Positions 1-64,000 of a stretch of DNA of 64,000 nucleotides are shown one piece after another (within the stretch, counting starts at the first letter, position 1; the number at the start of each line of letters is the position of its first letter). The notes below the pieces were generated by a model. That model was not told where the DNA came from and made no database searches. It saw only the letters and a list, made by a program, of their open reading frames with translations. Origin of the DNA: an uncultured Myxococcales bacterium (GTDB lineage: Bacteria; Myxococcota_A; UBA9042); contig CAIXGW010000214.1 in the NCBI GenBank assembly GCA_903919145.1, positions 4,534 through 68,533 on the forward strand, written 5' to 3'. Both the position numbers and the translations under genes were made by a program.

Positions 1-2
1 AG

Positions 3-920
3 GGCTTCGGCCGCCGCTACGGCAAATCGCCCAGTGCCGCCGCCCACTTCTACCACCCGCGCCCGCCCGGTCGCCAGCCAGCCCTGGCTCAGCGCCACCC
101 CGGCAAAAGCCTGGCCATAGCTGAGGTCGTTCAGAGCCGGATGGGGGTCGCTAAGTAGGTGAGAGAGGGTCGTCTCCAGCTCTTCAAACTGGGCCTCGGC
201 GTCGGCAATCCCCTGGCGGTGGTAGTCGGCCAGGTCGCGGGTGGCAGCGTCGCTTGGCGCATCGTCATAGCTCAAGCCGGTGTAGCCATAGGGCGCGTAG
301 GGCATGGTGCTAGAGGCGTAGGGGGGCAGCCGCGGCATGGCGCTGCGCGGACCGGGCAAGGTGCGGGTCAGCTGGCGCGAGCTATGGGTCCAGCCAGCCA
401 ACAACTCCTGAGCGCGGGCAAGGTCTTGCGCAGGGTCGCCGTCATAGGCTTCGGTCATGGCCAGCGCCAGGGCCCGCAGGGTGCGCTCGCCGTCGATCGA
501 CCGCCACAGCTCAGAAGCCCAGGCATCCCAGTGCTCCAGGCGCGGCTGGGCCCACGGCTCTTTGCCAAAGCCGCGGCTGACCACGGTTTGCACGGTGCCG
601 TCATCCAGGCGGTGCGCCAGGATCCACGGGCCCTTGATGGGGACCACATCGGCCAGCCCGTCGATCTCTGCAGCTTCTGGCGCCACCAGGACTTTGTGCT
701 GCAAAAACACGCCCACAAACTGCCCTAATTGCGCCTGCGACCACAGCTCTGAGTAGGCCTGCGCCGCGTCTTGGGCCGAGTGCTCGTCGCCAAAGTAGTC
801 GACCAGTGACTTGAGATCGGCTGACATCTCAAGAAGAAAGCCATACAAGTCGTGGTAAAGGTACAGCACGTCGCGGCGCTGAAACCAAGAGAGGTGGCGC
901 GAGGTCACGTAGCGTTCCAT
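3..920 (-). CDS. PqqD/RRE-like domain(s) fused to class I SAM-dependent methyltransferase (partial, runs off left edge)
   Basis: Not in the ORF track because it has no stop in the window. Manual translation from ATG at 920 (AAGGA RBS upstream): MERYVTSRHLSWFQRRDVLYLYHDLYGFLLEMS...ELWRSIDGERTLRALALAMTEAYDGDPAQ (PqqD-like helices)...RVVEVGGGTGRFA (SAM-binding motif I). Confidence 0.75.
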   Translation of the reverse strand, partial: MERYVTSRHLSWFQRRDVLYLYHDLYGFLLEMSADLKSLVDYFGDEHSAQDAAQAYSELWSQAQLGQFVGVFLQHKVLVAPEAAEIDGLADVVPIKGPWILAHRLDDGTVQTVVSRGFGKEPWAQPRLEHWDAWASELWRSIDGERTLRALALAMTEAYDGDPAQDLARAQELLAGWTHSSRQLTRTLPGPRSAMPRLPPYASSTMPYAPYGYTGLSYDDAPSDAATRDLADYHRQGIADAEAQFEELETTLSHLLSDPHPALNDLSYGQAFAGVALSQGWLATGRARVVEVGGGTGRFAVAAAEA

Positions 921-938
921 GGGATTCCTTGATGGGCG

Positions 939-1997
939 TCAGCCTCTTGTCAGCTCTTTTAGGACGTGCAGAGTTCTTTCGATGCCGCTGTCATCGACGT
1001 CGAGGTGGGTCACGGCCCGCAGCCGCCCCACCCCGCCGCTGACCAGCACCCCGTGCTCGCGCAAGCGCTGGACCAGGGCGATCCGCCTGGCGCCGCGCTC
1101 TGCTGCAGAGCCATGGTCGGGCGCCAGGTCAAAATACACCAGGTTGGTCTGCACCAGCGCCAGGTCGATGCTGAGGCCGGGCAGCGCTGCGATGCCCTCG
1201 GCCAGCTGCCGCGCGCGCCGGTGGTCTTGGGCCAAGCGCTCTACATGGTGATCCAGGGCGTAGAGGCCCGCCGCGGCAATCACCCCGGCCTGGCGCATGC
1301 CGCCGCCAAAGCGCTTGCGCCACCGCCGCGCCTGGGCGATGAACACCTCGCTCCCGGCCAGCAGGCTGCCGATTGGCGCACCCAGCCCCTTGGAAAGACA
1401 CAGCGTCGACGAGTCAAAGGGCTCGGCCAGCTCGGCCATGGTCCGGCCGCTGGCCACCGCGGCATTGGCCAGCCGCGCCCCATCCAGGTGCATGCGCACC
1501 CCCAAGGCTTTGGTAAATACCCGCAGTGCCAGCGGATTTTCTTGGGGCACCACGACCCCGCCGCAGCCGTTGTGGGTGTTCTCTAGGGCAATCAGGGCGG
1601 TGGGCGAGTGGTGCGGGTCCTCGTCAAGGTGCAGCGCCGCCTGCACCTCTGCCAGCGCCAAGCTGCCGTCGCGCGAGTCCAAGGTCCGCAGCGTCACCCC
1701 AGAAAGCGCCGCCGCACCGCCGCCCTCGTGGTTGAGGATGTGGCACCCAGCGTGGACAAGGGCCTCGTCGCCCGGCCGGCAGTGGACGCGCACCGCCAGC
1801 TGGTTGGCCATGGTCCCAGACGGCACAAACAGTGCCGCTTCCTTGCCCAGCAGCCGCGCCCCCAGCTGCTGGAGCGCCAGCACGGTGGGGTCATCGCCAA
1901 ACACGTCATCGCCCAGCGGTGCATCAAACATGGCTTGACGCATCGCCGGGCTGGGCCGTGTCACCGTGTCACTGCGCAGATCGACTGGCTGCGCCAA
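939..1997 (-). CDS. ltaE: low-specificity L-threonine aldolase
   Basis: DLRSDTVT, GDDVFGDDPTV, SGTMANQ, LENTHN, HLDGARL and CLSKGLGAP (PLP lysine) motifs; TTG start abuts the upstream gene's stop. Confidence 0.92.
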   Translation of the reverse strand: MAQPVDLRSDTVTRPSPAMRQAMFDAPLGDDVFGDDPTVLALQQLGARLLGKEAALFVPSGTMANQLAVRVHCRPGDEALVHAGCHILNHEGGGAAALSGVTLRTLDSRDGSLALAEVQAALHLDEDPHHSPTALIALENTHNGCGGVVVPQENPLALRVFTKALGVRMHLDGARLANAAVASGRTMAELAEPFDSSTLCLSKGLGAPIGSLLAGSEVFIAQARRWRKRFGGGMRQAGVIAAAGLYALDHHVERLAQDHRRARQLAEGIAALPGLSIDLALVQTNLVYFDLAPDHGSAAERGARRIALVQRLREHGVLVSGGVGRLRAVTHLDVDDSGIERTLHVLKELTRG

Positions 1998-3317
1998 CTA
2001 GTCCTCCACGTGGGCATCCACCAGGCTCAGGCCGCGGTCGATGATTTCAAAGCCTTCTGCCAGCTGGGCTTCGGTGATGCACAGCGGCGGGTTGGTCATG
2101 ACCGTGCCCCACTGCAGCATGGTAAACAGCCCGTTGTCCTTAAGGAACTTGGCCAGCTGACCCATGGCCGGATGGGCACCAGCGTAGGGGACCAGGCGCT
2201 CTCCGCGGCTGTTCTTCTGCAGCTCGATGAGGCCAAACAGGCCGATGTTGCGGTGGGTGCGCACGCACTTGTGCTTGGCCTTGAGGCGCTGCATGTGGCC
2301 GTGCATGATCGGCTCCAGGCGCGCTGCGTTGTCGACCATGCCTTCGTCAATCATCACGTCGATGGCCGCGAGCGCCGCCGCCAGACACACCGGATGGCCG
2401 CTGTAGGTCAAGCCGCCGTAGAACACGTTGTCTCTGAAATGGTCGGCGATCCGGTCAGAAAAGCCCACCACTCCCAGCGGCAGGTAGCTGCTGGTCACGC
2501 CCTTGGCCATGGTCACCAGGTCGGGCACCATGTCGCCGTGCTCAAAGGCCATCAGCTTGCCGGTCCGGCCCCAGCCGCACATGACTTCGTCGCAGATCAG
2601 CAAGATTCCGTACTTGCTCAGCAATGCCTTTAGGCCCTTCAGGTATCCCTTGGGCGGAATCAAGATGCCGTTGGTGCCCGTCACCGTCTCAATAAACATG
2701 CCGGCGATGGTGTGCGGCCCCTCAAACTGAATGACTTCTTCCAGGTACTGCAGGTTCTTGGCCACAATCTCTTCATCGGTGGCGCCAAAGCTGTAGTCCC
2801 ACGGCACCGGATCCATCACCCGGACCACGCCGGCCATGCCGGGCTCATTGGGCCAGCGGCGCGGATCGCCGGTCAGGGTCATCGCGCCGTGGGTGGCGCC
2901 ATGGTAGCTGCGGTAGCGGACCATGATCTTGTGGCGGCCGGTAAAAAGGCGCGCGGCTTTGATCGCGTTCTCGTTGGCCTCAGCACCGCCCAGCGTGTAG
3001 AAGAACGTATTGATGTCGCCGGGCATCAGCTCAGCCAGCCGCTTGGAAAGGCGCGCGCGCACTTCGGTGGCCATGCCGGGGTAGACAAAAATCAGCTGGT
3101 CGAGCTGGTCTTTGATGGCCTGGATGACCTTGGGGTGGCCATGGCCAATGTTGACCGACATCAGCTGCGAGTTGAAATCCAACCACTTCTGACCTTCTGG
3201 GCCGTACAGGTACAGGCCTTCAGCGCGCTCAATCGGCATGGGGTCGACCTTGGCGGTCGCAGACCAAGAGAACAGGCTGTGTTGCTTGCAAAGGTCAATC
3301 ATTTCTTGGGATTTCAT
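1998..3317 (-). CDS. class III PLP aminotransferase (beta-alanine/taurine:pyruvate transaminase-like)
   Basis: SYHGAT, GGAEANE, ICDEVMCGWGRTG, TMAKGVTS and GLTYSGHP motifs; pyrimidine catabolism genes nearby suggest beta-alanine as substrate (inference). Confidence 0.85.
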   Translation of the reverse strand: MKSQEMIDLCKQHSLFSWSATAKVDPMPIERAEGLYLYGPEGQKWLDFNSQLMSVNIGHGHPKVIQAIKDQLDQLIFVYPGMATEVRARLSKRLAELMPGDINTFFYTLGGAEANENAIKAARLFTGRHKIMVRYRSYHGATHGAMTLTGDPRRWPNEPGMAGVVRVMDPVPWDYSFGATDEEIVAKNLQYLEEVIQFEGPHTIAGMFIETVTGTNGILIPPKGYLKGLKALLSKYGILLICDEVMCGWGRTGKLMAFEHGDMVPDLVTMAKGVTSSYLPLGVVGFSDRIADHFRDNVFYGGLTYSGHPVCLAAALAAIDVMIDEGMVDNAARLEPIMHGHMQRLKAKHKCVRTHRNIGLFGLIELQKNSRGERLVPYAGAHPAMGQLAKFLKDNGLFTMLQWGTVMTNPPLCITEAQLAEGFEIIDRGLSLVDAHVED

Positions 3318-3408
3318 GCTGAAAGGCTCCGGTGGCCGGCGATGGCCGCGGCTGATCCTAGCCTTGTAGGCCGGCGCGTCAAGGTCCGGTCAAACTAGAC
3401 GAATTTCC

Positions 3409-4383
3409 TCAGGGCGGCCCGGCAGCCGCGGGTCGGGCCGGCTGCCCAAGAGACTGCTCGGTCAGCTGGTCGGCCAGCTTGCGCGCCGCCTGCCGCCGTG
3501 TCTCTGCCGCCGCGGCGCGCCCCACATCGGCGCCGCGCTGGATGTTGCCGGCGTAGTAGCGCGCCGTCATGCTCAGGACCAGCAGCGAGGCGTCGACGAG
3601 AAGGGCATCTGCCACCAGGCTCCAGGTCGCCACGGCCAGCCCGCCGTTGACCAAGCCGGCGGCCCCGGCGTCGCGCCACTCGCCCCCCAGTGCCTGCCCC
3701 AGACCGGGCACCACCGCCGAGGCTGCGCCGTGCCAGAAAGCGGCGGAGTCCTCGTCGATTTGCAGATCCGCCAGCGCCTCGGAGTCGGCGCGCGGCCCCA
3801 GCAGCCGGGAGGCGCACTGCCCGCCCATCGCCGCTTCCGCCGCGCTAAGGTGAATCAGGCAGCGCACGGCGGCGGCCTGGGCCCTGCGCTGCGGCTCTGC
3901 GGCAAAATTCTCCAAGCGACTCAGCATGGCCACGGCCTGCGCCGTCTGGCCATTGCGGGCCAAGGCCAGGGCCCACAGCGGGCGGTGGCGGTCGGCGCGG
4001 CCAGCATCCTGGTCGGCTTCTACAGCACCGGCAAGCAGCTCGGCAGCCTCGGCAGCGCGGCCCAGGCCCAGCAGTCTGCGGCCGTAGGGATAGCCCAGGC
4101 CGGGCGCATGCCACTGCGGCGTGGCCAGTAGCTCTTGGCGCTGGAGCTCTGCAACGGCCTGCCGATGCAAACCAAGCTCGGCCAGATACTGGGGAAAACT
4201 GGCAGCTTCTGCGGGCAGCGCTGCAGGCTCGCTCGCCCGGTCCGCCGCGGTCGCCGGCCGGGCCAGGCCGAGCAGCGCCGCCAAGACCAGCACAACCGCC
4301 GCCGCATGCCCTGCGCAGGTCGGGCGCGTCGCCGCCGGGCGGCTTGGGGTCGCAGGCCAAGCAACCATTATTGCACGACCCAC
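3409..4383 (-). CDS. exported hypothetical protein, TPR-like helices plus C-terminal TM2/DUF5683-like membrane segment
   Basis: Signal-like AAAVVLVLAALLGLARPATA; ASAVVPGLGQALGGEW motif followed by hydrophobic helices; paralogous to the adjacent gene; start uncertain. Confidence 0.6.
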   Translation of the reverse strand: MGRAIMVAWPATPSRPAATRPTCAGHAAAVVLVLAALLGLARPATAADRASEPAALPAEAASFPQYLAELGLHRQAVAELQRQELLATPQWHAPGLGYPYGRRLLGLGRAAEAAELLAGAVEADQDAGRADRHRPLWALALARNGQTAQAVAMLSRLENFAAEPQRRAQAAAVRCLIHLSAAEAAMGGQCASRLLGPRADSEALADLQIDEDSAAFWHGAASAVVPGLGQALGGEWRDAGAAGLVNGGLAVATWSLVADALLVDASLLVLSMTARYYAGNIQRGADVGRAAAAETRRQAARKLADQLTEQSLGQPARPAAAGPP

Positions 4384-5213
4384 TGGCCCAGGCCGGTCCG
4401 GACGGCTGAGCGCAGCCGGTCGTGGCCTTTGCGGCGGTCGACGTCGGCGCCGACCCAGGAACCATAGATATTGCCAAGGTAAAACACCGCAGCTGTCGAT
4501 GCCAACAGCCAGCCGCGGACTGAGCTTGCGCCATCGCGCTCAAATCCGCCGTAGGCAAACCAGCTGGGCACGCCAACCAGCAGCAAGCTGGTCGCCCCCT
4601 CTTGCCAGCGGCCAAGATACACCCGCCCGAGCCCAGGGACGGCGGCCGAGAGCGCTGCCGCCACCGCTGGAGATGGGGTGGGCAGGTCGCGGCTCTTGGC
4701 GAGCCACTGCTGGGCCTCGGCCACAAAGGCAGCCGTTGGCGTCGCGGGCTGGGCCAGCGCCAAAGCGCGGTCGGCGTCGCGCCACTCGCCGGCGGCCAGG
4801 GCCTTGACCGCACCCAACAACTCCAAGCGGGCATCGTCTCGCCCGGCAGCCGCACAGGCGCGGGGCAGCGGCACTTCGCCCAAGGTGGCGGCCACGGCAC
4901 AGGCGCGCCACCGCAGCTCTCTGGACGCGTCGATGTGGGGAGCCAGCCTTGGGTGCCACATCAGCGCCAGGCTTTGCTGCCACTGCCCAGCTTGAACCAG
5001 ACAGCGCCCGGCAAGGTCCACTCCCTCGGGCGCGCGCTCTGGCCGCAGGTGGGCATGGCGAAGCGCCTCTACCGCGCAGGCGTCATACTTTCCAGACGCC
5101 CTAAGGATTTCTGCCAGTTGCAGGTAGTCCGGCGGATCCTGGGCCACCGCGGCGGCGGGAATCGCTAGGGCGATCAGCAGGAACGCCACCATCGCGGTCA
5201 GGCGGTCACTCAT
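4368..5213 (-). CDS. exported hypothetical protein, TPR-like plus TM2/DUF5683-like C-terminus
   Basis: Start reassigned to MSDRLTAMVAFLLIALAIPAAA (signal peptide), overlapping the upstream stop by 8 nt; SPAVAAALSAAVPGLGRVYLGRW...FYLGNIYGS motif. Confidence 0.65.
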   Translation of the reverse strand: MSDRLTAMVAFLLIALAIPAAAVAQDPPDYLQLAEILRASGKYDACAVEALRHAHLRPERAPEGVDLAGRCLVQAGQWQQSLALMWHPRLAPHIDASRELRWRACAVAATLGEVPLPRACAAAGRDDARLELLGAVKALAAGEWRDADRALALAQPATPTAAFVAEAQQWLAKSRDLPTPSPAVAAALSAAVPGLGRVYLGRWQEGATSLLLVGVPSWFAYGGFERDGASSVRGWLLASTAAVFYLGNIYGSWVGADVDRRKGHDRLRSAVRTGLGQWVVQ

Positions 5214-5721
5214 GGTCGGGTCCGCCCGAAGCGCCGCAGCCAAGGCAAGGTCGGTCCAGGTAGTCGGCAATCGGATCCAAGAGGTGGCGACCGTCTCCGG
5301 CGGGGGCATAGCCGTAGTCCAAAGCGCTGGGGCCGTCGCGCAGCAGCCGGTCGGTGCCCAACAAAATGCCGCGGACAAAACCGAATTCATCTATAGCCAG
5401 TTGGGCAAACCGCGAGCAAGACGGCCGGAAGGCGCAGAGGTCCAGGTCGGTGCGCGCCAGCGTGTTGCGGTAGGTGTACAGCAGCGTCAGGGCCAGCAGG
5501 TGGCCGGTGGCGCCGTCCCAAGGGTCAGGGGCAAAGTCATCGACCGCCGCCCCCTGCCCCGCCCCGGCAAAGTTGGGCTCCAGCCAGTGGCGCGCATCCT
5601 GCAGGTTCAGGTCGCACTCGGCGACGGGGGCCGCCGTCTGGGCCAGGCCAACGCCAAGCGGCGCCGCCGCCACCGCACCGACCGCTCCAGCCATCCACAA
5701 CAAGTACGCAGCGCGGCGCAT
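5206..5721 (-). CDS. YidD-like (membrane protein insertion efficiency factor/haemolytic domain) protein with N-terminal signal peptide
   Basis: CAFRPSCSRFAQLAIDEFGFVRGILLGTDRLLR matches the YidD C-x-F-x-P-S-C-S...G...R-I-x-R pattern; start reassigned to MRRAAYLLW. Confidence 0.75.
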   Translation of the reverse strand: MRRAAYLLWMAGAVGAVAAAPLGVGLAQTAAPVAECDLNLQDARHWLEPNFAGAGQGAAVDDFAPDPWDGATGHLLALTLLYTYRNTLARTDLDLCAFRPSCSRFAQLAIDEFGFVRGILLGTDRLLRDGPSALDYGYAPAGDGRHLLDPIADYLDRPCLGCGASGGPDHE

Positions 5722-5768
5722 GCCGGGTCTCCTGCCGTTCCGCGGCGCCAGACCAGCCCCGCCTCTAG

Positions 5769-5798
5769 ATAATAGGCATGGCCAAGACCGCAGGACAA
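5769..5798 (-). promoter_or_regulatory. possible sigma-70-type promoter for the yidD-like operon
   Basis: Minus strand TTGTCC-N18-TATTAT, about 50 nt upstream of the ATG at 5721. Confidence 0.3.
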
Positions 5799-5994
5799 CA
5801 GGGAAGCAACCAATGACCTGCGGTCGCTTCTCAGACCTGCGTCCAGATCCACGGCGCCTGTGACACTGTCTCACTTCCCGTGACCTGATGTCTCAAGATC
5901 CACCAATTCCAGTGACGGAACTGTGGTCTAGCTGCCGCACATGCCCTTGCCCTCAACAAGGCGCAGCCACTATCGTGGAGGGACTTGGAGCTCC

Positions 5995-6610
5995 CACAAT
6001 GAAGTCGGCCCCCCCCATCTGCCCGCCCGCGACCTTGCCAGCGCTGGGCCCATGGCCGTCAGCACCGCCTTTGCCGACGTGGTGATGCGCGCCCTGGCCA
6101 AGGACCCGCAGCGGCGCTTTGCCGCATTGTGCGCAGCGGTGGGCCAGGACCATGCGCTGTGCCAGCGGTCTGAGCGACACCTGGCCGAGGCCGCCCAGCG
6201 CCCGCCTCCGCCGGCCCCGCAAGTGGAACCAGCCAAGCTTCCTGCCGCTGCAACTGCGGCGGCTGCGCAGGACCAGCCGCTGGCGCTGCAGCAACTGCCT
6301 GCTGCAGTCATGCAGGCCCCGCCCTCCGTCGTGGGCCGGCCGCTGCCGCGCTCTCAGCGGCTTGAGCCGCGCTGGTGGGGCTGGGCTGCGGCAGGCGTCG
6401 CCGGGGCGGGCGCCGCGGTGGGCGCCGGTCTCGCCGTGGGCGCCAATGTCCAGCAGGGCGAATTGGACAGCAAGCGCCTGGCCGATGGCCGCTTCGACCT
6501 CGGCCGGAACAGCTACCAAGAGGCGCGCTCAGGCCAGCAATCCATCTCTACCGGTGGATCGACCGCGCCGGTATCGCCGCGGCAGAGCTGGAGCTGTGGC
6601 GGCGCGGACC
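5995..6610 (+). pseudogene. remnant of a Ser/Thr protein kinase C-terminus with membrane tail
   Basis: HNEVGPPHLP...AFADVVMRALAKDPQRRFA resembles Hanks kinase subdomains X-XI; a Pro/Ala linker and the WWGWAAAGVAGAGAAVGAGL TM segment follow; no kinase N-lobe or catalytic loop; the frame runs out of phase into the next gene. Confidence 0.55.
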
Positions 6611-7786
6611 ATGAGCCGCGCGCTGCTTTCAGGTATCCGCGCGCAAATGGGCCTGCTGCGACCCAGGGGGTCGGATGGCTGGTGGGCAGTCATCGCCGTG
6701 GCCACTGCCCAGTGCCAACCTCTGCCCACGGCAGAGCAATTCGGCTACGCCGACGTCGCGGATGCCGTTGCCGACACCGGCCCTGCCCCGCCCGCTTGCG
6801 GCGACGGTCTGTGCAACGGCATCGAGTCGCTGTATGGCTGCCCGCAGGACTGCGCTGGCCCCAATCGCCACCTGGCCAATGCCTGTGCCACCCCCGGCAC
6901 GACCACCGGCTGCGAGGCCGGTTACATTTGCGTTGGCCGCTCGGCGCTGGGCGGCGGGTCCGTCTGCGTCGCCGACTTTGCCACCTGGCCGCAGCTGCCC
7001 AGCGGCCACCCAGAGGGCAGCTTTGTCGCCGGCAAAGCCAGTGCGACCGACCTGCTCACCGGCCTGACCTGGACCCACCGCATCAGCGCGCCCTTGCACG
7101 AGCCCGATGCCACCCTGTTCTGCGCCCAAGCCGACGACGAAGGCCACCGCGACTGGCGCTTGCCGACCCGCTCTGAGCTGCACTCGCTGGTGGACTACAA
7201 CCGCCAGGAATTGATGAGCCTGGCTCCGGGATTTGAGTGGGATCCCAAGACCTACTGCCATTGGTCGGCCAGCAGGGCCGCCAGCGGCTGGGGCAGCTGG
7301 GTTGTCAACCTGTGGGGCGGCAAGGCCATGGCCTACGGCGACCAATACAGCTGTGTCGTGCGCTGCGTACGCGGCGTACCTGCCGCCCTTCAGCTGCCCA
7401 AAGATGTTGATCGATATGTAGAATTGCCGGATACACAGACGATCCTGGACCGCCAAACTGGCCTGCAGTGGCGCAAGCTGCCGCCCAACATGGAGCGCAG
7501 CTTGGACGACGCTCTCGCCTACTGCAACGGCCTGCGCCTGCAGCACCCGGGCAGCGCCTGGCGCCTGCCTACCATCAGAGAATTGCTGGAGCTGCTGGAC
7601 CTGCAACGCGATACGCCCTGCCTGTCGCCGCCACTGGCCATGGCTCCAGAGGGCAGCGCGGCGTATCACAGCGGCAGCACCGTCGTCCCTCACGTCCAGA
7701 ACTGGAGTATCAATTTCGCCAACGGCCACCTCTACGGGCCCGAAGAGCTGCTGGACGTCCCGCGGCAAACCCGGTGTGTGCAATGA
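6611..7786 (+). CDS. DUF1566 (Lcl C-terminal) double-domain exported protein with Cys-rich N-terminus
   Basis: Two copies of D..TGL.W...C...WRLPT..EL..L...W.VNF..G...RCV; N-terminal CGDGLCNGIESLYGCPQDC; start reassigned to ATG 6611. Confidence 0.85.
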   Translation: MSRALLSGIRAQMGLLRPRGSDGWWAVIAVATAQCQPLPTAEQFGYADVADAVADTGPAPPACGDGLCNGIESLYGCPQDCAGPNRHLANACATPGTTTGCEAGYICVGRSALGGGSVCVADFATWPQLPSGHPEGSFVAGKASATDLLTGLTWTHRISAPLHEPDATLFCAQADDEGHRDWRLPTRSELHSLVDYNRQELMSLAPGFEWDPKTYCHWSASRAASGWGSWVVNLWGGKAMAYGDQYSCVVRCVRGVPAALQLPKDVDRYVELPDTQTILDRQTGLQWRKLPPNMERSLDDALAYCNGLRLQHPGSAWRLPTIRELLELLDLQRDTPCLSPPLAMAPEGSAAYHSGSTVVPHVQNWSINFANGHLYGPEELLDVPRQTRCVQ

Positions 7787-8823
7787 CTCACGCCCTGGCA
7801 GCCTTGGCCAATTCCTGCCGTCGCGGGGCCCCTCTATCGCTGCTGAGCCGGCTGTTGACCCTGGCCCTAGCCCTGCAGGCCGGTGGCTGCAGCGACGCCG
7901 TGGTCAGTGCACCGGTGGATGCTGGCCAAGACGCGGCCGTGGGTGGCGCGCCAACGCCGCCGCAGTGCCCGCCAGGACCGTGGATTGCGGTGCGGCTGAA
8001 CGATGGCGGCTCCTTGCGCTGGCAATGTGCGCCAGATTTCCCGGTGTGGGGCGACCAACCCTTGGCACCAGAGCCTCTGCAGTCGCAGCCAGACGGCACG
8101 GCAGTAGACAGCCTGACCGGGCTGCACTGGCAGAGCGCCCCGCCGCCTGCAGCGCTGAGCCAGGCCGCTGCCGCCGCCTCATGCGACGCCCTGGAGCTTG
8201 GCGGGCACCGCGACTGGCGGCTGCCGACCGTAGCTGAGCTGCAGAGCCTGGTCGACTACTCGCGCCATCACCCGGCCCTGCCGCAGACCTTGGCCGCCGC
8301 GACCGACGCGGGCGAGTTCTGGTCGCTGGTAGAGCGCAACAGCCTTGGCTGGACGGTGGAGTTCGAGCGCGGGCAAGTCCGCCAGCGACCGCGCCACCAA
8401 CCCTGGCGGGTACGCTGTGTCCGCAGCGAGCGGCCAGACAGCCCCAAGGCCACGGACCGTTTCTCCTTCAAGAACAAAGAGACCGCCGCCGACGCCTTGC
8501 TGGGGCTTGAGTGGCTGCGCCCGGTCGCCGTCAACACCTACACCCTGCCCAGTACGGTGGGCTGGTGCAGCAAGCTGTCGGCTTCTGGCGGTGGCTGGCG
8601 CGTGCCCACGCTGCGGCAGCTGAGCTCGCTGGTCCATCGCAGCTCGCCCTGGGGCACCGTCGATTCCAGCGTTTTTGGCGGCAACCTGTCTACAATTTGG
8701 AGCTATACGATTTCAGCCGACGACCCGACCTACGCCTGGACGGTCGACTTCAGCAACGGCACCAGCTCGGCCATGGAGATCTACTCTTTTGCCGATGTGC
8801 GCTGCGTTCGCGACCTCAAGTAG
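7783..8823 (+). CDS. DUF1566 double-domain lipoprotein
   Basis: ATGA overlap with the upstream stop; lipobox-like AGGC; DSLTGLHWQ, DWRLPTVAELQSL, AWTVDFSNG and VRCVR motifs. Confidence 0.85.
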   Translation: MTHALAALANSCRRGAPLSLLSRLLTLALALQAGGCSDAVVSAPVDAGQDAAVGGAPTPPQCPPGPWIAVRLNDGGSLRWQCAPDFPVWGDQPLAPEPLQSQPDGTAVDSLTGLHWQSAPPPAALSQAAAAASCDALELGGHRDWRLPTVAELQSLVDYSRHHPALPQTLAAATDAGEFWSLVERNSLGWTVEFERGQVRQRPRHQPWRVRCVRSERPDSPKATDRFSFKNKETAADALLGLEWLRPVAVNTYTLPSTVGWCSKLSASGGGWRVPTLRQLSSLVHRSSPWGTVDSSVFGGNLSTIWSYTISADDPTYAWTVDFSNGTSSAMEIYSFADVRCVRDLK

Positions 8824-8830
8824 CCGCAGC

Positions 8831-10372
<1,542 letters not shown>

Positions 10373-10387
10373 CTATCCGCAGGCAAC

Positions 10388-11695
10388 CTACCAGCCGTGC
10401 GAGCCCTTGCGGTGGCGCAGCTGCTTGCCCTGGTACAGGTGCTCGTTCCAGGTGGCCGGCGCAAAGCCGTTGTCGACCTGGACCATGCTGATGCAATCCG
10501 GCACGGGGCAGACGATCTTGCACAGGTTGCAGCCCACGCACTCGGCTTCGTCAACGCGCGGCACCCGGGTGGTGCGCTCGGTGGCGCTGCCTTCCTGCGG
10601 GTGAATGCACTGGTGGGCGCCGTCCATGCACGCCACCACGCACAGCTGGCAGCCAATACACTTGTCGGCGTCGATTTTGGCCACGATCTCATAGTTGAGG
10701 TCTAGGTCGCCCCAGTGCTCGTAGTTGGGAATCGCCTTGCCGACCATCTGATCGATCGTGGCAAAGCCCTTGCTGTCCATGTAGCTTTCCAGGCCGTCGA
10801 TCATGTCCTCTACAATGCGGTAGCCCTTGAGCATCACTTCGGTGCACACCTGCACGCTGGTCGCGCCCAGCAGGATGAACTCAACCGCATCGCGCCAGTT
10901 GGTCACGCCGCCAATGCCGCTGATCGGCAGGTTGAAGCGCGGGTCGCGGGCCAAAGACGCCAGCATGTGCAAGGCAATCGGCTTGACCGCCGCGCCGCAG
11001 TAGCCGCCGTTGGTAGAGAGGTTGCCGACCCGCGGCTCGGGGACAAAGCGGTCGATGTCGACGCTGACAATCGACTTGATGGTGTTGATCAGAGACACGC
11101 CATCGGCGCCGCCGCGCTGCGCTGCCAAGCCATGCGGCACAATGTCAGAAACATTGGGCGTCAGCTTGATCAAGACCGGCAGACCGGGGCGGTACTTCTC
11201 GGCGTACTTCTTGGCCCAGCTGGTGATTCGCTCGTTGACCAGCGGCTCTTGCCCCACCGCCGAGCCCATGCCGCGCTCGCACATGCCGTGGGGGCAGCCA
11301 AAGTTGAGCTCCAAGCCATCGGCGCCGGCGTCGACCGAGCGGCAGATGATGTCCTCCCACTCCTGCTCGGTCTCGACCATCAGGGAGGCGATGACGGCAT
11401 GCTTGGGAAACTTCTTCTTGACCTCGGCAATCTCTCGGAAATTGACGTCCAGAGGCCGGTCCGTGATGAGCTCGATGTTGTTGAAGCCGGCCCCGCGGAC
11501 GCCGCCGATGGTGTGGCCACCAAACCGGCTGGAGACGTTCTGGATCGGCTGGCCCAGAGTCTTCCACACCGCACCGCCCCAGCCGGCGTCAAAAGCCCGC
11601 TGGATCTGCTCCCCGGAGTTGGTCGGCGGCGCGGAGGCGAGCCAGAACGGGTTGGGCGACTGAATTCCGGCACAGTTGGTCCACAAATTTGCCAT
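10388..11695 (-). CDS. preA: NAD-dependent dihydropyrimidine dehydrogenase subunit PreA
   Basis: NPFWLASAPPT, ELNFGCPHGM and KLTPN motifs; C-terminal 2x[4Fe-4S] motifs CIGCQLC and CVGCNLC. Confidence 0.95.
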   Translation of the reverse strand: MANLWTNCAGIQSPNPFWLASAPPTNSGEQIQRAFDAGWGGAVWKTLGQPIQNVSSRFGGHTIGGVRGAGFNNIELITDRPLDVNFREIAEVKKKFPKHAVIASLMVETEQEWEDIICRSVDAGADGLELNFGCPHGMCERGMGSAVGQEPLVNERITSWAKKYAEKYRPGLPVLIKLTPNVSDIVPHGLAAQRGGADGVSLINTIKSIVSVDIDRFVPEPRVGNLSTNGGYCGAAVKPIALHMLASLARDPRFNLPISGIGGVTNWRDAVEFILLGATSVQVCTEVMLKGYRIVEDMIDGLESYMDSKGFATIDQMVGKAIPNYEHWGDLDLNYEIVAKIDADKCIGCQLCVVACMDGAHQCIHPQEGSATERTTRVPRVDEAECVGCNLCKIVCPVPDCISMVQVDNGFAPATWNEHLYQGKQLRHRKGSHGW

Positions 11696-11759
11696 GCTAT
11701 CCTCGTCTCGTTCAGCTGAGCTGTTACCGTTTTGCTTCCAAGCGCTTGATCAACCGCGT

Positions 11760-13082
11760 CTAATTGGGGGAATTGCCCTGCAAGTAGGCGTCGATGGCGA
11801 TGGCGGCAGCTTTGCCCTCCGCGGCAGCATTGACGACTTCCTTGCCACCGTTGCGGCAGTCACCGCCGGCATACCAGCCAGGCCGGCCGGTCGCGCCGTG
11901 GGCGTCGGTCACCACCACGCCGCGCTCGACGGCGATCCCCTCCAGGCCGCCCACCAGATCGCCGATGCGCGCTTGGCCAATCGCCAAGAGCACCAGATCG
12001 GCCTCTACGCTAAACGTAGCGCCGGCAATCGGCTTTTTGGCCGCATCCAGCCGCTGCAGCACCGCCCGCTGGACCTTGCCTTCGCCCTCAAAGGCCACCG
12101 GCACGGCTTGCCACTCGGCCTTGGCGCTCTTGACCTGGGCGGCCTTCCACTCGTGAGCGTAGCCGGGCATTCCCTGCTCGGTGCCGCGGTACACCATGGT
12201 AACATTGGGGATACCCAGGGTAATGGCTTCTCTGACGCAGTCCAGCGCCGTGTTGCCGCCGCCAATGATGAGGCAGGAGCGGACCTGCGACAGGTCGATC
12301 TTGCCCAGCTTGAACTGCTCGATCCAGGCCACGGCGCCGATGACGCCGGGCAATTGCTCTCCCGGCACCTTGAGCGGCGTGTCCGGGCCCAGGCCCAGGC
12401 CCACAAACACGGCGTCAAACTGCTTTTCCAGCTCGGCCACGCTGATGTCCTTGCCGACCTCAACGCCGTTGCGCACCTCAATGCCGCCGATGCCCAGCAC
12501 CCACTCAGCCTCTTTGACGCCCTGGTCGGCCTTCATCTTGTGCGGCGCCACGCCGGTCGTGTTCAGACCACCGATTTCCTGGCGCTTCTCTAGAATGACC
12601 GCCGCGTGGCCGCGCAGCCGCAGCTCGTGGGCGCAGGCCAGGCTCGCCGGACCAGCGCCAATCAGCGCCACTTTCTTGCCAGTGTCCGGCCCGGCCTGGT
12701 AGTAGCGCCAGCCCTCGGCGTAGGCCTTGTCGGTCGCGTAGCGCTGCAGCCGGCCAATCTGGATCGGCGGGTGCCCCAGGTGGTTGTAGACACAAGAGCC
12801 GACGCACAGCGTCTCGACCGGGCACACCCGCGAGCAGGACATGCCCAAGATGTTGGCATCAAAGATGGTGCGGGCCGAGCCCTTGTCATTGTGCGACGCG
12901 ATCTTGCGAATGAACTGGGGCACATCGATGTGGGTGGGGCAGGCGTGCATGCACGGCGCGTCGGCGCAGTACAGACAGCGCGTGGCTTCGACCACGGCCT
13001 GGGCCTGGGTATAAGCAGGCTTGTAGTCGGTAAAAGCGCTCTCTGAGCGGTCGATCTTGAGCGGCGAGCGTGGGTCGGCCAT
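11760..13082 (-). CDS. preT: dihydropyrimidine dehydrogenase subunit PreT (GltD-like)
   Basis: RCLYCADAPCMHACP, GAGPAS, GGGNTALDC and AGGDC motifs; directly upstream of preA. Confidence 0.92.
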   Translation of the reverse strand: MADPRSPLKIDRSESAFTDYKPAYTQAQAVVEATRCLYCADAPCMHACPTHIDVPQFIRKIASHNDKGSARTIFDANILGMSCSRVCPVETLCVGSCVYNHLGHPPIQIGRLQRYATDKAYAEGWRYYQAGPDTGKKVALIGAGPASLACAHELRLRGHAAVILEKRQEIGGLNTTGVAPHKMKADQGVKEAEWVLGIGGIEVRNGVEVGKDISVAELEKQFDAVFVGLGLGPDTPLKVPGEQLPGVIGAVAWIEQFKLGKIDLSQVRSCLIIGGGNTALDCVREAITLGIPNVTMVYRGTEQGMPGYAHEWKAAQVKSAKAEWQAVPVAFEGEGKVQRAVLQRLDAAKKPIAGATFSVEADLVLLAIGQARIGDLVGGLEGIAVERGVVVTDAHGATGRPGWYAGGDCRNGGKEVVNAAAEGKAAAIAIDAYLQGNSPN

Positions 13083-13240
13083 CGGTCCTCCAAACGGGGG
13101 TTGCTCCCCTCCAGGTCAGCTGAAAGTCGGCTGCTGCAGTTGCGCAGCCCAGCCCAGCCCCGGGAGCCCCAGAAGGGGCGAATGTACGCCGGCCTTTCGG
13201 CAGAGGCAAGCCCACCGCAGCTGGGGCAGCACCCGCTCAA

Positions 13241-13948
<708 letters not shown>

Positions 13949-14068
13949 TGGCGGCTCCTTGCTGGCCCTGCACCGTCAGAGCGCGCCTCGCAGGCGGCAC
14001 CCCCGCAATTGGGCGCCCCCGGTGGGGTGCCCCTACCACAGTCACCGCCAGAGTAAAGAAATTTGCAC

Positions 14069-14097
14069 TTCCACACAATCCGCAAGGGTGGTATGTT
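14069..14097 (+). promoter_or_regulatory. possible sigma-70-type promoter for the giant lipoprotein
   Basis: TTCCAC-N17-TATGTT with an extended TG, in an AT-rich patch. Confidence 0.35.
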
Positions 14098-14222
14098 AGT
14101 TGGTTGTTGTGCAGACGCCGTGCGCGGCGCGGACTGGTCCCAGCCAGTCCCGCTCGCAGCCCTGCACAAAAGCACTAGCGATTTCGCGAGCGTTCCCTGA
14201 TCTCCCACCCAGCGAGGCCCCC

Positions 14223-17200
14223 ATGCGATCGACAACTGCTCCTAGCAAGCCCTGTCGCCGCTTCCGTTCGTGGTTGGTTCTGATGGCCGGAGTGCTGGCT
14301 GCAGGGCTTGGTGCCTGCGGCGAAGACACGTTGATTGGCAGCAGCGAAGAGGCGGATGCCGATGCCCTGCCCAACGACGCGGCCCTGAACGACCTCTCTG
14401 CTGAGGTCAGCGAACCCCAAGACGCCAGCGCCACCCAGGACAGCGTCGCGGTCGACACCGCAGAGGACAGCTCCGCCGTAGACAGCAGCTCGGACGCTAC
14501 CAGCGCTTGCGCGGCCGGCGAGGCGTGCCCGTGCAGCGCTGACTCGCAGTGCCAGTCGGGCCAGTGCCTGATCAACCCAGACGGAACGGGTAGTTGCGCC
14601 CTGCCCTGTGGCGACACGCCCTGCCCAGAGGGCATGGTCTGCAGCCCGGCCAGCGGCAACCCGGCCCTGCAGGTGTGCGTGCCCAAGCCCCCCTGTGTGC
14701 CCAAGACCGAGGTCTGCAACGGCGTGGACGACAACTGCGACGGCACCACCGACGAGTCGTTCTGCTACGACGGCAACCCCTGCTCCGACGACCTGTGCGA
14801 CAGCCAAGGCAATTGCACCCACCCGCTCAACCAGGCCACCTGCGAAGACGGCAACCCCTGCACCACCGGCGACATCTGCAAAGACGGCAGCTGCCAGTCC
14901 GGCACCGGCCCGCAGTGCGATGACGGCAACGCCTGCACCCAAGACAGCTGCACCTCTCAGGGCACCTGCAACCACACCCCGCTGCTTGGCGGCTGCAGCG
15001 ACGGCGACGCCTGCACCCTGGGCGACCAGTGTCTGGGCGGCAAGTGCTTGGCCGGCGGGGCGCTGACCTGCAACGACGCCAACCCCTGCACCGACGACAG
15101 CTGCGACAAAGCAAAGGGTTGCGTCAACCTGCCCAACGCAGCCAGCTGCTCTGACGGCGATGCCTGCACCGAGCAAGACGGCTGCAGCCTGGGCGCGTGC
15201 CTGGGCAAGGCTGTGGCCTGCGACGACGGCAACGTCTGCACCAATGACGCGTGCCAGCAGGGCAATTGCGTCCAGCTGCCCATCGCCGCCACCTGCGACG
15301 ACGGCAACGGCTGCACCACCGCCGACGTCTGCAAGTCAGGAAAATGCGCTGGCCAGGCGCTGGATTGCGACGACGGCAGCCCCTGCACGGTGGACACCTG
15401 CAGCGAGGACGGCTGCAAGAACCTCAAAGCCGCCGACAACACCGCCTGCGATGACGGCAACCCCTGCAGCGAAAAAGACGAATGCACCCACGAGGGCAAG
15501 TGCATCGGCTCGGCCAAGGTCTGCGACGACGGCAACCCCTGCACCGTAGACCAGTGCCAAAAAAGCGATGGTTTGTGCTACTTTGAGGCCAGCCAGGGCC
15601 AAGCCTGTGACGACGGCAATCCGTGCACCCTGGGCGACGCCTGCAGCGTGGGCTCTTGCGTCCCGGGCGGCACCAAGCTGTGCAAAGACGGAGAGAGCTG
15701 CACCGCCGACGGGTGCGACCCCGGCAGCGGCACCTGTGTGTTCAAGGCCCTAAGCGCCCCCTGCGACGACGGCAACCCCTGCACCCTGGGCGACGCCTGC
15801 GACGCCGGCAGCTGCCTGGCCGGCAAGGCCAAGTCCTGCGATGACAACAACCCCTGCACCATTGAGAATTGCGACGCCGCCACCGGCGACTGCAAGATCG
15901 CCAACACCGTGCCTGGCATCGCCTGCGAAGACGGCGAGCTGTGCACCCAGGCCGACGCCTGCAGCGAAGGCAAGTGCGTCGCGGGCAAGCCGATCGTCTG
16001 CACCGATGGCAGCGAGTGCACCACCGACTCCTGCGATACCAAGACCGGCAAGTGCCTGTTTGTCAACGACGATGGCAAGGCCTGCGACGACGGCGACACC
16101 TGCAGCAGCGCCGACACCTGCCAGGGCGGCCAGTGCCAGCCGGGCAAGGCCATCTGCGAGTGCAAGAGCCAGCTGGACTGCCAGGGCAAAGAAGACGGCG
16201 ACCTGTGCAACGGTACGCTGTTCTGCGACTTCTCTGACAACAAGTGCAAGCTCGACCTCAAGACGGTGGTGGTCTGCGACAGCAGCAAAGACAGCGAGTG
16301 CCTGACCTGGGCCTGCAACAGCAAGAGCGGCAAGTGCGAGCCGGCCAATCAGGCCGACGGCAAGCCGTGCAACGCCGACGAGTCGGTGTGCAGCCTGGGC
16401 GACTCTTGCCTCAAGGGCCTGTGCACCCCCGGCGCCGGCGTAGGCTGTGACGACGGCGACCCCTGCACCAATGACACCTGCGACCCCGCCAAGGGCTGCC
16501 TGCACAGCAACAACCAGCTCAAGTGCAATGACGGCAACCCCTGCACCGAGATCGACCTGTGCTACCAGGGCAAGTGCACCGGCGGCGGCCTCAAGAACTG
16601 CGACGACGGCAACGGCTGCACCACCGACACCTGCAACCCCAAGTCCGGGCAGTGCGAATTCAAGAACGAGACCGGGCTGACCTGCACCGACAACAACCCC
16701 TGCACCCTGCAGGACACCTGCCAGACCGGCAAGTGCGTGCCCAAGTCCAATGTCGGCTGCGATGACGGCAAGCCGTGCACCATGGACACCTGTGACCCCA
16801 AGACCGGCAACTGCATCACCGCCAACATGCCCGACCAGCTCGCCTGCGAAGACGGCAACAAGTGCACCATGGGCGACTCTTGCAAGGCCGGCGCTTGCGC
16901 CCCAGGCAAGCCCGCGTACTGCAACGATGGCAGCGCCTGCACCATCGACACCTGTGACGTGGCCCAGGGCGTGTGCGTCTACAAGAACGCGGCGACCGGC
17001 GCCCCCTGCAGCGACAGCGACGCCTGCACCCTGGGCGACACCTGCAAAGACGGCGGCTGCATCGCCGGCCAGCCCAAAGACTGCAACGACGGCAATCCTT
17101 GCACGCTAGACAAGTGCGACATCGACTCTGGCAAGTGCATCGCCAAGACCGGCGACCTGCCCTGCGACGATGGCAACGCCTGCACCGAGGGCGACACCTG

Positions 17201-20153
17201 CACCAGCGGCGTGTGCAAGCCCAAGACCTTCATTGTGTGCAATGACGGCAACACCTGCACCAATGACAGCTGCGACACCAAGACCGGCAAGTGCGTCTAC
17301 GCGCCCAACGCCTTCAACTGCACCGATGGCAACGCCTGCACTTACAATGACGCGTGCACCGGCGGCGGCTGCAAGGGCACGGCCATCAGCTGCAATGACG
17401 GCAACTTGTGCACCAGTGACAGCTGCGACTCGGTCAAGGGCTGCCAGTACGTGGCCGCCAATCAGGGCGTGTCCTGCACCGACGGCAACGCCTGCACCGA
17501 CAGCGATGCCTGCTCCAACGGCAAGTGCGTGGGCAAGGGCATCACCTGCTCCGACGGCAACCCCTGCACCACCGACACCTGCAACACCTCAACGGGCTGT
17601 GCGTTCCAAGCCTTCAACGGCCCGTGCAATGACGGCAACAACTGCACCATCGGCGACAACTGCACGGGCGGCAAGTGCATCTCTGGTGCGCCCAAGGTGT
17701 GCAACGACAACAACGGCTGCACCGACGACAGCTGCAACGGCGCCATTGGCCAGTGCGTGTTCACCGTCAACGACAATAACCCGTGCTCGGACAGCAATGC
17801 CTGCACCAATGGCGACTTCTGCGTCACTGGCAAGTGCCAAGCCGGCGCCGCCAAAGTCGCCTGCGAAGACAACAACGGCTGCACCAGCGACTGGTGCGAC
17901 CCTGCCGTGGGCTGCAAGTTTGTCTCCAACCAGGCCCAGCCCTGCGACGACGGCAATTCCTGCACGGTCAAGGATATCTGCTTGAACGGCAAGTGCCTGT
18001 CTGGCACCCAGAACCTGTGCAATGACAACAACCCGTGCACGACCGACAGCTGCGACACGGTCAAGGGCTGCGCCAACGTGGCCAACACCCTGCCCTGCGA
18101 CGACGGCGACGCCTGCAAGGGGCCAGATGTCTGCAAGGGCGGCGCCTGCCTGTCTGGCAGCTCGGTGACCTGCAACGACAACAACGCGTGCACCAGCGAC
18201 GTCTGCGACCCGAAGTACGGCTGCAATTTCCCGCCGCTGGATGTGCCCTGCGACGACGGCAACAAGTGCACCACCGTTGATGTCTGCCAAAACGGCGCCT
18301 GCACGGGCATTGTCGGCAACACCTGCGACGACGCCAATGCCTGCACGTCGGACTTCTGCCAGGGCAGCAGCGGCTGCGTCCACATCGACAAGAACGGCAG
18401 CTTCTGCGAAGACGGCGACTCCTGCACCAGCGGCGACTCCTGCAGCAAGGGCAAGTGCGCGCCCGGCGCCACGACTTCCTGCGATGACGGCCAGGTCTGC
18501 ACCGTCGATACCTGCGACGGCCTGCAGGGCTGCCTGCACAGCCCCGCCTCCAACGGCAAGGGCAAGCCGCTGACCTTTGCGTCAGACACCTCGACCTTTG
18601 CCAGCAGCGGCGGCAGCAGCGGCAAGGCTGTGCCAGCCGTGGTCTCGCCCCTGTGGACCAAAGACGTCAGCGGCACCTGGCTGTGGATCAGCCCGACCGT
18701 AAGCGATCCCACGGCCAACACCACCGCCACCTTCACCTACGAGTTTGACGTGCCGGCTGGCTTCCAGACCCTTGTCGGTACCGTCAAGCTGGCGGTAGAC
18801 GGCGCCTGGGTCTGCAAGCTCAATGACAAGCTGGTTGGCGTAGAAACCTCAGAGGATACCTACAGCAAGCCGGCGGTCATTGCCTTGAACGGCAAGTTGG
18901 TGGCGGGCAAGAACCAGTTTGTCTGCACGGTGACCAACCCGGGCAAGCCGGGCGCCACGGCGTCCAGCAACCCAGCGGGCATCAACTTTGGCCTGGATCT
19001 GTTCTGGTTTGAGCAAGGCGGCGCCACCCCGTGCAATGACGGCAACGCCTGCACCGCCGGCGACTGGTGCCAGGTCAGCGGGACCAAGAGCCTCTGCCAG
19101 TCCGGCGCCGTCTCTGACTGCAACGACGACAACGGCTGCACCAGCGACTTCTGCGACGCCACGGCCGGCTGCGGCCACAAGGCCAACGGCGCCACCAGCT
19201 GCGACGACGGCGATCCCTGCAGCGTCAGCGACTTCTGCAAGAGCGGCAGCTGCGTAGGCGGCGCGGCAGCCAACTGCAGCGACGGCAACCCCTGCACCGC
19301 CGACAGCTGCGACGCCAAGACTGGCTGCGCCAGCACGGCCAAAGACGGCGGAGTCTGCAACGACAACAACGCCTGCACCGCCAACGACACCTGCAAGGCC
19401 GGCAAGTGCGTGGCCGCCGACGGATCGACCTGCGACGACGGCAATCCCTGCACCGCCGATCTGTGCTCGCTGACCCAGGGCTGCTACCACACCCTGGCCA
19501 ACGGCGGCGCCTGCGACGACGGCAACCTGTGCACCGCAGAGGACCTGTGCAGCGGCGGCGCCTGCCTGGGCAAGCTGCAAAATAGCTGCAGTGACGGCAA
19601 CCCCTGCACCAATGACGTGTGCGAAGGCGCCAAGGGCTGCGTCAGCACCGCCGTGACCTCTGGCGCCTGCGACGACAACAACCCCTGCACCCTGGGAGAC
19701 GGCTGCAAGAACGGCGTGTGCAGCGGCGGCACGCCCAAGCCCTGCTCGGACTCGCAGCCGTGCACCCTGGACATCTGCGACAGCAAGACCGGCACCTGCG
19801 TCTTTACCCCGGTCGCCGATGAAGAGAAGTGCGAAGACGGCAATCCGTGCACCGTCTCTGACAAGTGCGGCAGCGGCAAGTGCAAAGCCGGTCCGCCGCG
19901 CGAGTGCGGAGACGGCAACCCCTGCACCGACGACGCCTGCGACCCCGCCTCTGGCAACTGCGTCAACACCGTGCTGGCCGGCGCCTACCCCTGCGACGAC
20001 GGCGACCCGTGCACCCTGCAAGACGTCTGCACCACCGGCAGCTGCACCGGCCAGAACAAGAACTGCGCCGACGGCGACAGCTGCACCATCGACAGCTGCA
20101 ACTCCTTGACCGGCAAGTGCTACTGGAGCCCAGTGGTGCCCTGCACCCCCTAG
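14223..20153 (+). CDS. giant Cys-rich surface lipoprotein with dozens of CDDGNPCT repeats and an inserted lectin-like beta-sandwich
   Basis: Lipobox LGAC; acidic linker; EVCNGVDDNCDGTTDE motif; alternating ~24-aa C[DN]DGN[PA]CT..D.C units resembling Dictyostelium CTDC repeats; non-repeat domain at ~18565-19015 (TWLWI...NPAG). Confidence 0.9.
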   Translation: MRSTTAPSKPCRRFRSWLVLMAGVLAAGLGACGEDTLIGSSEEADADALPNDAALNDLSAEVSEPQDASATQDSVAVDTAEDSSAVDSSSDATSACAAGEACPCSADSQCQSGQCLINPDGTGSCALPCGDTPCPEGMVCSPASGNPALQVCVPKPPCVPKTEVCNGVDDNCDGTTDESFCYDGNPCSDDLCDSQGNCTHPLNQATCEDGNPCTTGDICKDGSCQSGTGPQCDDGNACTQDSCTSQGTCNHTPLLGGCSDGDACTLGDQCLGGKCLAGGALTCNDANPCTDDSCDKAKGCVNLPNAASCSDGDACTEQDGCSLGACLGKAVACDDGNVCTNDACQQGNCVQLPIAATCDDGNGCTTADVCKSGKCAGQALDCDDGSPCTVDTCSEDGCKNLKAADNTACDDGNPCSEKDECTHEGKCIGSAKVCDDGNPCTVDQCQKSDGLCYFEASQGQACDDGNPCTLGDACSVGSCVPGGTKLCKDGESCTADGCDPGSGTCVFKALSAPCDDGNPCTLGDACDAGSCLAGKAKSCDDNNPCTIENCDAATGDCKIANTVPGIACEDGELCTQADACSEGKCVAGKPIVCTDGSECTTDSCDTKTGKCLFVNDDGKACDDGDTCSSADTCQGGQCQPGKAICECKSQLDCQGKEDGDLCNGTLFCDFSDNKCKLDLKTVVVCDSSKDSECLTWACNSKSGKCEPANQADGKPCNADESVCSLGDSCLKGLCTPGAGVGCDDGDPCTNDTCDPAKGCLHSNNQLKCNDGNPCTEIDLCYQGKCTGGGLKNCDDGNGCTTDTCNPKSGQCEFKNETGLTCTDNNPCTLQDTCQTGKCVPKSNVGCDDGKPCTMDTCDPKTGNCITANMPDQLACEDGNKCTMGDSCKAGACAPGKPAYCNDGSACTIDTCDVAQGVCVYKNAATGAPCSDSDACTLGDTCKDGGCIAGQPKDCNDGNPCTLDKCDIDSGKCIAKTGDLPCDDGNACTEGDTCTSGVCKPKTFIVCNDGNTCTNDSCDTKTGKCVYAPNAFNCTDGNACTYNDACTGGGCKGTAISCNDGNLCTSDSCDSVKGCQYVAANQGVSCTDGNACTDSDACSNGKCVGKGITCSDGNPCTTDTCNTSTGCAFQAFNGPCNDGNNCTIGDNCTGGKCISGAPKVCNDNNGCTDDSCNGAIGQCVFTVNDNNPCSDSNACTNGDFCVTGKCQAGAAKVACEDNNGCTSDWCDPAVGCKFVSNQAQPCDDGNSCTVKDICLNGKCLSGTQNLCNDNNPCTTDSCDTVKGCANVANTLPCDDGDACKGPDVCKGGACLSGSSVTCNDNNACTSDVCDPKYGCNFPPLDVPCDDGNKCTTVDVCQNGACTGIVGNTCDDANACTSDFCQGSSGCVHIDKNGSFCEDGDSCTSGDSCSKGKCAPGATTSCDDGQVCTVDTCDGLQGCLHSPASNGKGKPLTFASDTSTFASSGGSSGKAVPAVVSPLWTKDVSGTWLWISPTVSDPTANTTATFTYEFDVPAGFQTLVGTVKLAVDGAWVCKLNDKLVGVETSEDTYSKPAVIALNGKLVAGKNQFVCTVTNPGKPGATASSNPAGINFGLDLFWFEQGGATPCNDGNACTAGDWCQVSGTKSLCQSGAVSDCNDDNGCTSDFCDATAGCGHKANGATSCDDGDPCSVSDFCKSGSCVGGAAANCSDGNPCTADSCDAKTGCASTAKDGGVCNDNNACTANDTCKAGKCVAADGSTCDDGNPCTADLCSLTQGCYHTLANGGACDDGNLCTAEDLCSGGACLGKLQNSCSDGNPCTNDVCEGAKGCVSTAVTSGACDDNNPCTLGDGCKNGVCSGGTPKPCSDSQPCTLDICDSKTGTCVFTPVADEEKCEDGNPCTVSDKCGSGKCKAGPPRECGDGNPCTDDACDPASGNCVNTVLAGAYPCDDGDPCTLQDVCTTGSCTGQNKNCADGDSCTIDSCNSLTGKCYWSPVVPCTP

Positions 20154-20264
20154 CCCGCAAGCCCCGTAGCCCGCAAGCCTCTTCCGCGCCGCTGCCCTTG
20201 CCGCTGCCGCCTTGGCTCCTACCCTGCTGGAGCGCGCCTGTTGGCGCCACGGCGGAGTAAAGCT

Positions 20265-21074
20265 ATGAAGTGCGCTTACGTCACCACCATCTGCAATGGC
20301 GACGGCTATGTGCCCGGGGTTGAGGTGTTGGGCAAGTCCCTGCTGGCCAGCGGCACCAAGCTGCCCATGGTCGCCCTGGCCACCGCCGACGTGCCGCCGT
20401 CTGCTCGCGCAAAGCTGGCACGCCAGGGCTGGCAGATCCGCGATGTAGAGCCCATTGCCAATCCCGACGCCGATCACCTGCTCTTTCCGCGTTTTGCCAG
20501 CGTGTTTACCAAGCTGCGAGCCTGGGAGCTGACCGACTTTGACCGGGTGGTCACGCTGGATGCCGACACGCTGGTGCTGCAGAACGTCGATGACCTGTTT
20601 GAGCGGCCGCCCTTTGCCGCCGGCCCCGACTTCTTCTTGCCCGACCACTTCAATTCGGGGGTGATGGTCGTAGAGCCCGATGCGGCAGTCTTTCGCAAGA
20701 TGGTAGAGCAGCTGCTGGCCTCGGGCAGCTACGACGGCGGCGACCAGGGCTTTCTCAACGTGTTCTATGGCGACTGGTACGCCATGCCGGTCGAGCATCG
20801 CCTGCCGGTGGGCTACAACATGGCCCACTTCATCTACCAGTTCCTGCGCGGGCACCCCACGCTGAAGCGCAACCTGGAGAAGCAGGCCAAGATCATCCAC
20901 TACATGGTGCAAAAGCCCTGGCAGGCCCACGCGGTGCTGACCGGCGGCTCGGCGGCGTGGTGGCAGCGCTACTTTGAGGTACACCCCGAGCAGTCACAGC
21001 ACTGGCGCGACCGCGTCCACGAGCTGGAAGACTGGACCTTTGACCATGTGGCGGCGCTGGTGCTGGGCGGCTGA
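20265..21074 (+). CDS. GT8 glycosyltransferase, glycogenin/PGSIP-like
   Basis: AYVT, FTKLRAWELTDFDRVVTLDADTLVLQN (DxD), FNSGVMVVEP, YDGGDQGFLN and IIHYMVQKPW motifs; GGAG RBS before ATG 20265. Confidence 0.9.
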   Translation: MKCAYVTTICNGDGYVPGVEVLGKSLLASGTKLPMVALATADVPPSARAKLARQGWQIRDVEPIANPDADHLLFPRFASVFTKLRAWELTDFDRVVTLDADTLVLQNVDDLFERPPFAAGPDFFLPDHFNSGVMVVEPDAAVFRKMVEQLLASGSYDGGDQGFLNVFYGDWYAMPVEHRLPVGYNMAHFIYQFLRGHPTLKRNLEKQAKIIHYMVQKPWQAHAVLTGGSAAWWQRYFEVHPEQSQHWRDRVHELEDWTFDHVAALVLGG

Positions 21075-21100
21075 GCCCTGGCTAAAGGGCGGCTTGAAGG

Positions 21101-22930
21101 TCAGTCGGCCATGCCGATGATCTTGGCGCCAACGCCGGTAAAGCGAATGCCGATGCTGGCCGAGTCCTTGTCGCCGTCGCCGTCGATGTCGATGTCCAGC
21201 TCCAGCAGCTGCTTGACCAGGTCCAGCGCGTCTTTCTTGTTGAGGCCCACGGCGGCAAAGGTCGACTCGTCGGTGGCGTTGACGATGTCGTAGACGGCTT
21301 GGGCGGGCACGGCGCCCCCCAGCACCCCTTGCATGCCAACCACGGTCTTGCCGTCGGCGCCAAAGACGGCGCTGGCTTCAATGCGCGCGCCCTTGACGTA
21401 GAAAGTCGAGCCAGGCGCTGCGCCCACCAGGTCGGCGTCCATGGCAAACAGGGTGTCCTTGCCGCCGGCCGTCAAGACGCCACCGTTGATCACTGCGTCT
21501 TTGAATGAGAATTTTGGCTTGCACTGCGGTGTCATCGCCGTCTGGCCCACCAGCCACTCGCACACGTCGGTCTGGCCGTTGCACTTGGCCGCCTTGGAGC
21601 TCGGCGCCATCTCTGCGTAGTACATGTTCAGCACAAACGGCTGACCTTCTTTGACATAGCCCAGCAGGTCGACCACAAACGTCATGGTGCCGTCCTGCAC
21701 GCCTGCCACCAGCGCCTTGTTGAGGAAGGGCGCCAGCACCGCGGCGGAATTGTCGATGCCGCCGTCGCAGTTGTTTTGCGGGGCGCAGGTCTTGGCGTCG
21801 CCGTCGATGTTCAGCCCGTCTCCAGGCTTGCCTGCCCCGCCCAGAGAGAACATGGTCAGCTTGGCGCCGGTGCCGGCAAAGCTGTTGGTGCAGATGTCAC
21901 AGGCGCCCGTCTTGTTGCCGATGCAAGAGCCGCCGGTGCAGGTGTCTGGATAAGTACAGGACTCGCCGTCGTCGCAGGGGGCGGTCGAAAGCCCGTGAGA
22001 GCAGCCCTTGCCGGGCTTGCAGGAATCATTGGTGCACGGATTGCCGTCGTCGCAGTTCAGCGGCTTGCCGCCCTTGCAGGCGAGGTCGAGGTTGCACGCC
22101 TCTTCGATGACGCACGGATTGCCGTTGGTGCAGGCGTCGCCGGGCTTTTTGGCCGGATTGCTGCAGCCCTTGGCTTTGTCGCACTGATCGGTGGTGCACG
22201 GATTGCTGTCGGCACAGGCCGTGGGGTCGGTGGGAAAGCCGCAGCCCTTGGCGGCGTCACAGAGGTTGAGGGTGCACGGGTTGGCGTCGTCGCAGACCTT
22301 GGGCTGGGGGCCACCGGTGCAGACGCCAGCTTGGCAGAAGTCGGCTTCGGTGCAGGGATTGGCCTCTGTGCACGGTCCGCCGACTGGGGCGTGCTGGCAG
22401 CCCAGGGCGGGGTCGCAGCTGTCAGCAGTGCAGGCGTTGGCGTCGTCACAACTAATCGAAGCACCTGTGCATTTGCCGGCGGCGCAGCTGTCTTTCTGGG
22501 TGCAGACATTGCTGTCGTCACAGCTGGTGGCCGCCAGGGACCAGCTCACTGGCGAGGCGGCGGGGTCGCACAGCTGGCACGGGTTGGCGGCGGCCGGGCC
22601 AGGTGCCACACAGGCCCCTGCAATCACGCAGACATTGGGCTTGGCGGCAAACAAGCAGCCGCTGACAGAGCTGCAGCTGTCGGTCGTGCAGTCCAGGCCG
22701 TCGCTGCAGACCTTGGGGCTGCCCAGGCATTTTCCCTTGGTGCAGACGTCTTTTTCGGTGCAGCCGTCGCCGTCCTCGCAGGCCGCCCCGGCCGTAGCGC
22801 AGGCGCCGGTGGCTGCCGCTGGCTCTTCTGAGCAGCCCCACAGCAGCAGGGCCAGCACCCATCCCAACCTACCTGCGCTCTGAAAACCCTTGGCCATCTG
22901 CCCATCCTTTGGCGACGCGCGCGCCACCAT
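21101..22930 (-). CDS. Cys-rich lipoprotein with CDDGNPCT repeats and C-terminal non-repeat domain
   Basis: Lipobox LWGC; about a dozen CDD.N.CT.D.C units; C-terminal GDGLNIDGD...GIDN...DIDIDGDGDKDSASIG domain; TGATG overlap with the upstream gene (alternative start 22897). Confidence 0.85.
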   Translation of the reverse strand: MVARASPKDGQMAKGFQSAGRLGWVLALLLWGCSEEPAAATGACATAGAACEDGDGCTEKDVCTKGKCLGSPKVCSDGLDCTTDSCSSVSGCLFAAKPNVCVIAGACVAPGPAAANPCQLCDPAASPVSWSLAATSCDDSNVCTQKDSCAAGKCTGASISCDDANACTADSCDPALGCQHAPVGGPCTEANPCTEADFCQAGVCTGGPQPKVCDDANPCTLNLCDAAKGCGFPTDPTACADSNPCTTDQCDKAKGCSNPAKKPGDACTNGNPCVIEEACNLDLACKGGKPLNCDDGNPCTNDSCKPGKGCSHGLSTAPCDDGESCTYPDTCTGGSCIGNKTGACDICTNSFAGTGAKLTMFSLGGAGKPGDGLNIDGDAKTCAPQNNCDGGIDNSAAVLAPFLNKALVAGVQDGTMTFVVDLLGYVKEGQPFVLNMYYAEMAPSSKAAKCNGQTDVCEWLVGQTAMTPQCKPKFSFKDAVINGGVLTAGGKDTLFAMDADLVGAAPGSTFYVKGARIEASAVFGADGKTVVGMQGVLGGAVPAQAVYDIVNATDESTFAAVGLNKKDALDLVKQLLELDIDIDGDGDKDSASIGIRFTGVGAKIIGMAD

Positions 22931-25680
22931 CAGGTGCCGGCGACCTGGTTAACCTCTTGTTCGACTTCGGTCAGGCGCTGCTGCACGGCGGCCAGCCGCG
23001 GTCCACCGCCGCGCTGGCTCAAGTAGGCCACGTAGGAGCGCAGGCCCGAAGCCAGGCGCACCAGATCGCCCATGTCGCGCAGCATCGACAGGCCCTCTTC
23101 AAAGGACTCTGTGCACTTGCGGTCAATCACGGTGGCGCGGGCACCGCCGTCAGACAGGGCGCGGGTGCCAAGCACGCAGGCGCGCACCACCAGGGCCCTG
23201 GCCACGGCAAGGCGCGCCCCCGAGCCGCGGGCCACCTCTACGGCGCGCTCGCTGTCCAGGTCCGCGGTCTCTAGGGCATTTCTCTCAAGCGAGATCGAGG
23301 CCTGCACCCGGTTCAGCGCGCTGGTCAGCTCGGGGTCGTTGACCTCGCGGGCCAGCTCGGCCGTGGCGGCCATGCCAGTCACTGCGTCTTGCCACTCGCC
23401 CAGGGCAATGAAGGTTTCTGCCCGCAGCAGCAGCACTTCCAGATGGCGGCGCCGATCACCGACATCCTGGGCCAGCTGTGCCGCCTGCTCCCACGCCACA
23501 AAGGCCAGGCGGTACTTGCCTTGCGCCGCGTGGACTTCGCCCAGCACCGCCCGCGCCTCGGCGGCGCCCCAGCGCTCTTGGATCTGGTCGCAAATCTGCA
23601 CTGCCTCCGTCACGGCTTCCAGCGCATCGGCGGTGTGACCGCGGCCCAGGTGGACCCTGGCGATGTTGCACAGAGAGCGGGCGACCACCCGCCGGTCCTG
23701 CGAGCGGCGCCGCAGCGCCAAGGCCTTGAGAAAGTGCTGCAGAGCAGCCTTGTAGGCGTCGGTCTCGCCCAGAACCAGATAGATCATGCCGATTTCGTCG
23801 CTGACATCGGCAATCCAGCGGTGGGCGCCGGCGACCTTGAGGTGCTTCTCTGCCGAGCCCAGGTAGCCCAGGGCCTGCTCATAGCGGCCAGACACGCGCG
23901 CCACCTGGGCAATCCGCAGCTGGACAATGCCGCAGCGCTGGTCGTCGTCCAGGCAGCGGGCCATGTGCATCGCGTCCAGCAGCACCTTCTCTGCCTGGGC
24001 GTGTTGAGACAAGCGCAGCAGGGCCCCGCCGTGGGCGACCCGCAGATCGCAGCCCAAGCCGGCGTCATCGGGGCCGGTGTTGCGCGCACCAGCCTCATAC
24101 AGGGCCATGGCCCGCTGGATCTGGCCCACCGTGCGGGCCGCGTGGCCCCCTTCCAGGTAAGCCTGGGCCGCCTGGTGGTGGCGACCGCCGGCCTCGTAGA
24201 GCTCGCCGACGCGGATGTTGTCGGCTATCGGGTCCTGGCGCGGCCGGCTGACCAGCCACTGCGCCGCCAACCGGCTGAACAGGCTGCGCTTCTCTGAGTC
24301 CATCTCGGAGACCACCGCGGCCGGGTCGGTGGGGTGGACAAAGGCAAACTCCAGCTCGCGGCTGAGCTTGGAATCTTCTACAAAGACAATAACATCCACA
24401 GCCTGGAGCTGCAGCATAGAGGCTTTGAGGGTGCCGCGGTCGCGCTCGGTCAAGCTCTCGCTTGGGTCGCTGCGGGCGCCGCGCAGCACCGACAGCACGC
24501 CGCCAAACCAGCAGGTGGGGCCAAACACCGCTGCCGCGTCGACAACCAAGCGCAGCTCGGCGGGCAGCCTGGCGATCCGATCGGGAAGGCTGGAGCGGCC
24601 TTGGCCACTGGCCGCCAGGGAATTCTGCCACGACGCCGACAAGCCGCGCTCGGTGCGGTGGTGCCAGCGCCACTCGCCGTCGCGCAGGGCGATCTCTCCG
24701 CCAGCGACCAGGCCGGTCAGGCCGTCTAGCAGCTTCTCTGGCGAACCGCCGGCGCGCACCGCCAGCCCCTCGGCCATGTCTTGCGGGGCTCCCTCGACCC
24801 GCCGCAGCAGCTTGCGGGCCAGCGCGGTCAAGGTCGACAGGTCCAGCGGCCCCATGGCCACTGGCAGCACTTCCAGGTGCGAGGGCGGCGCCGCGGCGGC
24901 CTCTACCAGCACCGCCAGCGGCACTCCGCTGACATGGGCCTGCAGCGCCGCCACAAAGGCGCTCAGGGCTTCCGGAGCCACCAGCTGGGCGTCGATCTGC
25001 ACGATCGTCGGTGTCACCCGCGCGCGCTGGCGCAGCAGGGCGGCAATCCACTGGGTGGCCACCTGCAGCGGTGGCTCGGCCTCCAGGCTCAGGTCTTCGC
25101 GATCGGTGCGGGCCAGCCCCAGCAGCCGCGCCGCCACCGCGTAGGCTTCGGCGGCGCGCTCTGGGCCCAACCACTCGGCAAATTGACGCTCTGCCTGCTG
25201 TTGGGCGTCGGGCAGCCGCAGCACCGTGGCCCCGCCCAGCATTTCGACCAGCAGCCGCCCGGCCAGAGAGGCAGGGGCCGCGCTGTCTTGACCGGTAACC
25301 TGCAGCCAGCTCAGCTTGCGAGCGCCGCCAGAGACGACCCGGCGCAATTCGATCAGCAGCCGCGTCTTGCCGTAGCCTTCTGGGCCGTGCAGCCACACCT
25401 GGCGCAGCTGCTTGCTGTTGAGCGCCGCGCGCAGGGCGTTATACACCGCCTCGGTCTCAGTGCGCCGGCCGACAAAAGGCACGTCGCTGCCAAAAACGCT
25501 GGTAATCGCCGGATGCGGTGGCTGGTGGCCCTTGGCGTCGGCAAACGGCCCCGCCTCTGCCACCGCGGACCAGTCTTCGCTGAATTGCGGCAGTGACGCA
25601 GTGATGCGCCCCGGCTGAGGGGGTGGCGGAGCGGCGCCCGGAGGCAACCCCGGAGGCAATGAAGGCGGTTGGTCTGACAT
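22930..25680 (-). CDS. STAND-like AAA ATPase-TPR protein
   Basis: FVGR motif, Walker A GPEGYGKT, GGSP (GxP) motif, FAFVH wHTH-like segment, long TPR array; Pro-rich N-terminus. Confidence 0.8.
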   Translation of the reverse strand: MSDQPPSLPPGLPPGAAPPPPQPGRITASLPQFSEDWSAVAEAGPFADAKGHQPPHPAITSVFGSDVPFVGRRTETEAVYNALRAALNSKQLRQVWLHGPEGYGKTRLLIELRRVVSGGARKLSWLQVTGQDSAAPASLAGRLLVEMLGGATVLRLPDAQQQAERQFAEWLGPERAAEAYAVAARLLGLARTDREDLSLEAEPPLQVATQWIAALLRQRARVTPTIVQIDAQLVAPEALSAFVAALQAHVSGVPLAVLVEAAAAPPSHLEVLPVAMGPLDLSTLTALARKLLRRVEGAPQDMAEGLAVRAGGSPEKLLDGLTGLVAGGEIALRDGEWRWHHRTERGLSASWQNSLAASGQGRSSLPDRIARLPAELRLVVDAAAVFGPTCWFGGVLSVLRGARSDPSESLTERDRGTLKASMLQLQAVDVIVFVEDSKLSRELEFAFVHPTDPAAVVSEMDSEKRSLFSRLAAQWLVSRPRQDPIADNIRVGELYEAGGRHHQAAQAYLEGGHAARTVGQIQRAMALYEAGARNTGPDDAGLGCDLRVAHGGALLRLSQHAQAEKVLLDAMHMARCLDDDQRCGIVQLRIAQVARVSGRYEQALGYLGSAEKHLKVAGAHRWIADVSDEIGMIYLVLGETDAYKAALQHFLKALALRRRSQDRRVVARSLCNIARVHLGRGHTADALEAVTEAVQICDQIQERWGAAEARAVLGEVHAAQGKYRLAFVAWEQAAQLAQDVGDRRRHLEVLLLRAETFIALGEWQDAVTGMAATAELAREVNDPELTSALNRVQASISLERNALETADLDSERAVEVARGSGARLAVARALVVRACVLGTRALSDGGARATVIDRKCTESFEEGLSMLRDMGDLVRLASGLRSYVAYLSQRGGGPRLAAVQQRLTEVEQEVNQVAGT

Positions 25681-25815
25681 GGCCCGCGCTGCCTGGCATG
25701 GCCCCAGGGCGGGGTCAATGATATACAGGAACGGCGCGATCGTCGACCTCTCGACGGCAAGCCGCGCCCGCGCCGGGGCCTTTGGTCCCTACTGCCCAAG
25801 GGAGCCTACACGCCC

Positions 25816-28248
25816 ATGTCCGAAGGTCTGCGCCTGCACCGAATTTTGGATGCCCTGGCTCAGCTGGCCAGTACCGACCGCGGTGCCCAGCTGGCCCTGT
25901 CTCTGCCGCCCGCCGCCACGGCCTTGGAGGCGGAACAGCGCCTGAGCGAAGTCGCCGAAGCCGAGATCCTGTTGCGCAACAGCGCCCTGCCCCAGCTGCC
26001 GCCGCGGCTGCTGCTGGACGACCTGCTGGCTACGGCGCGGCTGGGTGGCGTGCTAGACGGCATCGACCTGGTGCCCTTTGCCCGCCTGACCCGGACGGCC
26101 AAGGACCTGCGCCGCCAGGCGCGCAGCTGGGGCGTCGCCACGCCGCTGCTGCAGGCGCGGGTGATCGCCCTGCCCGAATTGGACTTGCTGGCCTCTGTGC
26201 TGGCCGACGCGCTGAGCGACGAGGGCCACCTGCTGGACAGCGCCAGCGCCGCCCTGGGCCACCTGCGCCAAGAAGTGCTGGCCATTGCCGCGCGCCTGCG
26301 CCGCCGCATCGAGTCGCTGGTCAAAGAGACCGACGCCGCCGGCCTGCTGCAAGACGAGTATTTTACCCTGCGAGACGACCGCTATGTGTTGCCCGTGCGC
26401 GCCGCGGCCAAGCGCACCCTGCCGGGCATCATCCACGGCGCCTCGCAGACCGGCCACACGGTCTACGTAGAGCCCCAGGAGCTGGTCGAGACCAACAACC
26501 AGCTGGCTTTGGCCATGGAAGCGGTGCGCCGCGAAGAACGGCGAATTCTGGCCGAGCTGACCGAGATGTGCGCCGAGCACAGCCAAGAGCTGGCGACCGC
26601 TGCCGACATTGTGGCCGCCCTGGACCTGCGGCTGGCGTCGGCGCGGCTGGCTGAGCGGCTGCACGCCCACCGCCCACAGATCGACCCGGGAGATCGGCTG
26701 GAAGCTCCGTCTTTGCGCCACCCGCTGCTGGTGCTGGACGGGATCGCCGTGGTGCCCTGCCACCTGCGGCTGCAGCCGCCGGCGCGGTGGTTGGTGGTCT
26801 CTGGCCCCAACGGCGGCGGCAAGACTGTGGTGCTGAGCAGCCTGGGCCTGCTGGTAGAGATGGCCCGCCGCGGCCTGTTTGTCTGCGCCAGCGCCGACAC
26901 GACGGTGCCGTGGTTTGACGACGTGCTGGTGGTGATGGGCGACGCCCAGGACATCGAGCGCGGGCTGTCGACCTTTGAGGGCCACCTGCGCCTGGTGTCG
27001 CAGGCGCTGCAGGCGGCGGCGCGGCCCGACCGGCGCACCTTGCTGCTGCTGGACGAACTGGCCACCGGCACCGAGCCGATTGCCGCCGCGGCGCTGGCCA
27101 CCGCGGTGCTGGAGCACGCCGTTGCCGTGGGCGCCAAGACCTGGGGCGCGGTCAGCACCCACTTTGAGGCGCTCAAGCTGCTGCCGCTGCGCGATCAGCG
27201 CTTTGGCAATGCGGCGCTGGAGCTGGACCCGCACACGCTGACGCCCACCTACCGGCTGACGCTGGGCCAGATCGGCACTTCCAATCCGCTGGCGCTGGCG
27301 GCCCGCCTGGGCCTGCCGCAGCCGCTGCTGGACCGGGCGGCCCAGCTGCTGGGCACCGGGGGCAGCCAGGTGGCAGAGATGCTGGCCTCTCTGCAGCAGC
27401 AGCGCCAAGCCTTGGAGCGCGAGCTTGCCGCGGTGCAGCATGAGAAAAACCAGGTGGTCCACGCCCGCACGCTGCTGGAGGATCAGCGCCGCAACGAGCA
27501 GAAGGCGGCCGACCGCCGCATCGAAAAGGCCACCGCAGAGGCCATGGACCAGCTGCGCGCCGTGGGCGCTGAAGTGGCCCGCCTGCGCGACAGCATCGTC
27601 GACGCCGATCGGCGGCGCCTGGAAGAGGCGGCCAAGGTGGTCTCGACGCGGCAGGTAGAAGTCGAAGCCCTGCAGCGCAAGACCCAAGAGAGGCTGCTGG
27701 GCAAAGCCATCCGCCACGAGCTGACCACCGACGCGCTGTTTCCGGGCACCAGCGCCTGGCACCGCGGCCTGGACCGCGCCGTCAAGATCATCGAGCGCAA
27801 AGGCGACCGCATCAAGGTCAACGCCGGCTCTCTGGAGATGTGGTGCCCGGCGGCTGACCTGCAGAGCGTCACCGCCGCCGAAGCGCAGTCGGCCGGGCCA
27901 GTGCGCAAGGCCGACAAGGCTGCGGGCGTCCAGTCGCGCCAGCTGACCGACGCGACCCACGCGCCGCAGACCCTGGAAGAAGGGGGCATGGCCCTGCGCA
28001 CCGCCGATGCCACGGTGGATGTCCGCGGTATGCGCGTCGAAGAGGCCCTGGCCAAGGTCGACCAGCACATCGACCGCGCGGTGCTGTCTGGTAAGGTGGG
28101 CGTGTGCATTGTCCACGGCCTGGGCACCGGGGCGCTGCGCGACGCCGTGCGATCGCACCTCCACCGCCATCCCCACGCAGAGCGCTGGCGCACCGGCGAC
28201 CGGACCGAAGGGGGCGAGGGCGCTACACTGGTGTGGCTGCGCCAGTAG
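25816..28248 (+). CDS. mutS2: MutS2 family ATPase/endonuclease
   Basis: GIIHGASQTGHTVYVEP, RHPLL, Walker A SGPNGGGKT, DELATGTEP, coiled coil, KOW-like segment and Smr domain DVRGMRVEEA...VHGLGTGALR. Confidence 0.95.
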   Translation: MSEGLRLHRILDALAQLASTDRGAQLALSLPPAATALEAEQRLSEVAEAEILLRNSALPQLPPRLLLDDLLATARLGGVLDGIDLVPFARLTRTAKDLRRQARSWGVATPLLQARVIALPELDLLASVLADALSDEGHLLDSASAALGHLRQEVLAIAARLRRRIESLVKETDAAGLLQDEYFTLRDDRYVLPVRAAAKRTLPGIIHGASQTGHTVYVEPQELVETNNQLALAMEAVRREERRILAELTEMCAEHSQELATAADIVAALDLRLASARLAERLHAHRPQIDPGDRLEAPSLRHPLLVLDGIAVVPCHLRLQPPARWLVVSGPNGGGKTVVLSSLGLLVEMARRGLFVCASADTTVPWFDDVLVVMGDAQDIERGLSTFEGHLRLVSQALQAAARPDRRTLLLLDELATGTEPIAAAALATAVLEHAVAVGAKTWGAVSTHFEALKLLPLRDQRFGNAALELDPHTLTPTYRLTLGQIGTSNPLALAARLGLPQPLLDRAAQLLGTGGSQVAEMLASLQQQRQALERELAAVQHEKNQVVHARTLLEDQRRNEQKAADRRIEKATAEAMDQLRAVGAEVARLRDSIVDADRRRLEEAAKVVSTRQVEVEALQRKTQERLLGKAIRHELTTDALFPGTSAWHRGLDRAVKIIERKGDRIKVNAGSLEMWCPAADLQSVTAAEAQSAGPVRKADKAAGVQSRQLTDATHAPQTLEEGGMALRTADATVDVRGMRVEEALAKVDQHIDRAVLSGKVGVCIVHGLGTGALRDAVRSHLHRHPHAERWRTGDRTEGGEGATLVWLRQ

Positions 28249-28263
28249 CTGGGGATTTTGCCG

Positions 28264-29190
28264 TCAGGGCCGAGCAAGACCGTAGAAGCACTGCCCGGTG
28301 GTCCACGGCGTGTCGCTGCCCGGCCAGCGCACCAGACGGGTGTTGACCACCTCGCCGCCGGCATCGCGAATCACCAGCGGGCGCGAGGCATCTACGGCCA
28401 TCCGGCGCACTTTGCCGGCGCGCTGGGCAATGAAGATGGCGTGGCTGCCGCGCACGCGCTCGACGACGCCGACCAGCGTCACCCCGTCATCAGGCTTGCT
28501 GTTGCCGTTCAGATCGGCGGTATCGCGAAAGAACACCAGATCGCCGGGGCGCGCGTCGGCCTGGGCCACTTTGCTGCCGGCGGCGTCCAGCTTCTGCCAC
28601 AGCGAGGCGGCGTAGGGCTGCTTGGCGTCTACGGCAATGTCCTGACCCGCTGCGCGCAGCACGTGGGCCACAAAGGCGCGCTCTTGCAGGCCTGGGGTAC
28701 CCAGCAGGGTCTGGGCTGCCTCGACCCGCTGCACGGCGCGCAGGCGATCGTCGCCCTGGGGCGGCGGCGTGGCCGCGGGAGCCGCTGGAAGCTGGCTTGG
28801 AGGCTGGGATGCCCTGTTTGCCGGCGGTTCTTCAGCGCCCTCGGGAGCAGAGGCCTGCCGGTCAGCGGTAGGAGCAGCCAGCTCCGCCCGCGGCAGCCGC
28901 GGTCCAGGGGCTGTCTGGGGAGCCGTGCGCGCCGACCGCTCTGGAACTATTCGATAAGTAGGGCGAGGGCGCGGCTCTTGATCGCGGCCTGGCTCGGCGT
29001 CGCTGGCAGCGAATTGACGCTCGGCCGGCCACACTGGATCGCCCGGCTCGCGCATCAGGTTGAGGGTAGAGTCTTCCCACGCATAGTCGCGACTCTGCAG
29101 GGTGGGCGCCGCACATCCGCCCAGCGCCCAAGCCATCGCCAGGGCCGCCCGCCCCGCAGGCAGCACGGCCCGGAACTGTGCGGATAGCAT
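28264..29190 (-). CDS. lipoprotein with degenerate NlpC/P60-like domain
   Basis: Lipobox LGGC; Pro-rich linker; ARPGDLVFFRDT.D.NG...DDGVTLVGVVE; start reassigned to MLSAQFRA. Confidence 0.7.
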   Translation of the reverse strand: MLSAQFRAVLPAGRAALAMAWALGGCAAPTLQSRDYAWEDSTLNLMREPGDPVWPAERQFAASDAEPGRDQEPRPRPTYRIVPERSARTAPQTAPGPRLPRAELAAPTADRQASAPEGAEEPPANRASQPPSQLPAAPAATPPPQGDDRLRAVQRVEAAQTLLGTPGLQERAFVAHVLRAAGQDIAVDAKQPYAASLWQKLDAAGSKVAQADARPGDLVFFRDTADLNGNSKPDDGVTLVGVVERVRGSHAIFIAQRAGKVRRMAVDASRPLVIRDAGGEVVNTRLVRWPGSDTPWTTGQCFYGLARP

Positions 29191-29444
29191 GGTAACTTTT
29201 GGCGCCAATCGGACTCCTGCGACCGCCGGGGCACTGCCGCCCTGGCCCCTACAGGATCGGCGCCACTGGGTATCCGTCAAGAAAACCGCAATCCAAGACT
29301 GCAAGAGAGGCCAGCGCAGCTCCTCCCGGCTCGGCGCCCTGCCGTGGTGGGCGTGCGGCCAGATACTGAATCGGCGGGGCCCCTGCCGCGTCCCTGCAGT
29401 GCCGGCGCTGACCCCTGCGCCGCCACCGTCCAAGAGGTTGCACC

Positions 29445-30677
29445 ATGTCAAACTCCGCCAGCCCCAAGGTTCTTGCCTCGTCTTCTTTTGGCGCATCGCT
29501 GCGAAGGGGGTGGCTGCCTGCCGCCGCTGCCCTCGCCATGAGCGGCTGCGTGGTCAGTGAGCCCTCGACCCTGACCGCCACGCCGATTGGCCCCACTGGC
29601 GCCGTGGTCTTGGCGTGGACCGTCGACGGCCAGCCGGCTGCCAGCGGCTGCGCAGCGGTGGGGCTGACCAAGGTCGACGTTCTGGTGCTCAACTCTGCAA
29701 AAACACAGGTGCTGGCCAAAGGCTCGGCGGCGTGCAGCGCCGGCCAGGTAACGGTCAGCGCAGTGCCCACCGTGGCCGGGGGCTGGCTTCAAGTCGATGG
29801 CTACGCGGCCAACGACCCCGCGGGCAGCCCGAGCTGGGGCAACTCGCCGCTGACCGGCCCGCACACGATCACAGCCAACCAGACCGTGCAAGTCGCCGCT
29901 CCGGTCAATTTGGTCAAGCTTAGCGCCGTGGTCCAGCCGTCCGGCAAGGGCAACGTCTACGTCACCTGGACTGTCAAAGGCGAACAACCAGGCACTGGCT
30001 GCACCCAGCGGGCGATCACCAGTGTGACCGTGCGCATCTTGGACGAAGCCCGCGCCGAGATCGCCTCGCAGCAGGCCCCCTGCAGTGCCGGCAACGCTAC
30101 CGTTGCCAACGTGCCAGCGGGCAGCCGCTACGTGCAGATCGACGCCGTGGGCCCAGCAGCTCCGGCGGCGTGGGGCAACATCAACCTGGCAGGGCCCTTG
30201 AAGGTAGAGAATGCCAAGGTCACCAGTGGCGCCAAGCCGATTGACCTGGACCTGCGCAGCGTCATCAGCATGGACTGGGCCATGGCCAACGGCGGCACCT
30301 GCGCGGGCAATGGCGTTGGCATGGTCTATGTAGAGGCGCGCAACGCCGCCAACCAGCTGATCGTGCCCATGAACGACCCGTGGGCGGCCAAGCCGTGCAC
30401 CCTTGGCAGCGCCGACAGCTATGATGCCCGCGTCATTGACATGGGCTTTGCCAAGCCGCAGTGCGCCATCCCCCCGGGCGCCAAGGGCCTGGTGCTGTGC
30501 AACGTGCCCGCCGGTGGCGCTGGCGTGTTCTTGACCGCCACGGCCAGCGGCAGCTCTTTGCCCAAGCTGGGCGGCAGCGTTCAAGTCAAAGGTTTTGAGC
30601 CGGGCAGCCACATCGCGCTGCTGACTCCCGTGCTGCTCTCTGCCTGCTCGGGCGCCAACCCGTGCGTGCAGCCGTAG
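29445..30677 (+). CDS. lipoprotein with three tandem beta-sandwich-like repeats
   Basis: Lipobox MSGC; repeated V..W.V.G...GC...V.V...C.AG...V..VP..Y/WVQ.D units. Confidence 0.75.
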   Translation: MSNSASPKVLASSSFGASLRRGWLPAAAALAMSGCVVSEPSTLTATPIGPTGAVVLAWTVDGQPAASGCAAVGLTKVDVLVLNSAKTQVLAKGSAACSAGQVTVSAVPTVAGGWLQVDGYAANDPAGSPSWGNSPLTGPHTITANQTVQVAAPVNLVKLSAVVQPSGKGNVYVTWTVKGEQPGTGCTQRAITSVTVRILDEARAEIASQQAPCSAGNATVANVPAGSRYVQIDAVGPAAPAAWGNINLAGPLKVENAKVTSGAKPIDLDLRSVISMDWAMANGGTCAGNGVGMVYVEARNAANQLIVPMNDPWAAKPCTLGSADSYDARVIDMGFAKPQCAIPPGAKGLVLCNVPAGGAGVFLTATASGSSLPKLGGSVQVKGFEPGSHIALLTPVLLSACSGANPCVQP

Positions 30678-30751
30678 CGGCGCCGCTGCGCAGGGGCCCT
30701 GGCCAGCCCGGATTCGCCTTGACGGCGCCGGCGAACCCTGGTCAGATCGGC

Positions 30752-30934
30752 GCGCTTGCGGGACCTTCCACGGGGAAGGCAATGGGAAGCCGGTGAGACT
30801 CCGGCGCGGACCCGCCACTGTAAGCAGCCGCCGCGACACCACAAGTCGATGGCAAGGCGCAACTCTCTGGCCACTGGGCGCTGCCCGGGAAGGCCGTTGC
30901 GCCCGCTGCAAGTCAGGAGACCGACCGCAAGCGC
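30752..30934 (+). ncRNA. cobalamin (AdoCbl) riboswitch
   Basis: P1 gcgcttgcgg/ccgcaagcgc; GGGAA-GCCGGTGAGACTCCGGC; CCCGCCACTGTAA; GCCACTG...GGGAAGGC; B12 box AAGTCAGGAGACC; lies upstream of a TonB-dependent receptor. Confidence 0.93.
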
Positions 30935-30974
30935 TTTGTCTGGGCCCCCGAGGACTGGGGCACCGGAGTCGCGG

Positions 30975-33101
30975 TTGTTGTCGGCATTTTTCCAGAAGCC
31001 AGGGGGCCTGTGGCGGCAGTGGTGTCGCCGGCTTGGTTGCGCGCGGCTGCTGACGGCGCTGGCGGTGCTGGGGGTGGCCTCACCAAGGGTGACCCTATGT
31101 CAACCCCATGCTCTGCCTGAACATTTTACGCCGACGGCGGGCGGTGCCGATCCAGCGCCAGAGCTGTGGGTGAGGGCGGCGCGGCCGATCAGCTTGGCGG
31201 GCCAGCTGGACGCGGCGGGGCCGGTGACGGTGGTGAGCGGCGCGGACCTGCGGCGCACCTACACGTCGCCGGCGGCAGCGCTGGCAGCCCAGCCCGGCCT
31301 GGCCGTCATGCACACCGGCGGCGTTGGCAGCCCGGCCCATCTGATGGTGCGCGGCTCCACGGCAGAGCAACTGACTGTGGCGATTGACGATGTACCGCTG
31401 AGCAACGCCGACGGCGCGCCCTTTGACCTGTCAGACCTGCCGCTGTCAGCGGTCGACCGGCTGGAGGTCTACCGCGGCGCGACCCCGGCTTGGCTGGGCC
31501 CGCAGTCGATGGGCGGCGCCCTGCGGATTCTGCTGCGCAAGGCCCGCGGGTCTGGCGGCGAATTCTCAGCCGCGATGGGTAGCTTTGGCACCCGCCAGCT
31601 GGACGGTGGCCTGGGCTGGCAAGGCGATCAGGGCTCGGCGCTGCTGGGCCTGCGCTGGCTGGGCAGCACCGGTGACTTTGCCTACCGCCAAGATCCCGGC
31701 ACCGCCTTTCAGACCAGCGACGACCGCACCCAGACAAGACAGAACAACGATCTTAGCAGGTTGGGTGGAGTCCTGGCCGCGGAGTGGCGGCTGGGAGAGC
31801 GGTGGACCGCCTACCTGCGCTGGCTGGGCGCGGGCTCTGAGGTGGGCGTGCCGGGAGCGGCGCTGTACCCGGCGCTCAAAGCCCGCTACGAGCAGAACCG
31901 CCAGCTGCTGGCCCTGCAAGCTGTGCGGCGGACGGGCTCCGCCGACGGACGCTTGCTGCTGTCTCTGCACACCTCGGGCGCCTGGACGGTGACCGACGAC
32001 CGCGCCGGCGAGCTGGGGCTGGCCTGGCATTCGCGCCAGCGCGTGGCCGGGGCCGGGGCCGTGGCGGCGTGGGAAGGCCCCTTGGCCAGAACCTCCCGCC
32101 TGGCCGCTGATGGGCAGCTGCGCCTGGCCGGTCAGCTGGCCAGCGTGGATGGTCAAGACCTGCTGCGCGGCGAGACCCGTCCTCGCTCGTGGCGCAACAG
32201 CGCAACCCTGACGGCCGCCGTGCCGCTGCGGGTCGGCGAGGTGACCCTGACTCCGGCGGGCGGCGCTGAGTGGATTGGCCAGTCGCTGCAGGATGCCCGC
32301 CAATATCCCTTTGCTTGGTCTGAAGTGACCACGGTGCAGGCCCTGCCCTGGCACGCAGCCCTCAGTGGCCACTGGCAGCCGCGCAACGGCTGGGTCGTGC
32401 ACACCTCTGCCCGGCGCGCGGTCCGCCTGGCCAATTTGCAGGAGCTCTTTGGCGACTCGGCTGTGGTGCGCGGCAACGCCCGCCTGCAGCCAGAGTCCTC
32501 TGTGTCCCTAGATGGCGGGCTGAACTGGCAGCGCCGCGGGGGGACCCGGTGGGATCTATCTGTAGACACAAGAGCTTATGCCACGTGGGCCAATGACCTT
32601 ATCCAGCTGGTCGGCCTGGGGGCTCGCCAGGCCGTGTACCAGAATATCGGCCAGGCGCGGCTGCTGGGCGCCGAGCTGCAGGTGGACGGGCAGCTGGGCC
32701 CGGTCCGCGCCAGCCTGGGCCACGCCACCCTCGCCAGCGTCGACCGCAGCCAGCAGGTGGCCTACCGCGGCAACGCCCTGCCGCTGTGGCCGCGCAGCCG
32801 CTGGTCCGGTCGGGTGTCCTGGCAATTACCATCAACTTCCAAGCACTTCAGCGCCGCCCTGTGGAGCGCGGCCCAGTGGCAATCCGGCTACTTCCTAGAC
32901 GCCGCCAACCTGGTGGCGCTGCCTGGCCGCACCTTGCTGTCGGCAGGCCTGCGCGCTGACCTGGGCCGGCTGGGCTTGCACGTGGACGCCAGGCTGGACA
33001 ACGCCGCCGACGTGCCGTGGTTTGACCTGGTCGGCTACCCGCTGCCGGGGCGCACCGCCTGGCTGCAGGTCGGCTGGTCCGGCCACCGGGACACCCCATG
33101 A
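30975..33101 (+). CDS. btuB: TonB-dependent receptor, BtuB-like
   Basis: Plug motifs VRGS and DRLEVYRG; GNARLQPESS; YQNIGQAR; C-terminal GYPLPGRTAW; TTG start chosen after the riboswitch and GGAG RBS. Confidence 0.85.
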   Translation: MLSAFFQKPGGLWRQWCRRLGCARLLTALAVLGVASPRVTLCQPHALPEHFTPTAGGADPAPELWVRAARPISLAGQLDAAGPVTVVSGADLRRTYTSPAAALAAQPGLAVMHTGGVGSPAHLMVRGSTAEQLTVAIDDVPLSNADGAPFDLSDLPLSAVDRLEVYRGATPAWLGPQSMGGALRILLRKARGSGGEFSAAMGSFGTRQLDGGLGWQGDQGSALLGLRWLGSTGDFAYRQDPGTAFQTSDDRTQTRQNNDLSRLGGVLAAEWRLGERWTAYLRWLGAGSEVGVPGAALYPALKARYEQNRQLLALQAVRRTGSADGRLLLSLHTSGAWTVTDDRAGELGLAWHSRQRVAGAGAVAAWEGPLARTSRLAADGQLRLAGQLASVDGQDLLRGETRPRSWRNSATLTAAVPLRVGEVTLTPAGGAEWIGQSLQDARQYPFAWSEVTTVQALPWHAALSGHWQPRNGWVVHTSARRAVRLANLQELFGDSAVVRGNARLQPESSVSLDGGLNWQRRGGTRWDLSVDTRAYATWANDLIQLVGLGARQAVYQNIGQARLLGAELQVDGQLGPVRASLGHATLASVDRSQQVAYRGNALPLWPRSRWSGRVSWQLPSTSKHFSAALWSAAQWQSGYFLDAANLVALPGRTLLSAGLRADLGRLGLHVDARLDNAADVPWFDLVGYPLPGRTAWLQVGWSGHRDTP

Positions 33102-34507
33102 CCTACGACCCCAGCCGCGGCAGCTGCCCCACCACCCAGGGCTTTGGCAATTCCATGTCTGGCAAAGGGTTTTCTACCATCCCTCCCCTCGGCGCAGCCC
33201 AAGCGGGCCCGGCACAGAAGCCACTCAAGCAGCGGGGGCCGCGCTGGACGCCCGCCTGGCCCCTGGCCGCCGCGGTAGCCATCGCTGGCTGCGCCGATGA
33301 CACCCAAGGCTTTGGCAACTCCTTGTCAAGCCATGCGCAATTTGCCAAGGCTGCCGATCCAGGCCCGGCAGTGGACCGCTACCTGGCGGTGGTAGGCGGC
33401 GACTACAAAAGCACCGCCCTGTCTCTGCTGGACCTGGCCTCCCTGCCGGCGGCGGGCCTGCAACAGGCGCCAGCGGCGTGGTCCGCCGTGCTGCACTCTG
33501 GGTCGCGGCTGGGGCCGACGGCGATGGCCCTGTCGGGCGATGTGGTGCTGGGCCAGCTGCCCGGTCAGCCGCGCCAGGTGCTGCTGGTCGATCGCGCGAC
33601 GGCGGTGCTGACCCAGGTGGCGGCCGACAGCGGCCAGGTCCTGCGCCAGGTCTCGGTGGCGGCAGGCTTCTACGCCAACCCCCAGGACGCGCTGGCCGTG
33701 GCGGCGGATCGCTGGCTGGTGCCGCGCATGGGCCGCAACCCAAAGCCCAGCGCAGCCGCTGGTGATTTTGACGACGGCGATGACCTGGTGGCGGTGGATC
33801 CGCTGGCGGGCAAGCTCGTGCAGTCCCTGGCTCTGGGCAGCCTGTCTACCCTGCCCGGCGGGTTGGCGGCGCCGCAGCGCATGGGGCTGGCCGGCGGGCT
33901 GGTGTGGCTGCCGCTGGGGTCCTTTGCCGCCGATTTCAAGGCCCAGGGCCCAGCCCGGCTGATCGCCATCTCGCCCAGCGACTGGAAGGTCGTGGCGCAG
34001 GTTCAGCTGCCCGGCCTGAAGAACTGTGTGAGCGTCCGCCCTTTGCCGGGAGGCCTGCTGCTGGTCAACTGCCAAGGGTCCTATGCCGCGCCCGCGCAGC
34101 AGCTGGCGGAGTCGGCTCTGGTGGTGGTCGATCCGCAGACCGGCAGCCCGACGCTGCAGATCCCGGCGCGCGCTGGCGATGGGCCTTTTGGCCGCGACGC
34201 CGTGGCGATCGACGGGCGCTGGGTGGCCGCCGTCACCCTGGGCGATTTTGCCAGCCAGCGCCCCGACCGGCTGTGGCTGGTCGACCTGACCACAGGCGAT
34301 CGGCAGCTGCTGAGTCAAGCCGCTGAGCCCTTTGGCTATTCTGGGATATGGGCCGATCCCTGGCGGCGCACCCTGTGGCTGGGCGAGCCCAAGCACGCGC
34401 TGGACCTGCTGCGCTTTGGCGTGGACAGCGCGGGAGCCGTCACGGCGGGGTCGCGGCTGTCGTCCAATCCGGGGGGCCTTGGCGCTCTTGAGCTTGGAGG
34501 CTTGTGA
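33098..34507 (+). CDS. beta-propeller lipoprotein (YncE/BtuG-like), probable surface cobalamin-binding partner
   Basis: Lipobox IAGC; NPQDALAV and repeated beta-strand blades; translationally coupled between btuB and btuF. Confidence 0.7.
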   Translation: MTYDPSRGSCPTTQGFGNSMSGKGFSTIPPLGAAQAGPAQKPLKQRGPRWTPAWPLAAAVAIAGCADDTQGFGNSLSSHAQFAKAADPGPAVDRYLAVVGGDYKSTALSLLDLASLPAAGLQQAPAAWSAVLHSGSRLGPTAMALSGDVVLGQLPGQPRQVLLVDRATAVLTQVAADSGQVLRQVSVAAGFYANPQDALAVAADRWLVPRMGRNPKPSAAAGDFDDGDDLVAVDPLAGKLVQSLALGSLSTLPGGLAAPQRMGLAGGLVWLPLGSFAADFKAQGPARLIAISPSDWKVVAQVQLPGLKNCVSVRPLPGGLLLVNCQGSYAAPAQQLAESALVVVDPQTGSPTLQIPARAGDGPFGRDAVAIDGRWVAAVTLGDFASQRPDRLWLVDLTTGDRQLLSQAAEPFGYSGIWADPWRRTLWLGEPKHALDLLRFGVDSAGAVTAGSRLSSNPGGLGALELGGL

Positions 34508-35510
34508 TGAGGCAGCGGGTTGGTGGACGATTCTCACTAATTATAATGCTGTTGTCTTGCCTATGGCTATCTTTTGCCTGCTCAAAGGCATCGCATGTAC
34601 CTGACAATGCCATAGTCGTTCGCGATCAACTGGGCCGAACGGTGGCCCTGCCGCAGGCTGCCAAGCGCATTGTCTCGCTGTCCCCAGCCGCTACTGAGAG
34701 CCTTTTTCACATTGGCTGCGGCGATCGAATTGTATTGCGTGATAATTGGAGCGACTACCCAATACAATCAAAGGCAATTGCCAGCATTGACGGCTTCAGC
34801 CCCTCCGCCGAGCTGATCCTGGCTGCCCGCCCCGATCTGGTGGTGGCGCACTTTCCCACCGCGGCGCTGCAGGCGGCCCTCAACAGCGCCGGTGTGCCGT
34901 GGATCGCGCTGGCCCCCGCCACTTTGGCTGACGTCTCGGCTTCTCTGGCTACGCTGGGCCTGTTGTGCGGCCACGCCGAAGACGGCCGCCGCGCTGCGGC
35001 CACCTTTGCGGCCCGCCAGGCTGCCATCGAATCGGCGTTGCAGGGTGCCACCAAACCCAGGGTTTTCTATGAGATGGATGGCGGAGATGGCTCCAGGCCC
35101 TTTACGGTGGGCCGCGGCAGCTTTGGCCACCAGCTGGTCGAGCACGGCGGCGGCATCAACGTGTTTGGCCAGCGCAGCGAGCCGTGGCTGCAGGTCGGCC
35201 TGGAGGCCATCCGCGCCGCCGACCCGCAGCTGTGGCTGCTGGCCGACGCCGACTCCGCCGATCGGCCGCAGTCGCCGGCCACGGTAGCCGCCCGCCCTGG
35301 CTTTGGCGCCATCGCGGCCGTCAGAGATGGCAAATTTGCCAGCCTTCCAGCTGACCTTGCCGCGCGCCCCGGGCCGCGGCTGATCCTGGGCCTGGCCGCC
35401 GCCGCCAAGGCCATCCATCCCGACCGCGCTGCCGCCATTGACGCGGCCCCGCAGGCGGCGACCGCAGCGCAGCCTCTTGACGTTGCGCCTGCCGCTGCCC
35501 GAGGCAGCCA

Positions 35511-35514
<4 letters not shown>
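34504..35514 (+). CDS. btuF: cobalamin ABC transporter substrate-binding protein
   Basis: DQLGRTV, RIVSLSPAATESLF, ELILAARPDLV, GGINVF and RPGPRL motifs (helical-backbone receptor). Confidence 0.88.
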
Positions 35515-37274
<1,760 letters not shown>

Positions 37275-37515
37275 AGGCCGGGGGCCAACGCCCTAAAACG
37301 CAAGCATTATATGCAGTTCAAACCTGTTCACCCGCCGCACCTACGGCTCCGCCCGCTAGCGGACCGGCAGGGCTTGCAGCTGCGCCGCTCATGATTCCTT
37401 GCCGAGGTCGGTGGAGGCGCGCGGCTGCCCGTCGCTTTTGCCGGTTGCCTTGCACCTGCCGCTGCTCTACGCTCTGAGGGACTCAGAGGTAGGCGCGCTG
37501 AGCCCTGGAGTACAG

Positions 37516-39879
37516 ATGTCCACCGCAACGGGTCTTTTGCGCAGCGGGCTATGGGTGGCGATGGGCTTGGCGGGCCTGGCCGGCTGTTCAGACACCCAGG
37601 GTTCGCCAGCCACGGCCCCAGCGGGCCTCTGGCTGGATGTCCAAGCGAGTGACACGGTCTCGGCCGGCACCGCCGATGCCAAGGCGCCCGCGGCCGACAG
37701 CAGCACCGCCGGCGACGCGCTCGCCAGCGACCTACAGGGCTCGGGTGGCGATACTGGCGCAGACAGCGGCAGCCCCAAGGACAGTGCCAGCTTGGACACC
37801 ACGGCGGATGCCGGCCCTGCCTGCCAGGCCAGCGACCCCGCCGTGTGCGCCGACCCGTCCACGCTGGTGCAGTGTGTCGATGGCGCCTATGTCGCAACGA
37901 CGTGTGCAACGGGCAAGGCCTGCTGCATCGACCAGTGCGCCGACCAGGTCTGTACGCCGTTTCAGACCAAGCAATGCCTCGGCCCGGCGACGGCCGGTCT
38001 CTGCAACGCCTGCGGCACCAGCTTCACCCCGCAGCCCTGCCTCCCCAACTACGTGTGCGACGCCAAGACCCAGGCCTGCACCTGCAAGAGCCCGCTCGAG
38101 GTGCTGTTCGTGCTCGACGCTTCGGGCAGCATGCAGCTCTCAAGCATCGGCGGCCAGACCCGCTGGCAGCTGGCCCAGCAGGCGATCGACGAGGTCATGA
38201 AGGCCTTTCCAGGCATCCAGTACGGTCTTGCCACCTTCCCCGATCATGCGGTCGACTGTGCCGCGCCCGGGTGTACCAGCAAGGGCGGCTGCGACAAGAG
38301 CTTTTTCGACGAACTGAACGCTCCGACCGGTACGCCGCCCGACGTCTTGACCGCCTACCTCGCCAAGCGGCAGCTGGCGACCGCGGGCAGCAAGCTCGAG
38401 CTGGTGCTGACGCCGCTGGCCGGGGCGATGCAGCAACTGGTCGACGGCGACCTGGGGACGCTCAAGAAGAACACCAATTCGCCGCGCTACGTGATCCTCA
38501 TCTCAGACGGCGAGGACACCTGCTACGCGCCACAGGCACCTAAGCTGCTGCCCGGTGTACTGGGCCAGTCGGCGGCAAAGCTGCGCGACCAGTGGAATAT
38601 CCAGACCTACCCAGTTGGCTTCGGCTACGCCTCGGGCAGCGCCCAGCTGTCGGCGATCGCCCAGCAAGGCGGCACGGGGCTGGCAACGCCACTGCTGGCC
38701 GGCGATGGTGCTGGACTGGTGACAGAGATCTCCAAGATCATCAAGCTCATCGACCCCAAGAAGTGCGCGGGCACCGCAGCACCGCCCAAGGCCGCAGCGT
38801 GTACGGCCGCCGGCCTACAGGACAGCGACGGCGACGGCTGGTGCAGCGACCTGGACTGCAAAGACGGCGACAAGGCAGTGCACCCCGGTGCCACCGAGAC
38901 CACGGCTGGCCAGGACGACGACTGTGACGGCCTGACCGACGAGGCCGACGGCTACATCCCGCCTGCCGAGCCCAAGTCAGGCTGCAAGGGCATCGATTTC
39001 CTCTTTGTGATCGACAACTCGGGCTCAATGGGCGATGAGCAAAAGGCACTCATCCAAAGCTTTCCGGGCTTTCTGAACGCCATCCAGACCGCGGTACCAA
39101 ACGGCGACTTCCAGGTGATGGTGGTCGACTCCGACGCCACGGGGCTGACCAGCTCGGGCAGCTCGTCGTCGTCTTGCACCTCCAACGGCAAGGACAAGAG
39201 CTGTACCTGCAGCCCTGGGCCGTCGTGCTGCGACAAGATCTGCGCCGACCCGCTGTGGGGGTCCGCCACCATCTGCAACGGGTCTCCGGCCTGCAACCAG
39301 AAGCCGCCGCCGCAGCTCAGCGCCTGCGACAATGCGCTGGGCGCCGGCCGCACCTATTCAGGCGCGTACGACGTGTGCTTCACGTCGCCGCCGCGCTACA
39401 TGTCGAGCAAGACCGTCAACCTCGCGCAATCGTTCACCTGCGCCGCCAACGTCGGCATCGGCGGCAGCGGCGATGAGAAAGTGATGCAGGCGATGGCCGC
39501 CGCTGTGACCCCGCCGCTGTCATCGCCCGGCGGCTGCAACACCGGGTTTGTGCGAGACAACGCCATCTTGGTGGTGACGTTTGTCACCGACGAGCTCGAC
39601 ACCGGCAGTGCGGGCACCCCGGCCTCGTGGAAGCAGGCCCTGGTCGATGCCAAGAAGGGCAAGGCCGATGGCATCTATGTGCTCGGCATCTATGGGGATC
39701 AGGGCAAGCAGGCGCAGCTGTGCAAAGGCGGCCAGCCCGCCACCTTGCTGGATGGCTTTCTGACTGCCATTGGTGCCCAGGGTCAGTTCTGCAGCATCTG
39801 CCAGGCGGGCTACGCCAAGTGCTTTGCCGACGCCATCGCCGGCATCAAGACCACCTGTGACAACTACGTCACCGAATAA
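37516..39879 (+). CDS. Cys-rich lipoprotein with two vWA domains (CglD/CglB-like)
   Basis: Lipobox LAGC; MIDAS motifs FVLDASGSM and FVIDNSGSM..EQ; ISDGED; FVTDE; metal-binding repeat DSDGDGW...DC.D....HPGATE...DDDCDG..DE between the two domains. Confidence 0.85.
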   Translation: MSTATGLLRSGLWVAMGLAGLAGCSDTQGSPATAPAGLWLDVQASDTVSAGTADAKAPAADSSTAGDALASDLQGSGGDTGADSGSPKDSASLDTTADAGPACQASDPAVCADPSTLVQCVDGAYVATTCATGKACCIDQCADQVCTPFQTKQCLGPATAGLCNACGTSFTPQPCLPNYVCDAKTQACTCKSPLEVLFVLDASGSMQLSSIGGQTRWQLAQQAIDEVMKAFPGIQYGLATFPDHAVDCAAPGCTSKGGCDKSFFDELNAPTGTPPDVLTAYLAKRQLATAGSKLELVLTPLAGAMQQLVDGDLGTLKKNTNSPRYVILISDGEDTCYAPQAPKLLPGVLGQSAAKLRDQWNIQTYPVGFGYASGSAQLSAIAQQGGTGLATPLLAGDGAGLVTEISKIIKLIDPKKCAGTAAPPKAAACTAAGLQDSDGDGWCSDLDCKDGDKAVHPGATETTAGQDDDCDGLTDEADGYIPPAEPKSGCKGIDFLFVIDNSGSMGDEQKALIQSFPGFLNAIQTAVPNGDFQVMVVDSDATGLTSSGSSSSSCTSNGKDKSCTCSPGPSCCDKICADPLWGSATICNGSPACNQKPPPQLSACDNALGAGRTYSGAYDVCFTSPPRYMSSKTVNLAQSFTCAANVGIGGSGDEKVMQAMAAAVTPPLSSPGGCNTGFVRDNAILVVTFVTDELDTGSAGTPASWKQALVDAKKGKADGIYVLGIYGDQGKQAQLCKGGQPATLLDGFLTAIGAQGQFCSICQAGYAKCFADAIAGIKTTCDNYVTE

Positions 39880-39909
39880 ACAAAGCCGCTTCGCCACGGG
39901 GGAAATATC

Positions 39910-41904
39910 ATGATCGTCCGGATCTGCGCGATCGCCGCCGCTTTGGCCGCCTGCCTTGGTCTGGTGGCCTGCTCAGACAGCACCAGCGGCAGTGGCCAGG
40001 CCAAGGCCACGCCGTGCAGCCTGGAGAGCGACTGTCCCGCCGGCCAGACCTGCGCCAGCGGTGCCTGCGCCCCGCTCAAGAGCTGCAAGATCGACAGCGA
40101 GTGCCCGCTGTTCACCGTGTGCGTGCTCGGCAGTTGCAAGGCCAAGCAGTCCAGCCCCGACGCCAGCGGCGGCAGCAAGGACAGTGACGGCGGCGCAAAC
40201 GACGCGATCCCCCCGGCGGGCTGCACCACGCCCACCGACTGCGGCGACGGCGACCCCTGCACTGCCGACACCTGCAAGGACGGCAAGTGCGGGCACCAGG
40301 CCATTGAGGAATGCTGCAAATCCGCCAGTGCATGCAATGACAACAACGTCTGCACCACCGACACCTGCGGCCCTGACCACGCCTGCAGCTACGCCGAAGC
40401 CAAGGGCGTGTGCTGCACCACCGTCAAGGACTGCAGCGACGGTGACAACTGCACCAGTGACGTCTGCATCGCGGGCAAATGCGTGTACGCCAAGCCGCCG
40501 CAGGGCTGCTGCAGCAAAGCCTCTGACTGCAATGACAATTCGCCATGCACGACCGACACCTGCGAATCAGGTGCCTGCAAGCACAAGGACGCCGCGGGCT
40601 GCTGCACCACCGACAGCCAGTGCGCCGATACCGACGCCTGCACCGCCGATGTGTGTGTCGCCAACCTCTGCCAGTCCAAGCCGGTGCTCGGATGCTGCCT
40701 GGTGGGGCTGCAGTGCGAGGACGGCGACCCCTGCACCGCCGACAGCTGCAACAAGGAGGCAGGCCAGACCGCCGGCCTGTGCAAGAACGCTGCCCAGGGC
40801 GGCTGCACCCCAACCGCATGCGGCAACGGCAGCTGCGACAGCGGCGAGACGGCGGTCAGCTGCCCCAGCGACTGCCCCAAGCTGGTCGCCCAGTGCGGCA
40901 ACGGCAGCTGCGAGAGTGGCGAGAGCAACGCCAGCTGCCCGCTTGACTGCAAGCCCGCCAGCCTGTGCGGCAACGGCGTCTGCGACACCGACGAGACCTT
41001 TGTCTCCTGCCCTAAGGAGTGCCCGCCGCCCAAGGCGGTGTGCGGCAACGGCGCCTGCGAATTCGGCGAGAGCAACGCCAGCTGCCCCAAGGACTGCCCA
41101 GCGCCCGGCACCTACACCGGTCTACCGGTGGTGGTCAGCGGCTCAGAAACCAGCTGCGCCATCACCACCAAGGGCAACGTGGTCTGCTGGGGCAAGGCCG
41201 ACTACGGCATCACCACCCCGCCGGCCTTGACGGGAGCCAAGCGCCTGTCGCTCAGCCTGACCAGCGCCTGCGCCGCAACCGACACGGGTCTGCAGTGCTG
41301 GGGCATCCAGCACGCGTGGGTCAAGACCCTGCTCGGCGTCGCCTCGGCCAAGGAGGTGGCGCTCGCCAACTTTGGCGGTTGCGTGATCAGTGGCGCCGGT
41401 GAGTTGGTGTGCGCCGGCCAGGCCGACGCCGTACCGCTGGCGCCCGCTGCCGGGCCGTGGACGGCGGTGGACGCGTTTGTCTACCACTCTTGCGCCCTGT
41501 CGGCCGCCGGCCAGCCGCAGTGCTGGAGCTTGGTACCCGGCGCGCTGACGACCCCTCCGGCGGGCAAGCTCGCCAGCGTCGACGTCGGCCAGAACAGTGC
41601 TTGCGGCATCGCGGACCAGGGTGGCCAATTGGTGTGCTGGGGCGCCAACACCTACGGGGTGGCCAAGCCGCCGGCGGGGGCCTTCCAGCAAGTGGCGGTA
41701 GGGTTCTTCCAGGCCTGCGCTGTCGGCGTCGATGGCGCACTGGCGTGCTGGGGCGATGCCACCCACGGCGTGATGTTGCCGCCGCCCGGCCAATTCAAGC
41801 AGGTCAGCGTGGGCTGGAGCCATGCCTGCGCCGTACGTGTCGACAACCAGGTGGTGTGCTGGGGCAGCGGTGCAGCCATCCAAGTGCCTGCCGTCGCCTG
41901 GTGA
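39910..41904 (+). CDS. lipoprotein with Cys-rich repeats and RCC1-like beta-propeller
   Basis: Lipobox LVAC; CC...DC.DG..CT.D.C units; four CGNG.C..GE....CP..C units; C-terminal CA......VCWG repeats. Confidence 0.85.
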   Translation: MIVRICAIAAALAACLGLVACSDSTSGSGQAKATPCSLESDCPAGQTCASGACAPLKSCKIDSECPLFTVCVLGSCKAKQSSPDASGGSKDSDGGANDAIPPAGCTTPTDCGDGDPCTADTCKDGKCGHQAIEECCKSASACNDNNVCTTDTCGPDHACSYAEAKGVCCTTVKDCSDGDNCTSDVCIAGKCVYAKPPQGCCSKASDCNDNSPCTTDTCESGACKHKDAAGCCTTDSQCADTDACTADVCVANLCQSKPVLGCCLVGLQCEDGDPCTADSCNKEAGQTAGLCKNAAQGGCTPTACGNGSCDSGETAVSCPSDCPKLVAQCGNGSCESGESNASCPLDCKPASLCGNGVCDTDETFVSCPKECPPPKAVCGNGACEFGESNASCPKDCPAPGTYTGLPVVVSGSETSCAITTKGNVVCWGKADYGITTPPALTGAKRLSLSLTSACAATDTGLQCWGIQHAWVKTLLGVASAKEVALANFGGCVISGAGELVCAGQADAVPLAPAAGPWTAVDAFVYHSCALSAAGQPQCWSLVPGALTTPPAGKLASVDVGQNSACGIADQGGQLVCWGANTYGVAKPPAGAFQQVAVGFFQACAVGVDGALACWGDATHGVMLPPPGQFKQVSVGWSHACAVRVDNQVVCWGSGAAIQVPAVAW

Positions 41905-42286
41905 GGCGTTATCCTACGGCAAGGCAAAGGGCCGTCTGGCGACGGAGGTGACGCTCGGCTCGCCGCTGGTGGCGCGGATTGGCGCAAGCTACGGCGCTCC
42001 GGGCTACAACGCGCCCAAGCCGGAACCGCTGCGCCTTCCGCCGACTCGCGTAGGAGGGTGTGGGAGGGCTGAGTCGATTCAATAGTTTCAGGGAAGTACC
42101 CGTAGGTGCCGGCAATTCTCTGGCAGGCTCCTGGGTGAGAGGCTGGGCTCAAGGCTTGGGTGGTGCAAGCAAGTCGACCGCCTGCAGACCCAGCCACGGC
42201 GGCGGGTAAAAAATCGTGCGGTAGTCATGAAGAGCACTGGTATCAGACAGTTCCGACCAGTTCGGCGGCACAGAGACGTCCAGCAG

Positions 42287-43153
42287 CTACTTTTTCTTGC
42301 TGAGCTTGACGGCTTCGCTCCGCACCTTCTCCAGGTCCCACTCTTCAGACAACGGCTCGCGCTCGTCGAGCTTGATCTTGTAGGCCTTGAGGTCCAGTCC
42401 GGCAGCTTTGACTTGGTCGATCCACGCCACAATGTTGGTGGCTTCGCTGTGGACCCGCTTGACGCACTCGCCCTTGCAGCCGCCCCAGTTCTTGTCCACA
42501 TCGGTCTTGAGACTGCGGAAGCTGTTGCCTATCGCCCTGACGCGCACAAGGCCATTGCGATAGACGATTCCGAAAGCGATGTGCTGGCCGAGCCCGTCCT
42601 TGTACGCCTTCAAGACTGCGTTGCTGGCAAACTCTGGTCGATTGAGAATCTCCTGCAGCTTGGCAATCTTTGCATCACCTTCTGGACTGACGCTGTTGGA
42701 GCCGCGCAACCCATTGACTTTGTCTTCTAAGGACAACAGGAACTTGGCCTCCTCTTCGCCGACCTTCTGGCCGTCAAAGTCCCACTCGCGCCACTGGCCG
42801 ACGTACAGTCCTCGCTTGGCGAGCTCCGTCCTTGCGGCGGCAAGCCGAGCATCACAAGCGGCAAATTCCGGATGCGCGCGAAAATCAACGTTTGGGTGAG
42901 GGTTGCGCATGTCGCGACGCAGGTCAACGATGCTGCCCACTTGGCCCGCCAGGATCTTGGCCGGGTCCGTCAGAGCCACAAAGGCTTCAAGCTGGGCCAG
43001 TTTCTGCTTGTGCCCGTCGATCCACCGATCAGCCCGCGGCTGGTCCTTGGCACCAATCGGCGGCGGAGTGGCTGGTGTTTCCGCATGGGCAACGGGCAGC
43101 GCAAGGACGAAGGTTGAAATCGCAGTCGTCAGGCATAGACGGACAAGACGCAT
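42287..43153 (-). CDS. secreted hypothetical protein with atypical composition
   Basis: Signal peptide ...FVLALPVAHA; GGAG upstream; charged helical sequence with no recognised motif; more A/T-ending codons than neighbours. Confidence 0.75.
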   Translation of the reverse strand: MRLVRLCLTTAISTFVLALPVAHAETPATPPPIGAKDQPRADRWIDGHKQKLAQLEAFVALTDPAKILAGQVGSIVDLRRDMRNPHPNVDFRAHPEFAACDARLAAARTELAKRGLYVGQWREWDFDGQKVGEEEAKFLLSLEDKVNGLRGSNSVSPEGDAKIAKLQEILNRPEFASNAVLKAYKDGLGQHIAFGIVYRNGLVRVRAIGNSFRSLKTDVDKNWGGCKGECVKRVHSEATNIVAWIDQVKAAGLDLKAYKIKLDEREPLSEEWDLEKVRSEAVKLSKKK

Positions 43154-43578
43154 CGAGGACTCCTTTGGGCAGGGGCGCAGCGGCGCAGGTTGGGCAAGGT
43201 CAGCATGGTGCGCAACGTTTTATCGACAAGCTGCACAACCGTGCAAATGGCCGGCCATGTGGCTCCGGTGGTTCGGATGGACCCAGGGCAGCTCGCTTCC
43301 GCAGACCTGGCTAGAGTGCCCCCAAGCAGGCCAGCCGTCCAGGCGCTTGCGCGGCAGCACTGGCCAACAGTCGCTGCCGGACCGGGCCATCCTCCTGCAG
43401 CCCCCGTGGCTGGCTTCTTGCGATGGCCCCGCGCCGTCCCGCCGGCCATCTGGCACATTGCCGTTTGGCTGTGGTATGGTAAGGGGCTTGGGCAAGCACG
43501 CAGCGGGGCAGCAGCTTCTCTGCGGTGGCGCCTCACCAGTAATCCATTGACTTCCGCAACATGCTGCGGGGGGTGTCT

Positions 43579-45771
43579 ATGATTCAGTTCTTCCATCGGT
43601 CCAAGCGCGGCCGTACCTCAGTAGCCCTGGGGGTGCTGGCGTGCCTGACCGTGCTGGCCACGGGCTGCAACGACTATCCCGTCCACAGCCTGCTAGACAG
43701 CTTTGAAGTGCGCGTGACCAAGTCACTGACGCGCAACCAGGCCGTCAAGGTCGACTTTTTGTGGATGATCGACCACTCGTCTTCGATGTGCCAAGAGCAG
43801 CGCGCGCTGGCCAACGGTTTTGCTGCCTTCATTGAGAAGCTGCAGAACTATGGCCGCGTCAACCCCAACGATCCGCCGTTCATCGACGCGCAGATGGCGG
43901 TGGTGACGGTCCAGCAGATCCCCGACTCCACCGAAATCAAGAAGATCGGCGAGTTTGTTCACAAGCCGGCCACCACCCTGCCGCCGTCTTGCATCGAGCG
44001 CACCAAGCAGCCCTGCGTTGGCGACTCGGACTGCACCTCGCCCAAGTGCTTCAAGATGTACAATTTTGACGCCAGCGCCAGCATGTGCCCCAAGGAAGGC
44101 GAGACGTGCCTGACGCCGCCGGCCATGTCTACGGGCAACTGGTACTGCAAGGCCGACACCGCCAGCCCGCAGTTCAACAACAACGACAACTGCTCGGTCA
44201 ACACCCACTGCCAGCTGCGCTGCAACACCGACTCCGACTGCTATGCGACCTTTGAGCCCAACATCGGGCCCCAGGGCAAGCACCGGGTGTTCTGCAACAA
44301 GAGCACCGGCCAGCCGGGCTGCATGTTTCCCGCGGAGACCGAGGGTTGCCCCACCGCAGACAAGCTGCCCGGCGTCCTCAAGCAGAGCGCGGCTCTCAGC
44401 GAGGTCAAGTGCGCCTTTGATCACCACTGCAGTGGCGGCACGTGCGTAGTGCCCAACGGCGCCAAGGAAGGTGTCTGCTACGACAAGAGCGGCAAGATCA
44501 AGAAGAAAGGCAGCCAGCTTGACTACTTCCGCTGCGCCGCCTCGGTGGGCGCCAACCAGACCAAAGAAGCCCAATTTGAGGGCGGCCTGCGCTCGATGTG
44601 GACAGCCCTGGACCCCAACGGCCTCAACTGCCCCAAGGGCACCAATGGCCTGCCGACTGCCGCCTGCCAGTACAAGCAGCTGGTGCGCCCCGACGCCTAC
44701 CTGGTGCTGGTGGCCGTGTCGGACGACGACGACTGCTCCTACACGTTTGAGCTCGACCCCTACGTCGGCGACGGCACCAGCGCCGGGGCCAAAGACACGC
44801 TCAAGAAGGTTCTGCCTGACGAAGTGCGCACCTACTGCCAGCAGTACGGCGACCGCGCCGCCGGCAACCGCGACCTGGTCAACGGCTACTGCGAGTACAT
44901 GAAATACAAGGACAAGCAAGGTGGCAAGCCGCCGCGCAAGTGCCCAAGCGACTGCCTGTCTCTGGACCCCAAGAGCGCCGACTACGCCGCTTGCAAGACA
45001 GAGAGCGATGCCAACGTCGCCCTGCTGCTCAAAGAGAACCCGCAAGAGTACCTGCAGAACTGGCGGTTTGCCTCGGTCACCGACTTTGTCAATCGCTTCC
45101 GCAGCCTAAAGACCGACCCGGCGCGGGTGATTTTTGCCGCCATCACCGGCGATACCCTGTCGGGCGGCACCACCACCGACAAGCAGAGCGACCTGGACCG
45201 CGGCAGCTACTACCGCTCGATCCTGCGCAACCAGGCGGGCCCGCAAGCGCCGTACATCTGCGCTGGCGAGCGCGGCGAGGCGGGCTACGGCTCGCGCTAC
45301 ATCCAGGTGGCCAAGGCCTTTGGCGACAACGGCCTGATGTCCAACATCTGCAAGGGCGCCGACTTCTCTGACGCACTGGGCAACATCGCCGACACCATCC
45401 TCAGCCGGGTGGTCAAGGTGTGCCTGCCCCACCCGCCGCAGGTCGATCCCAAGACTGGCCTGCCGCAGCTCAAGGTCACCCGCACCCGCGGCACCAAGTC
45501 CGAAGAGATGCAGTACGTGGCCGATTCCAAGACGCCGGGCGCAACCGAAAAGTCCTACTACATCAAGGCGACCGCCGACTGCCTGGTGGGCAAGACCAAT
45601 CTGGCGGGTCAGCAGGGCCAGACGTGCGCCAAGACCATTGACTGCCCAGAGGGCCTGGCCTGCCAAGACGGCCTGTGCAAGATCTACGGCGAGGCCATCT
45701 ACTTTGTGGTCACGCCGCAGCAGGGCGACGCCATCGATGTCAACTACGCAGCGGACATCACCGTCAAGTAG
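43579..45771 (+). CDS. CglB-like vWA lipoprotein with Cys-rich insertions
   Basis: Lipobox ATGC; KVDFLWMIDHSSSMCQEQRAL, EGGL, RPDAYLVLVAVSDDDDCS, GSRY, SNIC..DFS.AL and I.VNY motifs typical of myxobacterial CglB-type vWA proteins. Confidence 0.78.
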   Translation: MIQFFHRSKRGRTSVALGVLACLTVLATGCNDYPVHSLLDSFEVRVTKSLTRNQAVKVDFLWMIDHSSSMCQEQRALANGFAAFIEKLQNYGRVNPNDPPFIDAQMAVVTVQQIPDSTEIKKIGEFVHKPATTLPPSCIERTKQPCVGDSDCTSPKCFKMYNFDASASMCPKEGETCLTPPAMSTGNWYCKADTASPQFNNNDNCSVNTHCQLRCNTDSDCYATFEPNIGPQGKHRVFCNKSTGQPGCMFPAETEGCPTADKLPGVLKQSAALSEVKCAFDHHCSGGTCVVPNGAKEGVCYDKSGKIKKKGSQLDYFRCAASVGANQTKEAQFEGGLRSMWTALDPNGLNCPKGTNGLPTAACQYKQLVRPDAYLVLVAVSDDDDCSYTFELDPYVGDGTSAGAKDTLKKVLPDEVRTYCQQYGDRAAGNRDLVNGYCEYMKYKDKQGGKPPRKCPSDCLSLDPKSADYAACKTESDANVALLLKENPQEYLQNWRFASVTDFVNRFRSLKTDPARVIFAAITGDTLSGGTTTDKQSDLDRGSYYRSILRNQAGPQAPYICAGERGEAGYGSRYIQVAKAFGDNGLMSNICKGADFSDALGNIADTILSRVVKVCLPHPPQVDPKTGLPQLKVTRTRGTKSEEMQYVADSKTPGATEKSYYIKATADCLVGKTNLAGQQGQTCAKTIDCPEGLACQDGLCKIYGEAIYFVVTPQQGDAIDVNYAADITVK

Positions 45772-45946
45772 CCCCGCCCGCCGCCGATTGGCCTGGATTT
45801 TTTCAACCTTTCCGAGCCCTTGCCAACGATCAGCAGAAATTTTGACAGCAGCTGCCTTGGATGCATGCGCCGGCAAATTTTGCTAAGCTGCCAGCGAATC
45901 GCGTTGTAGCGCCCTAGAGGCGACGTGCGATTCTGTTGGGGGCTTT

Positions 45947-48900
45947 ATGCGGAATCACCAGTTCAGTGCGTCAGCTAGTCGCACCAAACCATTGAGCTAT
46001 CGTGCAGCCCTCCGCGGATTGTATGTGTTGCTGGTGGCGTGGCTGTTTGCCGCCTGCGGCCCCGACGATCAGCCGGTGGTGGGCTATTCAAACCCGCTGA
46101 GCGACGCCCAAAGCAATGACCTGGGGGGCCTGGACGCCAATGGCGATGCGGTGTTGACCGACACCGGCCCCGGTCCAGCCACCACCTGCTTGGTCAAAGA
46201 CGACTGTCCAAGCGGCCAGCAGTGCGACCCCAAGACCAAGTACTGCTACAAGCCCAGCTGCACCCCCGGCGCGGCCATCTGCGTGGGCCCCTACGCGGCG
46301 GTGTGCGGTCAGGATGGCCAAACCCCAGACAACGCCAAGCTTTGCCCTGAGGGTACCAGCTGTCTGAACGGCGTGTGCGGCGCTGCGGGCTGCGGCAACG
46401 GCACCTGCGATCCCAACACAGAGACCTGCTCCAGCTGCCCCAAGGACTGCGGCCCCTGCGCCCAGTGCGGCGACGGCCAGTGCAGCGCCAGCGAGAATTG
46501 CCAAGGCTGCGCCGCCGATTGCGGACCGTGTGGCCCCGACCAGGGCTGCCAGACCAGCGACTTTGGCGGCTGCAAAGGCTGCAGCTGCGAGATCTGTGTC
46601 TGCAAGATGGACCCAAGCTGCTGCACCAACCAGTGGGATGATCACTGCGTAGAGTTGTGCGGCAAGTGCGGCACGACCTGCCAGCCGGCCATCTGCTCAG
46701 ACGGCAAATGCGACGCCGCCGCCGGCGAAAATTGCGGCACCTGCCCCATCGACTGCGGTCCGTGCAAGCCCGCCTGCGGCGACGGCCTGTGCCAGCTGCA
46801 AGACGGTGAGAGCTGCAAGACCTGCGCCACTGACTGCGGATTGTGCCCCGGCCAGTGCGGCGATGGCCAGTGCCTGGCCGATGCCCTGGAAACCTGCAGC
46901 ACCTGCGCCGCCGACTGCGGGAAGTGCCCGCCCAAGTGCGGCAACCTGGTCTGCGAAGAGGGAGAGAGCCCGCTTGGCTGCCCCAGCGACTGCCAAAAGA
47001 CCAACTGCGGCAACGGCGCTTGCGAATTCACCGAGACCTGCTCTGGCTGCCCCCAGGACTGCGGCAAGTGCGGCGGCGGCTGCGGCGACGCCAAGTGCGA
47101 GTCCAGCCAAGGCGAAGACTGCATGGGCTGCCCCCAAGACTGCGGCAAGTGCGCGCCCACCTGTGGCAACAAGGTCTGCGACGCCAAGGAGACCTGCTCC
47201 AGCTGCCCCATGGACTGCGGCGAGTGCCAGGTCAAGTGCGGCGACGGCGTGTGCGCCTTTCAGTCGGGAGAGAGCTGCGAGACCTGCCCGACCGACTGCC
47301 CGTGCCAGCAGGGCTGCGGCAACAAGGTCTGCGAACCCAGCCAGGGCGAGTCCTGCCTGACCTGCATTGCCGACTGCGGCACCTGCCCGGTCCAGTGCGG
47401 CGACGGCAATTGCACCCCATCCAGCGGCGAGACCTGCGACAGCTGCGCCAAAGACTGCGGCCCCTGCCCGATCAAGTGCGGCAACAAGATCTGCGAGCCC
47501 GGGGAGTCCTGCAGCAGTTGCCCCAACGACTGCGGCCCCTGCCCGATCAAGTGCGGCAACAAGATCTGCGAGCCCGGCGAATCGTGCAACAACTGCCCCA
47601 ACGACTGCGGCCCCTGCCCGATCAACTGCGGCAACAACATCTGCGAGCCCGGCGAGTCCTGCGACAGCTGCCCCAATGACTGCGGCCCCTGCGTGTTTGG
47701 CTGCGGCGACGGCAAGTGCAGCATCGGTCCCGACGGTGTGCCAGAGACCTGCCAGAGCTGCCCCAAGGACTGCGGGCCCTGCAGCCCGGGCTCGTGCCAG
47801 GGCAATTGCGGCGGCGCCTCGGAAGGTTGCTTCTGCGATCAGGCGTGCAAGGGCGCTGGGGATTGCTGCAAGGACTTTGAGCTGTTCTGCCCGTCTGTGG
47901 TCGGCTGCGGCGACGGCAAGTGCGACCCCAACATGAAAGAGACCTGCCAGACCTGCGCCCAGGACTGCGGCAGCTGCCCAGCGGCCTGCGGCAACGGTGC
48001 CTGCGAGCCGGGCGAAGACTGCAAGGGCTGCCCCAAAGACTGCGGCGCCTGCAAGACCTGCGGCGACGGCAAGTGCGACCCCAACCTCAAAGAAGACTGC
48101 AAGACCTGCGGCGCCGACTGCGGCCCCTGCCCGGTGGTGTGTGGCAACAGCAACTGCGAGACCGGCGAGTCGTGCAAGCTCTGCCCCAATGACTGCGGCC
48201 CGTGTGCCCAGTGCGGCGACCAGTTCTGCAGCGCCAACGAGTCGTGCGAGACCTGCCCCGGCGACTGCGGCAAGTGCGCGCCGACCTGCGGCAATGGCCA
48301 GTGCGGCGCCGGCGAGACCTGCAGCAACTGCCCCAAAGACTGCGGCGCCTGCTCTATCTGCGGCGACAAAGTCTGCGACCCAGCCAAGGGCGAGTCCTGC
48401 AAGACCTGCGGCCTGGACTGCGGCAGCTGCGGCGATGGCTGCAAAGAAGGCCCCGCCGGCTGCGACGGCTGCGCCTGCGAAGACTGCGTGTGCAAGAACG
48501 ACCCGTTCTGCTGCCAGGGCAGCTGGGACCAGCTGTGTGTCCAGGGCTGCGTCAACTGCGGCCAGAGCTGCCCGGGCGTAGCCGTCTGCGGTGACGGCAC
48601 CTGCGGCAACGGCGAGACCTGCGACACCTGCCCCAACGACTGCGGACCGTGCAAGCCCATCTGCGGCGACGGCCAGTGCCTGGGCCAAGCGGGCGAGACC
48701 TGCAGCACCTGCCCCAACGACTGCGGACCGTGCAAGCCCTTCTGCGGAGACAAGGTCTGCCAGGCGCCATCGCCTTTTGGCGGCTACTCTGAGACCTGCT
48801 CGACCTGCCAGCTGGACTGTGGGCCCTGCGCCGCCGGCTGCGGCGACGGCATCTGCGGCCTCAGCGCCAATGGCACCAAGGAGTCGTGCTCCAGCTGCCC

Positions 48901-51742
48901 CAAGGACTGCGGCCCCTGCCCCGTGACCTGCGGCGACGGCATCTGCGCACCGCCCAGCCCCTTCAGCCCCGGCGAGAGCTGCAGCAGCTGCTCCAAAGAC
49001 TGCGGGCCGTGCAAGCCGATCTGCGGAGACAAGGTCTGCGCCAAAGAGCTTGGCGAGTCCTGCTCCAACTGCACCGCCGACTGCGGCAGCTGCCCACCGA
49101 TCTGCGGCAACGGCGCCTGCGAAGCCGGCGAGAGCTGCCTGCTGTGCGCCAAGGACTGCGGCAGCTGCCCAGCCAACGACGGCTGCACGGCGTGGAAGCT
49201 GCCGACCTGCAACGGCTGTGCCTGCGAAAAGTGCGTGTGCGAGAAGGACCCCTTCTGCTGCCAGGTGGCCTGGGGCCCTGAGTGCGTGGACCAGTGCAAG
49301 GCCGGCTGCAACGGCACTGGCTGCGGGACCATCTGCAAGCCCAACTGCACCAACAAGAAGTGCGGGTCTGACGGCTGTGGCGGCTCTTGCGGGCTGTGCG
49401 CCCCGGGAGAGATCTGCACCTTTACCGGGGTGTGCGCCCCGCAGCCCAAGACCTGCGGCGATGGCGTGTGCAAGGTCACCGACGGCGAGTCCTGCAAGGT
49501 CTGCCCCCAAGACTGCGGCACCTGCCCGGCCGTTTGCGGCGATGGCGCGTGCGTGACCGGCGAGACCTGCTCGGCCTGCCCCCAGGACTGCGGCACCTGC
49601 CCCACCACCTGCGGCAACGGCAAGTGCGAGACCGGCGAGAATTGCAGCAGCTGCGCCAAGGACTGCTGCCCGCTGCCCAAGTGCGGCGACCTGGTCTGTG
49701 ATGCCAAGGGCGGCGAGACCTGCACCAGCTGCGCCCAGGACTGCGGCCCCTGCCCGTGTGTCCCGCAGTGCAAGGGCGAGCAGTGTGGCGCCGATGGCTG
49801 CGGCGGCCAGTGCGGCACCTGCCAGGCCGGCCAATTCTGCAACGCGGCCAACGCCTGCCAGTGTGCCCCCCAGTGCGCCGGCAAGCAGTGCGGCTCTGAC
49901 AGCTGCGGCGGCCAGTGCGGCAGCTGCGCAGCCAACCTGTTGTGCGTGGGCAGCCAGTGCGTCGACCCCAAGAAGTGCAACACCGATGCGGAGTGCGCCG
50001 ACAGCGACGCGTGCACCTTGGACTACTGCCTGGCCGGTCTATGCGCCCACGACCCATCGCAATCGCCGGCGTGCTGCAAGGACCCAGACGGCGACGGCGT
50101 CTGCGCCACCAAAGACAACTGCCCCGATTTGGCCAATCCGACCCAGGCGGACAGTGACGGCGACCAGATCGGCGACGCCTGCGACCTCTGCCCGACCACC
50201 GCCGGCCAGGGCAACGGCGATCAAGACAAAGACGGCCTGGGAGACAGCTGCGACAATTGCCCCGCGACCGCCAACAAGGACCAGGAAAACCTGGACGGAG
50301 ACAAGCTGGGCGACGCCTGCGACAGCGATATGGACGGCGACGGCTTTGCCAATGACCAGGACTGTGCGCCCAAAGACAAGGAGATTCCAGCGCTTATCGA
50401 CACACCGTGCAACGGCCTGGACGAGAACTGCAACGGCCAGACCGACGAAGGCGGCGTGGCGGTGTGGCAATTTGACGACGGCAGCCAGGGCGGCTGGTCG
50501 ATGGACAAGCCGGTCAATGGCGTGGGCTGGCAGGTCTGGCAGGGCGGCGAAGCCAAGACGCCCAAGGGCGCGCTGTGGTTTGGCAATCCCAAGACGGGCA
50601 ACTTCAACGGCGCCAACCAGACCGTCAAGGGCGCGGCCCGCTCGCCGGTCATTGCCCTGCCCGTCGGCAAGATCACCTTGACCGCTTGGTACTTGCTGCA
50701 CATCGAAGCAGGCGAAGGCTTTGACAAGCTCGACCTGCAGGTCGCCAGCGAGGCCGCGCTGTTCAGCAACTGGAAGACCGTCAGCTCCAAGACCAACAAC
50801 ACGCCGATTGGCGCCTGGACACAGGTCGTTGTCGATCTCTCGGCCTTCCAGGGTCAGAAGATCCGCTTGCGGCTGGCCTTTGACTCCATCGACGGCGTGG
50901 CCAATGACACCAGCGGCGTGTGGATCGACAGCATCGCCATTGGCTCGACCGCCACCAAAGTGCCCGACACCGACGGCGACGGCACCGTGGATGCCTGCGA
51001 CGGCGACGACGACGGCGACGGCATCCCCGACGTCAAAGACGGCTGCAGCCTGGTCAAGGACGGCGCCACCACCGGTACCGACAGCGACGCCGACGGCTTG
51101 CCCAACAGCTGCGACCCCGACGACGACGACGACGCCGTGGTGGACGCCAAGGACAACTGCCCGCTCAACGCCAACCAGAACCAGCAGGACAGCGACGGCG
51201 ACGGCGTGGGCGATGTCTGCGACCCCACCCCCAACGGCGGGCCCAAGAAGCTGCCGTTTGGCGAGAAGTTTGACCAGTACAAGAACAGCTTTGGCGAAGG
51301 CGGCTGGAGCAGCTCCACCGATACTGGCCTGGCACCTTGGACGCTGCTGCAGAGCGCGGACGGCAACAAGTACGCGCAGTTCTCTGCCACCGCCGGCAGC
51401 ACGAGCTTGGCATCGACCGGGCGGCTGGTCACGCCCCAACTGGAGATCGGCGCGGCCCAGGCGCTCAAGCTGTCGGCCGTGGTCAACTACACGCTGCCGC
51501 CGATCATGCCGCCGGGTCCGCCGATCGCCGCGGCCACGCTGGCAGTGCAGGTGTCGGTAGACGGCAAGAACTGGACGACGTACCAGACCGTGCAGCTGAC
51601 CGGTGGGGCGCTCAACCTGTCTTTGCTGCTGGGACCGCTGCCGCCGGGCGGCCAAGTCTATGTTGGCTTCTTGGTGCAGGTCGGGGCCTCCTTCTTTCCG
51701 GGGACCGGCGTGAGCATCGACAACGTGCAGATCGCCCCCTAG
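45947..51742 (+). CDS. giant Cys-rich adhesin-like lipoprotein (CGDG..CP.DCG repeats, somatomedin-B-like module, TSP3 repeats, two MAM/cleaved-adhesin-like domains)
   Basis: Lipobox FAAC; more than 25 CG[DN]G.C...GE.C..CP.DCG.C units; DNCP...NP.Q.D.DGD..GDACD TSP3 repeats; W.IDSI.I and GVSIDNVQI beta-sandwich ends. Confidence 0.9.
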   Translation: MRNHQFSASASRTKPLSYRAALRGLYVLLVAWLFAACGPDDQPVVGYSNPLSDAQSNDLGGLDANGDAVLTDTGPGPATTCLVKDDCPSGQQCDPKTKYCYKPSCTPGAAICVGPYAAVCGQDGQTPDNAKLCPEGTSCLNGVCGAAGCGNGTCDPNTETCSSCPKDCGPCAQCGDGQCSASENCQGCAADCGPCGPDQGCQTSDFGGCKGCSCEICVCKMDPSCCTNQWDDHCVELCGKCGTTCQPAICSDGKCDAAAGENCGTCPIDCGPCKPACGDGLCQLQDGESCKTCATDCGLCPGQCGDGQCLADALETCSTCAADCGKCPPKCGNLVCEEGESPLGCPSDCQKTNCGNGACEFTETCSGCPQDCGKCGGGCGDAKCESSQGEDCMGCPQDCGKCAPTCGNKVCDAKETCSSCPMDCGECQVKCGDGVCAFQSGESCETCPTDCPCQQGCGNKVCEPSQGESCLTCIADCGTCPVQCGDGNCTPSSGETCDSCAKDCGPCPIKCGNKICEPGESCSSCPNDCGPCPIKCGNKICEPGESCNNCPNDCGPCPINCGNNICEPGESCDSCPNDCGPCVFGCGDGKCSIGPDGVPETCQSCPKDCGPCSPGSCQGNCGGASEGCFCDQACKGAGDCCKDFELFCPSVVGCGDGKCDPNMKETCQTCAQDCGSCPAACGNGACEPGEDCKGCPKDCGACKTCGDGKCDPNLKEDCKTCGADCGPCPVVCGNSNCETGESCKLCPNDCGPCAQCGDQFCSANESCETCPGDCGKCAPTCGNGQCGAGETCSNCPKDCGACSICGDKVCDPAKGESCKTCGLDCGSCGDGCKEGPAGCDGCACEDCVCKNDPFCCQGSWDQLCVQGCVNCGQSCPGVAVCGDGTCGNGETCDTCPNDCGPCKPICGDGQCLGQAGETCSTCPNDCGPCKPFCGDKVCQAPSPFGGYSETCSTCQLDCGPCAAGCGDGICGLSANGTKESCSSCPKDCGPCPVTCGDGICAPPSPFSPGESCSSCSKDCGPCKPICGDKVCAKELGESCSNCTADCGSCPPICGNGACEAGESCLLCAKDCGSCPANDGCTAWKLPTCNGCACEKCVCEKDPFCCQVAWGPECVDQCKAGCNGTGCGTICKPNCTNKKCGSDGCGGSCGLCAPGEICTFTGVCAPQPKTCGDGVCKVTDGESCKVCPQDCGTCPAVCGDGACVTGETCSACPQDCGTCPTTCGNGKCETGENCSSCAKDCCPLPKCGDLVCDAKGGETCTSCAQDCGPCPCVPQCKGEQCGADGCGGQCGTCQAGQFCNAANACQCAPQCAGKQCGSDSCGGQCGSCAANLLCVGSQCVDPKKCNTDAECADSDACTLDYCLAGLCAHDPSQSPACCKDPDGDGVCATKDNCPDLANPTQADSDGDQIGDACDLCPTTAGQGNGDQDKDGLGDSCDNCPATANKDQENLDGDKLGDACDSDMDGDGFANDQDCAPKDKEIPALIDTPCNGLDENCNGQTDEGGVAVWQFDDGSQGGWSMDKPVNGVGWQVWQGGEAKTPKGALWFGNPKTGNFNGANQTVKGAARSPVIALPVGKITLTAWYLLHIEAGEGFDKLDLQVASEAALFSNWKTVSSKTNNTPIGAWTQVVVDLSAFQGQKIRLRLAFDSIDGVANDTSGVWIDSIAIGSTATKVPDTDGDGTVDACDGDDDGDGIPDVKDGCSLVKDGATTGTDSDADGLPNSCDPDDDDDAVVDAKDNCPLNANQNQQDSDGDGVGDVCDPTPNGGPKKLPFGEKFDQYKNSFGEGGWSSSTDTGLAPWTLLQSADGNKYAQFSATAGSTSLASTGRLVTPQLEIGAAQALKLSAVVNYTLPPIMPPGPPIAAATLAVQVSVDGKNWTTYQTVQLTGGALNLSLLLGPLPPGGQVYVGFLVQVGASFFPGTGVSIDNVQIAP
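47453..47692 (+). repeat. three near-identical 75-bp tandem repeats within the adhesin gene
   Basis: gactgcggcccctgcccgatcaa[g/c]tgcggcaacaa[g/c]atctgcgagcccgg... recurs at ~47453, 47528 and 47603. Confidence 0.85.
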
Positions 51743-51927
51743 CCGTGGCGTGGCCCGGAGCTTGGCAGCTGAGAACCCAAACATGTAGCCGCTTTGCCTA
51801 GGATTTCTGCTTGAAGCAGGCGCTTTTGGCGGCCGCCGAGTCCACCCCAGCGCAGGACCTGACCATGGCGACGGCGGCGGCGCAGGCGCGTGACAGTTGT
51901 GCAGGGCTCGGCTACGCTGCGCAGGCG

Positions 51928-53160
51928 ATGGCGCCGCTTTCCCACCAAGCACACAAAGCAATTGCCCTGTTGGCTGCGATAGCGGCGCTGGCAAGCTGCG
52001 CCCTGGAGCCCAAGGCGGTGCAGTGGGAGCGCGATTTCTATTGGACTGAGCGCCTTTCGATGGATGGGCAGAACGACTTGGCCGCCAAGCGCTTTGCTGC
52101 GCTGCGCCGGTCAGCGGTCGACCCCCGCGATGCCGACGAGGCGGCCCTGCTGGAGTGCGAGACGCAGGCGCGCGGCGACCAGGTGGCGGCCGGGGCGGCG
52201 TGCTACGACCAGCTGGGGATCAGCGCGGTCGGCAGGCCGATGCGGGTCCGGGCGCTGCTGCACGCTGGCGAGCTGCGCTACTACCAGCTGGGGATGCGGG
52301 AGGCGGCGCTAAAGCTGTGGAAGGCGCTGGTGGTGCGAGCGCCGGACCAGCCGGGAGCGCTGCGGGCCTTGGACCACCTGTACCTGCACGGCGACCTGGA
52401 AGCCGGTCACCGCGAGGCCATGGTCCAAGACCTGCTGGCCTTTGAGGCGGCCGAACCGGCCTCTGAGCTGGCCGACAACCTGTTGCTGCGGGTAGCCATG
52501 CTACTGGAGCATGACGGCCGCCCCGCCCAGCTGCAGCAGGCAGCGCAGCTGCTGGAGCGGCACGAGCGCGACCACAAAGAAGACGCCAGCCTGGTCGACG
52601 CGCTAATGACGCGGGCGCGCATCTATCGGGCCCTGGGCAACTTCAAGCTGGAGGCCCGCGATCTGGAGAGAATGGTCCAAACCTATGAGACCAGCTACGT
52701 CTTTGCCTCCTACGCTTACGATGCCCACAAGCCGGCCGCGGCGCGGCTGATTGAGCTGTACCTGGGTCCGCTGCACGACCTGGCGCGGGCTGAATTTCAC
52801 GCGCGCAACCTGCCAGAGATGCTGCGGCGGCCGCTGAACATGCCGCGCTATCTGCTGGCCTTGGCCGAGATCCAAGAGCAGCGCGGCAATCGGCTGGAGG
52901 CCCTGGCCACCTACCAAGAGGTTCTGCGGTTTATCACCTGGCGCAACAAGGACTTTCGCGCCAACGACCAGCGCATCTGCGACGAGGAGCCCCAAGACGC
53001 CGAGCGGCAGCGCTGCCACCAGCAGCTCAAAGAGTGGTCAACGGATGTGGAGCCCAAGGAGGCAGGCCAGGCGCGCGGCCAGATCGCTCGCTTGGAAGCC
53101 GAGCTGCGCCGCCCGGATCTGCGCCAGCCGCGCACGCTTAAGCAGGGAGACGGCCGATGA
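51928..53160 (+). CDS. TPR-like lipoprotein
   Basis: Lipobox LASC; helical TPR-like repeats; ATGA overlap with mlaF; start reassigned to MAPLSH. Confidence 0.7.
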   Translation: MAPLSHQAHKAIALLAAIAALASCALEPKAVQWERDFYWTERLSMDGQNDLAAKRFAALRRSAVDPRDADEAALLECETQARGDQVAAGAACYDQLGISAVGRPMRVRALLHAGELRYYQLGMREAALKLWKALVVRAPDQPGALRALDHLYLHGDLEAGHREAMVQDLLAFEAAEPASELADNLLLRVAMLLEHDGRPAQLQQAAQLLERHERDHKEDASLVDALMTRARIYRALGNFKLEARDLERMVQTYETSYVFASYAYDAHKPAAARLIELYLGPLHDLARAEFHARNLPEMLRRPLNMPRYLLALAEIQEQRGNRLEALATYQEVLRFITWRNKDFRANDQRICDEEPQDAERQRCHQQLKEWSTDVEPKEAGQARGQIARLEAELRRPDLRQPRTLKQGDGR

Positions 53161-53960
53161 GCCCTGCGACCGACCAGCCCGGTCAGCGCGAAGTCGTGCT
53201 GCGCGTAGAGAACCTGAGCCTGTGGTTTGGCGAAGTCTGCGTGCTGGACGGCGTGGACTTTGAGATGAGGGCCGGCGAAGTCGTGGGGCTGATTGGCCCG
53301 GGCGGCGTGGGCAAGACGGTTTTTTGCAAACTTTGCTGTGGGTTGCTAGAGCCCGACGGCGGCCGCATTGAGGTGCTGGGCCAGGACCTGTCTGGCGCAT
53401 CGGGCAAAGAGCGCCAAGCCCTGCGCGAGAGAATCGGCCTGGTCTTTCAGAACTACGCGCTGTTCGACTTTATGACCGTGGGCGACAACGTGGCCTTTCC
53501 CATGCGCCAGCGGGCCTCGCACCTTGCCAAGGACCAGCGCGAGGCCTTCAGCGAAGAGAACATCGCCGCCAAGGTCCAAGAGCGCTTGGCCGAAGTGGAT
53601 CTGCCGCGGGTGCGCCACCTGATGCCCAATGAGCTGTCTGGCGGCATGAAAAAGCGGGTGGGCCTGGCGCGCGCCAACATCAACGACCCAGAGCTCATCT
53701 TCTTTGATGACCCGACGGCGGGGCTCGATCCGGTCACGTCTTCAAAAATCTTCAATCTGATCAGAAAGACCCAGGCGCAGCGCAACTCAAGCTGCCTGGT
53801 GGTCTCTCACGACATCGACCGCATGCGCCCGGCCTGCGACCGCTACATCCTGCTGTACCAGGGCAAGGTGCACTTCTCTGGCACGGCGCAGCAGGCCATG
53901 GCCTCTAAAGACCCGGTGTTGCGCGACTTTTTTGGCAAGGAAGCGGGGCTGATTGCATGA
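53157..53960 (+). CDS. mlaF: MlaF/Mkl-family ABC ATPase
   Basis: GPGGVGKT, FQNYALFDFMTVGDNVAFP, LSGGMKKRVGLARA and DDPTAGLDPVTS motifs. Confidence 0.88.
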   Translation: MSPATDQPGQREVVLRVENLSLWFGEVCVLDGVDFEMRAGEVVGLIGPGGVGKTVFCKLCCGLLEPDGGRIEVLGQDLSGASGKERQALRERIGLVFQNYALFDFMTVGDNVAFPMRQRASHLAKDQREAFSEENIAAKVQERLAEVDLPRVRHLMPNELSGGMKKRVGLARANINDPELIFFDDPTAGLDPVTSSKIFNLIRKTQAQRNSSCLVVSHDIDRMRPACDRYILLYQGKVHFSGTAQQAMASKDPVLRDFFGKEAGLIA

Positions 53961-54730
53961 ATCCGCTGCGCACCATTGGCCGCACGTTCTTGGAGACCTC
54001 TGACACCGTCGGCGGCATCACTTTGGTGGTGTGGCAGATTTTGAAGGCGCTGCTGCCGCCCAAGTTTGACCGCGAGCAGACCTGGCTCAACCTCTACAAG
54101 GTGGGCGTCAAGTCCTATCCGATTGTGATCATGACGTCGCTGTTTACTGGGGCCATCATGGTGATCCAGTCGGGCCAGTACGTCAAAGCCACTGGCGCTA
54201 CAGGTCTTTTGGGCTGGGGTGCTGGCTACGCGGTGCTGGCCGAGATCGGCCCGGTGCTGATTGGGCTGATGTTCTCTGGCCGGGTGGGCGCCAACAACAC
54301 CGCCGAGCTGGGGACGATGCGGGTGACCGAGCAGATCGACGCGCTGCGCACCTTGGCCATTGACCCGATGCACTACCTGGTGGTGCCGCGATTTTTGTCG
54401 ATGGTGTCGATGCTGCTGCTGCTGACGGCGCTGGGCGACCTGTTTGCCCTCATTGGCGGCGCGCTGACCAGCCAGTTTGTCCTGGATGTGAATTGGCGGG
54501 TGTTCTTTCAGGGCGTGGTCAATTCCAGCCTGCTGGACGAGTACTTGACCGGTCTGACCAAGGGCGTAGTGTTCGGCGCGTCGATCAGCGTGGTGTCCTG
54601 CTACTACGGCTTGGGCGTCACCGGCGGCGCGGCGGGGGTCGGGCGGGCAGTCAACAGCTGCGTGGTCACCAGCGCCATTGGCATCTTTGTGTGGGACTAT
54701 CTGATCACTTATATTGTCAACGGTTTGTAG
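53957..54730 (+). CDS. mlaE: MlaE/YrbE-family ABC permease
   Basis: EIGPVL, GRVGA..TAELGTMRVTEQIDAL..LAIDP..YLVVPR and GA.GVGRA...VV motifs. Confidence 0.92.
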   Translation: MNPLRTIGRTFLETSDTVGGITLVVWQILKALLPPKFDREQTWLNLYKVGVKSYPIVIMTSLFTGAIMVIQSGQYVKATGATGLLGWGAGYAVLAEIGPVLIGLMFSGRVGANNTAELGTMRVTEQIDALRTLAIDPMHYLVVPRFLSMVSMLLLLTALGDLFALIGGALTSQFVLDVNWRVFFQGVVNSSLLDEYLTGLTKGVVFGASISVVSCYYGLGVTGGAAGVGRAVNSCVVTSAIGIFVWDYLITYIVNGL

Positions 54731-54751
54731 CACATAAGGCAGGGGGCATCG

Positions 54752-55858
54752 ATGCACAGGGACCACGGACTCTTGGATGGCGCGCAGGGTCGCCGGGCCA
54801 CAGCCCTTGTCATCGCACTGGCGTGCCTGCTGCTTGGCGGTGCAGCGGCGCCGGGCTGCGGCAAGTCCGACGGCGAAAAGAAGCCCGCGCCCAACTTCTT
54901 TCCGCCCGAGCCGCAGGTGCCCAAGCTCGACCTGAGCGACATCCTGCAGCCCGAGCCAGAAGCCGCGGCGGCCAAGACCGCTGATACCTGGGCCGGCAAG
55001 GTCAAGGAGTTGGTGGCCCAGGCCGAGGCCGACCTGCAGCGCTGCCGCAATGAGTACCTGATTCCGTTTCAGTTCAACTCGATGAAGCGCCGCGACGTGA
55101 TGTTTGTCAACATCGCCGACATGGACGAAGTGTGCGAGCTGGGCAGCAAGGAAAAGAAGGCCCGCGGCCCGCGCAAGATCCTGGACCAGCTGGCCAAGGA
55201 GCACAGCGGCAAGCACCCACAGCTGGACCGCTTTATTGTGCTGGGGCTAGAGCAGGTTGAGACCTATCACGTGATCTCTTGGATGACCAAAAAGATCGGC
55301 GCGCCCGACATCGAGGTCGTGGTCGACATTGCGCAAAAGGCCCAGCAGCGGGTGCTGGAGGCGGGAGGCCAGCTCGACCGCGCCGCCGCCGACGTCGCCA
55401 AGTGGAGCGATGACCAGGTGGCCGATGACGATGCCGCCGCCGCTGGAGCCACCCTGGACGTGGCCGCGTTCAAGAAAGCACTGGTCGATGCCTACGGGCC
55501 GCTGGTGGGCGACCTGGCCAGCGGCTATGAGCGCATGGCTGACAAGTCCTGGCAGAGCTACAACATGCCCAAGCTGGACACACTGCGGGCGATGATGGCG
55601 ATCCTGGAGAAGCGCGTCCAGCAGGACCGGCCCAAGCTGGCCAAGCTGGGCGAAGACAAAGTCCAGGCGGAATTCAAGGTGTTTCTGGATGGCGTCGACG
55701 CGGCCACCAAGCAGGTCGCGGCCGGCTACGATTTCTATGAGAAGAAGCCCAAAGACGAGCGCCCAGAGCGCGACCCCAACCTCAAGAAGGTGCAGGCGGC
55801 CCAAAAGGCGCTGGCCAAGCAGCTGACGGCCTGGGGCTGGACCGCGGCGCCCAAGTAG
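54752..55858 (+). CDS. hypothetical alpha-helical lipoprotein
   Basis: Lipobox-like APGC; Lys/Asp/Glu-rich helical sequence; no MCE motif recognised. Confidence 0.7.
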   Translation: MHRDHGLLDGAQGRRATALVIALACLLLGGAAAPGCGKSDGEKKPAPNFFPPEPQVPKLDLSDILQPEPEAAAAKTADTWAGKVKELVAQAEADLQRCRNEYLIPFQFNSMKRRDVMFVNIADMDEVCELGSKEKKARGPRKILDQLAKEHSGKHPQLDRFIVLGLEQVETYHVISWMTKKIGAPDIEVVVDIAQKAQQRVLEAGGQLDRAAADVAKWSDDQVADDDAAAAGATLDVAAFKKALVDAYGPLVGDLASGYERMADKSWQSYNMPKLDTLRAMMAILEKRVQQDRPKLAKLGEDKVQAEFKVFLDGVDAATKQVAAGYDFYEKKPKDERPERDPNLKKVQAAQKALAKQLTAWGWTAAPK

Positions 55859-55870
55859 CCCGCCACTGCC

Positions 55871-56605
55871 ATGCCGATCTACTCCCTGGGCCAGAAGCCG
55901 GAATTTCCCGAGCCAGAGCGCGCCGATCCCTCGGGTGTGCTGGCGGTGGGCGGCGATCTGAGCGTAGAGCGGCTGTTGACAGCCTACAGCCTGGGGATCT
56001 TTCCGTGGCCGGTAGAAGGCTATCCCCTGCTGTGGCACGCGCCGCCGCAGCGGTTTGTCTTAAAGCTGGACGAGCTGGTGGTCAACCGCAGCCTGGCCAA
56101 GGCCATGCGCAAGCACCCGTACCGGGTGACGCTGGACCGCGACTTTCTGGGGGTCATTCGCAGCTGTGCGGCAGCGCAGCGGCCCGGTCAGGACGGCACC
56201 TGGATCACTGACGAGGTGCAGGAGGCCTACCACCGCCTGCACCAGCTGGGCTTTGCCCACTGCGTAGAGGCATGGCGCGGCGACGAGCTGGTGGGCGGGC
56301 TGTACGGCGTGGTGCTGGGCCGGGCCTTTTTTGGCGAGTCGATGTTTGCCAAGGCCGACAACGCCTCCAAAATTGCGCTGGCGACGCTGGTGCAGCAGCT
56401 CAAGCGCTGGCAGTTCCACTTCATCGACGCCCAGGTGCACACCGATCTTTTTGAGTCGCTGGGCTGCAAGTTTGTCAAACGCAAGCGCTTCTCTCAGATG
56501 GTCGCCGCGGCGATTGTGCAAGCCGGGCCGCCGCTGCCGTGGACCCTAGACGCCGATCTGGCCGCGGGCTGGGCGCCGCCGGCTGGGGCCTCCGTGCCGA
56601 AGTAG
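55871..56605 (+). CDS. aat: leucyl/phenylalanyl-tRNA-protein transferase
   Basis: LAVGGDL, AYSLGIFPW, GTWIT, LVGGLYGV, FFGESMF and ASKIAL motifs. Confidence 0.95.
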   Translation: MPIYSLGQKPEFPEPERADPSGVLAVGGDLSVERLLTAYSLGIFPWPVEGYPLLWHAPPQRFVLKLDELVVNRSLAKAMRKHPYRVTLDRDFLGVIRSCAAAQRPGQDGTWITDEVQEAYHRLHQLGFAHCVEAWRGDELVGGLYGVVLGRAFFGESMFAKADNASKIALATLVQQLKRWQFHFIDAQVHTDLFESLGCKFVKRKRFSQMVAAAIVQAGPPLPWTLDADLAAGWAPPAGASVPK

Positions 56606-56704
56606 TTCAGCTCCGCACAACTGCTCAAAATTCCCCAGCTTTGCGCAAGGGGCGGGCAGCGTGTAGGCTTACGCAACGCAAGCCCCCGCTTGCCCAGGAC
56701 TCCG

Positions 56705-57586
56705 ATGACCAGCGCGACCCAGGACCCGCAGAAACCCGCTCCGCCGCTGCCGCGCTGGCAAGGCACGCCGCGCTACATCGCCGACGAAGGGCTGCAAGCG
56801 ACCGTCAACGTGGCGGTGGCGCTGGGCCGGCCGCTGCTGGTCAAGGGCGAGCCGGGCACCGGAAAAACCCTGCTGGCCCAGGCGATTGCCGAAGGGCTGG
56901 GCCTGAATCTGCTGACCTGGCACGTCAAGTCTACCACCCGCGCCCAAGACGGGCTGTACCTCTATGACACCGTGGCCCGGCTGAATGACTCGCGCTTTGG
57001 CGACCGCGATGTGCGCGACGTCGCCCAGTACATCAAGATGGGGCCGCTGGGCGAAGCCTTTGAGCGCGCCGCTACCGGCGAGCGGGTGGTGCTGCTGATA
57101 GACGAGGTCGACAAGGCCGACCTGGAATTCCCCAACGATTTGCTGCATGAGCTGGATGCCATGCGCTTTCGCGTGGCCGAGACCGGCCGCGAGGTGGTGG
57201 CAGGGCTGCGGCCGATTGTGGTCATCACCTCCAACGCCGAGAAGGAGCTGCCCGACGCGTTTCTGCGGCGCTGCGTGTTTCACTATATCGAATTTCCTGA
57301 AGAAGCCCTGCTGACCCAGATCTGCCGTGTCCACCACCCCGATGTGGACGAGCGGTTGCTGGCGGCGGCGCTGCGGCAGTTCATGAGGCTGCGCAGCATC
57401 CCAGAGCTGCGCAAGAAGCCCTCGACTTCAGAGCTGATTGACTGGGTGGCGGGCTTGCGGCTGGCCGGTATCGACCCAGCCAAGCTGGACCACGCCCTGC
57501 CGTTTGTCGGCGTGCTGCTCAAGCAAGAGAAAGACACCCAGCGTCTTGGCCGCGGTGACTGGTCACGCCAAGCGGCGCGGCGCTAG
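56705..57586 (+). CDS. MoxR-family AAA+ ATPase (CoxD-like)
   Basis: PLLVKGEPGTGKT, LIDEVDKADLEFPNDLL, ITSNAEKELPDAFLRRC and KKPSTSELIDW motifs. Confidence 0.92.
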   Translation: MTSATQDPQKPAPPLPRWQGTPRYIADEGLQATVNVAVALGRPLLVKGEPGTGKTLLAQAIAEGLGLNLLTWHVKSTTRAQDGLYLYDTVARLNDSRFGDRDVRDVAQYIKMGPLGEAFERAATGERVVLLIDEVDKADLEFPNDLLHELDAMRFRVAETGREVVAGLRPIVVITSNAEKELPDAFLRRCVFHYIEFPEEALLTQICRVHHPDVDERLLAAALRQFMRLRSIPELRKKPSTSELIDWVAGLRLAGIDPAKLDHALPFVGVLLKQEKDTQRLGRGDWSRQAARR

Positions 57587-57595
57587 GCCCAGGCG

Positions 57596-58837
57596 ATGTT
57601 TACCGGCTTTCACGCGATGTTGCGGGCGGCAGGGCTGCAGGTCGGCGTCGGCGAGTGGCTGACGGTGGTCGACGCGCTGGACCGCGGCGCCGTGGGTCCG
57701 TCGCTGCGCGAGTTCTACGCTGTAGCCCGCGCGCTGGTCTGCCGCGACGAGGGCGACTTTGACCGCTACGACCAGGCGTTTGCCGCGTATTTTCAGGGAG
57801 CTTCTCTGCCCCAGCCGGTGACCGCGGCGGTGCAGGAGTGGCTGGACAACCCGCTGCAGCGACCGTCTCTGACCCCCGAAGAGCTGGCGGCACTGCAGAG
57901 CTATGACCTGGAAGAGCTGCGCAAGCTCTATGAAGAGCGGCTCAAAGAGCAGACCGAGCGCCACGACGGCGGCTCGCACTGGATCGGCAGCGGCGGCACC
58001 AGCCCCTTTGGCCAGGGCGGCAGCCACCCCACCGGCATGCGCGTGGGCGAAGGGGCAGCGGGCCGCGGCCAAGCGATTGCCACCGCCAAGGCGCGGCGCT
58101 TTCGCAACTACCGCAGCGACGTGGTGCTGGATACCCGCCAAATTGCTGTGGCGATTCGCCGGTTGCGGCGGCTCGAGCGCAAGGCCCGGCGCTTTGAGCT
58201 GGACCTGGACCAGACGATTGCAGCCACGGCGCGCAACGGCGGCGACATCGAGATCGTCGAGCGCCCAGAGCGGCGCAACCAGGCGCGGGTAGTGTTGATG
58301 CTGGACTGCGGCGGGTCGATGGATCCCCATGCCCGCACCGTGGAAGCATTTTTCTCTGCCATGAAGCAAGGCGGTGGCCTGCGCGAGGTAGAGGCCTACT
58401 ACTTTCACAACGCCCCGTACGGCGAGTTGTACACCGATCTCGCGATGTTGCAGAAGAAGCCCCTGGCCGACGTGCTGCGCAGCGTGCCTCCCCACACCTA
58501 CCTTGTGATGGTGGGCGACGGCTGGATGGCGCCGCGCGAGCTGTTCTCTCCCTACGGGGCCATTGAGTACGGCATGGCCGACGCGGTGCCGGGCATCGAG
58601 CGGGTAGAGCAGATCGCAGCGGCATTTGAGAAGCGCGTCTGGCTCAACCCCATCCCAGAAAACTACTGGGGCGAAGCCACCATCACGGCCCTGGCCGACA
58701 TTGTGCCGATGTTCCCACTGACGGTGGAGGGAATGGTGCAGGCGGTCGGAGCGTTGATGGGACGTGGGGATCGGCGGCAAAAGATCGAGAAGCGCTCGCC
58801 CTGGCCTTCTGCCCGCGACCTGGATTTCGACTGGTGA
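57596..58837 (+). CDS. vWA domain protein (CoxE-like), MoxR partner
   Basis: ERHDGGSHWIGSGGTSPFG, MLDCGGSMDPH, YYFHN, VGDGWMAP.EL and WLNP motifs. Confidence 0.9.
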   Translation: MFTGFHAMLRAAGLQVGVGEWLTVVDALDRGAVGPSLREFYAVARALVCRDEGDFDRYDQAFAAYFQGASLPQPVTAAVQEWLDNPLQRPSLTPEELAALQSYDLEELRKLYEERLKEQTERHDGGSHWIGSGGTSPFGQGGSHPTGMRVGEGAAGRGQAIATAKARRFRNYRSDVVLDTRQIAVAIRRLRRLERKARRFELDLDQTIAATARNGGDIEIVERPERRNQARVVLMLDCGGSMDPHARTVEAFFSAMKQGGGLREVEAYYFHNAPYGELYTDLAMLQKKPLADVLRSVPPHTYLVMVGDGWMAPRELFSPYGAIEYGMADAVPGIERVEQIAAAFEKRVWLNPIPENYWGEATITALADIVPMFPLTVEGMVQAVGALMGRGDRRQKIEKRSPWPSARDLDFDW

Positions 58838-59952
58838 ACATGAGCACAATGGTACAATTCAAGGGCTTGTTGGCCGCTGCGCGCTGGAGCTTGGCCGTGG
58901 CGGCGGCGTCTGGCGTGGCGGCTCCGGCCGCCCTGGCCCAGACCGCGCCCCTGCCAGCCAAGCCGGCCACCCCGGTGGCGCCGCCGCAGGACATTGGCCT
59001 GGAACCAGGGCAATTTGAGGAAGAGCGCCCAGTGCTGGGGCTCACGTGCAGCGTGCGTGTCCAGCACGAAGACGGGGCCGCGGCCAAGGCGGCCATTGGC
59101 CAGGCGCTGGCGCAGATCAGCCGGCTGCTCAACCAGTTTGGCCACAACGGCCGCACCGCAGAGGTGCACAGCATCAACGTCAACGCCGGCGCCGATGAGG
59201 TCATGGTGGGCCCAGAAGCCCACAGCCTGCTGCAGCGCGCCCTGGACCTGTGCCGGCGCAGCGGCGGTGCCTATGATCCCGCGGTGGGAAGCTACGACTA
59301 CCTTTGGAATTTCAAGCAGAAGCCCTTTGTGCGGCCGCTGGCCCAAGAGCTGCAGGCCAAGCGCAGCGTCGCCACCTGCAAGAACGTGGTGGTCAAGCCA
59401 TCCGGCGCGGTGCGGCTGTTGGAGCCGGGGCTGCGGGTGACGCTGACTGGGGTCGCCACAGGTGCGGCGCTAGAGAAGGCGGCCCAGGGGCTGCGAGAAG
59501 CCGGGATTCGCGACTTTCGCATCCGCATCGGCAACGACATGTACGTGCAAGGGCGTATGGGCACAAGGCATTGGTACGCGCTGGTGCCCAATGCCCGCGA
59601 GCCCGGCGTGGGCCTGGGCCAGCTCTACCTGGGCAGCCACGCCGCCATCACCCGCAGCGACAGCGACAAGTTTGTCTACAAGCACGGCCAGCGCTACCAC
59701 GATGTGCTGGACCCGCGGACCGGTGCTCCGGCGGCGGGCGTAGTGCAGGTCACCGTCATCGCAACGGATTCTGTGCTGGCGGCCGCCTATGCCAACGCCG
59801 TGTTTGCCCTTGGGCCCAAGGCCGGGTTGGCGCTGATGGCCAAAGAAAACGGCGTTGAAGGGCTGATCATAGACAGCGCCGGCCGCATCCACGCCAGCAA
59901 GGGCCTGGCCGATGTGGCGCGGGTGCCCGCCCACGTGACCCTGGGAGAGTGA
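58834..59952 (+). CDS. ApbE-like (FAD:protein FMN transferase family) protein with degenerate active-site motifs
   Basis: EVHSIN..AG, SGGAYDPAVG..LW.F, RYHDVLDPRTG.P and VTVIA motifs; several catalytic positions appear substituted. Confidence 0.82.
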   Translation: MNMSTMVQFKGLLAAARWSLAVAAASGVAAPAALAQTAPLPAKPATPVAPPQDIGLEPGQFEEERPVLGLTCSVRVQHEDGAAAKAAIGQALAQISRLLNQFGHNGRTAEVHSINVNAGADEVMVGPEAHSLLQRALDLCRRSGGAYDPAVGSYDYLWNFKQKPFVRPLAQELQAKRSVATCKNVVVKPSGAVRLLEPGLRVTLTGVATGAALEKAAQGLREAGIRDFRIRIGNDMYVQGRMGTRHWYALVPNAREPGVGLGQLYLGSHAAITRSDSDKFVYKHGQRYHDVLDPRTGAPAAGVVQVTVIATDSVLAAAYANAVFALGPKAGLALMAKENGVEGLIIDSAGRIHASKGLADVARVPAHVTLGE

Positions 59953-60059
59953 GCCGGCGCCGGCCTGCGCTGGCCAGCGGCGACCGCAGTCGTGCTGGGC
60001 CGCGGTGCCACAGCCTGCTCTACGTGAGCATGGGCTCCAAGGGGTCCTGATGTCTCGGC

Positions 60060-61310
60060 TCAGTAGATCGACAGGCCCATCGAGAAGTCCGGCGTCCACT
60101 CCGAGGTTTGGGGGCCGACCAGCGCGCTGGAAAAGCCGTAGCGCAGGTAGAGAGCCAGGCGGGTGGTCCACTCTAGCTCGGCCAGGACGCCGGCCTGCAA
60201 GTAGAGGCGATTCTCGTCCAGCTCTGGCAGGTTGCCCTGGCCCGCCTTGACCCACTCATAGCCAGCGCCGCCGTAGCCGCCCAGGTGAAACCAGCCCAGG
60301 TCAATGGGCAGGGCTTGGGCTTCGCCGCCGGCGCGAATCGTCAGGTAATCGCCGCCTTCGGCAAAGCCGCGGCCAAACTGAAAGCGCCCGGCCAAGCCGG
60401 TCATCGACGATGGAAAGACGCCCAGGCCAATTTCGCCGGTGCCGCCGCTGTGGACTGCCGTGCCGGCCAGCTGGTTGCCGCCCACGCCACCGCCGACGTG
60501 GTAAGAAAAGCCCTGGCGATCCAGGGGGGCACGCCCGCGCAGCCAGGTGCCGGCGCCTTCTGGCCCTACGATCACGGCAGTGTCTTCGGGCCCGACATCG
60601 CCCTCTCTCAGTTCATCCAAGGCGACCAGGCGGTGGCCAGACGGCCCCACGACATGCAGCGGGTGGTGAGGGTGCACCGCCAGCCAGCCGTCATAGCGCG
60701 CCCCTTCTGAGCCGGCCAGGACGGCGCCGATCACCACGCCGGTGATGAGCACCAGCGCCAAGGTGGCGGCCAGACTCTCTCGATCGCTGGCGGCCTTGCC
60801 TGCCCCACTCAGCGCTGCGCCGGCGACCTTGGCACCACCCGAGCGATCGCCGCCGTCCAAGCTGCCAGCCGGGTACAGCCGAGCATCGCCGCCGGACGCC
60901 CACACGCCCATCCGATAGTGCGGCCCGTAGTAGGGGTCGCCATAGCCCTGGTAGTAAGAGGGCACGGTGTAGTACGGCGCGGCATACGGAACGGGCACCA
61001 CCACCGGCGGCCCCCCCTGTGGCGGCATTTGGGTCGGCGGGGCGGCCCACTGTGGAGCCGGCGGCAGGTCGTCCGCCGTGCCAAAGCGCTGTACGGCGCG
61101 AACCCGCTTGCCGCGCTCGTCCGGGGTGATCTTGGCCAGCCGGTCTATCTCGTCGCGCGGAATCTCAAAACTGTTTGAGAGACATGCGCTTTGCAGCACA
61201 GCCACTGCAGTCAGCAGCGCCACGGTAGACAAGCTGCGGCAGCGAGCCAGCGACCAGACCGTGACGCGGGGTGCTGCAGCGGGCGTGGATGAGTTAGGTT
61301 GGCGGTTCAC
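60060..61310 (-). CDS. hypothetical lipoprotein with C-terminal outer-membrane beta-barrel-like region
   Basis: GTG start with GGAGG RBS; lipobox QSAC; Pro/Tyr-rich linker; internal hydrophobic helix; alternating amphipathic strands ending MGLSIY. Confidence 0.7.
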   Translation of the reverse strand: MNRQPNSSTPAAAPRVTVWSLARCRSLSTVALLTAVAVLQSACLSNSFEIPRDEIDRLAKITPDERGKRVRAVQRFGTADDLPPAPQWAAPPTQMPPQGGPPVVVPVPYAAPYYTVPSYYQGYGDPYYGPHYRMGVWASGGDARLYPAGSLDGGDRSGGAKVAGAALSGAGKAASDRESLAATLALVLITGVVIGAVLAGSEGARYDGWLAVHPHHPLHVVGPSGHRLVALDELREGDVGPEDTAVIVGPEGAGTWLRGRAPLDRQGFSYHVGGGVGGNQLAGTAVHSGGTGEIGLGVFPSSMTGLAGRFQFGRGFAEGGDYLTIRAGGEAQALPIDLGWFHLGGYGGAGYEWVKAGQGNLPELDENRLYLQAGVLAELEWTTRLALYLRYGFSSALVGPQTSEWTPDFSMGLSIY

Positions 61311-61419
61311 GTTGTTCCTCCGGGTGGCACCTGCCCGGCGTCAAAACGATCCGGACCGCCCGGCGATTCACGGCAGCTGACACGAATTGCCGGCGAGGCC
61401 GCCCTTGCAGCCGGGCGGG

Positions 61420-61510
61420 TGACGCACTGCGTCAAGGACTGAGACAGCTGTCTCAGGTTGGCACAATGGCGATTCCACCCTCGCAGAGTCGACCCTCTCA
61501 AATTGAGACA
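61420..61510. promoter_or_regulatory. cluster of palindromic sites, probable bacterial enhancer-binding protein UAS
   Basis: TGACGCAcTGCGTCA (61420-61434), CTGAGACAGCTGTCTCAG (61439-61456) and TCTCAaatTGAGA (61496-61508), about 155-245 nt upstream of a sigma-54 start. Confidence 0.65.
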
Positions 61511-61617
61511 CTCGCGACGCAGCTGTGCCACAATTCGGGCCAAACCGGCGGCCATCGCGGGCATGCTGGGTGCCGCCGCGGCGCGCACAACCACACTGCA
61601 GACGCATACTGTTTGAT

Positions 61618-61653
61618 AATCAGCAGGTTGAAGATGTTGGCACGGGGTTTGCA
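61618..61653 (+). promoter_or_regulatory. IHF site plus sigma-54 (-24/-12) promoter
   Basis: AATCAGCAGGTTG matches IHF WATCAR-N4-TTR (61618-61630); TGGCACGGGGTTTGCA matches TGGCACG-N4-TTGC (GG 61639-61640, GC 61651-61652). Confidence 0.85.
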
Positions 61654-61663
61654 ACACTGACGC

Positions 61664-61905
61664 GCGGAGCGAGCGGAATCCCTGTAAATTCCTAAGTCCT
61701 TTCACAATCTCCTTTCACAACGCCGGTCCTCCCGGCATCTTTACGGGGTGTAGGTTTTCAATCGGCAAGGCCAGTCGCTCATTGTCAGGGAGTGAGCCAA
61801 GGTAAGCATCCGCTTCCGATAGAAACGCAACCGCACCCGCCCGTCTAGCTACCCTCGCCTACCACTTCGACGACCGTACGAAAGTCCGGTCGTCGAGTTG
61901 TTTTT
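61664..61905 (+). ncRNA. candidate sigma-54-dependent structured small RNA (~240 nt)
   Basis: Bounded by a sigma-54 promoter and an intrinsic terminator; no ATG-initiated ORF on the + strand; several stems and CU-rich single-stranded repeats. Confidence 0.65.
61866..61905 (+). terminator. intrinsic terminator
   Basis: Stem ttcgacgaccg/cggtcgtcgag capped by ac-GAAA-gt, followed by ttgttttt. Confidence 0.75.
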
Positions 61906-61989
61906 GGGGCAGTTCAACGCAGAATAGGCCTGCCGGCCGGCGCAGAGCGGCAGAAGCGCGCGCCCCTACAGCACTGCCCCCACCACCCA

Positions 61990-62035
61990 GCCCCCACTGC
62001 AGGGCCCCCACTGCAGAGCCCCCACTGCAGAGCCC
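61990..62035 (+). repeat. three 14-bp tandem repeats GCCCCCACTGCAG[G/A]
   Basis: Units at 61990, 62004 and 62018, immediately upstream of the NUDIX RBS (AGGAG). Confidence 0.8.
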
Positions 62036-62052
62036 AGCCCAGGAGCCTCGCC

Positions 62053-62634
62053 ATGCCCGATTCAGCAGCCCAGACTGGCCCAGACCCACGCGCAGCGATG
62101 CTGCTGGCCCAGCTGCAGGCCCATGCACCGGCGGATGAGCTGGAGGCCAGCCACCAGCGGGCCATGCTGGATCTGCTGGAAAAGGGTGGCCGGCCGCTGG
62201 ACCGCAACCACTGGCAGCCGGGGCACTTTACCGCGAGCTCGTTTGTGCTGTCGCCCGATGGCCAGAAGTTGTTGCTGATCTTTCATGGAAAACTGCACCG
62301 CTGGCTCCAGCCGGGCGGCCACGTGGATGCCCAGGACACCGACCTGCAAGCCGCGGCGCGCCGAGAAGTGCAGGAGGAAACCGGCCTTGGCGAGCTTGAG
62401 CTGCTGGCGCCCTGCCCCTTTGACCTGGACGTCCACGTGATTCCGGCGCGCAAGTCCGATCCCGAGCACTGGCACCTGGATGTGCGCTTCCTGTGGCGGG
62501 CCCAGCAGTGGCCGATCCAGGCGGGCGACGATGCACAGGGCTGCCAGTGGGTCGCGCCAGAGGACGTGGATCAGCTGGAATCCGACGAGTCGGTGCGGCG
62601 CGCCGTCAGAAAGCTAGGGCGCTTGCAGCGGTAG
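62053..62634 (+). CDS. NUDIX hydrolase
   Basis: GHFTAS, WLQPGGHVD...AARREVQEETG (Nudix box) and DLDVH.IP...EH.HLD motifs. Confidence 0.92.
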   Translation: MPDSAAQTGPDPRAAMLLAQLQAHAPADELEASHQRAMLDLLEKGGRPLDRNHWQPGHFTASSFVLSPDGQKLLLIFHGKLHRWLQPGGHVDAQDTDLQAAARREVQEETGLGELELLAPCPFDLDVHVIPARKSDPEHWHLDVRFLWRAQQWPIQAGDDAQGCQWVAPEDVDQLESDESVRRAVRKLGRLQR

Positions 62635-62885
62635 CTCGGTCTGCCTGGAGCTGCGGCGGACCTCGGCGCGATCTGGCGAGTTTCCCCTTGAATCTGCACA
62701 AGAACTGCTGTATAAGGCCGCGGCCGCGCGCGTTTGCCGACTGCAGCGCCGAATGCCGTTCCAGCTCCAGTGCCAGCTCCAGCTGCAGTTCCTGTACCAG
62801 TGCCGCCGCCCTGCGCGAAGAGCCGCCCGCCCCTCCCCTATGCAGTCGCCCCATCAGCCGCCCTATCAGCCGCCCAAGGAATGCC

Positions 62886-64000
62886 ATGCTTACCGTTGCC
62901 GATGTCTCCAAAACCTATGGCGGAAAGAAGCTCTTCATTGATGTGACGACCTCTTTTGCCCCGGGCAATCGCTACGGCCTGTCTGGCCCCAACGGTGCCG
63001 GCAAGTCGACGTTCATGAAGATCCTGGAAGGCATGCTGGAGCCCGACCGTGGCACCGTGTCGCGGCCGCGCAAGACTGCATTCCTTAAGCAAGACCACAG
63101 CTTGTTCAACGAGCATACGGCGCTGGATACCGTGATCATGGGCAACACCGCGCTGTGGCACGCCATGCAGGAGCAAAAGCGCATCTACGACTCGGGCGAT
63201 CACAGCGACGAAGCGGGCATGGAACTGGCCGAGCTGGAAGGGGTCATTGCCGAAGAGAACGGCTACATGGCAGAGAGCGAAGCCGAGGCCCTGCTGGACG
63301 GTCTGGGCATTCCGGCGGAGCTGCACCAAGCGAAGATGAGCGAACTGTCAGGCGGTTACAAGCTGCGGGTGCTGCTGGCCCAGGCCCTGTTTGGCGCCCC
63401 AGACTGCCTGCTGCTGGACGAGCCCACCAACCACTTGGACCTGGACTCGATTGAGTGGCTGGAGGAATTCCTGCTGGGCTATCAGGGCATTCTCATCGTC
63501 ATCTCTCACGATCGCCGCTTCTTGAACGACGTCTGCACCCACATCGCCGACATCGACTTTGAGACCATCATCACCTACCCGGGCAACTACGACGACATGG
63601 TCCGCACCAAAGCGGCGATGCGCGAGCGCCAGGCCCAGCAGAACAACGTGCGCGAGAAGAAGATCTCTGATCTCAAAGAGTTTATCTCTAAGTTCAGCGC
63701 CGGCACCCGGGCCTCTCAGGTCCAGTCTCGCAAGAAGCTGGTAGAGAAGCTGCAGCCCTCTGACATCAAGCGCTCCAACATTGCGCGACCGTTTATCCGC
63801 TTTGAGATCGCTAAAGAATCGGGAAAGCACGTGGTCGATTTTGAGCACCTGACCAAAGACTACGGCGAGTCGGCGATCGGCGGCGGCGGGCCGGTGTGGC
63901 AGGAGTTTCGCGCCCACGTCAACCGCGGCGAGCGCATTGGCATCATCGGCAAAGACGGCGCAGGCAAGACCACCCTGCTCAAGCTGCTGATCGGCGAGCT
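62886..64000 (+). CDS. ABC-F family ribosome-associated ATPase (YbiT-like), partial
   Basis: Not in the ORF track because it has no stop. MLTVADVSKTYGGKKLF...GPNGAGKSTFMKIL...LSGGYKLRVLLAQALF...LLDEPTNHLD...ISHDRRFLN, then a second Walker A GKDGAGKTT. Confidence 0.92.
   Translation, partial: MLTVADVSKTYGGKKLFIDVTTSFAPGNRYGLSGPNGAGKSTFMKILEGMLEPDRGTVSRPRKTAFLKQDHSLFNEHTALDTVIMGNTALWHAMQEQKRIYDSGDHSDEAGMELAELEGVIAEENGYMAESEAEALLDGLGIPAELHQAKMSELSGGYKLRVLLAQALFGAPDCLLLDEPTNHLDLDSIEWLEEFLLGYQGILIVISHDRRFLNDVCTHIADIDFETIITYPGNYDDMVRTKAAMRERQAQQNNVREKKISDLKEFISKFSAGTRASQVQSRKKLVEKLQPSDIKRSNIARPFIRFEIAKESGKHVVDFEHLTKDYGESAIGGGGPVWQEFRAHVNRGERIGIIGKDGAGKTTLLKLLIGE

Follow-up and report, generated by a model that had tools for sequence, protein, structure and literature searches.

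A pseudoknotted small RNA gene behind a sigma-54 promoter in an uncultured family of myxobacteria

Upstream of a NUDIX gene in the genome of an uncultured Myxococcales bacterium lies a stretch of about 240 nt that is preceded by what looks like an activator-dependent sigma-54 promoter and ends in a hairpin followed by a U-tract. The question that this locus raises is whether the stretch is an RNA gene in its own right and, if so, what its RNA might do. Throughout, the window is the 64,000-nt stretch of DNA that was analysed, and all coordinates refer to it unless another contig is named. A sequence-only reading of the window had proposed a complete sigma-54 unit for a discrete, structured RNA outside the known families, acting in trans through UCCU/UCCUC seeds that pair with Shine-Dalgarno sequences. 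Our analysis leads to the conclusion that a structured small RNA of about 240 nt has a gene of its own at 61664-61905 (+), and that this RNA represents an uncatalogued family of a known regulatory kind, which is well supported.

The sigma-54 transcription unit

The promoter, TGGCACGGGGTTTGCA, lies at 61638-61653 (+), with its GG at 61639-40 (-25/-24) and its GC at 61651-52 (-13/-12), a geometry that predicts a transcription start near 61664. It contains an exact TGGCACG-N4-TTGCA and is the sole match to TGGCACGNNNNTTGCW in the window, with 0 mismatches. Such a lone match proves little, because shuffles contain 1.7 sigma-54 matches on average when up to one mismatch is allowed. The sequence evidence for a real promoter is, rather than this single match, the retention of the -24/-12 element in 60 of the 62 homologues with upstream sequence, where it stands 24-49 nt ahead of the alignment start (24-35 nt in 57 of them). 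The GG and GC dinucleotides are ten bases apart and at a fixed distance from the transcript, as in a sigma-54 unit. A scan for sigma-70 promoters and terminators found no promoter of that kind; it also missed the terminator at 61868-61905, probably because the 10-nt region between the arms exceeds its loop limit of 3-8 nt.

Just upstream of the -24 element, an IHF-consensus site, AATCAGCAGGTTG, occupies 61618-61630 (+) in an AT-rich zone. The 64 kb contain no other match to WATCARNNNNTTR; chance alone would give 0.5 per window, and at least one match occurs in 39 of 100 shuffles. The exact consensus is found in 6 of 60 homologues against 0.12 expected, and the IHF-like zone is 45% AT, compared with 35% further upstream. 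Further from the promoter, palindrome searches returned three elements. The first, TGACGCA-N-TGCGTCA (61420-61434), is possibly the site of a second regulator, distinct from the enhancer motif found throughout the family; by eye, GACGC/GCGTC-like palindromes are also seen upstream in some relatives. The second, CTGAGACAG/CTGTCTCAG (61439-61456), is an enhancer element with GAGACA/GTCTC half-sites in swapped order relative to the third, an arrangement shared by the closest relative and by the region ahead of the paralogous sRNA in the same genome. The third, CCTCTCA-AAT-TGAGACA (61494-61510, with the palindrome core TCTCAA/TTGAGA at 61496-61508), matches the family consensus TGTCTCA-N3-TGAGACA, and palindromes of its type lie 100-260 bp upstream of many sRNA homologues; our search pattern for this enhancer failed to match roughly half of the 63 upstream regions. 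All the DNA features that had been proposed are present, exactly or within 1-2 bases of where they had been placed, and the idea of a complete, probably activator-dependent unit is supported, with a promoter in 60 of 62 homologues, conserved enhancer palindromes and an AT-rich IHF-like zone. The three palindromes all exist, but they are not equally conserved, and the enhancer that is conserved is the GAGACA-type one.

This motif also suggests a regulator. An orphan response regulator of the NtrC/LuxO type, with REC, AAA+ and HTH domains, is encoded on another contig of the same genome (C10:40419-42032), and its orthologues can be told clearly at 48-84% identity, the next paralogues reaching at most about 45%. 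A TGTCTCA-N3-TGAGACA-type palindrome lies upstream of the orthologous gene in 23 of 30 genomes, and upstream of none of the eight best homologues in five genomes of other families. In the genome studied here, GAGACA-type sites precede three sigma-54 promoters, namely those of the two sRNA copies, of which the second lies on contig C176 in the region 36800-37600, and of an OmpA-family gene on contig C66. From this co-occurrence of motifs, the orphan REC-AAA+-HTH protein is likely the cognate activator of the sRNA promoters, and the OmpA-family protein and possibly a ClpB-like chaperone are candidate members of its regulon. A REC-GerE regulator (contig C361) with one palindrome upstream was dropped, as it has no sigma-54 interaction domain.

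The gene that follows the promoter ends at an intrinsic terminator (61868-61905, +), which consists of the stem CGACGACCG/CGGUCGUCG around an inner ACGAAAGU hairpin and is followed by UUGUUUUU; read directly from the sequence, the stem is 61868-61876/61887-61895 and the U-tract, which sets the 3' end of the gene, 61898-61905. Across 63 sequences, eight of the nine outer stem pairs and both pairs of the inner hairpin show changes on both sides. As had been proposed, no plausible reading frame is present: there is no + strand start-codon ORF of at least 30 aa within 61664-61905, and indels among the homologues are not multiples of three. A search of 60500-64000 with cmscan against Rfam 15, which includes 6S, SRP, tmRNA, RNase P and the known riboswitches, gave no match within the RNA at E values up to 10, in agreement with the earlier impression that it is not 6S, SRP, tmRNA or RNase P; the sole hit, at 62793-62883 on the minus strand, scored 18 bits where the cut-off is 38, is unrelated and lies outside the RNA. 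We found no description of the RNA in the literature searched, and a mention in a supplement is possible.

Assembled RNA libraries agree with a discrete RNA. In each of the four metatranscriptome runs compared, from three studies, one contig is at least 99% identical to the locus, covering 61682-61871, 61687-61859, 61708-61858 and 61687-61849, respectively, and none of the four covers the flanks, the NUDIX gene included. These are contigs rather than reads, silent on ends, strand and level, and RNA libraries can hold DNA; nor does the missing cover at 61300-61675 and 61911-62700 prove silence there. The earlier view that the promoter drives a discrete and structured RNA, without coding capacity and outside Rfam, is supported.

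The family is well delimited. A covariance model (R1), which matches 61662-61905 with 171 bits, was run on 107 genomes of the class and had hits in 35, every one of which belongs to a single family (f1) of uncultured, mostly freshwater myxobacteria. Within it, the RNA is present in our genome and in 34 of 36 relatives, in all 14 genera, and the two genomes in which it was missed are 69% and 67% complete. In a sample of the phylum, it was found in 12 of 12 genomes of this family, and elsewhere there were two weak, short matches among 138 genomes. Its length is 230-280 nt, and there are usually two paralogues per genome, as in ours. Plain BLASTN in relatives picked up the promoter-proximal part and the terminator only, in 13 of 61 genomes, and strict and then looser DNA patterns missed paralogues, including the one in our own genome, which the covariance model alone found.

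Secondary structure and its conservation

The whole fold is closed by P1, in which GCGAG (61669-61673, +) pairs with CUCGC (61854-61858, +). A helix of 3-10 bp is present here in fixed register in all 32 homologues examined, and all seven pairs show changes on both sides; P1 was scored by a fixed-register search, since duplex folding had picked competing P3 pairings in some sequences. Shortly after P1, UCCCUG (61679-61684, +) forms a six-pair pseudoknot with 61786-61791, for which 377 of 378 cells are paired across five complementary haplotypes, with compensatory changes in four of the six pairs and no one-sided changes. There follows a G-poor, C/U-rich single strand (61686-61721, +), unpaired in constrained folds of the 32 homologues, which carries two UCCUUUCACAA motifs (61697-61707 and 61710-61720) and is a candidate seed region. 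The P2 hairpin, GCCGG-UCCUC-CCGGC (61722-61736, +), comes from the constrained folds; its two outer pairs covary, its loop sequence varies between homologues, and its inner pairs, like P5, lie outside the formal covariation count.

In the P3 domain (61745-61838, +), a long stem (61745-65/61816-38) surrounds a three-way junction from which P4 and P5 branch. P4 (61777-61797, +) has a stem of 61777-81/61793-97, in which four of six pairs show changes on both sides, and a loop with the invariant UUGUCAGGGAG, which includes the 3' strand of the pseudoknot (61786-61791). Its CA/UG closing pairs are invariant in 63 of 63 sequences, as are the loop residues around the pseudoknot. P5 is a small, weakly supported hairpin (61803-61814, +) that occurs in most, though not all, homologues. 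A second C-rich, G-poor single strand (61839-61853, +) lies between P3 and P1. The duplicated UCCUUUCACAA motif, the hairpin with the UCCUC loop and the long stem enclosing two hairpins had all been anticipated and are indeed there. This was not the case for the proposed 5' hairpin, GGAAU/AUUCC, which this sequence is able to form, yet which the homologues do not conserve and whose 3' part belongs to the conserved pseudoknot. An alternative GGAA/UUCC pairing with motif 1 was considered as well and was weakly supported.

Folded as a single sequence, the RNA scores no more than mildly better than shuffles (z = -2.06), and we rest the structure on covariation. Across the 63 sequences, 91.9% of cells pair, compared with 33-42% when the partners are slid, and 23 of 26 pairs show changes on both sides, a score reached by none of 500 shuffles. 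The alignment used for these counts and for those of the pseudoknot was fitted to the helices of the model, from which the pseudoknot was absent. When 32 sequences were aligned with plain MAFFT, pairing was 93.2% against 36-44%, and 22 of 32 pairs showed changes on both sides. With RNAalifold, the full MAFFT or model alignments yielded P1, P4 and the terminator only, because the variable middle of the RNA is misaligned in them; P3 needed a subgroup of 16 sequences, in which it was predicted with compensatory pairs. Five helices and the six-pair pseudoknot are thus backed by compensatory changes, a standard of support that is rarely reached for sRNAs. A multi-helix, pseudoknotted fold of 240-260 nt is also unusual for a base-pairing sRNA.

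Possible modes of action

The sequence CUCCUUUC occurs in the two G-poor, C/U-rich single strands and matches the 3' end of 16S rRNA, which in the same genus reads ...GGAUCACCUCCUUU. Over the 63 sequences, the linker (61686-61721) contains 7.8% G and the tail (61839-61853) 10.8%, compared with 25% overall; the tail is 49% C and has CCCUUCC or CCUCC in most of them. Exact CUCCUUUC is confined to two genera, and looser C/U-rich words, such as UCCUCAC or CCCUUCC, are found elsewhere. Among the proposed UCCU/UCCUC seeds, the UCCUC hairpin loop is no seed, as it varies between homologues; the C/U-rich strands, which resemble the 16S 3' end, are compatible with pairing to Shine-Dalgarno sequences. 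A search for targets in the same genome, with 9-mer seeds and duplex energies, gave no convincing target at a ribosome-binding site. The best non-self match, an 18/19 complement located between genes and next to a CRISPR-like array, was set aside as evidence.

With these observations in mind, we propose the following scheme. Transcription of the sRNA would require sigma-54 RNA polymerase and an activator, most likely the orphan REC-AAA+-HTH protein, bound 130-220 bp upstream at the TGTCTCA-N3-TGAGACA palindromes, with probable assistance from bending of the DNA in the AT-rich IHF-like zone, and would end at the intrinsic terminator. In the product, P1 would close the molecule and the pseudoknot would join the strand after P1 to the P4 loop inside the three-way-junction domain, so that this scaffold would keep the two G-poor, C/U-rich stretches single-stranded. 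These stretches, which bear CUCCUUUC, might then pair in trans with the purine-rich Shine-Dalgarno regions of mRNAs, whose translation would be lowered while the signal of the activator is present. In most genomes, two paralogues would be under one control, in the manner of LuxO and Qrr. Trans action with Shine-Dalgarno pairing, taken by itself, is plausible and, judged from sequence, stops a little short of probable; as the best explanation of the locus as a whole, the combination of sigma-54 sRNA gene, activator, pseudoknotted fold and pairing in trans is one that we consider slightly probable.

A different possibility, which we find unlikely and yet worth serious attention, is that the RNA acts through its invariant pseudoknot core (GAAUCCCUR with CAUCGUYAGGGAGUG), which would titrate a protein, such as one that binds C/U-rich RNA or the 16S 3' end, or bind a small ligand. 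The core is the most conserved part of the molecule, with closing pairs and loop residues that do not change while the C/U-rich words drift, and it may be the functional centre of the RNA rather than part of a scaffold. The size of the RNA and its combination of junction and pseudoknot also resemble protein- or ligand-binding RNAs more than sRNAs built of a seed and a terminator, and a contig word depth of 67.4 in one run would suit titration, contig depth being a poor measure of level. The strong depletion of G in two long single strands is, however, a trait of seed regions. Moreover, no protein partner is conserved beside the gene at the 63 loci, and there is no consistent downstream gene of the kind expected for a riboswitch.

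A further reading, rather improbable in our estimation, takes the RNA as an abundant, signal-controlled mimic of the 16S 3' end, whose two or three strands resembling the anti-Shine-Dalgarno sequence, kept open by the pseudoknotted scaffold, would compete with ribosomes for Shine-Dalgarno sites across the genome or titrate a factor that recognises the 16S 3' end; a ligand or protein sensed by the invariant pseudoknot core might then gate the effect. If this were true, a single sigma-54 activator would gain a global brake on translation initiation.

Similarly doubtful is the suggestion that the sigma-54 promoter serves the downstream gene and that the RNA with its terminator is a cis-acting leader, an attenuator or sensor that would control read-through. 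What follows the RNA gives this some appeal. At many loci, a same-strand gene begins within 80-250 nt; a ClpB-like AAA+ gene follows in 19 of 63 loci, including the paralogous locus in our genome, and a same-strand NUDIX gene, as here, in 13 of 63 (within 200 nt in 11). The upstream flank at the sRNA loci is a PPDK gene, a DAGK-like gene or a gene for a 416-aa protein with no Pfam family, and the order DAGK-like gene, RNA, ClpB-like gene is kept across genera. Nevertheless, in at least two loci of one genus (g9), the next gene, of the HAD family, is convergent, homologues retain a strong terminator whose stem covaries, the contigs from RNA libraries end before or at it with none over the NUDIX gene, and we saw no alternative antiterminator pairing by eye. 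The conserved promoter and terminator, the varied neighbours and the confinement of the contigs to the RNA point to a discrete transcript, and some read-through may occur, as a same-strand gene lies within 80-720 nt of the RNA in 32 of the 63 loci.

Finally, that there is no functional RNA, but a chance promoter-like site together with a conserved stretch between genes or a gene for a small protein, is hardly credible: one sigma-54 or IHF consensus match per 64 kb is within chance and the single-sequence fold is unimpressive, but conservation throughout the family, compensatory changes in six helices, indels out of frame, the lack of a + strand start-codon ORF of 30 aa or more, a promoter in nearly all homologues and the existence of RNA-library contigs all speak against it, and the covariation counts already contradict it.

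Comparison with known sRNAs

To our knowledge, not many sRNAs depend on sigma-54, and all known examples (Qrr, GlmY/Z, CrcZ, Pxr) are central to a major decision circuit. Nearly all genomes of an uncultured myxobacterial family carry the RNA described here, mostly as two copies, and the predicted activator, DNA motif and regulon candidates would make the whole circuit testable without a cultured host. The family is also ready for Rfam and for genome annotation.

The nearest comparison within the myxobacteria is Pxr, which is likewise a regulatory sRNA with its own sigma-54 promoter. As published, Pxr of Myxococcus xanthus and its relatives is a 108-nt RNA with three stem-loops (SL1-SL3), has tandem paralogues in some genera and is flanked by the sigma-54 response regulator gene nla19 and by a gene for NADH dehydrogenase, in the Cystobacterineae only (PMC5568312). 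Set against that description, our RNA differs in size (230-280 nt), in fold, where a helix closes a molecule that contains a pseudoknot and a three-way junction, and in location, following a PPDK or DAGK-like gene with NUDIX downstream in a single other family; together with the lack of an Rfam match, this agrees with the earlier view that it is not Pxr.

In its predicted control, the system resembles LuxO-Qrr of Vibrio, where paralogous sRNAs with their own sigma-54 promoters depend on one NtrC-type REC-AAA+-HTH regulator that has a site at its own gene, although the link to the activator comes from motif co-occurrence in our case. The Qrr RNAs are Hfq-dependent stem-loop sRNAs of gammaproteobacteria, about 100 nt long and not known to contain a pseudoknot. 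Other sigma-54-dependent sRNAs are GlmY/GlmZ, CrcZ/CrcY and NrsZ, of which CrcZ acts by titrating a protein. They share with our locus the arrangement of sites for an enhancer-binding protein, a bending site and a -24/-12 promoter ahead of a non-coding RNA, but they belong to another phylum and have no likeness to it in sequence or structure, as judged from the lack of an Rfam match.

With regard to the proposed seeds, the closest parallels are RsaE/RoxS, CcsR and sX13, which depend on other sigma factors and target ribosome-binding sites through C/U-rich seeds in hairpin loops. Like them, the RNA has several motifs that are poor in G, rich in C/U and unpaired, with complementarity to Shine-Dalgarno sequences. 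Unlike in those sRNAs, however, the motifs lie not in hairpin loops but in long linkers that appear to be held open by a pseudoknotted scaffold, and such an elaborate scaffold, in unusual combination with strands like the 16S 3' end, could point to a novel mode of seed presentation or a novel mechanism of titration.

Fold and distribution of the RNA family

The scaffold of the ~240-nt RNA (61664-61905, + strand) is unusually elaborate and well supported. Its single-sequence fold improves only modestly on those of shuffles (z = -2.06), and claims about structure therefore rest on comparison. In constrained folds, 32 of 32 sequences adopt a single architecture, in which the 5′ strand of helix P1 is followed by the 5′ strand of a pseudoknot, a C/U-rich linker of ~35 nt, the hairpin P2, a long P3 stem around a junction with P4 and in most cases the small P5, another C-rich linker, the 3′ strand of P1, and the terminator; the P4 loop holds the 3′ strand of the pseudoknot. 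A fixed-register search found P1 as a helix of 3-10 bp in all 32 sequences, its variants including GCGAG/CUCGC, GCGAA/UUCGC, GAGUGAG/CUCACUC, GGAGCAAG/CUUGCUCU, UGAGCGGA/UCCGCUCA, GUGGG/CCCAC, and GUGGCGA/UCGCCAC. The 5′ hairpin (GGAAU/AUUCC) proposed by the sequence-only reading is not conserved in homologues.

In a MAFFT alignment of 32 sequences, with covariation counted over P1, the pseudoknot, the outer pairs of P2, P4, and the terminator (P2 inner pairs and P5 are left out of all counts), 93.2% of cells were paired, against 36-44% with partners slid, and 22 of 32 pairs had changed on both sides. In the model alignment of 63 sequences, which leans toward helices in the model, the values were 91.9%, 33-42%, and 23 of 26; covariation had been suggested earlier as the check on the proposed structured RNA. 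In each alignment, 0 of 500 shuffles reached the covariation score, counts not to be taken as probabilities because the sequences are related. RNAalifold independently predicted P3 and the outer P4 stem in a 16-sequence subgroup, where 27 of the 50 pairs show compensatory changes. The pseudoknot (61679-61684 with 61786-61791), which is absent from R1, our covariance model, is paired in 377 of 378 cells, with four of six pairs compensatory and zero one-sided changes. Its haplotypes (5′/3′ strand) are UCCCUA/UAGGGA (38 sequences), UCCCUG/CAGGGA (12), UUCCCA/UGGGAA (9), UCUCUA/UAGAGA (2), UUCCUA/UAGGAA (1), and, with one mismatch, UCCCUA/CAGGGA (1).

With R1, for which 32 unique sequences were used, the RNA was detected in 35 of 107 genomes of the class, which supplied the homologues in related genomes that the earlier reading had called for. 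All 35 belong to f1, the uncultured family of the source genome (34 of 36 relatives plus the source genome itself), and cover all 14 genera; the two f1 genomes with no R1 match are 69% and 67% complete. In a phylum sample, R1 matched 12 of 12 f1 genomes and gave just two short, weak matches (31 and 22 bits) in the 138 others. By BLASTN, 13 of 61 relatives showed the region, with alignments limited to the terminator and the 90 nt nearest the promoter. A strict DNA pattern yielded 16 loci among 185,579 species genomes, while a looser one yielded 8 metagenome loci and, within the class, matches in 26 of 37 f1 genomes and in 0 of 70 genomes of the 17 other families, its reversed control giving 0 matches. 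Records with close homologues are titled as Myxococcales, Myxococcota, or Deltaproteobacteria MAGs, apart from one titled "uncultured Enterobacteriaceae bacterium"; this is a typical member, located beside a ClpB-like gene and preceded by a sigma-54 promoter, and the title is probably a mislabel, because the sequence is listed under an f1 genome (G029).

Most genomes have two R1 matches; the six genomes of one genus, g9, have one each. In the source assembly (6.97 Mb, 404 contigs, 66% G+C; window on contig C214), the second copy lies at C176:37093-37321 (54 bits, E = 1e-10; ~2094-2322 of locus L073) and is divergent, with the core GUAUCCCUAU ... CAUCGCUAGGGAGUGG. A low-GC (49%) metagenome member (L035/L037) has the conserved core, a longer P2 region, and no recognisable sigma-54 promoter; the family may reach beyond f1 under other control.

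Promoter, putative enhancer sites, and a candidate activator

The DNA features described earlier are present on reading the window from 61000 to 64000. Three palindromes (61420-61434, 61439-61456, and 61496-61508) precede an IHF-consensus site, AATCAGCAGGTTG (61618-61630), the sole WATCARNNNNTTR match in the 64-kb window (0.5 expected by chance), and a sigma-54 promoter, TGGCACGGGGTTTGCA (61638-61653). The latter is the window's sole consensus match, which is weak on its own because shuffles average 1.7 matches per window at up to one mismatch. Taking the GC at 61651-61652 as -13/-12 places the predicted transcription start near 61664. Between there and 61905, the + strand has no ORF of at least 30 aa with a start codon, and the unit ends in a terminator, whose stem pairs 61868-76 with 61887-95 around an inner ACGAAAGU hairpin and is followed by UUGUUUUU up to 61905.

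Across homologues, the promoter (TGGC[AC][CT]R-N4/5-TTGC) is kept in 60 of the 62 with upstream sequence (L128 lies at a contig end), the exceptions being L103 and the low-GC locus L035. It stands 24-49 nt before the alignment start, and 24-35 nt in 57 of the 60. A 17-bp palindrome, TGTCTCA-N3-TGAGACA, recurs 100-260 bp upstream of the homologues, often in two copies ~50 bp apart; our pattern matched about half of 63 regions, and some sites must therefore have diverged or escaped it. In the window, the canonical form is at 61494-61510 and one with swapped half-sites at 61439-61456. Just ahead of the -24 element, a 90-nt stretch is richer in AT than sequence further upstream (45% vs 35%). It contains an exact match to the IHF consensus in 6 of 60 homologues; 0.12 would be expected, and 200 shuffles yielded at most 2. 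The C176 paralogue has a weaker sigma-54 promoter (TTGGCCCGCTTCTTGCA) and the same palindromes upstream. Separately, TGACGCA-N-TGCGTCA at 61420-61434 may be the site of a second regulator; a few relatives have related GACGC/GCGTC palindromes ahead of the RNA.

A candidate for the cognate activator is a 538-aa protein with REC, Sigma54_activat, and HTH_8 domains (C10:40419-42032), which has no neighbouring kinase gene. A single palindrome, TGTCTCAAGATGAAACA, lies ~80 bp upstream of its annotated start (~95 bp before the next in-frame ATG). Its orthologues are distinct (48-84% identity, against at most ~45% for the next paralogues), and 23 of 30 have the palindrome within ~110 bp of the start, with one more at -335, compared with 0 of 8 best homologues in other families (five genomes). 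Such a pattern would be expected of a cognate activator that regulates itself. Of 39 strict sigma-54 promoter matches in the source genome, only those of the RNA and of C66:10419 have GAGACA-type sites upstream, the latter preceded by five or six direct GAGACA repeats (C66:10100-10440, locus L074). It drives an OmpA-family outer-membrane protein (460 aa) and then a PAS-HisKA histidine kinase; both genes probably belong to the regulon of the RNA, with the kinase as its possible sensor.

Possible mode of action, expression, and neighbouring genes

The simplest mechanism, which we favour tentatively from base composition and complementarity, is that the C/U-rich strands would pair in trans with Shine-Dalgarno regions, an action proposed earlier for UCCU/UCCUC seeds. 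G content over 63 sequences is 7.8% in the linker and 10.8% in the tail, against 25% overall and 34% in P3. The linker has two CUCCUUUC words in the source genus and g9, extended to UCACCUCCUUU in some genomes, and in two genomes of the source genus the 16S rRNA terminates in ...GGAUCACCUCCUUU. Words in other genera are looser (UCCUCAC, CCCUUCC) and still complementary to GGAG-type sites. A target search of the source genome yielded no mRNA target, and conservation is higher in the core than in the seeds; both results speak against pairing, and we therefore give some weight to a less probable role, in which the core would titrate a partner or bind a ligand. A separate observation concerns C293:3640-3923 (locus L133), a short CRISPR-like array (~29-nt repeats GGTTCAGCCCCGCACACGCAGGGAACGG, 32-nt spacers), ~45 nt past which lies an intergenic 18/19 complement of the linker (GGAGATTGTGACAGGACT), with a low chance expectation.

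Twenty public runs match the stretch, seven of them RNA libraries with 6-12% of its sampled words. Four RNA runs from three studies were examined, and each contributed a single contig of at least 99% identity, covering 61682-61871 (word depth 67.4, sequencing adapter at the end), 61687-61859, 61708-61858, and 61687-61849, with none covering 61300-61675 or 61911-62700. Such restricted cover, seen in three studies, would be expected of a stable and abundant sRNA with a terminator; assembled contigs do not show where a transcript begins or stops, its strand, or its abundance, and RNA libraries may contain contaminating DNA. The contig of run X14 ends in Illumina adapter at 61871, inside the 5′ arm of the terminator. 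This end could reflect processing or a stop of reverse transcription, between which contigs cannot tell.

Two syntenic loci recur among the 63 homologues, as far as can be classed with 24 loci known from just 450 nt per flank. One runs from PPDK to the RNA (17 have PPDK upstream, and 13 have a same-strand NUDIX gene downstream), and the other from a DAGK-like gene through the RNA to a ClpB-like AAA+ gene (19; the C176 copy has this order). In at least two g9 loci, the RNA is followed by a HAD-family gene in convergent orientation. That the RNA is a leader of its downstream gene seems to us improbable. In the window, PPDK's place is taken by a divergent ORF of 416 aa (60060-61310, minus strand), which belongs to no Pfam family and is common only to the closest relative's locus, and a ~15-nt unit (CCCCCACTGCAGRGC) occurs three times in tandem at 61982-62026, after the terminator and before the start codon of NUDIX (62053).

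Comparison with known systems

In the LuxO-Qrr system, one NtrC-type regulator controls several sigma-54 sRNAs, and the layout proposed here is alike. None of 4227 Rfam models matched the RNA at E up to 10 in the scan that the sequence-only reading had suggested, and we found no description of it in the main texts of the literature that could be searched. Pxr is a 108-nt RNA with three stem-loops that adjoins nla19 and occurs in Cystobacterineae only (PMC5568312). The two have phylum and promoter type in common and differ in size, fold, synteny, and taxon; the earlier reading, too, did not recognise the RNA as Pxr. We class the RNA as a new family among the activator-dependent sigma-54 sRNAs, a known kind.
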